A stretch of DNA of 11,623 nucleotides from Thermoproteota archaeon (GTDB lineage: Archaea; Korarchaeota; Korarchaeia; Korarchaeales; Korarchaeaceae). The notes below the pieces were generated by a model, which searched no databases, had not been told where the DNA came from, and saw only the letters and a program-made list of their open reading frames with translations. The stretch spans positions 1 to 11,623 of the forward strand of contig JAVCBY010000046.1 of the NCBI GenBank assembly GCA_037917625.1. Direction: 5' to 3'. Each line of letters opens with the position of its first letter. Within the stretch, counting starts at the first letter, position 1. Made by a program: the position numbers and the translations under genes. This document shows positions 1 through 11,623 of this stretch, one piece after another.

Positions 1-2
1 GC

Positions 3-296
3 GATCCCTTATCATTCTACAGGTCCGTAGAGGATTTTGAGAAGTTGATGTGGCCTCCTAGGAGTGAGTATAGCGTCATAAGGATACCATCCATCCCCTA
101 CCCGGATGAGGTCCTCGAGGAGGTCGTGAGGGTATTGGAAGGGGCTAGGAAGGAGGAAGTTAGGTTCAACATGGTGGCTCTTATGGGGCAGCTCGGCCTC
201 ATACAGGTGAGCGGGGGTAGGACTATCCCGACTGAGTACGGGAGGAAGTTGCTCAAGTTCTTGAGTGAGATAATGCGGACTGAGGCTAACTCCTGA
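3..296 (+). CDS. 3' part of a gene truncated by the window edge; C-terminal winged-helix domain, possibly CARF-wHTH (Csx14/Csa3-like) accessory protein
   Basis: Frame is open from base 3 (DPLSFYRSVEDFEKLMWPP...), so the tracked start at 45 is internal. C-terminus 'MGQLGLIQVSGGRTIPTEYGRKLL' fits the wHTH wing pattern (LGLI-x7-9-T-x2-G). 'WPP..SVIRIPSIPY' resembles the end of CARF-type domains. Family call is tentative. Confidence 0.55.
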   Translation, partial: DPLSFYRSVEDFEKLMWPPRSEYSVIRIPSIPYPDEVLEEVVRVLEGARKEEVRFNMVALMGQLGLIQVSGGRTIPTEYGRKLLKFLSEIMRTEANS

Positions 297-574
297 GGGA
301 ATGCATGCTTCACTGGATTAGCTCGAGAGACTCGCATCTAGATTGAACGCATTATGGACTTAAGGAAGGGAACCCTGCTGAGGGGCCTCGCTGACCCCTA
401 GGTGGTGCGAACTCCTAAGCCTTCCTTTTACCTCCGTTCCGGATGATTGAGAGCCCTCTGGAGGAGATGGGAAGGAATTGTAAGGATCTTCACTCACATT
501 TGAGCTTGATCAGAGCTCTTAAAGGTTTAGATTCGGAAACTTTTACGATGAAAGATCTTCGAGAGCAGCCGATG

Positions 575-1117
575 AGCGCATCAGGAGGAAATTGATAAGG
601 ATTGCTTCCCCATCCTCATCTCATCCTCTACTCTCAAGTAAACTTTCCCCGTCCGCTCAGCAGCTACAGCATAATAAGCCATGGAGAGAAGCTCTTTCTT
701 CAGCTCTCAGTCCTCAAGGCCTATCAAGAGGAGTTCGCTCCGGAAGCAGCCAGAGGATGAGTGAGAGCTTAATTGGATCTCTCAGCCTAAGGGGTCCCTC
801 GAAGCTGTAGAGCTCGCTAATAGTCTGAAGAGCTAAGTATAGTCTACGGGCCTCTTTGCAGCTCGATCGAACTGATTATCAATCTCTGTGAAGGGAATTT
901 TTATTATGAGCTAGATTAAAGCTCTTATAACCGCTCATTCCTTGAGTACATCCAACTTTCTCCCCTCTGACTCATCTTCTCTCAAGATAAGCTCCCTCTT
1001 ATCTTGCTCACTTCCCTCAGCCTTAGGGACCTCAAAGTACCTCTTTCTTAGCCATAACCTTTCTCCAGCTGTCTCCCGCAGGGATTTCAATGCTCTCCTT
1101 CCCGAGCCGACTCTCAT
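575..1117 (-). pseudogene. possible decayed antitoxin/PIN-toxin remnant
   Basis: A 60-aa charged ORF (935-1117) is followed by stop-interrupted frames containing 'ELLSMAYYAVAAERTGKVYL', loosely like the VapC 'YDAxYxAxAxxxG' helix. No intact gene. Confidence 0.2.
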
Positions 1118-1220
1118 CAGCTCATCGATGATTTGTTAAGCTCACATTGGGAGTTAGCTATCATCTCTAGTTCAATTAACGGGAAGAGCCTAGCTGAATT
1201 TAACCGTACTGAGATGAACC

Positions 1221-1233
1221 GTAAAGTTTAAAA
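1221..1233 (+). promoter_or_regulatory. archaeal BRE/TATA promoter of the aspartyl protease gene
   Basis: gtaaag-TTTAAAA about 25-30 nt upstream of ATG 1257; no Shine-Dalgarno, consistent with leaderless mRNA. Confidence 0.55.
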
Positions 1234-1256
1234 TCATATAACGCGTTGCTTGAGAG

Positions 1257-1613
1257 ATGGGCTTCGTTAGGGTTAGGGCTAGGGTCTGGAATATTGAGAA
1301 CCCAAAGTTGTCGAGAGAGTTAGAGTTGTTAGCTGACACGGGGGCTATTTACACAGTCTTACCTTCATCACTACTAGAGGAGCTCAGCATAAGAGCAATA
1401 GGTAGAAGAAGGTTTAAACTTGCAAACAATGAAGCGATTGAGAGGGACATAGGTTTAATAGGTATTGAAGTTGAGGACAGGTTTACGCACACTATAGTGG
1501 TGTTCGGCGAGGAGGATGTCTACCTGCTTGGCTTAACGACCTTAGAGGAGCTGGGATTGAAAGTAGATCCCGTGAAGGGAGTTCTAGTACCTATGGAGTT
1601 GCTCCTAATGTGA
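1257..1613 (+). CDS. clan AA (retroviral-like) aspartyl protease, archaeal single-domain type
   Basis: 118 aa with catalytic 'LLADTGAIYTVLP', flap 'RRRFKLAN' and C-terminal 'LLGLTTLEELGLKVDP'. Confidence 0.9.
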   Translation: MGFVRVRARVWNIENPKLSRELELLADTGAIYTVLPSSLLEELSIRAIGRRRFKLANNEAIERDIGLIGIEVEDRFTHTIVVFGEEDVYLLGLTTLEELGLKVDPVKGVLVPMELLLM

Positions 1614-1638
1614 ACAAAAAGCTTTGAAGCGTGCTTCA

Positions 1639-1728
1639 CTATCTTCTCACGTTTATTCTCCGCTTTCTTATATTCTTGGAATGCGCCAAATGATACGTCA
1701 GGCGGAACGCTTTGGTCGGGCGAGCCAT
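1639..1728 (-). CDS. putative 29-aa basic small ORF (MARPTKAFRLTYHLAHSKNIRKRRINVRR)
   Basis: AGGAGG at 1738-1733, 4 nt before ATG 1728; stop TAG at 1641-1639; below the ORF-track cutoff. Confidence 0.3.
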   Translation of the reverse strand: MARPTKAFRLTYHLAHSKNIRKRRINVRR

Positions 1729-1781
1729 GTATCCTCCTTTTTAGCAACAGGCATCTTGCGAGATCTCATCCTCTATTTTTT

Positions 1782-1805
1782 CTTTCAATCCTCTTTTCAT
1801 TGAGA
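1782..1805 (-). CRISPR. isolated CRISPR repeat copy
   Basis: ctttcaatcctcttttcattgaga is identical to 24 of 25 nt of the repeats at 2563 and 2639 (base 1806 is t instead of c). Confidence 0.9.
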
Positions 1806-1839
1806 TGCAGCACTGACAACTCGAGAGATTGAGTTTGTG

Positions 1840-1864
1840 AGTAAACTTTATTAGGGTTATCCTA
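1840..1864 (+). promoter_or_regulatory. vapBC promoter (BRE/TATA) with possible operator palindrome
   Basis: agtaaa-c-TTTATTA (1840-1853) about 27 nt upstream of GTG 1878; imperfect palindrome tagggttatccta at 1852-1864. Confidence 0.5.
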
Positions 1865-1877
1865 CCTGGAGTTTATC

Positions 1878-2105
1878 GTGGGGGATTACGTAGTCATTGC
1901 AGCGAAGATCCCGAGGAAGCTCAAGGATCTGATGGATGAGCTGGGGGTAAAGCCGGGTCCAGTTATCAGGAAAGCTCTGGAGGAGGAAGTCAGGAGAAGA
2001 ACTCTAGAAAAGCTGGAGGAAAGGGCGAGAAAGCTCCTTGAAAAACTGCCTGAAATCTCGGATGAGGAGATAGCTAGGCTGATCAGGGAGGATAGGGGGA
2101 GATGA
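1878..2105 (+). CDS. vapB: VapB-type antitoxin, ribbon-helix-helix DNA-binding
   Basis: 75 aa: 'YVVIAAKIPRKLKDLMDELGV..VIRKALEEEVRRR' RHH pattern and 'EEIARLIREDR' tail typical of archaeal VapB; directly upstream of a PIN gene. Confidence 0.85.
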   Translation: MGDYVVIAAKIPRKLKDLMDELGVKPGPVIRKALEEEVRRRTLEKLEERARKLLEKLPEISDEEIARLIREDRGR

Positions 2106-2498
2106 GATATATTTGATTCATCAGCTGTCGTGAACCTCGTGAAGAAGGGGAAGCTGTCAGCATTCATTGAGGGATGCACACTCGACTTAGCATTATATGA
2201 GTCCCTCAATGCGCTCTGGAAGGAGCACTTCCTCCTGAAAAAGCTGAGCGAGGATGTCTTTAGGGAGTACATCGACATAATCTCGGAACTCTTCAGGGCA
2301 ATAGAGGTCAAGAGCGTGATGGAACTCGAGGACAAAGTCTTGGAAAATGCTGTAAAGTACGGTATCACTGTATATGACTCATCTTACCTAACTTATGCGA
2401 TGGAGAATGGTCTTATGCTCGTCACGGACGATGAAAAGCTCTCTAGCAAAGCGAGGGATAAAGTAAATGTGATATCCACTTCCGAGATTCGATCGTGA
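2102..2498 (+). pseudogene. vapC: VapC PIN-domain toxin with 5' frameshift
   Basis: PIN motifs IFDSSAVVNL (2109-2138), LALYESLNALWK, ITVYDSSYL, LVTDD. The coupled ATG at 2102 (ATGA overlap with the vapB stop) reads MRYI-stop and is out of frame with the body; the tracked start at 2130 omits the first catalytic Asp. Confidence 0.8.
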
Positions 2499-2562
2499 AG
2501 GTTCCCGAATTCGGAGGTTTCGCGATAAGAGACGTTTCATTCCCTCTATCACTCTCTCTACC

Positions 2563-2663
2563 CTTTCAATCCTCTTTTCATTGAGACCCTCGTTATTCAG
2601 CTACAAACAGGCCCGCATTTGCGAGATTTCACCCCAAGCTTTCAATCCTCTTTTCATTGAGAC
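2563..2663 (-). CRISPR. CRISPR mini-array: two identical 25-bp repeats and one 51-bp spacer
   Basis: ctttcaatcctcttttcattgagac at 2563-2587 and 2639-2663. The minus strand reads GTCTCAATGAAAAGAGGATTGAAAG with the canonical ATTGAAAG handle. Spacer at 2588-2638. Confidence 0.9.
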
Positions 2664-2767
2664 GTTAAAGAGAGAATATGATGAAATAAGCACCAAAATA
2701 GGGATTTTAAGAGGATCTACTTCTACTAATTAATGTATGAAACTTACAAGGATTGGAATTTCTTCTA
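2664..2767 (-). promoter_or_regulatory. putative CRISPR leader
   Basis: AT-rich ~100-bp stretch between the last operon stop codon (2768) and the first repeat; TTAAAA on the minus strand at 2710-2705. Confidence 0.55.
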
Positions 2768-3028
2768 TTACTTGGCCTCACTCGAGCTGATTCCATTTTG
2801 TATTCTACTAATTATAAAGAACTCGGGTATATATATGTACATTTTTTCCACTATTTTATTTATTTCATTTGCAAAGCTATCCTCGTTTTCGGCAATTTGT
2901 TTCATCTTATTATGCAGTTCTGAGATATCCTCTGCTAGAGATCCCAGATATCCTTGAATCTCCTCCACACTATCCAGAAGATCATCTAGAACCTTAAGAG
3001 AATCGTGTTCCTCTAGATCAGTCCTCAA
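2768..3028 (-). CDS. acidic coiled-coil ORF, probably the frameshifted C-terminus of the 3037-4632 gene
   Basis: TTG start without an obvious RBS; its frame stays open 22 codons further upstream (NIFYSGEYIQDYAQHLENLVDT), overlapping the end of the upstream ORF. Confidence 0.6.
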   Translation of the reverse strand: MRTDLEEHDSLKVLDDLLDSVEEIQGYLGSLAEDISELHNKMKQIAENEDSFANEINKIVEKMYIYIPEFFIISRIQNGISSSEAK

Positions 3029-3036
3029 GGTATCTA

Positions 3037-4632
3037 CTAAATTCTCGAGATGTTGAGCATAATCTTGGATGTACTCTCCAGAATAGAAGATATTTTATTT
3101 ATTGAATAGCTCAATTTAACGGATATGCCATAATAGCATCTCAAGTAACGTATAAATTTTTCATTTAATATTTCTTCACTTATCATAATAGGAATAACGG
3201 GTAGAATTCCATGCGTTATAGAAAGACTATTCCTCAAATTTTTTAAATGATATTCTAAATTTCCAGATTTTATTTTATAAAATTTATTCTTTTCATCATT
3301 AAGACTCAATTCGAAGTAGTGGATCTTTTTTATTAATTCATTCAAAGTGTCCAGCCTTCCTGGCTTATGCAATTTGGGTAAGAACTCGTTGGATAAGAAC
3401 TCCCTCTTTTCTTTCTCCTTTTCTTTCTCATATTTATCCGAGGGGATCGCGAGGAAGTAGGGAAGCGTATTCATAATCCTATCTACTTGATCCATCATAT
3501 TGACGAAATTATAAAGATTCGTAAAGAAATATACCATATCTGCTCTCATTAGATAATGAAATATACTTACAATGAAGTGAAGGTAAGGAATTATAACACT
3601 ATTTGCATATATGAGACTCGCTATACCGGAGTTCCTCACAAGATGGGTGAAGAATTTTACATCAAAATCATCGCCTGCCTCTCCCCTGTCTGAGCTTTTA
3701 CTCACTCTCAATTCCCCTAAACTCTTGAATAAAACCTCCATTTTCGTTATCTTATCTACATATTTTCCATAAATCTCAATTATTGAGGAGAACACTTCTC
3801 TCAGATTCTTAATATTAGTATAGCTTGGCATTACGCTTTGGACGAGATCTAGATGCGGTAGTAGGAGTTTATTCACTATGAGCTCTATTGTATTCATTAT
3901 GGATTCTTCTATTTTATGGGTCGCTTGTTCACTTCTATACACACTTTGTATATAAATTGTTAACTGATTTAAGATTAATGAGTTTATTATATTATAAAAC
4001 CGATAAACAAGCTCCTTGGTGTCATTATTTTGAGGAAAGATCGATAATATATCTAAGGTTATATTTATTAGTGATTCTATTAGTGACTCTACATAATTCT
4101 CCCTATTTGAATGATCTGGAAGCTCTATTTTCTGTAATATCGATCCTCCTGTCTGTTCCTCTTTAATCGCGTGAAAATACTGGATATTTGATAAGATACT
4201 GTCTTCTGATAGGACGCCTTCTAATATTGTTTGAACTTCCTCTCTCATATCGATGGAGAGTTTATCATGTAGGAATATATGGAGAGCGGCTCTAATGAGA
4301 GGTCCCTTCAAGTCCCTCAGGGGTCCCTTCTCTAGATGCTTTACGAGATATTTGAACTCGCGGTCGATGATATCTATAAATCTAACTGAATTTTCATCTG
4401 AGATTGTAGGAAGAAATAGAATCCCGATGGATTTTATACCCTTTAACTCCGCACTACTCTTCACTTCCTCTAAGCTCTTCTCCTTAGGTATCCCTCCTTC
4501 TATCTCGTAAAACTTTCCATATATGAAGAAGAGTTTTTTATCATATATCGGATCCATGAACTTGAGTTTGGGTAGTTTTAAGTCCCCATCCTCCCAAAAC
4601 AGTGATGAGACCAGTAGTATATCCGGGATCAA
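3037..4632 (-). CDS. uncharacterised AT-rich, largely alpha-helical protein appended to the type III operon
   Basis: 531-aa ORF whose TTG start lies 1 nt after the upstream stop, preceded by AGGGGA; no motif recognised. Confidence 0.8.
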   Translation of the reverse strand: MIPDILLVSSLFWEDGDLKLPKLKFMDPIYDKKLFFIYGKFYEIEGGIPKEKSLEEVKSSAELKGIKSIGILFLPTISDENSVRFIDIIDREFKYLVKHLEKGPLRDLKGPLIRAALHIFLHDKLSIDMREEVQTILEGVLSEDSILSNIQYFHAIKEEQTGGSILQKIELPDHSNRENYVESLIESLINITLDILSIFPQNNDTKELVYRFYNIINSLILNQLTIYIQSVYRSEQATHKIEESIMNTIELIVNKLLLPHLDLVQSVMPSYTNIKNLREVFSSIIEIYGKYVDKITKMEVLFKSLGELRVSKSSDRGEAGDDFDVKFFTHLVRNSGIASLIYANSVIIPYLHFIVSIFHYLMRADMVYFFTNLYNFVNMMDQVDRIMNTLPYFLAIPSDKYEKEKEKEKREFLSNEFLPKLHKPGRLDTLNELIKKIHYFELSLNDEKNKFYKIKSGNLEYHLKNLRNSLSITHGILPVIPIMISEEILNEKFIRYLRCYYGISVKLSYSINKISSILESTSKIMLNISRI

Positions 4633-4633
4633 C

Positions 4634-5005
4634 TTATCCCCTTACCAAGTCAATCAGTTGATTTATTTCCCACTTTCCTAACTTCTTCAACTGAAAGTAC
4701 ACACTGCATAGAGATTTGAGATCCCTATCCATACTCATTAATATATCGAGGATCTTTGATGAGATTATCTCTGCATCAGGCAGAGAGAATTGAATTCTCT
4801 TACTCGAGAACTTCGATGCTATCTCGCTTATTATTCCCTTTATGAAAATATCTCTATCCTTAGATGGATCGTATCCTTTCCTCAATATGTACTCATACTT
4901 TCTCAGTAGCTTGAAGCTCAAGTCATATGCATCACGGTCCCCGCTTAACTGCTTCAAGGAATTGCTCATCCTTATGAGCTGGACGAGATCCTCGCATCTA
5001 ACCAT
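4634..5005 (-). CDS. small alpha-helical type III-associated protein (123 aa; possible second small subunit)
   Basis: GGAGGTG precedes ATG 5005 (MVRCEDLVQ...), which overlaps the upstream stop, making this a better start than 5050. Helical and basic, no RAMP glycine loop. Confidence 0.7.
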   Translation of the reverse strand: MVRCEDLVQLIRMSNSLKQLSGDRDAYDLSFKLLRKYEYILRKGYDPSKDRDIFIKGIISEIASKFSSKRIQFSLPDAEIISSKILDILMSMDRDLKSLCSVYFQLKKLGKWEINQLIDLVRG

Positions 5006-5789
5006 CGCCGAACACCTCCAAAAACCTATCCTTAAGCTCCTGAAAAGCATTATTTACATCTTTCATTATTTCTTCAGTAATTTCTCTCTCCCTTCCGAGG
5101 CTATCGAGAGAGAACACCTTCAAATCTGAGATCCTGATTTTCCCCAGGCCCTTCGGCTTTCCGAATCCTAGAAGCAGTATTTTAGGCTCCTGGGGATTGT
5201 ATCCCATCGCTAAGATAAGTTTCGCTGTTTCCATCTTGAGTGGATTCAGAACGGTGATATCCGTATGCAGAATTGCCCCTTTGGGAATGCATTCTAAGTA
5301 ATACTGCTTTGTCTCCTCTTTAAACTCAATATCACTCCTATATATCTTTATCTTTCCAAATTCCCTCCTCCTTGGCTGCCAACTCGGGCCTACGCTGAGT
5401 ATCTGAGGTTCAATCTGTCCCTCCGGGAATGAATCTGAGAAGAGAGCTCTCGACATATAGCCGGGGAATCCGAAGAGAATTGAAGTTGATGATATGCTTC
5501 CAGTGATCGCTAAATAATAGTGTGAGATCACCCCCTTCAAAGTGGAACCAGGTATTAAGAGCTTATCATCTCTTCTTGCGTTGAGGAATAGGGGAAGTCC
5601 CTCATAAAGCTCAATTTCTCCACTTCCAACATGCACTGGAGATTCCGTCCTGATGGATGCTCGTATCTTATGAGCCTCTCTTAAGCTAGAGTGATGTAGC
5701 TCACGAGTCTCTTTTAAGTAAGAGTATAGGACCTTATTCATAGTGTCTCTCTTCACACCATCCACTTTTATGAATTTGTAAGTGCTCAT
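4998..5789 (-). CDS. cas7: Cas7-group RAMP, Csm5-like distal subunit
   Basis: 'TESPVHVGSG', 'LLIPGSTLKG', G-loop 'LLGFGKPKGLG'; no Csm3-type Asp after GSG. ATG 5789 overlaps the upstream TGA (ATGA), making this a better start than 5840. Confidence 0.85.
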   Translation of the reverse strand: MSTYKFIKVDGVKRDTMNKVLYSYLKETRELHHSSLREAHKIRASIRTESPVHVGSGEIELYEGLPLFLNARRDDKLLIPGSTLKGVISHYYLAITGSISSTSILFGFPGYMSRALFSDSFPEGQIEPQILSVGPSWQPRRREFGKIKIYRSDIEFKEETKQYYLECIPKGAILHTDITVLNPLKMETAKLILAMGYNPQEPKILLLGFGKPKGLGKIRISDLKVFSLDSLGREREITEEIMKDVNNAFQELKDRFLEVFGDG

Positions 5790-6625
5790 TTGCTCAACCC
5801 CTCGATCAGAGAATTTAGACATCCCTCGACATCCTTCCATTTCAACTTAGCCCTCAGGAGAGGCGGTTCTGTCTCAGGTTCGCATTTCAAATTGCATTTT
5901 GAGATAGAATCTAGGATAGAGATCTTATCCGCTTTCCTCAGGTCTAACCTCACGTACTTCCCGTAACTTGGAAAGTTCATCGAGAAAGAGAGCTCTTTCC
6001 TCTCTGAAGGCCATGGGATGATTAGGGAGATATCTGATAAACTCATGGATACATACCCGTATCCCCTGCTCTTAGATCTTCCCAATCTAGCGATTCCAGC
6101 ATTTGCCTGCGTGATCACTGGGGAAAGAAGCGAGAGGAAAGATGGAGGGATGTTCCTGAAGGAGATCTCGAATGAAAAATTGGTCTCTTCCTTTATATAT
6201 TCTTGAGTGAAGGGTCCGTACTTCACAGCCATAGTCGATGGATCTATCTTGATGTGCTCTCTCGTTCCAATAGCATCACTCCTCTCCGTTTGAGCATCAC
6301 TGAAAAAAAGTCTAGAGCCATAGGCTTCCCTCCTCCTGGCAGTTCCAAAGAGATCCTCCAGAAGTCCCGCATATCCCTCTCTATTGAGTGAGGATAGAGT
6401 CCTCTCTATTCCGGATCTGAAGAACCCCTTGAGAGTTGATCCAGGTATCACAGGTCTCCCCCTAGAATCCCTGAGGAGGGGTAAGTCCGGGGAGAGAGGG
6501 TCTATGGGACTCTTACCGGCTCCGATCGTTAGAGGTGATTTCGTCGTTATCTCGCACTTCATACTCCCTGAGATCACGATGGCTTCGAACCCTCTAATTT
6601 CTTTAATCTCATGCATCTCATTCAC
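5786..6625 (-). CDS. csm3: Cas7-group RAMP, Csm3-like
   Basis: 'SPLTIGAG..SPDLPLLRD', 'IPGSTLKGFFRS', 'LFG', 'RLGRSKSRGYG'; the start may be ATG 6616. Confidence 0.88.
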   Translation of the reverse strand: MNEMHEIKEIRGFEAIVISGSMKCEITTKSPLTIGAGKSPIDPLSPDLPLLRDSRGRPVIPGSTLKGFFRSGIERTLSSLNREGYAGLLEDLFGTARRREAYGSRLFFSDAQTERSDAIGTREHIKIDPSTMAVKYGPFTQEYIKEETNFSFEISFRNIPPSFLSLLSPVITQANAGIARLGRSKSRGYGYVSMSLSDISLIIPWPSERKELSFSMNFPSYGKYVRLDLRKADKISILDSISKCNLKCEPETEPPLLRAKLKWKDVEGCLNSLIEGLSK

Positions 6626-7265
6626 CCCCCGAGCATACTCGCTAGATCTACTTCTCTCACCTTCCCCTCGAAAAGATCCTTTAAATCAGCTACCTTTATG
6701 CTGGTCAGCTTTATCTTAACCCTCCCATATCCCCTGCTCCTCCATCCCCCTATGAACTCCTCCAAGCCATTGTGTAGCATTTTCAGTAGTAATATGAATA
6801 AATTGTTCGCATCCGAGAACCGGGGGTCGCTGAGCTCATTGAATATTATAGTGAACTTGAATTTAGTTGGGTTATCCTCATACTCCTTTATCGCTTCCAC
6901 TTTCACAAGAGCTCCCCTCTCAGCGGCGTCCCTCTCCCTATTGATTGAGACATGTGTCCTGGAGAGTGTGTCTACCGTATAAACTGGTGAGGCTTCCGTG
7001 AACTTTATCAGGGAGGAGAGTGATAAATTCCTCCCAGAGTATCCAAAAAGTTTATCAATTATGCAAAGATCCTCTAAACTCTTCGCATCCCTCTTCTCTG
7101 AGATACTATCTACGCAAGGCTCTAATCCGACCCTTATCTTATCTACCTCGATGGAGGAGCTCCCGGAGATCTTATAGGCGAGGAGGAGGCGGGATAGATA
7201 GGATCTGAAGAACCCCTTGAGAGTTGATCCCGGTATCACAGGTCTCCCCCTAGAATCCCTGAGGA
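6413..7265. repeat. 65-bp direct repeat shared by the two csm3 paralogs (6413-6477 and 7201-7265)
   Basis: ggatctgaagaaccccttgagagttgatcc[a/c]ggtatcacaggtctccccctagaatccctgagga; 64/65 identical. Confidence 0.95.
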
Positions 7266-7389
7266 CCGGAAGATCTATCGGGGAGGTCGGATCCCTTCCG
7301 GCGCCGACTCTCAGGGGCTCAAGTAACTCTATTTCACAATCCGCCCATATCCTCCTCCTCAAGGTCAGAAGTCCTCCAACCCCGCTCAT
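6622..7389 (-). CDS. csm3: Cas7-group RAMP, Csm3/Csx7-like backbone RNase
   Basis: 'EPLRVGAG..PIDLPVLRD' (catalytic Asp position), 'IPGSTLKGFFRS', 'C...CIIDKLFG', 'RTHVSINR', 'IGGWRSRGYG'. Confidence 0.9.
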   Translation of the reverse strand: MSGVGGLLTLRRRIWADCEIELLEPLRVGAGRDPTSPIDLPVLRDSRGRPVIPGSTLKGFFRSYLSRLLLAYKISGSSSIEVDKIRVGLEPCVDSISEKRDAKSLEDLCIIDKLFGYSGRNLSLSSLIKFTEASPVYTVDTLSRTHVSINRERDAAERGALVKVEAIKEYEDNPTKFKFTIIFNELSDPRFSDANNLFILLLKMLHNGLEEFIGGWRSRGYGRVKIKLTSIKVADLKDLFEGKVREVDLASMLGG

Positions 7390-7393
7390 AAGA

Positions 7394-7792
7394 TCACCTC
7401 AAAAGATCACTAAGTTCCTTCCTGTAGGCAGTGAAGATGTAGATACATGCTGTCAAGGTATATTTCGCCAGTTTCAGCCTCTCTTTGGTGTCTTTAGAGC
7501 TCTCAATGATCTCTCTTATGAGATTTCTGACGAATTTATATAGATCATCTCCTTTAGATGCTCTTCTAGCTATGAAAATTATTCTGAGCCCGAAGAGATC
7601 CCAATTGTTCTTTTTCTCGCAATCGATCGCTGCATCCAACATATTCCTAAGATTCGTCATTGTGATACTTGATTCCTCTCTCCCTTCTTCCTCCTCCTCT
7701 GTGGGTATACGGACGCCTATAAAGAGCTTCTTCGCTATCTCAACAGCCTTCCTCTGGAGGTTTACCTCCTCTAGGGAACTCGAACTCATCAA
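7394..7792 (-). CDS. cas11: Cas11 small subunit (Csm2-like)
   Basis: ~131 aa helical, 'ITMTNLRNMLD' and 'FGLRIIFIARR'; located between cas5 and cas7; GGAGGTGA RBS. Confidence 0.75.
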   Translation of the reverse strand: MMSSSSLEEVNLQRKAVEIAKKLFIGVRIPTEEEEEGREESSITMTNLRNMLDAAIDCEKKNNWDLFGLRIIFIARRASKGDDLYKFVRNLIREIIESSKDTKERLKLAKYTLTACIYIFTAYRKELSDLLR

Positions 7793-8805
7793 ATATCACC
7801 TCCCGAGCTAAAATGAAGGGGATTATCAAAAAAGATCATATCAAGACCGTGAAACCTCCTCAAAACATCGGAGGGGGGAGTAAGCTCTATTTGAATGATC
7901 TTCTCCGGGTCAAGATCTCCTCTGGGATAGACGAGGACGCTTCCAGGCCCGATCATCCCTCTATAGATATAGAACTTGCCATCTAGCCATGCCTTGAAAT
8001 TTGAAATCCTCAACTTCTCATATATGGGACTTCCAAGCCCTAGGACTCTATCCCTTGAGGAAAATGTCACTACATCAACTGTTAGGAACTTATGATCGGG
8101 TCTCAATCTCCTCATCCTCTCATTCCTATACCCATCAAAGTCCATTGAACTCTCCAATTTGATCTCAGCGAGCCCGAATCCCTTCTTCTTGAAAGCCCCT
8201 ATCCTCACTTCAGTCCCCCCTTTAAGCTCCTCATATAGGGAGTCATCTAGGAAAGCGAGGGAGTGAAACTTTGATCCAGGCCTTATGACTTCCTGCGTGA
8301 AAAGCAGTCCATATCTCTCTCCATCTACCTCTATATAGAAATGAGTCCTACTATCGTAGCTCAATGCGACTTGTGTGAATACTTCCTTCCTCGGAGGTCT
8401 GAAGATCCCTGAGGGGCTTATGAAAACCTCCCCCACCTTTTTGTCCAGCTTCCCCATCTTATCGAGTATATGAGGCCCCTCCTCCATCGCACTAGCAAAA
8501 AGAAGGGCAACAGAGAGGTAATTGCCATCTTCCCTCTTCGCCAATGTGGAGAGCGGTAGAGGAGGTGGTCCGCAAAGCTCAAATGGCTTATCGCTGGGAA
8601 AAGCATGACTCATCCAAAGGTTCAGATCCCCTATGCTACCTCTCGAGCCCCTCTTACCGAAGAAAACTGATGCTATAGCCCCTGAGAGTGTTGATGACGG
8701 TATGTATGATGGGCTAAAATAATGAGCTCCCTTGCTGTATTTATCCCTTATCGCGAGGGGCTCCATGGCCTCTATGCTTAAAAGAGCGACTCTATCGAAT
8801 CCCAT
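7789..8805 (-). CDS. cas5: Cas5-group RAMP (Csm4 / Csx10 C-terminal half-like)
   Basis: 'EAMEPLAI', 'YIPSSTLSGAIA', 'SHAFP', 'LLFTQEVIRPG', internal G-loop 'RIGAFKKKGFG', later 'GPGSV'. Confidence 0.8.
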   Translation of the reverse strand: MGFDRVALLSIEAMEPLAIRDKYSKGAHYFSPSYIPSSTLSGAIASVFFGKRGSRGSIGDLNLWMSHAFPSDKPFELCGPPPLPLSTLAKREDGNYLSVALLFASAMEEGPHILDKMGKLDKKVGEVFISPSGIFRPPRKEVFTQVALSYDSRTHFYIEVDGERYGLLFTQEVIRPGSKFHSLAFLDDSLYEELKGGTEVRIGAFKKKGFGLAEIKLESSMDFDGYRNERMRRLRPDHKFLTVDVVTFSSRDRVLGLGSPIYEKLRISNFKAWLDGKFYIYRGMIGPGSVLVYPRGDLDPEKIIQIELTPPSDVLRRFHGLDMIFFDNPLHFSSGGDI

Positions 8806-9388
8806 CGAATCTCACCTCCTCAACATTCCCGTAGCCTAAACAGGTCCATCCTCCTATTCCCCAGCCTTTGAGGGCATTTAGAGATTTTTTCAGAAGTTCT
8901 ATCTCCTTCTCGTTTAGATCTTCACTCGATTCTATCAGAAAAGTTACTTTGAGCTCCGATGATATCACTTGGGAGAAGAGAAGAGCTCCCTTCTCCACTA
9001 CCCCGAGTTCCCTATCAATTTTAATCCTTGGTCTTGACTCGATGATATCATCCAAGTTTAAATCGCAACTCTCGATCTCAAAGCTGAGCTTCCCCTCCTT
9101 AGAGATAGGAGAAGCTATCTCTCTATCTCTCTCGAAGCACCTACCAGCCACGTCCGTGCCGAAGAGATCCTCATATGCTTGCCTGAGTTCAGGGTAGTTC
9201 TGCACCACTATGCACGCTACTTGTCTGAGCGCTCCTTTGAACTGAGCTGGAGATATAGGGCATGTCACTATTTTGTCCCCAATTTTCTTCTCGTAGATCA
9301 TTATCTCATAATCCTCCTTCCTTATCTCACTCGAGGGTTGAACTGACCTCATACCCCTCAGCTTGATCTCCAGCCTCAATCCCCTCAT
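8792..9388 (-). CDS. cas7: short Cas7-group RAMP (Csx10 N-terminal half-like)
   Basis: 'ISPAQFKGALR', 'EDLFG', 'RPRIKIDRELGVVEKGALLF', G-loop 'GIGGWTCLGYG'; ATGA overlap with the cas10 stop. Confidence 0.82.
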   Translation of the reverse strand: MRGLRLEIKLRGMRSVQPSSEIRKEDYEIMIYEKKIGDKIVTCPISPAQFKGALRQVACIVVQNYPELRQAYEDLFGTDVAGRCFERDREIASPISKEGKLSFEIESCDLNLDDIIESRPRIKIDRELGVVEKGALLFSQVISSELKVTFLIESSEDLNEKEIELLKKSLNALKGWGIGGWTCLGYGNVEEVRFDGIR

Positions 9389-11448
9389 ATCACAACCCCT
9401 ACCTCACAGAGTTTCCTCCTGAGATCCACACCACCGATCTCATTCCTCATCCTGTCCTCTAAGATATCCAGGAGGGAGGCAAGTGCATAAACTGACCTCC
9501 AGAGTTCATCGGATCCTCCTATAGTTAGCTCTTTGAATATTTCCCTGAGGTTCTCGTATATCTCCTCGTTCTCCTCCATACCCCTAGCTATATCGCTCAA
9601 CCACCTGAGCACAGTGAGATCGGGATGCAACTTTCCGGGGGAGAGTAGATCATCAAGAACTTCTCTGAGATCAGAGGATCTGACCGCATTATCCCCTCCT
9701 ATAGCGATCTTGAACGCTTTGAGGACCGGGGATTCTCCCCTCCCCTTCCATATCAAGGAATTCCATAGAGATGCTTTCACTTTAGTTTTATCGAAATAGA
9801 ATCTTTCAATCGATTTCCAAGATGCGCTCGACTTTGAATAGAGGAGGGAGGCCTGAACTGTGAATCCATTCCCTCCGATAGACTTCACTACATCCTTCGT
9901 ATACCTGAGCATGCGATGGGAGGTCTCATATAAGTATACGCCAGGTATCTTCGTCCTTCCCACGCTTATTCCCATGCTGATTCCCACTTTCCTATCCTTT
10001 GGGATTATCTCAAGCCCAATAGCGTTTGAAAGTATTCCCTCAACATGAGCGAGACCTTCTATGAATCCGATTATGTGTTCAGCCCTAAGAATGAGCACCA
10101 TATCATCCCCAGCCACGTAGAAGGGAGTTATCGGGAAGAAGAAGTCGTACTTCCTCGGTTCAGTTGTCCCTCTCATTTCTAACAATTTTTCCTCGATCTT
10201 CAAGGAGTTCTTTGCCCCCTCAATTAACCCCTCTTCCATCAGCGCGCTGAAGAGAATGGATAGGGAGAGGAAGTCCTTTATGCTCTTAGACTCGCCCTTA
10301 AGACTACCGAAGCCATCCCCATCCGCACTTACCATAGCGATTAGTGCATTTGAGGACTCAGAATAATCATAATCCTCCAGATCGGATATGAACCCGATTT
10401 TAAGTCCATGGAAGTACTTCCTCAATCTATCGAGTATAGTGAAGGATGAGGCTTCCCTAACGGCTTCCGATACTCTCTCATTCCACCCTTCAGTGTTTCC
10501 ATTCAGGATATTCATGAGGATATGCCCGTATATAGAGAGGACGAGGCAGCTCTGGCATATCTTACCTCCACCCCTCTCCACTAAGCTTTTCCTCAGTTCT
10601 TCCGCCTTCCCGTCTTTAGCGAAGGACCTCAGCAATTTATCGATGGACCGCTCATCTAAGCACCGATCGGTCCTGCAACTCCTACAGATATCACTTGGAT
10701 CCAGTTCCACTGAATCCTCTAAATGTTCTATAACTTTAGCGGAGGCTAGAGCTAGTCTATATGACGATCCAAAGTTATTTATCAGATCTCTAGCTCTAAG
10801 CTTCGGGGGGCTTCTACCGTTCCCCTTAAGAACAATGACATCCGCGAGAGGTATTCCCTTTAAGTGCTCAATTATCCCCTCCTCTAACTCCCTTGAGAAA
10901 TCCGAAGAGGAGATAAATACGAGCTCTCCAGCTTCCTTTGTCAATATGAATTCCTCTCCCAGCCTCTCAGCCACATATTTTGATGCATACCTCGGGATTA
11001 TATCAATTAGAAGACTAGCACCTCTCATCTCCTTGAAAGCACCATTCCTCCTTATTAGCTCCTTGATGGAACCTACCTCTAAAAGCTGTATCGTGACTTC
11101 CCAGTTACCCTCCTCTATGGAATCTAAGAAACTCTTGGCCTCTTTGTAGTAATCTGTATCCCCTATCTTCTCAGCTAATTTGCTGAATCCCTCTTTCTCA
11201 GCGACAGCCTTTAATGAGGAGAGCCTTGCCTCCCTCCAATGATCGCTCCCTGGATCTTTTGAGAGAGATAACGTTAGAAGAGGAGGATAAGTGCGTATCC
11301 TTAAGAGGCTATGGAATAACTCCTTTTCTATCCCCTCTATTAAGAATTTCTTGAGCTTTTTGTTTACTTCCTCGAAGAAGTTTAAGCCCGAATTATAAAT
11401 GGCTATGAGCTCCTCCTCCACTTGCTTCCTTGCATCTCTAATCATCAA
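9385..11448 (-). CDS. cas10: Cas10 large subunit of a type III system, lacking HD nuclease domain
   Basis: Palm1 'VGSIKELIRR..KEMRGASLLID', Zn finger CRSC...CQSC, Palm2 'VSADGDGFG' and 'FYVAGDDMVL', 'ISMGI'; start TTG 11448 or ATG 11445. Confidence 0.93.
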   Translation of the reverse strand: MMIRDARKQVEEELIAIYNSGLNFFEEVNKKLKKFLIEGIEKELFHSLLRIRTYPPLLTLSLSKDPGSDHWREARLSSLKAVAEKEGFSKLAEKIGDTDYYKEAKSFLDSIEEGNWEVTIQLLEVGSIKELIRRNGAFKEMRGASLLIDIIPRYASKYVAERLGEEFILTKEAGELVFISSSDFSRELEEGIIEHLKGIPLADVIVLKGNGRSPPKLRARDLINNFGSSYRLALASAKVIEHLEDSVELDPSDICRSCRTDRCLDERSIDKLLRSFAKDGKAEELRKSLVERGGGKICQSCLVLSIYGHILMNILNGNTEGWNERVSEAVREASSFTILDRLRKYFHGLKIGFISDLEDYDYSESSNALIAMVSADGDGFGSLKGESKSIKDFLSLSILFSALMEEGLIEGAKNSLKIEEKLLEMRGTTEPRKYDFFFPITPFYVAGDDMVLILRAEHIIGFIEGLAHVEGILSNAIGLEIIPKDRKVGISMGISVGRTKIPGVYLYETSHRMLRYTKDVVKSIGGNGFTVQASLLYSKSSASWKSIERFYFDKTKVKASLWNSLIWKGRGESPVLKAFKIAIGGDNAVRSSDLREVLDDLLSPGKLHPDLTVLRWLSDIARGMEENEEIYENLREIFKELTIGGSDELWRSVYALASLLDILEDRMRNEIGGVDLRRKLCEVGVVI

Positions 11449-11467
11449 CCATTACCGATACTAACTT

Positions 11468-11513
11468 TTATTTAAGTGTGACTTGCGCAGCCTAAGTTAA
11501 AAATGTTAACTTA
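11468..11513 (-). promoter_or_regulatory. cas operon promoter: TATA box plus upstream palindromic operator
   Basis: TTAAATAA (minus, 11475-11468) about 25 nt before the cas10 start; perfect 8-bp inverted repeat TAAGTTAA-N5-TTAACTTA at 11493-11513. Confidence 0.6.
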
Positions 11514-11623
11514 CAATCCCCTCTGATCGGGATGCAATCAAGTACTCGCAAATATAAGGCTTCCGATTCCTCTTCAAATTTCCTTAGTTTTTAAGATCTC
11601 TTATCGGCTCCTATACATCATGC

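Follow-up and report, generated by a model that had tools for sequence, protein, structure and literature searches.

We confirmed that the only spacer of a short CRISPR array adjoining a type III-D-like cas operon in a Thermoproteota archaeon (family Korarchaeaceae) resembles, as a diverged copy, the sequence 3' of the last repeat of the same array (the window, that is, the whole stretch of DNA analyzed here, comprises 11,623 nucleotides of contig JAVCBY010000046.1). The explanation we favor, at a probability of about one half, is that this spacer, S1, and the ~50 nt immediately 3' of the last repeat, R3, are diverged duplicates of a “terminal repeat plus trailer” unit, a recombination leftover in a split, decaying array. 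The likeness of S1 to the trailer, T, appears best read as a mark of descent, not as a guide-target or co-regulatory relation, and S1 most likely remains from DNA rearrangement and does not work as a regulatory guide. Arguably, this is a case of ordinary CRISPR array dynamics, and it carries the caution that likeness between a spacer and its own genome near a cas operon need not mean regulation.

Organization of the locus and its variants in related populations

Along the minus strand, the window encompasses the type III-D-like cas effector operon (2768–11448), an AT-rich, leader-like region that is conserved in a related contig, L052 (2664–2767; GC content of 28.8% compared with 43.8% for the window), repeat R1 (2639–2663), spacer S1 (2588–2638, 51 nt), repeat R2 (2563–2587), the antisense vapBC genes, repeat R3 (1782–1806) and the trailer T (1629–1781, 153 nt). 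The operon was delineated by Pfam matches (RAMPs and Cas10 palm2) and NCBIfam matches (Csx7, Csx10, Cmr2 and Cmr4), mostly below the curated cut-offs, and includes, all on the minus strand, a Cas10-like gene (9385–11448), RAMP genes (8792–9388, 7789–8805, 6622–7389, 5786–6625 and 4998–5840), an ORF of the size of a small subunit (7394–7792) and ORFs without a known family (4634–5050, 3037–4632 and 2768–3028). No relative of the 531-aa protein encoded next to the leader was found in 40 related genomes, in the genome_contigs collection or in 42 other genomes of the phylum, and no Rfam family reached the gathering score across the whole window. No RNA run was listed as containing positions 1500–3000.

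R1 and R2 are identical (GTCTCAATGAAAAGAGGATTGAAAG), and R3 differs from both only at base 1, which is A instead of G; the window repeats are 1 nt apart from the 60 and 26 repeats on two other contigs of the same genome, C40 and C97, the former of which also encodes Cas1. By the definition we used for a canonical array (at least two near-identical direct repeats of 24–37 nt matching other arrays of the genome), R1-S1-R2 together with R3 qualifies. An AT-rich leader and cas genes are adjacent, and the spacer content varies among strains, with a different spacer in one sequencing run, X2, and two extra spacers after vapBC in L052. The exception is the length of S1: among the 84 other spacers of the genome, 81 are 36–41 nt long and three are 45–55 nt long, so that the 51 nt of S1 fit an origin other than normal, ruler-measured acquisition.

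The preliminary description treated R3 as an orphan repeat. It is single in the window, where it remains from the collapse of an array of three repeats and two spacers that is intact in L052, a metagenome contig 97% identical to the window over 1284 + 341 nt. At the place of R3, L052 has three repeats with two ordinary spacers after vapBC (degenerate repeat, 1426–1448; 39-nt spacer; repeat, 1488–1512; 37-nt spacer; repeat, 1550–1574), followed by the same T. Because T directly follows the last repeat in L052 too, T is the trailer of the array and R3 is a product of array collapse; the odd first base of R3 in the window, A, is found also in the first, degenerate repeat of L052. In run X2, one contig spans a single repeat at this place, with G as the first base, and a different spacer of ~39 nt is located between the same repeats at the position of S1. 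As reconstructed, approximately, with 8 of the 17 substitutions of the contig left out, the X2 spacer appears to have the first 13 nt of S1 and is otherwise unrelated to it. Between the window and L052, S1 differs by one substitution, which is located in the core of its match to T. Taken together, the population data, which comprise a related contig and the sequencing runs X1 and X2, show a decaying, rearranging array instead of regulation. An apparent joint of 1779 to 2638 in X1 was rejected as a deletion (a single contig at a depth of 4, with 26 nt on its shorter side) and is read instead as a contig that ends in a repeat and was placed on R1, not R3.

The summed contig depth is 100–400 across 1274–1643 and falls to 9–19 beyond, and the contigs of both runs depart from the window sequence at 1628. 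The 1628–1629 junction is, probably, the edge of a strain-specific island that comprises the trailer, the repeats, vapBC, the array and the cas operon.

The vapBC cassette is a 756-nt insert between repeats, with no integrase in view. The vapB antitoxin gene (1878–2105, plus strand) matches the VapB family NF050799 of NCBIfam (E = 2.6e-12; 47 bits, under the cut-off of 60) and has DNA homologs of 65–69% identity in five genomes of the same genus, none of them flanked by repeats. The vapC gene (2130–2498, plus strand) encodes a PIN domain (Pfam PIN, E = 1.2e-3, below the cut-off; PDB 2fe1, E = 1.8e-11; PDB 1v8p, E = 1.7e-9) and, in the window, has lost its 5' part to a 2-bp difference near 2106, where all aligned X1 and X2 contigs carry an extra AT. 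In L052, vapC is intact, with its ATG overlapping the vapB stop codon; the same ATG is out of frame in the window. The organization characteristic of VapBC, in which a PIN-domain gene overlaps the small antitoxin gene that precedes it, is present, with the overlap seen in L052. A TATA-like box read from the sequence (CTTTATTAGG, 1846–1855, plus strand), 28 nt upstream of the vapB GTG at 1878, is the predicted vapBC promoter; its position places T outside the predicted vapBC mRNA. A neighboring gene for a retropepsin-like aspartic protease (1257–1613, plus strand; Pfam PF13975 and PF13650; TIGR03698, E = 9e-9) is convergent with the array and is not part of it.

Homology between the spacer and the trailer

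The core of the match between S1 and the sequence after R3 is, as claimed in the preliminary description, identical at 14 of 16 positions and is followed by ATGC and CCTGTT in common. The S1 string quoted there sits at 2634–2606, and the string after R3 occupies 1771–1746 (the start given originally, 1772, is one base too far). The likeness, which was to be tested against shuffled sequence, is well above background. Aligned end to end with the 60 nt after R3, S1 scores 34 (z = 6.3), which was not reached by any of 5000 dinucleotide shuffles; the local alignment score of 25 was reached by 4/5000 and 1/5000 mononucleotide shuffles and by 6/5000 dinucleotide shuffles. In the end-to-end alignment, 36 of the 51 bases of S1 are matched, with 5 gaps; about 15 of the 51 positions differ, four internal indels among them. 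Nowhere does the match run ungapped for more than 16 nt (2 of them mismatched), and the initial 4 bases of the spacer are unmatched. Among the 162,280 windows of 60 nt in the genome (both strands), eight score at least 34 against S1, of which five overlap S1 itself, two overlap the sequence after R3 and one is on contig C24; apart from S1 itself, nothing in the 1.22-Mb genome matches S1 better than T.

The likeness reaches beyond the core recognized earlier, over all of S1, to T nt 49 and S1 nt 51 (the S1-like part of T is 1776–1733, with the core at 1771–1756). R1 with S1 and R3 with T are in the same orientation, both segments begin just after a repeat and are colinear with it, and three parts of S1 align to T in order (1, 94 and 44 of 5000 shuffles, respectively). 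S1 and T thus share the orientation, colinearity and similarity throughout that mark a duplicated unit, although S1 nt 1–13 alone are not significant (1730/5000 shuffles for the window and 403/5000 for L052). S1 nt 14–51 alone (2625–2588) yield 0/5000; this part is homologous to the trailer, and the homology probably covers nt 5–51. None of the 84 other spacers of the genome is similar to the sequence after R3 (maximum local score of 17), and the arrays of three relatives, 365 spacers in all, include none similar to its own trailer (maximum of 18–20 compared with 34 here); the trailers of these arrays are unlike both T and S1. The two copies are ~30% diverged, with indels, compared with 3% divergence between the window and L052, and the repeats are identical.

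Several further candidate similarities were examined and rejected. Homology of the sequences after all three repeats did not hold, the sequence after R2 giving 134/2000 shuffles against S1 and 354/2000 against T. A repeat-like 25-mer on contig C13 lies inside the nuoH/nuoI coding sequence and is a chance match. Four sites on contig C1 that match the middle of S1 (16 of 17 nt, non-extending) are DNA for the ATNRP motif of CDC48-type AAA ATPases. A decayed repeat at the 3' end of S1 was not significant.

Searches for targets were negative for protospacers. A self-targeting spacer would have a near-perfect, full-length match in the host genome, where blastn-short with S1 found nothing better than the gapped match to T. 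No common target of S1 and T was found in the genome, and the only other core-like site, on contig C33, has 1 mismatch and does not extend. The 3' part of S1 had no matches in viral_contigs, where the core pattern had nine, none longer than 18–20 nt; S1 matched four phage records at E = 1 and one plasmid record at E = 3. In metagenome_contigs, the core pattern occurs in at least 118 stretches; among the matches listed, only L052 has the repeat and the rest are chance matches. The repeat end joined to the core had a single match in genome_contigs, in GC-rich coding DNA of a Lentisphaerales MAG, without a repeat.

Origin and possible role of the spacer

Among the interpretations put forward in the preliminary description, a diverged repeat-guide duplication fits best, given the orientation, the start after a repeat and the alignment over the whole of S1, with the amendment that the sequence after R3 is a trailer, not a spacer. 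There would have been one CRISPR array downstream of the type III-D-like operon, split by the vapBC cassette and decaying, in which a unit consisting of the repeat and the first ~50 nt of the trailer moved to the leader end by recombination or duplication. Either the block from R2 to trailer nt ~50 would have been duplicated in tandem, with a repeat-to-repeat deletion thereafter, or a circle that had been excised from a diverged homologous locus would have integrated via the repeat; both routes would yield the order leader-R1-S1-R2-vapBC-R3-T exactly. Later repeat-to-repeat recombination would have deleted both ordinary spacers that followed vapBC, so that R3 alone remained there. The order and mechanism of these events, as well as the absence of function, are what we infer. 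Transcription of S1 and its processing into a crRNA are quite possible. S1 is under no visible constraint: the X2 spacer differs, the core carries a substitution in L052 and none of the relatives' spacers is trailer-like. On this account, the locus offers a natural, datable example of a spacer-like unit copied from a trailer, the collapse of an array to one repeat and a toxin-antitoxin (TA) cassette between repeats.

Duplication has its difficulties. Either the copy was made in place, long before the sampled strains arose, or one copy came from a diverged donor, and neither was found; all the statistical weight is in S1 nt 14–51, whose 38 nt equal the modal spacer length; and the main array of the same genome holds long chimeric spacers of a like kind. 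The main rival, which we consider possible albeit tentative, is that S1 is itself a chimeric spacer, which the adaptation machinery would have assembled from 13 nt of an older neighbor and 38 nt of new sequence from diverged T-like DNA, for example, from a related CRISPR island carried by another strain or a mobile element. Mis-staggered Cas1-Cas2 integration would have duplicated the repeat along with the 13 nt, and the older neighbor would have been lost later by repeat recombination. The arithmetic suits this model (51 = 13 + 38, with modal spacer lengths of 38–39 nt), as does the encoded Cas1. Within the main array, the first 14 nt of the 48-nt spacer 32 recur in its next older neighbor, spacer 33 (39 nt), with which the 55-nt spacer 34 has its last 21 nt in common. 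Furthermore, the 13-nt head shared with the X2 spacer, which is of normal length, and the confinement of significance to nt 14–51 are better accommodated by a 13 + 38 nt chimera than by simple duplication, subject to the approximate nature of the X2 sequence. Nevertheless, the chimera requires three coincidences that come free under duplication, namely, the same orientation, a near-equal distance to the repeat (13 vs 19 nt) and 7/9 in-register matches just upstream of the 38-nt part, and no donor was found for it either. Judging by the odd-length chimeric spacers of this genome, inexact integration or recombination within spacers may be common in the lineage, which, if true, affects the reading of spacer lengths and histories.

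We regard as very unlikely that S1 and T are two independent spacers against variants of one mobile element, with T being an old last spacer whose terminal repeat decayed. Related spacers do occur here (3 of the 3486 same-orientation spacer pairs in the genome reach the same local score), and an offset of 5–6 nt would be natural for separate acquisitions. The homology, however, runs past the usual 36–41 nt, a decayed terminal repeat proposed after T was rejected, the sequence 3' of the homology being no more repeat-like than shuffled sequence (394/3000, 337/5000 and 618/5000 shuffles), and the viral, phage and plasmid collections yielded no protospacer. Chance likeness of two purine-rich sequences is extremely improbable: a comparably “significant” match between the sequence after R2 and the flank of the C13 25-mer (15 of 17 positions, 3/2000 shuffles) did turn out to be spurious, but the end-to-end score of S1 was never reached by shuffling, T is the top non-self match genome-wide at a place named beforehand, and the core, ATCTCGCAA, is not of low complexity. 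As for regulation, two conserved guides with a common target, as proposed originally, find no support: S1 is replaced in X2 and substituted in the core in L052, the core adjoins a repeat in 0 of the 39 other genomes of the class, and neither the genome nor the viral, phage and plasmid collections yielded a common target. The same holds for self-targeting of a plus-strand read-through RNA, given the longest pairing of 16 nt with 2 mismatches and the location of T outside the predicted vapBC mRNA; judged from sequence, S1 and T pair over too little length, and with too many gaps, to allow type III targeting. By analogy, R1-S1-R2 could be a CreTA/CreR-like guide for the type III-D complex or Cascade, acting at the partial match 97–132 nt upstream of vapB or on read-through RNA from the protease gene and tying the expression of vapBC or neighboring genes to the presence of the effector, which we consider improbable. 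The two-repeat mini-array lies directly downstream of the cas effector operon, with a partial match near a TA cargo pair, and type I and V-A mini-arrays are described as partly matching cas or TA promoters (PMC10120712; 10.1101/2023.03.10.532045). Against this stand the replacement of S1 in X2, a gapped match with the first 4 bases unpaired, the position of the site beyond R3 from the predicted TATA box and the truncation of vapC itself in the window. A full type III counterpart of CreTA/CreR, in which S1 would guide the III-D-like effector to an imperfect plus-strand site (protease, T, R3, vapBC in this order), tuning the TA pair and making the island addictive, with the trailer RNA and its own 5' tag as a competing guide or decoy, is quite improbable; should it hold, type III systems would gain their first case of a CRISPR-derived regulator that guards a TA cargo.

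Comparison with known systems

Among CreTA/CreR systems of types I and V-A (PMC10120712; 10.1101/2023.03.10.532045), a mini-array in the cas locus with a partial self-match and a TA pair nearby resembles the locus analyzed here. None of their further features applies: the repeats here are perfect instead of degenerate (psi), there is no repeat- or seed-proximal match to a cas or toxin promoter next to a PAM, the effectors are not of the DNA-binding kind, and mini-array and spacer are not conserved (the X2 spacer differs, the class genomes lack the combination, and the genome_contigs match is due to chance). In the survey, mini-arrays beside type III loci come without targets or conservation and are judged to be “degraded, non-functional CRISPR repeats” (PMC10120712). 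In line with that description, the two-repeat array flanks a III-D-like operon, is unconserved in close relatives and has no detectable target; unlike the degraded arrays, it has perfect repeats and a polymorphic spacer position, which suggests a still- or recently active array end, not a dead relic.

Repeat-mediated duplication, deletion and collapse of CRISPR arrays have been described (PMC8047081). As in the cases covered in that account, identical repeats recombine; two repeat-spacer units of L052 are absent from both the window and X2, where one repeat is left, and a repeat-flanked unit is present twice. The difference is that the unit here consists of the terminal repeat and trailer, with deeply diverged copies; lacking a second flanking repeat, it requires a minimum of one non-repeat junction. 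In Streptococcus pyogenes, phage integration into CRISPR repeats is reported to be accompanied by spacer loss in 23 of 100 lysogens and duplication in 2 of 100 (bioRxiv 10.1101/2020.10.09.333658). There, as here, foreign DNA between two repeats splits the array, although the insert in our case is a vapBC cassette in a type III-D-like locus of an archaeon. Finally, vapBC pairs interspersed in crenarchaeal cas cassettes are noted in PMC4390879; the pair described here likewise resides inside a type III-D-type CRISPR-Cas locus but is lodged between CRISPR repeats, not between cas genes.

Organization of the locus and its trailer

The window belongs to a 1.22-Mb genome bin (G000; 116 contigs, 84% complete) and carries, on the minus strand, a type III-D-like effector operon that encompasses a Cas10-like gene (9385-11448), five RAMP genes, a 132-aa open reading frame (ORF) of small-subunit size and three further ORFs of unknown family, the last ending at 2768. 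Relatives of this operon, searched for with the 531-aa protein, were found neither in the phylum's 42 other genomes nor in the species-representative collection. Two adjacent RAMP genes (5786-6625 and 6622-7389) share a 65-nt direct repeat (6413-6477 and 7201-7265, 98% identical), which may stem from gene conversion between paralogues. The operon is followed by an AT-rich region of 104 nt (28.8% GC vs 43.8% for the window) and then, on the same strand, by the first repeat (R1, 2663-2639), the 51-nt spacer S1 (2638-2588), the second repeat (R2, 2587-2563), a 756-nt stretch with the plus-strand genes vapB (1878-2105) and vapC (2130-2498), the third repeat (R3, 1806-1782; first base A, not G), and a 153-nt sequence, here denoted T, that extends to about 1629. 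An aspartic-protease gene (1257-1613) is convergent with the array. The occurrence of vapBC pairs within crenarchaeal III-D cassettes has been documented (PMC4390879).

When metagenome contigs were scanned for the core, the 16-nt segment alike in S1 and T, at least 118 stretches were obtained; among the matches listed, the 1890-nt contig L052 alone includes the repeat. Between the end of the cas operon and the protease gene, L052 is 97.0% identical to the window over 1284 nt and 97.7% over 341 nt, and it carries the same R1-S1-R2 arrangement, S1 differing by a single substitution at nt 5, within the core. Beyond vapBC, L052 has three repeats, the first degenerate (it begins with A and lacks two bases) and the other two perfect, which are separated by spacers of 39 and 37 nt, respectively, and are followed by T; therefore, T is the trailer that follows the terminal repeat. 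R3, which has the same odd first A as the degenerate repeat of L052, is the remnant of an array collapse in which repeat-to-repeat recombination removed two spacers. Contigs from two hot-spring sequencing runs, X1 and X2, are consistent with this picture: in X2, a 1116-nt contig spans a single repeat at the R3 place, starting with G, and in X1, both first bases are present.

Summed contig depth is 100-400 over 1274-1643 and 9-19 beyond, and contigs of both runs depart from the window at 1628, so that a strain-specific island, made up of the cas operon, the repeats, vapBC and T, has its edge at about 1628/1629. The protease-gene region (1220-1643) is represented in both runs by many variant contigs, and the abundant relatives carry different sequence after 1628; the region is single-copy in the bin, and none of 15 same-genus genomes matches it at the DNA level. 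The minus-strand small ORFs downstream of T (1520-1747 in the window, 1628-1720 in L052) probably represent no gene, despite a GGAGG-ATG arrangement at 1733-1726, because one-base and two-base indels shift the frames between the two sequences.

Similarity between the spacer and the trailer

The preliminary description had drawn attention to two similar strings, one in S1 and one after R3. Both are present, the second starting at 1771 rather than 1772, and the identity of 14/16 in the core holds. In the shuffling comparison that it proposed, 1-6 of 5000 shuffles attained the S1-T local score of 25, which thus lies outside the background. End-to-end alignment of S1 with the first ~50 nt of T matches 36 of 51 bases with five gaps, and the resulting score of 34 was reached in none of 5000 dinucleotide-preserving shuffles (z = 6.3). 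Across the genome, 8 of the 162,280 60-nt windows (both strands) attained this score, five of them overlapping S1, two overlapping T and one located elsewhere. The three parts of S1 align to T in order (1, 94 and 44 of 5000 shuffles, respectively). The significance is carried by nt 14-51 of S1 (0/5000); nt 1-13 alone are not significant (1730/5000 for the window and 403/5000 for L052), and the bases just before nt 14, in register with T, match at 7 of 9 positions. None of the genome's 84 other spacers is T-like (maximum local score 17). The arrays of three relatives comprise 112, 119 and 134 spacers, none of which is similar to the trailer of its array (maximum scores 20, 18 and 19, vs 34 here), and these trailers are unlike T and S1. 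The resemblance is real and statistically strong, and the two copies are homologous.

Origin of the spacer-trailer pair

Among the three readings offered in the preliminary description, a diverged repeat-guide duplication proved to be the right kind of explanation. The order and mechanism of the events can be inferred as follows: with a probability of roughly one half, S1 arose by duplication or recombination of a unit consisting of the terminal repeat and the first ~50 nt of the trailer. A block from R2 to about trailer nt 50 might have been duplicated in tandem, after which the segment separating the first R2 from the first terminal repeat was lost; or else, a circle excised from a diverged homologous island, in which trailer nt ~50 was joined to a repeat, could have integrated through the repeat. 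Both routes would yield exactly leader-R1-S1-R2-vapBC-R3-T, and the second would also explain the ~30% divergence of the copies despite identical repeats and a strain difference of 3%. Repeat-mediated duplication, deletion and collapse of arrays are well documented (PMC8047081), as are insertions of mobile DNA into repeats that entail the loss or duplication of spacers (10.1101/2020.10.09.333658). The case is an example of established CRISPR array dynamics; its product, a trailer copy resembling a spacer, is uncommon, and the locus also harbors a toxin-antitoxin cassette flanked by repeats and shows an array collapse that can be observed at the population level.

The main competing scenario, which we consider possible but rather unlikely, is that S1 is a chimera of 13 and 38 nt, formed when the second Cas1-Cas2 cut slips into the neighboring spacer and copies the repeat with the head of that neighbor; the 38-nt part would then be a true spacer acquired from diverged T-like DNA. 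This length is the modal spacer length, an approximate reconstruction of the spacer found in X2, drawn from 9 of the 17 substitutions of its contig, appears to share with S1 its first 13 nt and nothing else, and the same pattern is seen in spacers 32, 33 and 34 of the main array of the genome. Under the chimera scenario, however, the same orientation of S1 and T, their almost equal spacing from the repeat and the 7/9 matches upstream of the 38-nt part would all be coincidences. That S1 and T are two spacers against one element is very improbable; a protospacer for S1 or the core was not found in viral contigs, phage records or plasmids. Given the shuffling results, a chance resemblance is hardly credible.

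A repeat of the R1/R2 type with one base changed forms the large arrays of the genome (60 copies on contig C40, adjoining cas1, and 26 on C97). Spacers in these arrays are 36-41 nt long in 81 of 84 cases; the remaining three, of 45, 48 and 55 nt, are chimeric, which suggests slipped integration or recombination within spacers. In the main array (C40, 1651-1842), the first 14 nt of spacer 32 (48 nt) are also found in the next older one, spacer 33 (39 nt), as are the last 21 nt of spacer 34 (55 nt); spacers 32 and 34 each have 34 nt of their own.

Conservation, targeting potential and minor features

Nothing indicates that the S1-T resemblance is maintained by selection. In an X2 contig that extends from vapC across R2 to the adjoining repeat, the place of S1 is taken by another spacer, of about 39 nt (relative to S1, thirteen bases left out, one put in and at least six substituted), so this position is polymorphic between strains. 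The conservation check suggested earlier detected the repeat-adjacent core in 0 of 39 other genomes of the class, and in the species-representative collection only a chance match. Two regulatory guides with a common target, as the preliminary description had it, find no support in view of the different X2 spacer, the lack of conservation and the missing protospacer.

Because S1 and T read in the same direction, plus-strand RNA would be the sole possible partner of an S1 crRNA. Without gaps, pairing extends over at most 16 nt, including two mismatches; the first four S1 bases remain unpaired, and, measured from the repeat tag, the two sequences are offset by 5-6 nt. Type III complexes pair along the entire spacer, without bulges, so such pairing would be too little for targeting; for a DNA-binding Cascade, the mismatches fall exactly on the repeat-proximal bases. 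A TATA-like box at 1846-1855 (CTTTATTAGG), located 28 nt ahead of the vapB GTG, predicts a leaderless vapBC mRNA that would not include T, and the S1-like site would be present in RNA only if transcription reads through from the protease gene. The proposal of a guide targeting plus-strand read-through RNA from its own locus is likewise unsupported, given the short, gapped pairing and the location of T outside the predicted vapBC mRNA, and a regulatory guide appears improbable. According to PMC10120712, mini-arrays adjoin 10-16% of type III loci; they lack targets and are not conserved, and the survey judges them degraded.

A second two-repeat mini-array with the same repeat variant (C72, 65-154; one repeat with a G-to-A change) has a 40-nt spacer unlike its own trailer and is separated by 168 nt from a downstream ORF of 286 aa; none of the ORFs listed for the contig is a recognised cas gene. 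In the main array, all nine leader-proximal repeats (C40, 3315-3845) start with T instead of G, as expected if a first-repeat mutation is copied at each new acquisition, which confirms the array polarity and recent activity. In a relative from another genus (a locus on G024:C27; minus-strand positions 11699-12222 of that locus), the last repeat is followed by ~500 nt with a 109-aa Cys-rich, zinc-ribbon-like ORF and then by a lone perfect repeat, again a small gene between repeats at an array end. Finally, at about 2106, where vapB stops and vapC starts (2100-2135), the window has two bases (AT) fewer in a TA run than L052 and all X1 and X2 contigs. Without this AT, the ATG of vapC, which overlaps the vapB stop, is no longer in frame, and the first in-frame start is the GTG at 2130, past an MRYIFD segment that probably holds the first acidic PIN residue; either the toxin gene is disabled in the window, or the assembly contains an error here.

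Follow-up and report, generated by a model that had tools for sequence, protein, structure and literature searches.

The window, by which is meant the whole stretch of 11,623 nt analysed here (contig JAVCBY010000046.1 of the Korarchaeaceae assembly GCA_037917625.1), comes from a hot-spring archaeon and carries a small CRISPR array downstream of a type III-D-like cas cassette. The 24-mer CTTTCAATCCTCTTTTCATTGAGA occurs in three exact copies on the + strand (1782-1805, 2563-2586 and 2639-2662), and a search allowing up to 3 mismatches gave 3 matches in the window and 0 in 200 shuffles. With 1 mismatch the same repeat builds arrays of 60 copies (contig C40) and 26 copies (contig C97) in the same genome, and the three copies at the locus are identical direct repeats of the genome's own repeat family. 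The regular spacing of a CRISPR array is not seen, the gaps being 757 and 52 nt; of 87 inter-repeat gaps in the genome, 86 measure 37-56 nt, mostly 38-42 nt, and only the 757-nt gap exceeds 56 nt. Further degenerate repeats in the window were sought, but the best candidates were no better than 8 mismatches in 24. The crRNA sense is the - strand, on which the repeat ends 3' in ATTGAAAG, which we take to be the 8-nt crRNA handle. An 8-nt tag is mentioned for crRNA in PMC4390879. The leader-proximal repeat R3 (2639-2662, - strand; 25 nt if 2663 is counted) has the sense sequence GTCTCAATGAAAAGAGGATTGAAAG, the 3' handle of R2 (2563-2586, - strand) would head an RNA antisense to the vapC 3' flank, and the leader-distal repeat R1 (1782-1805, - strand) is identical over 24 nt with A, not G, as its 25th base. 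Next to R3 is an AT-rich leader-like region of 105 nt (2663-2767, - strand) with TTAAAAT about 47 nt before the repeat. It is unlike the leader of the large 60-copy array, and it is about 93% identical in two related metagenome loci (L087 and L089), in which the first 21 nt of the repeat are also kept, so that a conserved AT-rich leader stands beside the first repeat. The genome also has genes for Cas6 (on contig C36; TIGR01877, 73 bits, above cut-off) and Cas1.

The 757 nt between R1 and R2 (1806-2562, + strand; GC about 46%, close to the 47.5% of the genome) hold a promoter, vapB, vapC and 64 nt of 3' flank. As the earlier note had described, co-oriented repeats bracket a single toxin-antitoxin unit antisense to the array, with vapB-vapC on the + strand and the crRNA sense on the - strand. 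The TATA/BRE-like box AAACTTTATTAGGG (1843-1856, + strand), 22-35 nt before the vapB start, is probably the promoter of a leaderless mRNA. The motif is conserved with the closest cassette found (L049, 73.5% nucleotide identity, homology from 1839 to 2413), and related GTAAAC-rich motifs occur in 4 other homologues; a bacterial-type promoter and terminator scan, whose model is not archaeal, gave nothing useful. The antitoxin gene vapB (1878-2105, + strand; 75 aa, GTG start) matches the NCBIfam VapB antitoxin NF050799 with an E-value of 2.6e-12 at 47 bits, under the 60-bit cut-off, and is 68-77% identical in amino acids to homologues in 5 relatives. The PIN toxin gene vapC (2102-2498, + strand) has an ATG at 2102 that overlaps the vapB stop (ATGA), and its PIN frame runs from 2106 to 2498. 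The VapC sequence by itself falls under the Pfam cut-off (20.8 versus 23.6 bits); a PIN profile of 6 homologues matches the solved PIN proteins PAE2754 (E 1e-15) and PAE0151 (E 2e-13), and the acidic residues D4, E40, D91 and D108/D109 are invariant in the 6 sequences. The unit thus has two features of a VapBC pair, a PIN toxin with four acidic residues and a small antitoxin gene directly upstream that shares its promoter. It had been called complete, and promoter, vapB and PIN frame are indeed present, but the vapC frame is broken: there is no in-frame start codon before the first catalytic Asp, and the ATG at 2102 reads MRYI-stop. All 5 of the aligned vapC homologues begin M-x-[YF]-[LV]-F-D, and the gene in the window is 2 nt (AT) short after 2106, at codon 4. 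In contigs from metagenome runs of two other hot-spring samples (X1 and X2) the AT is present, at depths of 11.6/11.6 and 18.8/18.8 respectively, and restores MRYIFD.

Beyond the leader-like region lies a rare gene of about 614 aa and 31-38% GC (2768-4632, - strand), which in this assembly is divided into pieces of 531 and 86 aa, since 1 nt is missing near 3079/3080 relative to related loci. No Pfam, NCBIfam or PADLOC family and no usable Atlas match was found for the 531-aa protein. It is followed by the type III-D-like effector cassette (4634-11448, - strand), which encodes Cas10 (9385-11448; PADLOC E 9e-15), a RAMP (8792-9388), a Csx10/Cas5-like protein (7789-8805; PADLOC Cas5_IIId, E 1.6e-9), a small subunit (7394-7792), two Csx7-like RAMPs and one further RAMP (6622-7389, 5786-6625 and 4998-5840; Csx7 match E 1e-26) and a 138-aa protein (4634-5050), all on the - strand. 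Pfam RAMPs were found in 5 of the proteins, and Cas10, several RAMPs and a small subunit in one operon make this a type III effector, for which III-D-like is the subtype label given that all NCBIfam matches lie under their cut-offs. Cas10 has no HD motif, and AGDD stands where GGDD is expected.

The 52-nt segment between R2 and R3 (here X', 2587-2638, - strand) is an atypical spacer, since it is a diverged copy of the sequence that follows R1 (X, 1733-1771, - strand); in length, too, it falls outside the usual 37-42 nt. Alignment of X' with the DNA after R1 scores 42 (z 7.2), a value that none of 5000 and none of 1000 shuffles attained, and the best matches of X' in the window are 1750-1771 and 846-862. 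X and X' are about 70% alike, and the three repeats show 100% identity among themselves. The score of a candidate degenerate repeat behind X was equalled or exceeded by 3814 of 20000 random segments. Phage records gave no match to X', the archaeon's own genome has no match to X' or to the insert ends beyond 17 nt with 1 mismatch, and within the window X' has no partial match to the vapB promoter. The X2 contigs have a different leader-proximal segment of about 40 nt in place of X'. The relation of X' to X points to an origin by duplication and recombination and not by canonical acquisition.

Related loci were obtained by searching metagenome contigs with the 531-aa protein, and in none of the 3 that reach past the conserved leader (L087, L088 and L089) is vapBC present. 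L087 and L089 have a 21-nt truncated repeat behind the leader, L087 ends before any second repeat could appear, and L088 has no repeat. Behind the truncated repeat of L089 come an 865-nt DUF3782/PD-(D/E)XK gene, then a degenerate repeat and then an RHH gene. In G012, a complete relative, two solitary repeats lie in the same orientation at a distance of 4.7 kb, with ABC-transporter, PadR and methyltransferase genes between them and an RHH/PIN pair after the second. Homologues of vapBC, 60-77% identical in amino acids, occur in 6 genomes of the same genus where there are no cas genes, and no repeat within 6 mismatches was found near them; in the five loci inspected, these homologues lie in unrelated contexts. 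More widely, none of 38 vapBC loci on genome contigs has a repeat within 6 mismatches, and no repeat lies within 20 kb of the orthologous cassette of G015, which is followed by an HEPN/MNT pair. At 2 of the 38 loci (L061 and L063) the cassette is flanked by whole tRNA-Met genes, two identical copies with 853 nt between them, which repeats the pattern of cargo between a duplicated host element that is seen at CRISPR repeats. Other cargo lies between repeats at L089 and in G012; among the loci compared, the repeat-vapBC-repeat arrangement is limited to strain-level relatives, represented by the X1 and X2 contigs.

The locus probably arose when a mobile toxin-antitoxin addiction cassette was inserted by recombination into a small array with a leader, at one of its CRISPR repeats. 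One of the two readings in the earlier note was that the array had captured a gene cassette or received one by insertion, and insertion fits all the findings, including the cassette's own promoter, the repeat-less homologues elsewhere and the other cargo, or none, at related loci. A self-contained type II toxin-antitoxin unit would have landed at a CRISPR repeat and so come to be bracketed by two identical repeat copies. Terminal inverted repeats at the insert ends (where only scattered 10-19-nt matches occur) and recognisable spacer halves flanking the insert were sought and not found, and for that reason the route of insertion is one that we infer. The likeliest is recombination at the repeat itself, possibly between the chromosomal copy and incoming DNA that bears a repeat, for which candidate donors would be a second locus flanked by repeats, a mini-array carried by a plasmid or virus, or an element with the repeat as its attachment site. 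Neither a donor nor an empty site was found, plasmid records gave no match to the 757-nt insert, and there is no integrase in the window. Once in place the cassette may be retained by its own addiction, as deletion between the repeats would deprive the cell first of the labile antitoxin, and a side effect could be that the array and cas region next to it are stabilised. Retention by addiction would not hold for this strain if its vapC truly lacks the 2 nt. Identical repeats together with an X and X' that are only about 70% alike are not accounted for by one recent event, and persistence in at least two or three strains with differing leader-proximal segments would also be expected of a selected function. 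Transcription of the array would produce RNA antisense to vapBC, in which the vapC 3' flank (about 2520-2562) would be the pairing partner of a crRNA that begins with the R2 handle. RNA cutting without Cas10 activation is predicted, because the read-through vapBC RNA would also bear the anti-tag. Such cutting of read-through vapBC RNA by the type III complex is permitted by the known mechanism and would be incidental to the arrangement.

No report of a toxin-antitoxin operon between CRISPR repeats was found in the full-text literature searched. Perfect CRISPR repeats seldom enclose large inserts with genes, and that literature holds one archaeal precedent, locus F of Sulfolobus solfataricus, in which, according to section 4.5 of PMC4390879, an 899-bp pNOB8-like plasmid fragment lies between two repeats. 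Both loci have hundreds of base pairs of non-spacer DNA between regular repeats, a rare irregularity in crenarchaea as that source describes them, and the present locus is a rare variant of known irregular array inserts; unlike the locus F fragment, the insert here is a promoter-bearing toxin-antitoxin operon in a three-repeat array with a type III neighbour and has no plasmid match. The possibility that 757 nt represents a whole number of repeat-spacer units (compare the 899-bp insert) was dropped, as any length fits within half a unit. Mobile DNA also lands in a CRISPR repeat, and is flanked by repeats, in the case of the temperate phage PhiAP1.1, which integrates into the CRISPR repeats of Streptococcus pyogenes and whose aberrant events duplicate or move spacer-repeat units (bioRxiv 10.1101/2020.10.09.333658). 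That, as reported, is a bacterial type II-A array receiving a whole prophage with an integrase through 8 bp of att identity, whereas the present insert is a cassette of 757 bp with a full 24-nt duplication, and the window encodes no integrase. In the Sulfolobales, vapBC pairs are interspersed within and around cas cassettes, which they have been proposed to maintain (PMC4390879, section 8), and a type III-D cassette of Acidianus hospitalis has four such pairs (PMC4390879). The same toxin-antitoxin family thus stands beside the same kind of interference module, but the Sulfolobales pairs described there lie between cas genes and the present pair lies inside the repeat array on the opposite strand. 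Three observations go beyond these precedents: related loci have genes of other kinds between their repeats, duplicated tRNA-Met genes elsewhere flank members of the same vapBC family, and the 52-nt 'spacer' is a copy of DNA beyond the last repeat. Taken together, the inter-repeat cargo, the tRNA-Met flanking and the X' copy suggest that short conserved host sequences, CRISPR repeats among them, act as landing or recombination sites and receive small addiction cassettes that have no transposase. This bears on the origin of toxin-antitoxin clustering around archaeal CRISPR-Cas loci, and on array decay, which leaves solitary repeats and mini-arrays as the starting material of regulatory cr-like RNAs.

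The arrangement could instead be due to the adaptation machinery, if Cas1-Cas2 had integrated an oversize 757-bp fragment at what was then the leader-proximal repeat and the present leader-proximal unit had been added later, but we consider this unlikely. The repeat is perfectly duplicated on both sides of the insert, Cas1 is present, the insert is one unit from the leader with a leader-proximal unit that varies between strains, as polarised acquisition predicts, and foreign cargo directly follows the first repeat in L089. However, the acquisition ruler keeps units regular, as in all but one of the 87 gaps of this genome, and crenarchaeal arrays are reported in PMC4390879 to have very few irregularities. 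Integration would not yield the truncated repeat of L087 and L089, and the tRNA-flanked copies show that the cassette can be bracketed by duplications without CRISPR machinery.

The second reading of the earlier note, a type III analogue of CreTA, has no positive support. Here an array guide processed at R2 would let the type III complex cut vapBC RNA with Cas10 left untriggered, and the toxin-antitoxin pair would depend on the effector and make the cas locus addictive, which seems very improbable. It is equally doubtful, at the molecular level, that an R2-handled crRNA destabilises the 3'-proximal vapC part of the transcript whilst tag/anti-tag pairing keeps Cas10 silent. If it were so, loss or inhibition of type III would tip the VapC:VapB balance and poison the cell, a protein-toxin-antitoxin, RNA-targeting counterpart of CreTA, and CRISPR-guarded addiction would extend to RNA-targeting systems, which the present evidence does not favour. 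The premise is sound, in that type III complexes do cut antisense CRISPR RNAs, with the DNA response blocked by pairing at the tag (PMC4390879). In Pyrococcus furiosus, type III-B complexes cut antisense CRISPR transcripts (work cited in section 7.6 of PMC4390879); any RNA that reads an array backwards is a type III target, and the same would apply to vapBC read-through, but such antisense cutting is general and incidental and needs no gene inside the array. The handle end of R2 faces the vapC 3' flank with no + strand T-run of 4 or more before R2, Cas6 and Cas1 are encoded in the genome, and the arrangement has been retained in two to three strains. Type I mini-arrays have moreover been reported to target and regulate cargo toxin-antitoxin genes, and mini-arrays occur near 10-14% of type III loci (bioRxiv 10.1101/2023.03.03.530964). 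As with CreTA (PMC9458426) and these regulatory mini-arrays, repeat-derived RNA, a toxin and a cas locus are found in one place. Yet of the features of CreTA, namely an RNA toxin, degenerate repeats, partial complementarity to a promoter, DNA binding by type I Cascade and conservation across lineages, none was found here. VapBC is a protein pair with its own antitoxin, the repeats are perfect, the 52-nt segment does not match the vapB promoter, and co-conservation with the cas cassette is lacking, as vapBC is in 0 of the 3 related loci past the same leader, the G015 cassette is repeat-less and homologous cassettes exist without repeats (0/38). Cutting of a bicistronic mRNA would also lower the antitoxin, so that it is not obvious how losing cas would release the toxin. 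The T5 runs on the - strand within the 757 nt may end array transcripts, Cas10 lacks the HD motif and has AGDD for GGDD, and vapC is frame-broken in the window.

That short repeats misled the assembly of this metagenome-derived genome into a chimeric junction is highly improbable, for although the window is the whole contig of an 84%-complete assembly of 116 contigs, has two frame-breaking indels at low-complexity sites relative to contigs of other samples or related loci, and is matched by X1 contigs that end at R1 and R2, the 24-nt repeat is shorter than the k-mers that assemblers use, and both junctions are crossed in the X2 sample. There record 10 (1116 nt) spans 1220-2332, from an aspartic-protease gene through R1 into vapC, and record 13 spans 2303-2653, from vapC through R2 into R3; both differ by about 2% from the window and hence represent a separate assembly, and the junctions that had been suspected of misassembly are genuine. 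Record 6 of X1 spans 2559-3287. One X1 contig (depth 4) joins 1779 to 2638 and might have been taken as an insert-free allele, but its short side of 26 letters is too short to trust and it was set aside. The repeat-vapBC-repeat arrangement is kept in at least two or three strains with differing leader-proximal segments.

Three exact copies of a 24-nt CRISPR repeat occur in the window (R1, 1782-1805; R2, 2563-2586; R3, 2639-2662; all given as plus-strand copies), against none in 200 shuffles. Read on the minus strand the repeat is (G/A)TCTCAATGAAAAGAGGATTGAAAG, and its 3' end, ATTGAAAG, is presumably the handle typical of crenarchaeal-type repeats. An AT-rich leader-like region of 105 nt lies upstream on the minus strand, giving a sense-strand layout of leader, R3 with a 52-nt segment (X'), R2 with vapBC reversed, and R1 with the DNA that follows it (X). 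The source MAG (1.22 Mb in 116 contigs, 84% complete, the window being one whole contig, C49) encodes both Cas6 and Cas1, and its contigs C40 and C97 carry arrays with 60 and 26 copies of the window repeat with one mismatch; C72 has two further copies of this variant, of which one matches exactly and the other has a single mismatch. Genome-wide, 85 of 87 inter-repeat gaps measure 37-56 nt, and the window pair measures 757 and 52 nt. The C72 copies form a second mini-array at the contig start (66-154), adjoining a housekeeping-type gene, in which one repeat is identical to that of the window and one a single base off, the spacer is 41 nt and the 65 nt upstream resemble neither leader.

The repeat-vapBC-repeat arrangement is real DNA. 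In X2, one of two other hot-spring metagenome runs whose contigs match the window, a contig of 1116 nt spans 1220-2332, crossing R1 to link the aspartic-protease gene with vapC, and another of 361 nt spans 2303-2653, from vapC through R2 to R3; a 732-nt contig from the second run, X1, extends over R2, X', R3 and the leader. With differences from the window at about 2% of positions, these bridging contigs come from a separate assembly. The earlier description of vapBC as lying between co-oriented repeats and antisense to the array holds. The R2-R3 segment in X2 is about 12 nt shorter than that of the window and largely different from it; over its full length, the contig that carries it differs by 17 other letters, mostly within 2588-2625, where it also has 14 gap letters. 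An X1 contig of depth 4 that joins 1779 to 2638 might represent an insert-free allele, but it was set aside because its short side has only 26 letters; no donor or empty site for the insertion was found.

The 757 nt between R1 and R2 hold, all on the plus strand, a TATA-like box (1843-1856), vapB (1878-2105; NCBIfam Sulfolobales VapB model, E 2.6e-12, under cut-off) and a PIN frame, vapC (2106-2498). Four acidic residues are invariant in a six-sequence alignment of the PIN protein with its relatives, and the profile made from it matches the solved Pyrobaculum PIN proteins PAE2754 (E 1e-15) and PAE0151 (E 2e-13). The unit is self-contained: its homology to the closest cassette, L049 (73.5% nucleotide identity), begins at window position 1839 and takes in the promoter motif. 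The earlier note called it complete, which holds only in part, as the window copy of vapC has no in-frame start: the vapB stop and the PIN frame share one frame with no start codon between them, and the ATG at 2102 reads MRYI-stop, whereas all five aligned homologues begin M-x-[YF]-[LV]-F-D just past or overlapping the vapB stop. The X1 and X2 contigs carry an extra AT behind 2106 (11.6 of 11.6 and 18.8 of 18.8 depth, respectively) that restores MRYIFD and leaves the gene intact there. The window copy therefore reflects either slippage by 2 nt or an error in the consensus.

Homologues of vapBC with 60-77% amino acid identity are carried by six same-genus genomes, with no repeat copy in the stretch examined around any of them, no cas genes seen and the window's flanking genes absent; at a tolerance of six mismatches the repeat was found at none of 38 vapBC loci (one genome per species). 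Given such unrelated contexts, lacking both the repeat and the window neighbours, the cassette is mobile. At two of the 38 loci, L061 and L063 from two different MAGs, it is flanked on both sides by a complete tRNA-Met gene, the two copies being identical and 853 nt apart (2543-3472 in both), so that bracketing by a duplicated host element unrelated to CRISPR can occur. An MNT/HEPN pair adjoins the cassette at both, and no integrase was found within 6.4 kb; the vapC frame there terminates within the second tRNA-Met copy.

The segment X' is no ordinary spacer but a diverged duplicate of the DNA after R1. Nearly its full length (2588-2634) aligns with 1733-1771 in X, with 34 identities in 48 columns. 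The score is 42, where shuffles average 17 (z 7.2) and none of 5000 attains it; this was the sole significant pair in 15 flank and spacer comparisons. Such a layout points to units made of a repeat plus its flank that were duplicated and recombined, although the repeats are identical and X and X' just about 70% alike. A weaker second match of the 52-nt segment (15/17) is found at 846-862, in reverse orientation.

The arrangement is conserved at strain level only. The array is preceded by a rare AT-rich gene (2768-4632, minus strand; 31-38% GC), about 614 aa when intact, which in the window has lost 1 nt near 3079/3080 and so falls into two parts of 531 aa and 86 aa; this frame break points the same way as the 2-nt shortfall in vapC, to mutant or consensus error. 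The 531-aa protein is present in one of 36 family genomes, the window's own, and a metagenome scan with it yielded four loci (L087, L088, L089 and L090), of which L090 stops within the gene and was left out. None of the three informative loci has vapBC. In L087 and L089 a leader about 93% identical is followed by a single truncated repeat of 21 nt (2945-2965 and 1417-1437, respectively) and then by unrelated DNA; L088 has no repeat after the rare gene. A degenerate repeat (2303-2326) lies 865 nt beyond the truncated one in L089, the chance level being one such match outside known repeats in 2.4 Mb (own genome, both strands, two large arrays excluded); the two enclose a frameshifted DUF3782/PD-(D/E)XK gene, encoded on the sense strand, and are followed by an RHH gene. 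The complete genome G012 has two co-oriented solitary repeats (L028, G012:C1:415000-434999, 4986-5009 and 9747-9770), the second 4.7 kb beyond the leader-linked first, which enclose genes for an ABC-2 transporter, PadR and a methyltransferase, all on the opposite strand; past the second repeat comes an RHH/PIN pair. In G017, where leader and repeat (L031, 6140-6163) are syntenic with G012, a different vapBC pair lies about 550 nt from the repeat on the opposite strand. In both genomes the conserved array leader and single repeat adjoin an amine-oxidase gene.

With homologues in unrelated contexts, tRNA-Met-bracketed copies and other repeat-bracketed genes, we consider it rather likely that recombination at a CRISPR repeat brought in a wandering vapBC cassette. 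It would be kept by addiction, because its deletion by repeat-repeat recombination would leave a stable toxin unopposed, and the adjoining array and cas genes would be stabilised incidentally. One publication (PMC4390879) describes vapBC pairs interspersed in Sulfolobales cas cassettes, for which a like stabilising role is proposed, and the one archaeal precedent found for a large insert between two repeats, as in the window; a preprint reports a bacterial phage with a CRISPR repeat as attachment site (bioRxiv 10.1101/2020.10.09.333658), so that repeats can act as landing sites. If Cas1-Cas2 had captured an oversize fragment, the repeat would likewise be perfectly duplicated at one unit's distance from the leader, but this route is unlikely given that all other units are strictly regular, that the L087 and L089 repeats are truncated and that tRNA-bracketed copies exist.

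Transcripts of the array would run antisense to vapBC, and any guide that begins with the R2 handle would be complementary to 2520-2562, directly beyond the vapC stop. Before R2 the plus strand lacks T runs of four or longer, so that vapBC transcription probably continues into the repeat and the RNA would include an anti-tag. Type III behaviour, as set out in section 7.6 of PMC4390879, predicts RNA cutting without a DNA or signalling response, and the read-through RNA might be cut by the type III complex in this silent manner. The type III analogue of CreTA (CRISPR-regulated toxin-antitoxin, described for type I) put forward in the earlier note, with the CRISPR effector controlling vapBC, is nevertheless very improbable: the arrangement is kept in two or three strains and decay biased 3'-to-5' could reduce VapC more than VapB, but the repeats are perfect copies, no partial match to the promoter exists, the toxin is a protein that already has an antitoxin, module and cas cassette are not conserved as a set, Cas10 lacks the HD motif and has AGDD instead of the usual GGDD, and cutting the bicistronic RNA also cuts antitoxin supply, so that effector loss is not obviously toxin-releasing; none of the defining features of CreTA that could be tested was found at the locus.

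Upstream of the array the minus strand carries, in order, a type III-D-like effector cassette, the rare gene and the leader-like region. The cassette comprises Cas10 (687 aa, 9385-11448, minus strand), a Csx10/Cas5-like protein, Csx7-like RAMPs and a small subunit, every NCBIfam match being under the curated cut-off, and no CARF-type effector was recognised within the window; in L088, unlike the window, the rare gene is followed by one that is CARF-like. An orthologous cassette in G015 (48-62% amino acid identity) has no repeat within 20 kb and is followed by a HEPN/nucleotidyltransferase pair. The rare gene follows the cassette in the window and at all four metagenome loci found with that gene, has only three homologues among 5.8 billion proteins and belongs to no family in Pfam, NCBIfam, PADLOC or Atlas; possibly it represents a type III accessory gene not described so far. 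On the other side of the array, a clan AA (retropepsin-like) aspartic protease gene (1257-1613; TIGR03698, E 9e-9, under cut-off) and a stretch of about 960 nt in which no long reading frame occurs (297-1256) have no DNA-level conservation in 40 relatives, a short G028 match excepted. Two adjacent Csx7-like RAMP genes, whose proteins are otherwise about 30% identical, share a 65-nt direct repeat (6413-6477 and 7201-7265, 98% identity) that suggests gene conversion or else a single strongly constrained patch; over this patch the G015 and G005 paralogues are 55-56% identical.

Follow-up and report, generated by a model that had tools for sequence, protein, structure and literature searches.

A coupled, fast-evolving accessory gene in a korarchaeal type III-D CRISPR operon, a candidate ancillary effector

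Behind the last small gene of a type III CRISPR operon in a korarchaeal contig lies a large AT-rich gene that ends beside CRISPR repeats, raising the question of whether it belongs to the CRISPR system and, if so, what it does there. The window, by which we mean the whole analysed stretch of 11,623 nucleotides, carries this accessory gene on the minus strand, where an initial annotation had described it as a recently acquired and possibly undescribed type III partner. Its two ORFs, and the parts into which comparison with homologues resolves them, are as follows.

3037-4632, minus strand: accessory gene, ORF of 531 aa with a TTG start.
2768-3028, minus strand: accessory gene, ORF of 86 aa.
3083..4632, minus strand: 5' part of the accessory gene, about 516 codons from the TTG at 4632, in frame with intact homologues.
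2768..3082, minus strand: 3' part of the accessory gene, about 103 codons plus stop, in another frame.
3079..3080, minus strand: frameshift, with one base missing behind 3079 compared to homologues and to contigs from other runs.

Judged by its homologues, this pair of minus-strand ORFs is a single gene of about 617 codons split by a 1-nt loss. Intact homologues of 614, 607, 592, and 591 aa (length range 589-614 aa) span both ORFs, the translation of 3083..4632 is 85-88% identical to the intact 614-aa protein P0002 over residues 5-512, and the stop-free 2768..3082 is 85% identical to its residues 511-613. DNA alignment with L004, L005, and L007 placed the frameshift, and two (X1 and X4) of the four comparison sequencing runs, which were available as assembled contigs rather than raw reads, have one extra base behind 3079. 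The reading frame is intact in near-identical strains, so the window owes its deletion either to an inactivation confined to its own strain or to an error of assembly. Because of this lost base, the final ~14 residues of the 531-aa ORF are out of frame. The earlier reconstruction of one 621-aa gene was thus right about the unity of the two ORFs, with a length closer to 617 aa, but the break is a frameshift and not an in-frame stop. An in-frame variant with an internal deletion also occurs, represented by P0006 and by a 3053-to-4340 joint in the public run X1.

The operon that precedes the gene is laid out below, with RAMP, Csx10/Cas5-like, and small-subunit assignments taken from Pfam, NCBIfam, and PADLOC.

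9385..11448, minus strand: Cas10, 687 aa, without HD motif, with AGDD cyclase motif.
8792-9388, minus strand: RAMP.
7789-8805, minus strand: Csx10/Cas5-like protein.
7394-7792, minus strand: small subunit, 132 aa, weak Cas11 match.
6622-7389, minus strand: RAMP.
5786-6625, minus strand: RAMP.
4998-5840, minus strand: RAMP.
4634..5050, minus strand: conserved small gene, 138-aa ORF (122-125 aa with a start near 5005 according to other gene callers).
4633..4646, minus strand: junction; a Shine-Dalgarno-like GGGGAT sits within the 3' end of the upstream gene, whose stop is separated by 1 nt from the TTG that starts the accessory gene.

In type III-D modules, Cas10 is by definition accompanied by four or five paralogues of the Cas7/RAMP kind, a small subunit, and a Cas5 of the Csx10 type (PMC3973734). 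With five RAMP-family ORFs including Csx10/Cas5 III-D, matches of Cas10 to Cas10/Cas10d, and a small subunit, the operon in the window conforms to this definition. The 138-aa protein had no match in Pfam, NCBIfam, or PADLOC; as a possible Cas11 paralogue it was discarded, since hhalign shows no relation to the Cas11-like subunit. As initially annotated, the accessory gene starts 1 nt past the stop of this small gene. We found seven related loci, five of which (L004, L006, L007, L008, and L010) include upstream sequence, and in all five the accessory gene lies directly behind the same small gene, with RAMP genes next where the contig reaches that far. The spacing is a 1-2 nt gap or a 4 nt overlap, the GGGGAT and TTG junction is kept in 5/5 aligned loci, and L006 and L007 carry the entire operon in unchanged gene order. 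This count of 5/5 covers related metagenome loci, and the members from Infirmifilum uzonense and Methanodesulfokora stand outside it. Cas-linked loci with identities from 85% down to 46% retain the position of the gene, the architecture of its start site, and its full length. The proposed type III partnership is thus supported by the operon neighbourhood in these related loci. A genome of the same genus (G026, 99% complete) also has the operon, with a Cas10 that is 54% identical, but there the small gene (48% identical) closes the operon and the accessory gene is absent; the small gene thus precedes the accessory gene throughout and is kept where the latter is missing. Because a member of the same genus has the operon without it, the accessory gene is optional rather than core. 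Gene order and start-site architecture indicate that it closes the III-D interference operon and is translationally coupled to the gene before it, and since it consistently accompanies this operon in a few hot-spring archaea, we regard it as a real CRISPR accessory gene.

The unusual composition that led to the idea of a recent acquisition is genuine. The accessory gene has 34.5% G+C as a whole compared to 45.5% for 4634-11448, with mean G+C counts per 60 nt of 20.7 (n = 31) and 27.3 (n = 113), respectively (Mann-Whitney p = 2e-9), and the initially reported counts of 8/60 at 3241-3300 and 33/60 at 6421-6480 are both exact. GC3 is 0.34-0.38 in the accessory gene vs. 0.46-0.60 in the other cas genes and is alike in three lineages, between which dS reaches ~1.9. 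Such equal AT-richness in three diverged lineages, third codon positions included, disfavours a recent acquisition, and the divergence of the accessory gene tracks the order of operon divergence, so that this part of the initial annotation had to be abandoned. The dN/dS values of 0.29-0.32 against L007, and of 0.20 for L010 vs. L007, identify a real coding gene that is under purifying selection. At the amino-acid level, the accessory gene shows identities of 0.67 and 0.53 to L007, compared to 0.80-0.91 for the eight other operon genes, whose omega values of 0.08-0.25 are also lower than the 0.29-0.32 of the accessory gene; by these estimates it is the fastest evolving gene of the operon, ahead of every core cas gene.

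The encoded protein appears to represent an undescribed family, as suspected initially, in that no described family was found. Scans against Pfam (up to E 10), NCBIfam, PADLOC, and PHROGs gave no family match and detected no CARF, SAVED, HEPN, or other domain, and no Cas-family model of Pfam, NCBIfam, or PADLOC matched, in agreement with the earlier statement that CARF, SAVED, HEPN, and RAMP motifs are not recognisable. When PDB sequences were searched with the profile of the family, nothing but noise from coiled coils or helical bundles emerged (best E = 0.005). Searching the ESM Atlas with the whole protein and with residues 1-135 gave no usable feature matches, and the model obtained there had a pLDDT of 0.36 and generic alpha/beta folds as structural neighbours (TM below 0.5); these outcomes were not used as evidence. 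The family comprises about five clusters at 90% identity, with members from Korarchaeum, Methanodesulfokora, and Infirmifilum uzonense, the last of which is cultured, has a complete genome, and carries the member MA03_02800 (protein AKG38414.1); the Methanodesulfokora member, MGC9021293.1, comes from a MAG. A full-length copy at 34% identity is found in another phylum, and the gene is missing from 42/42 other species genomes of its own phylum. No relative was found in the scanned viral contigs, and scans of genome contigs returned none either, yet their pattern step also missed the Infirmifilum uzonense member. Public copies bear "hypothetical protein" or "Uncharacterized protein" as their sole curated names. 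In the titles and abstract openings of papers on type III-D/csx10 accessories, korarchaeal type III systems, and Tneu_1160, the family is not described, and no paper was found on type III CRISPR in Infirmifilum uzonense. Two apparent relatives were rejected, namely the 4998-aa P0007 (E = 3.7e-4), a spurious match because it is a giant Ig-repeat adhesin, and an unrelated 663-aa ORF in L008.

The reading we favour, with a probability of about 0.4, is that the accessory protein acts as an ancillary effector or sensor that is activated by a signal. Where Cas10 lacks the HD nuclease, type III systems depend on ancillary proteins, and Csm6, encoded last in type III-A operons, plays such a role. The motifs SADGDGFG and AGDD are invariant in the Cas10 alignment (AGDD in 4/4 aligned Cas10s), and there is no literal HD among the first 50 residues, as judged from the motif, which agrees with the initial description of an HD-less Cas10. 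AGDD is among the motifs of presumably active cyclases, and an accepted GGDD-type motif combined with no HD within the first 50 residues of Cas10 has served as a criterion in the search for new effectors (PMC11229360); at the motif level, the Cas10 of the window is of this cyclase-positive, HD-less kind. In L007, a canonical Csx1 (CARF E = 7e-38, HEPN E = 6e-14) is encoded 360 nt downstream of the accessory gene, a STIV B116-like gene is found in L007 and L008, and a Csx14/Crn1-like gene in L008; the presence of Csx1 and ring-nuclease-like genes in related loci implies cA4 signalling. The genome of the window (84% complete) had no match to Csx1 CARF/HEPN or to the B116-like, NE0113, and APE2256 families. 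Because Csx1 adjoins the gene in one lineage, the accessory gene is not required as the sole effector, and the operon of G026 manages without it, so the initially proposed dependence of the HD-less Cas10 on this gene is weakened.

If the favoured reading holds, Cas10 would bind target RNA and make cyclic oligoadenylate, probably cA4, which would switch on the accessory protein. The candidate sensor would consist of one or two cryptic Rossmann-like modules (about residues 1-100 and 390-500), the second bearing an invariant L-R-N-x5-H-G and a T-H-G loop that resembles the CARF loop motif of Csx1, and the output part would comprise the most strongly conserved blocks, namely a hydrophobic/aromatic one at 336-400, another around 456-500, and the tail motif Y-x-Y-x-P-E-F. 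The idea of a cryptic sensor stems from the beta-like hydropathy periodicity at residues 21-60 and 421-460 together with the L-R-N...H-G block. Within this block, R-N-x5-H (a literal Rx6H) is invariant in 5/5 sequences, and in the family loop x-x-(T/M)-H-G-(I/V)-L the H and G are invariant; CARF effectors typically carry a ligand loop of the D-x-T-H-G type behind a beta strand, and HEPN ribonucleases an Rx4-6H motif inside a helical HEPN domain. The best weak hhalign alignments place this H-G loop on the Csx1 T-H-G loop with scores that are not significant; comparison of the family profile with an alignment of nine korarchaeal Csx1 proteins gave a probability of 0.4%, and by parts at most 0.4% for the HEPN half (with Rx6H unaligned) and at most 2.1% for the CARF half. 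Profile comparison thus does not support CARF or HEPN, which counts against an effector. Comparing the N-terminal with the C-terminal module gave P = 0.034, which is better than the 0.17-0.59 of five control segment pairs but not significant. The TTG start and the persistently AT-rich synonymous sites would be expected if selection kept a harmful effector at low levels, as would the repeated losses in the form of the frameshift in the window, the internal-deletion variant, and the absence from G026.

Comparison with known systems yields partial likenesses. The accessory protein resembles Csm6/Csx1 in lying at or near the 3' end of a type III operon, in being optional and fast-evolving beside a cyclase-competent Cas10, and in an R-N-x5-H-G that literally fits Rx4-6H and a T-H-G like that of the korarchaeal Csx1 CARF loop. 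In contrast to Csm6/Csx1, it has no CARF or HEPN profile match, exceeds them in length by ~150 residues, has a coiled-coil-like tail behind a long helical middle part, and is encoded alongside a true Csx1 in one lineage. Can1 is a single-chain effector with two sensor domains. Csm6-2, which likewise holds two sensor domains in a single chain, was found in 16 III-D loci (PMC11229360). Like these, the accessory protein is large, III-D linked, and may contain two related alpha/beta modules, a weak likeness, but its duplication is statistically unsupported and no nuclease domain is recognised. About half of the type III accessory gene families are non-CARF and of unknown function (PMC6546367), and among such genes the present one is a clean case, in that its place in the operon is strictly kept across three diverged lineages, no domain is recognisable, it changes fast under purifying selection, and it has been inactivated naturally more than once. 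It is possible, but doubtful, that it founds a new class of ancillary effectors with a sensor that escapes recognition as CARF or SAVED, perhaps of two cryptic Rossmann-like modules in one chain, a new output, and horizontal transfer between Korarchaeota and Thermofilaceae. Sensing of cyclic oligoadenylate would add a new type of sensor or output, and the member in the cultured Infirmifilum uzonense makes binding and activity tests feasible, while the very small size of the family and its restriction to hot-spring archaea limit its general reach.

The tight coupling to structural genes suits a complex subunit equally well, which counts against an effector. The protein might accordingly be an additional subunit or an adaptor that the III-D complex has in this lineage, perhaps docked via the upstream ~123-aa protein and modulating target recognition, stability, or localisation with no second-messenger response; the III-D complex would then exist in a new variant. 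We consider this unlikely. Its coupled place inside the operon in 5/5 loci and the lack of a detected sensor or enzyme domain are what a subunit would lead one to expect, a long amphipathic helical C-terminus would suit protein-protein contacts, and the N-terminal strand I-P-D-I-L-L-V-S and the C-terminal strand I-P-E-F-F-I-I-S, which are alike, could mediate oligomerisation or docking, but the G026 operon retains the ~125-aa gene without the accessory gene, non-synonymous change is 2-4 times faster than in every core subunit, and a TTG start with AT-rich codons speaks against stoichiometric production. Precedents include Cmr7, an extra subunit of the Sulfolobales Cmr-beta complex. Another large CRISPR-linked protein of unknown function is the "Tneu_1160 family" of Thermoproteales (PMC3973734, Table 5). 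The accessory protein shares with both, compared by description, that it is lineage-restricted, family-less, and encoded with archaeal type III modules.

A variant of the effector reading, in which block 336-400 inserts into and perturbs the membrane upon activation, is quite improbable. This hydrophobic block is the best-conserved long region of the protein (mean pairwise identity 0.54), and the hydrophobic stretch reported initially is present in the translation. The Kyte-Doolittle 19-residue peak reaches 1.66-1.98 in 3/5 homologues, but just 1.33-1.36 in the other two, and there is a single charge-free stretch of ~26 residues, in which conserved Tyr, Asn, His, and Ser abound and which lies midway along a protein of 600 aa, the next hydrophobic stretch being broken by Asp and Arg. 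Moreover, Ile and Leu make up 23-25% of the whole protein, so that a buried helix could mimic a membrane segment. The protein has many Ile, Leu, Lys, Asn, Tyr, and Phe residues and few Gly and Ala, and it is probably mostly helical. The C-terminal 100 residues gave weak coiled-coil or helical-bundle matches, and together with the hydropathy periodicity these give rough support to the initial outline of an alpha/beta N-terminus, helical regions, and a coiled-coil tail. For two members of the P0004 cluster, unverified automatic JGI names refer to the small membrane-protein families AzlD and YggT. For the type III effectors Cam1, Csx23, and CorA, action on the membrane upon activation has been proposed. 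Two further membrane effectors, Cam2 and Cam3, have been described (PMC11229360). The accessory protein has in common with these a conserved hydrophobic block, no nuclease domain, and loci with an HD-less, cyclase-positive Cas10, but it has at most one marginal transmembrane-like mid-protein segment and no PADLOC or Pfam match.

The repeats next to the gene bring up a role in serving the array.

2664..2767, minus strand: AT-rich 104-nt stretch (29.5% G+C) from the accessory-gene stop to the first repeat.
2563..2663, plus strand: CRISPR repeats 2563-2587 and 2639-2663, 25 nt each, with a 51-nt spacer between them.
1782..1806, plus strand: isolated third repeat with one mismatch, 780 nt away.

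Provided that crRNA is transcribed from the minus strand, the 104-nt stretch may act as the CRISPR leader; it is collinear with L004 and L005 at 91-92% down to 2643, and no usable leader alignment resulted when 2630-2830 was set against L008, L010, or the sequence flanking the large C40 array. Repeats do adjoin the gene end, as the initial annotation had it, but the array is merely two repeats with a third 780 nt off. No Rfam match was found within the window. There is little chance that the protein binds the leader or repeats, controls their transcription, or takes part in crRNA maturation, although the gene ends 84-104 nt from an array with nearly the same repeat in the window, L008, L009, and L010, Cas6_C had no match in the genome of the window, and a non-CARF accessory family is reported to be involved in crRNA maturation (Shah et al. 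2018): with respect to the gene, the array runs one way in the window and the other way in L008-L010, csx1 rather than an array lies downstream in L006 and L007, and no nucleic-acid-binding domain was detected.

Finally, a gene without CRISPR function, hitch-hiking or decaying at the operon end with a pseudogene copy in the window, is very unlikely, since the frameshift, the internal-deletion variant, the absence elsewhere in the phylum, and a composition at odds with its neighbours, all of which would suit decay, are set against a position, start architecture, and length kept over wide divergence, the full-length copy in another phylum, dN/dS well under 1, and the intact frame of near-identical strains.

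Nine genes are arrayed on the window's minus strand:

9385-11448, minus strand, Cas10 (687 aa)
8792-9388, minus strand, RAMP
7789-8805, minus strand, Csx10/Cas5-like RAMP
7394-7792, minus strand, small subunit (132 aa)
6622-7389, 5786-6625 and 4998-5840, minus strand, three further RAMPs
4634-5050, minus strand, small gene of no known family (138 aa)
3037-4632, minus strand, ORF of the accessory gene (531 aa, TTG start, 1 nt past the small gene)

The RAMPs were recognised by Pfam, NCBIfam and PADLOC, with matches to Csx7, Csx10, Cas5-IIId and Cas10/Cas10d, and the operon fits the definition of subtype III-D given in section 10 of PMC3973734. Its Cas10 is the only one in this genome, which also encodes, beside a large CRISPR array with a nearly identical repeat, a type I-A system that includes an adaptation module and Csa3.

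The 531-aa ORF and an 86-aa ORF (2768-3028) lie in different frames but together form one gene, broken by a frameshift. Homologues of 614, 607, 592 and 591 aa each cover both ORFs, the second frame continues from 3082 with 85% identity as far as the C-terminus of the 614-aa homologue, and the DNA alignment places the window's single missing base within a short stretch of G/A behind 3079. The extra base is present in contigs of two public sequencing runs and the window's version in none (the contigs of runs X2 and X3 lie outside the site), so the interruption is private to this assembly or strain; it reflects either a genuine mutation or a fault in the assembly. The contig of run X1 that covers the site has 11 differences from the window over about 730 positions. 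Searches used P0002 (614 aa), an intact homologue that occurs naturally, with the window's pieces left unjoined. A 189-aa protein, P0006, has a natural in-frame internal deletion and retains only some 100 residues at the N-terminus and some 90 at the C-terminus; the same deletion occurs in run X1, where the contig joins 3053 to 4340.

The accessory gene very probably (about 0.85) represents a real and undescribed family of accessory genes belonging to a type III-D module. The initial annotation had proposed a possibly undescribed type III partner, to be checked through linkage of its homologues to cas10 loci, and both points held: the protein has no match in any library searched, including Pfam, NCBIfam and PADLOC, and all five informative loci are cas-linked. 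A metagenome scan yielded seven related loci from three lineages, two of which were left out of the linkage count (L005 begins within the gene, and L009 reaches no more than about 94-120 nt upstream). The remaining five (L004, L006, L007, L008 and L010) have a homologue of the small gene immediately before the accessory gene, and RAMP genes further upstream wherever the contig extends that far; L006 and L007 contain the whole operon in the window's gene order, with proteins 80-91% identical to the window's. The junction itself is kept in 5/5: GGGGAT within the final codons of the preceding gene, its stop, then a gap of 1-2 nt or an overlap of 4 nt, and TTG as start codon.

The gene is non-core, an accessory to the operon. 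The korarchaeal genome G026 (same genus, 99% complete) has the operon, with a Cas10 54% identical to the window's, and no copy of the accessory gene. The last gene of its operon is a small-gene homologue of 125 aa (48% identity), followed by about 1.2 kb (L017:8004-9207) with no ORF of at least 100 aa and no repeats, a HEPN/nucleotidyltransferase pair and then housekeeping genes. The small gene, retained there without the accessory gene and 122-125 aa long in other calls, is the better conserved of the two (61-90% vs 46-85% identity). It showed no relation to the Cas11-like subunit with hhalign, and may be an overlooked core or accessory part of this III-D variant.

The family is small. A word-index search of 5.8 billion proteins gave four clusters, the window's own among them, and a subsequent profile search added no members. 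Exhaustive HMMER searching of 1.84 billion representatives brought in a further full-length lineage (P0005, 37% identity) and the 189-aa deletion form; one further match was rejected as spurious. Relatives were found in 0/42 of the phylum's other species genomes, 0/37 of the order's, and not in IMG/VR. Two genome-contig scans were negative and missed the copy in Infirmifilum uzonense, an effect of their pattern step, not absence. Public entries name the protein 'hypothetical protein' in Candidatus Korarchaeum cryptofilum, Candidatus Methanodesulfokora sp. and I. uzonense; the latter's MA03_02800 is a full-length homologue (34% identity, E=4e-86), placing the family in two archaeal phyla and in a cultured organism.

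Hydropathy periodicity suggests a layout of beta-like stretches (residues 21-60 and 421-460), amphipathic helices (181-300 and 361-400) and a strongly helical part from 481 to 600. Conservation is highest in a hydrophobic/aromatic block (336-400), a block with an invariant L-R-N-x5-H-G (456-500) and the terminal Y-x-Y-x-P-E-F tail, and lowest in a coiled-coil-like stretch (501-590). With Kyte-Doolittle peaks of 1.66-1.98 in three of five homologues and 1.33-1.36 in the other two, the hydrophobic block would be a marginal membrane helix. It presumably set off the unverified JGI automatic names AzlD and YggT, both small membrane-protein families, given to P0022 and P0025 of the P0004 cluster. 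Profile-profile comparison with an alignment of nine Csx1 proteins from korarchaeal genomes gave a probability of 0.4% for the whole family; taken by halves, HEPN scored no higher than 0.4% and CARF no higher than 2.1%, so membership of either is not supported. In the best of these weak alignments, the family's T-H-G loop falls on the T-H-G loop of the Csx1 CARF domain. The N-terminal module also aligns to residues 395-530 (P=0.034, ahead of five control pairs). Both alignments serve as leads only, and the protein may have a cryptic fold. Two strands of P0002 resemble each other in all homologues, a pair listed by BLAST, and could make a head-to-tail contact:

about 4600-4632, residues 5-12 (I-P-D-I-L-L-V-S)
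about 2790-2830, residues 594-601 (I-P-E-F-F-I-I-S)

Compared with L007, amino-acid identity of the accessory gene is 0.67 in the N-terminal and 0.53 in the C-terminal part (omega 0.29-0.32), against 0.80-0.91 (omega 0.08-0.25) for the operon's remaining eight genes; when L010 is compared with L007, its omega of 0.20 stands against 0.09-0.11. The gene is thus constrained, yet the fastest-changing of the operon. The G+C counts first reported, 8/60 and 33/60, are exact, and overall the gene has a G+C content of 34.5%, the remainder of the operon one of 45.5%. The recent acquisition proposed from this difference is not supported: G+C is 0.34-0.355 in the window, L004, L007 and L010 (0.40-0.51 in adjoining cas genes), and third codon positions have 0.34-0.38 vs 0.46-0.60 in all three lineages, despite near-saturated synonymous sites between them. 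A recent arrival would not look alike in all three; the AT bias is maintained, possibly through selection for poor expression. Second codon positions (0.23-0.26 G+C) share the shift, owing to a protein composition rich in Ile, Leu, Lys, Asn, Tyr and Phe and poor in Gly and Ala.

Cas10 has no HD among its first 50 residues and keeps SADGDGFG and AGDD in 4/4 aligned homologues; AGDD is accepted among active cyclase motif variants by Hoikkala et al. (PMC11229360, section 8). L007 has a canonical Csx1 360 nt downstream of the accessory gene and an STIV B116-like gene upstream of cas10, and L008 has B116-like and Csx14/Crn1-like genes beyond its array. B116/DUF1874 proteins and Crn1 are cA4 ring nucleases, so these neighbours indicate cA4 signalling. 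No member of these families turned up in the window's genome (84% complete). A 663-aa ORF of L008 (7571-9562, minus strand), flanked by the array and by the B116-like and Csx14/Crn1-like genes, matches nothing in Pfam or NCBIfam and shows no relation to the accessory protein by hhalign. Contig G032:C85, from another genus of the same taxonomic family, carries part of a Cas10 (61% identity to that of the window) together with a pair of Csx1 genes, of which one lies about 1 kb from the Cas10 fragment.

Tentatively, we favour a signal-activated ancillary effector or sensor, because of the operon-terminal position, analogous to that of csm6, a Cas10 of cyclase type without HD, neighbours related to cA4, optional presence with rapid evolution, weak-expression features and natural inactivation on several occasions (the frameshift, the in-frame deletion of P0006 and X1, absence from G026). 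The main rival, an additional subunit or adaptor of the type III-D complex, appears less likely, and a membrane effector, an array-related role or a passenger gene carry smaller weight still.

Large arrays lie 84-90 nt past the accessory gene in L008, L009 and L010, the 46%-identity lineage (L008:2281-5000, L009:1960-3522, L010:4470-6198, compared with window 1782-2663), with a repeat one base different from the window's. L008 and L009 have a degenerate repeat nearest the gene. The repeat has the same sense as the gene in these loci and lies on the opposite strand in the window, so relative orientation varies between lineages. Given the crRNA 5' handle of ATTGAAAG type and a series of identical variant repeats that closes one side of the large array on C40, the strand from which crRNA is read is probably the complement of the repeat in its written form. 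This would make the window's two-repeat remnant co-directional with the operon and 2664-2767 a possible CRISPR leader, as initially supposed. Between an isolated repeat at 1782 and this remnant at 2563, a VapBC-like toxin-antitoxin pair (genes 1878-2105 and 2130-2498, plus strand; one with weak Rv0623-type antitoxin matches, the other with a PIN domain) occupies 757 nt (1806-2562), and looks as if inserted into, or replacing part of, a decayed array. The stretch 1257-1613 (plus strand) encodes an aspartic protease of clan AA (118 aa), matched by NCBIfam TIGR03698 (E=9e-9) and Pfam gag-asp_proteas (E=1e-5). Both Table 5 of PMC3973734 and PMC6546367 count small retropepsin-like proteins among type III-D accessory genes.
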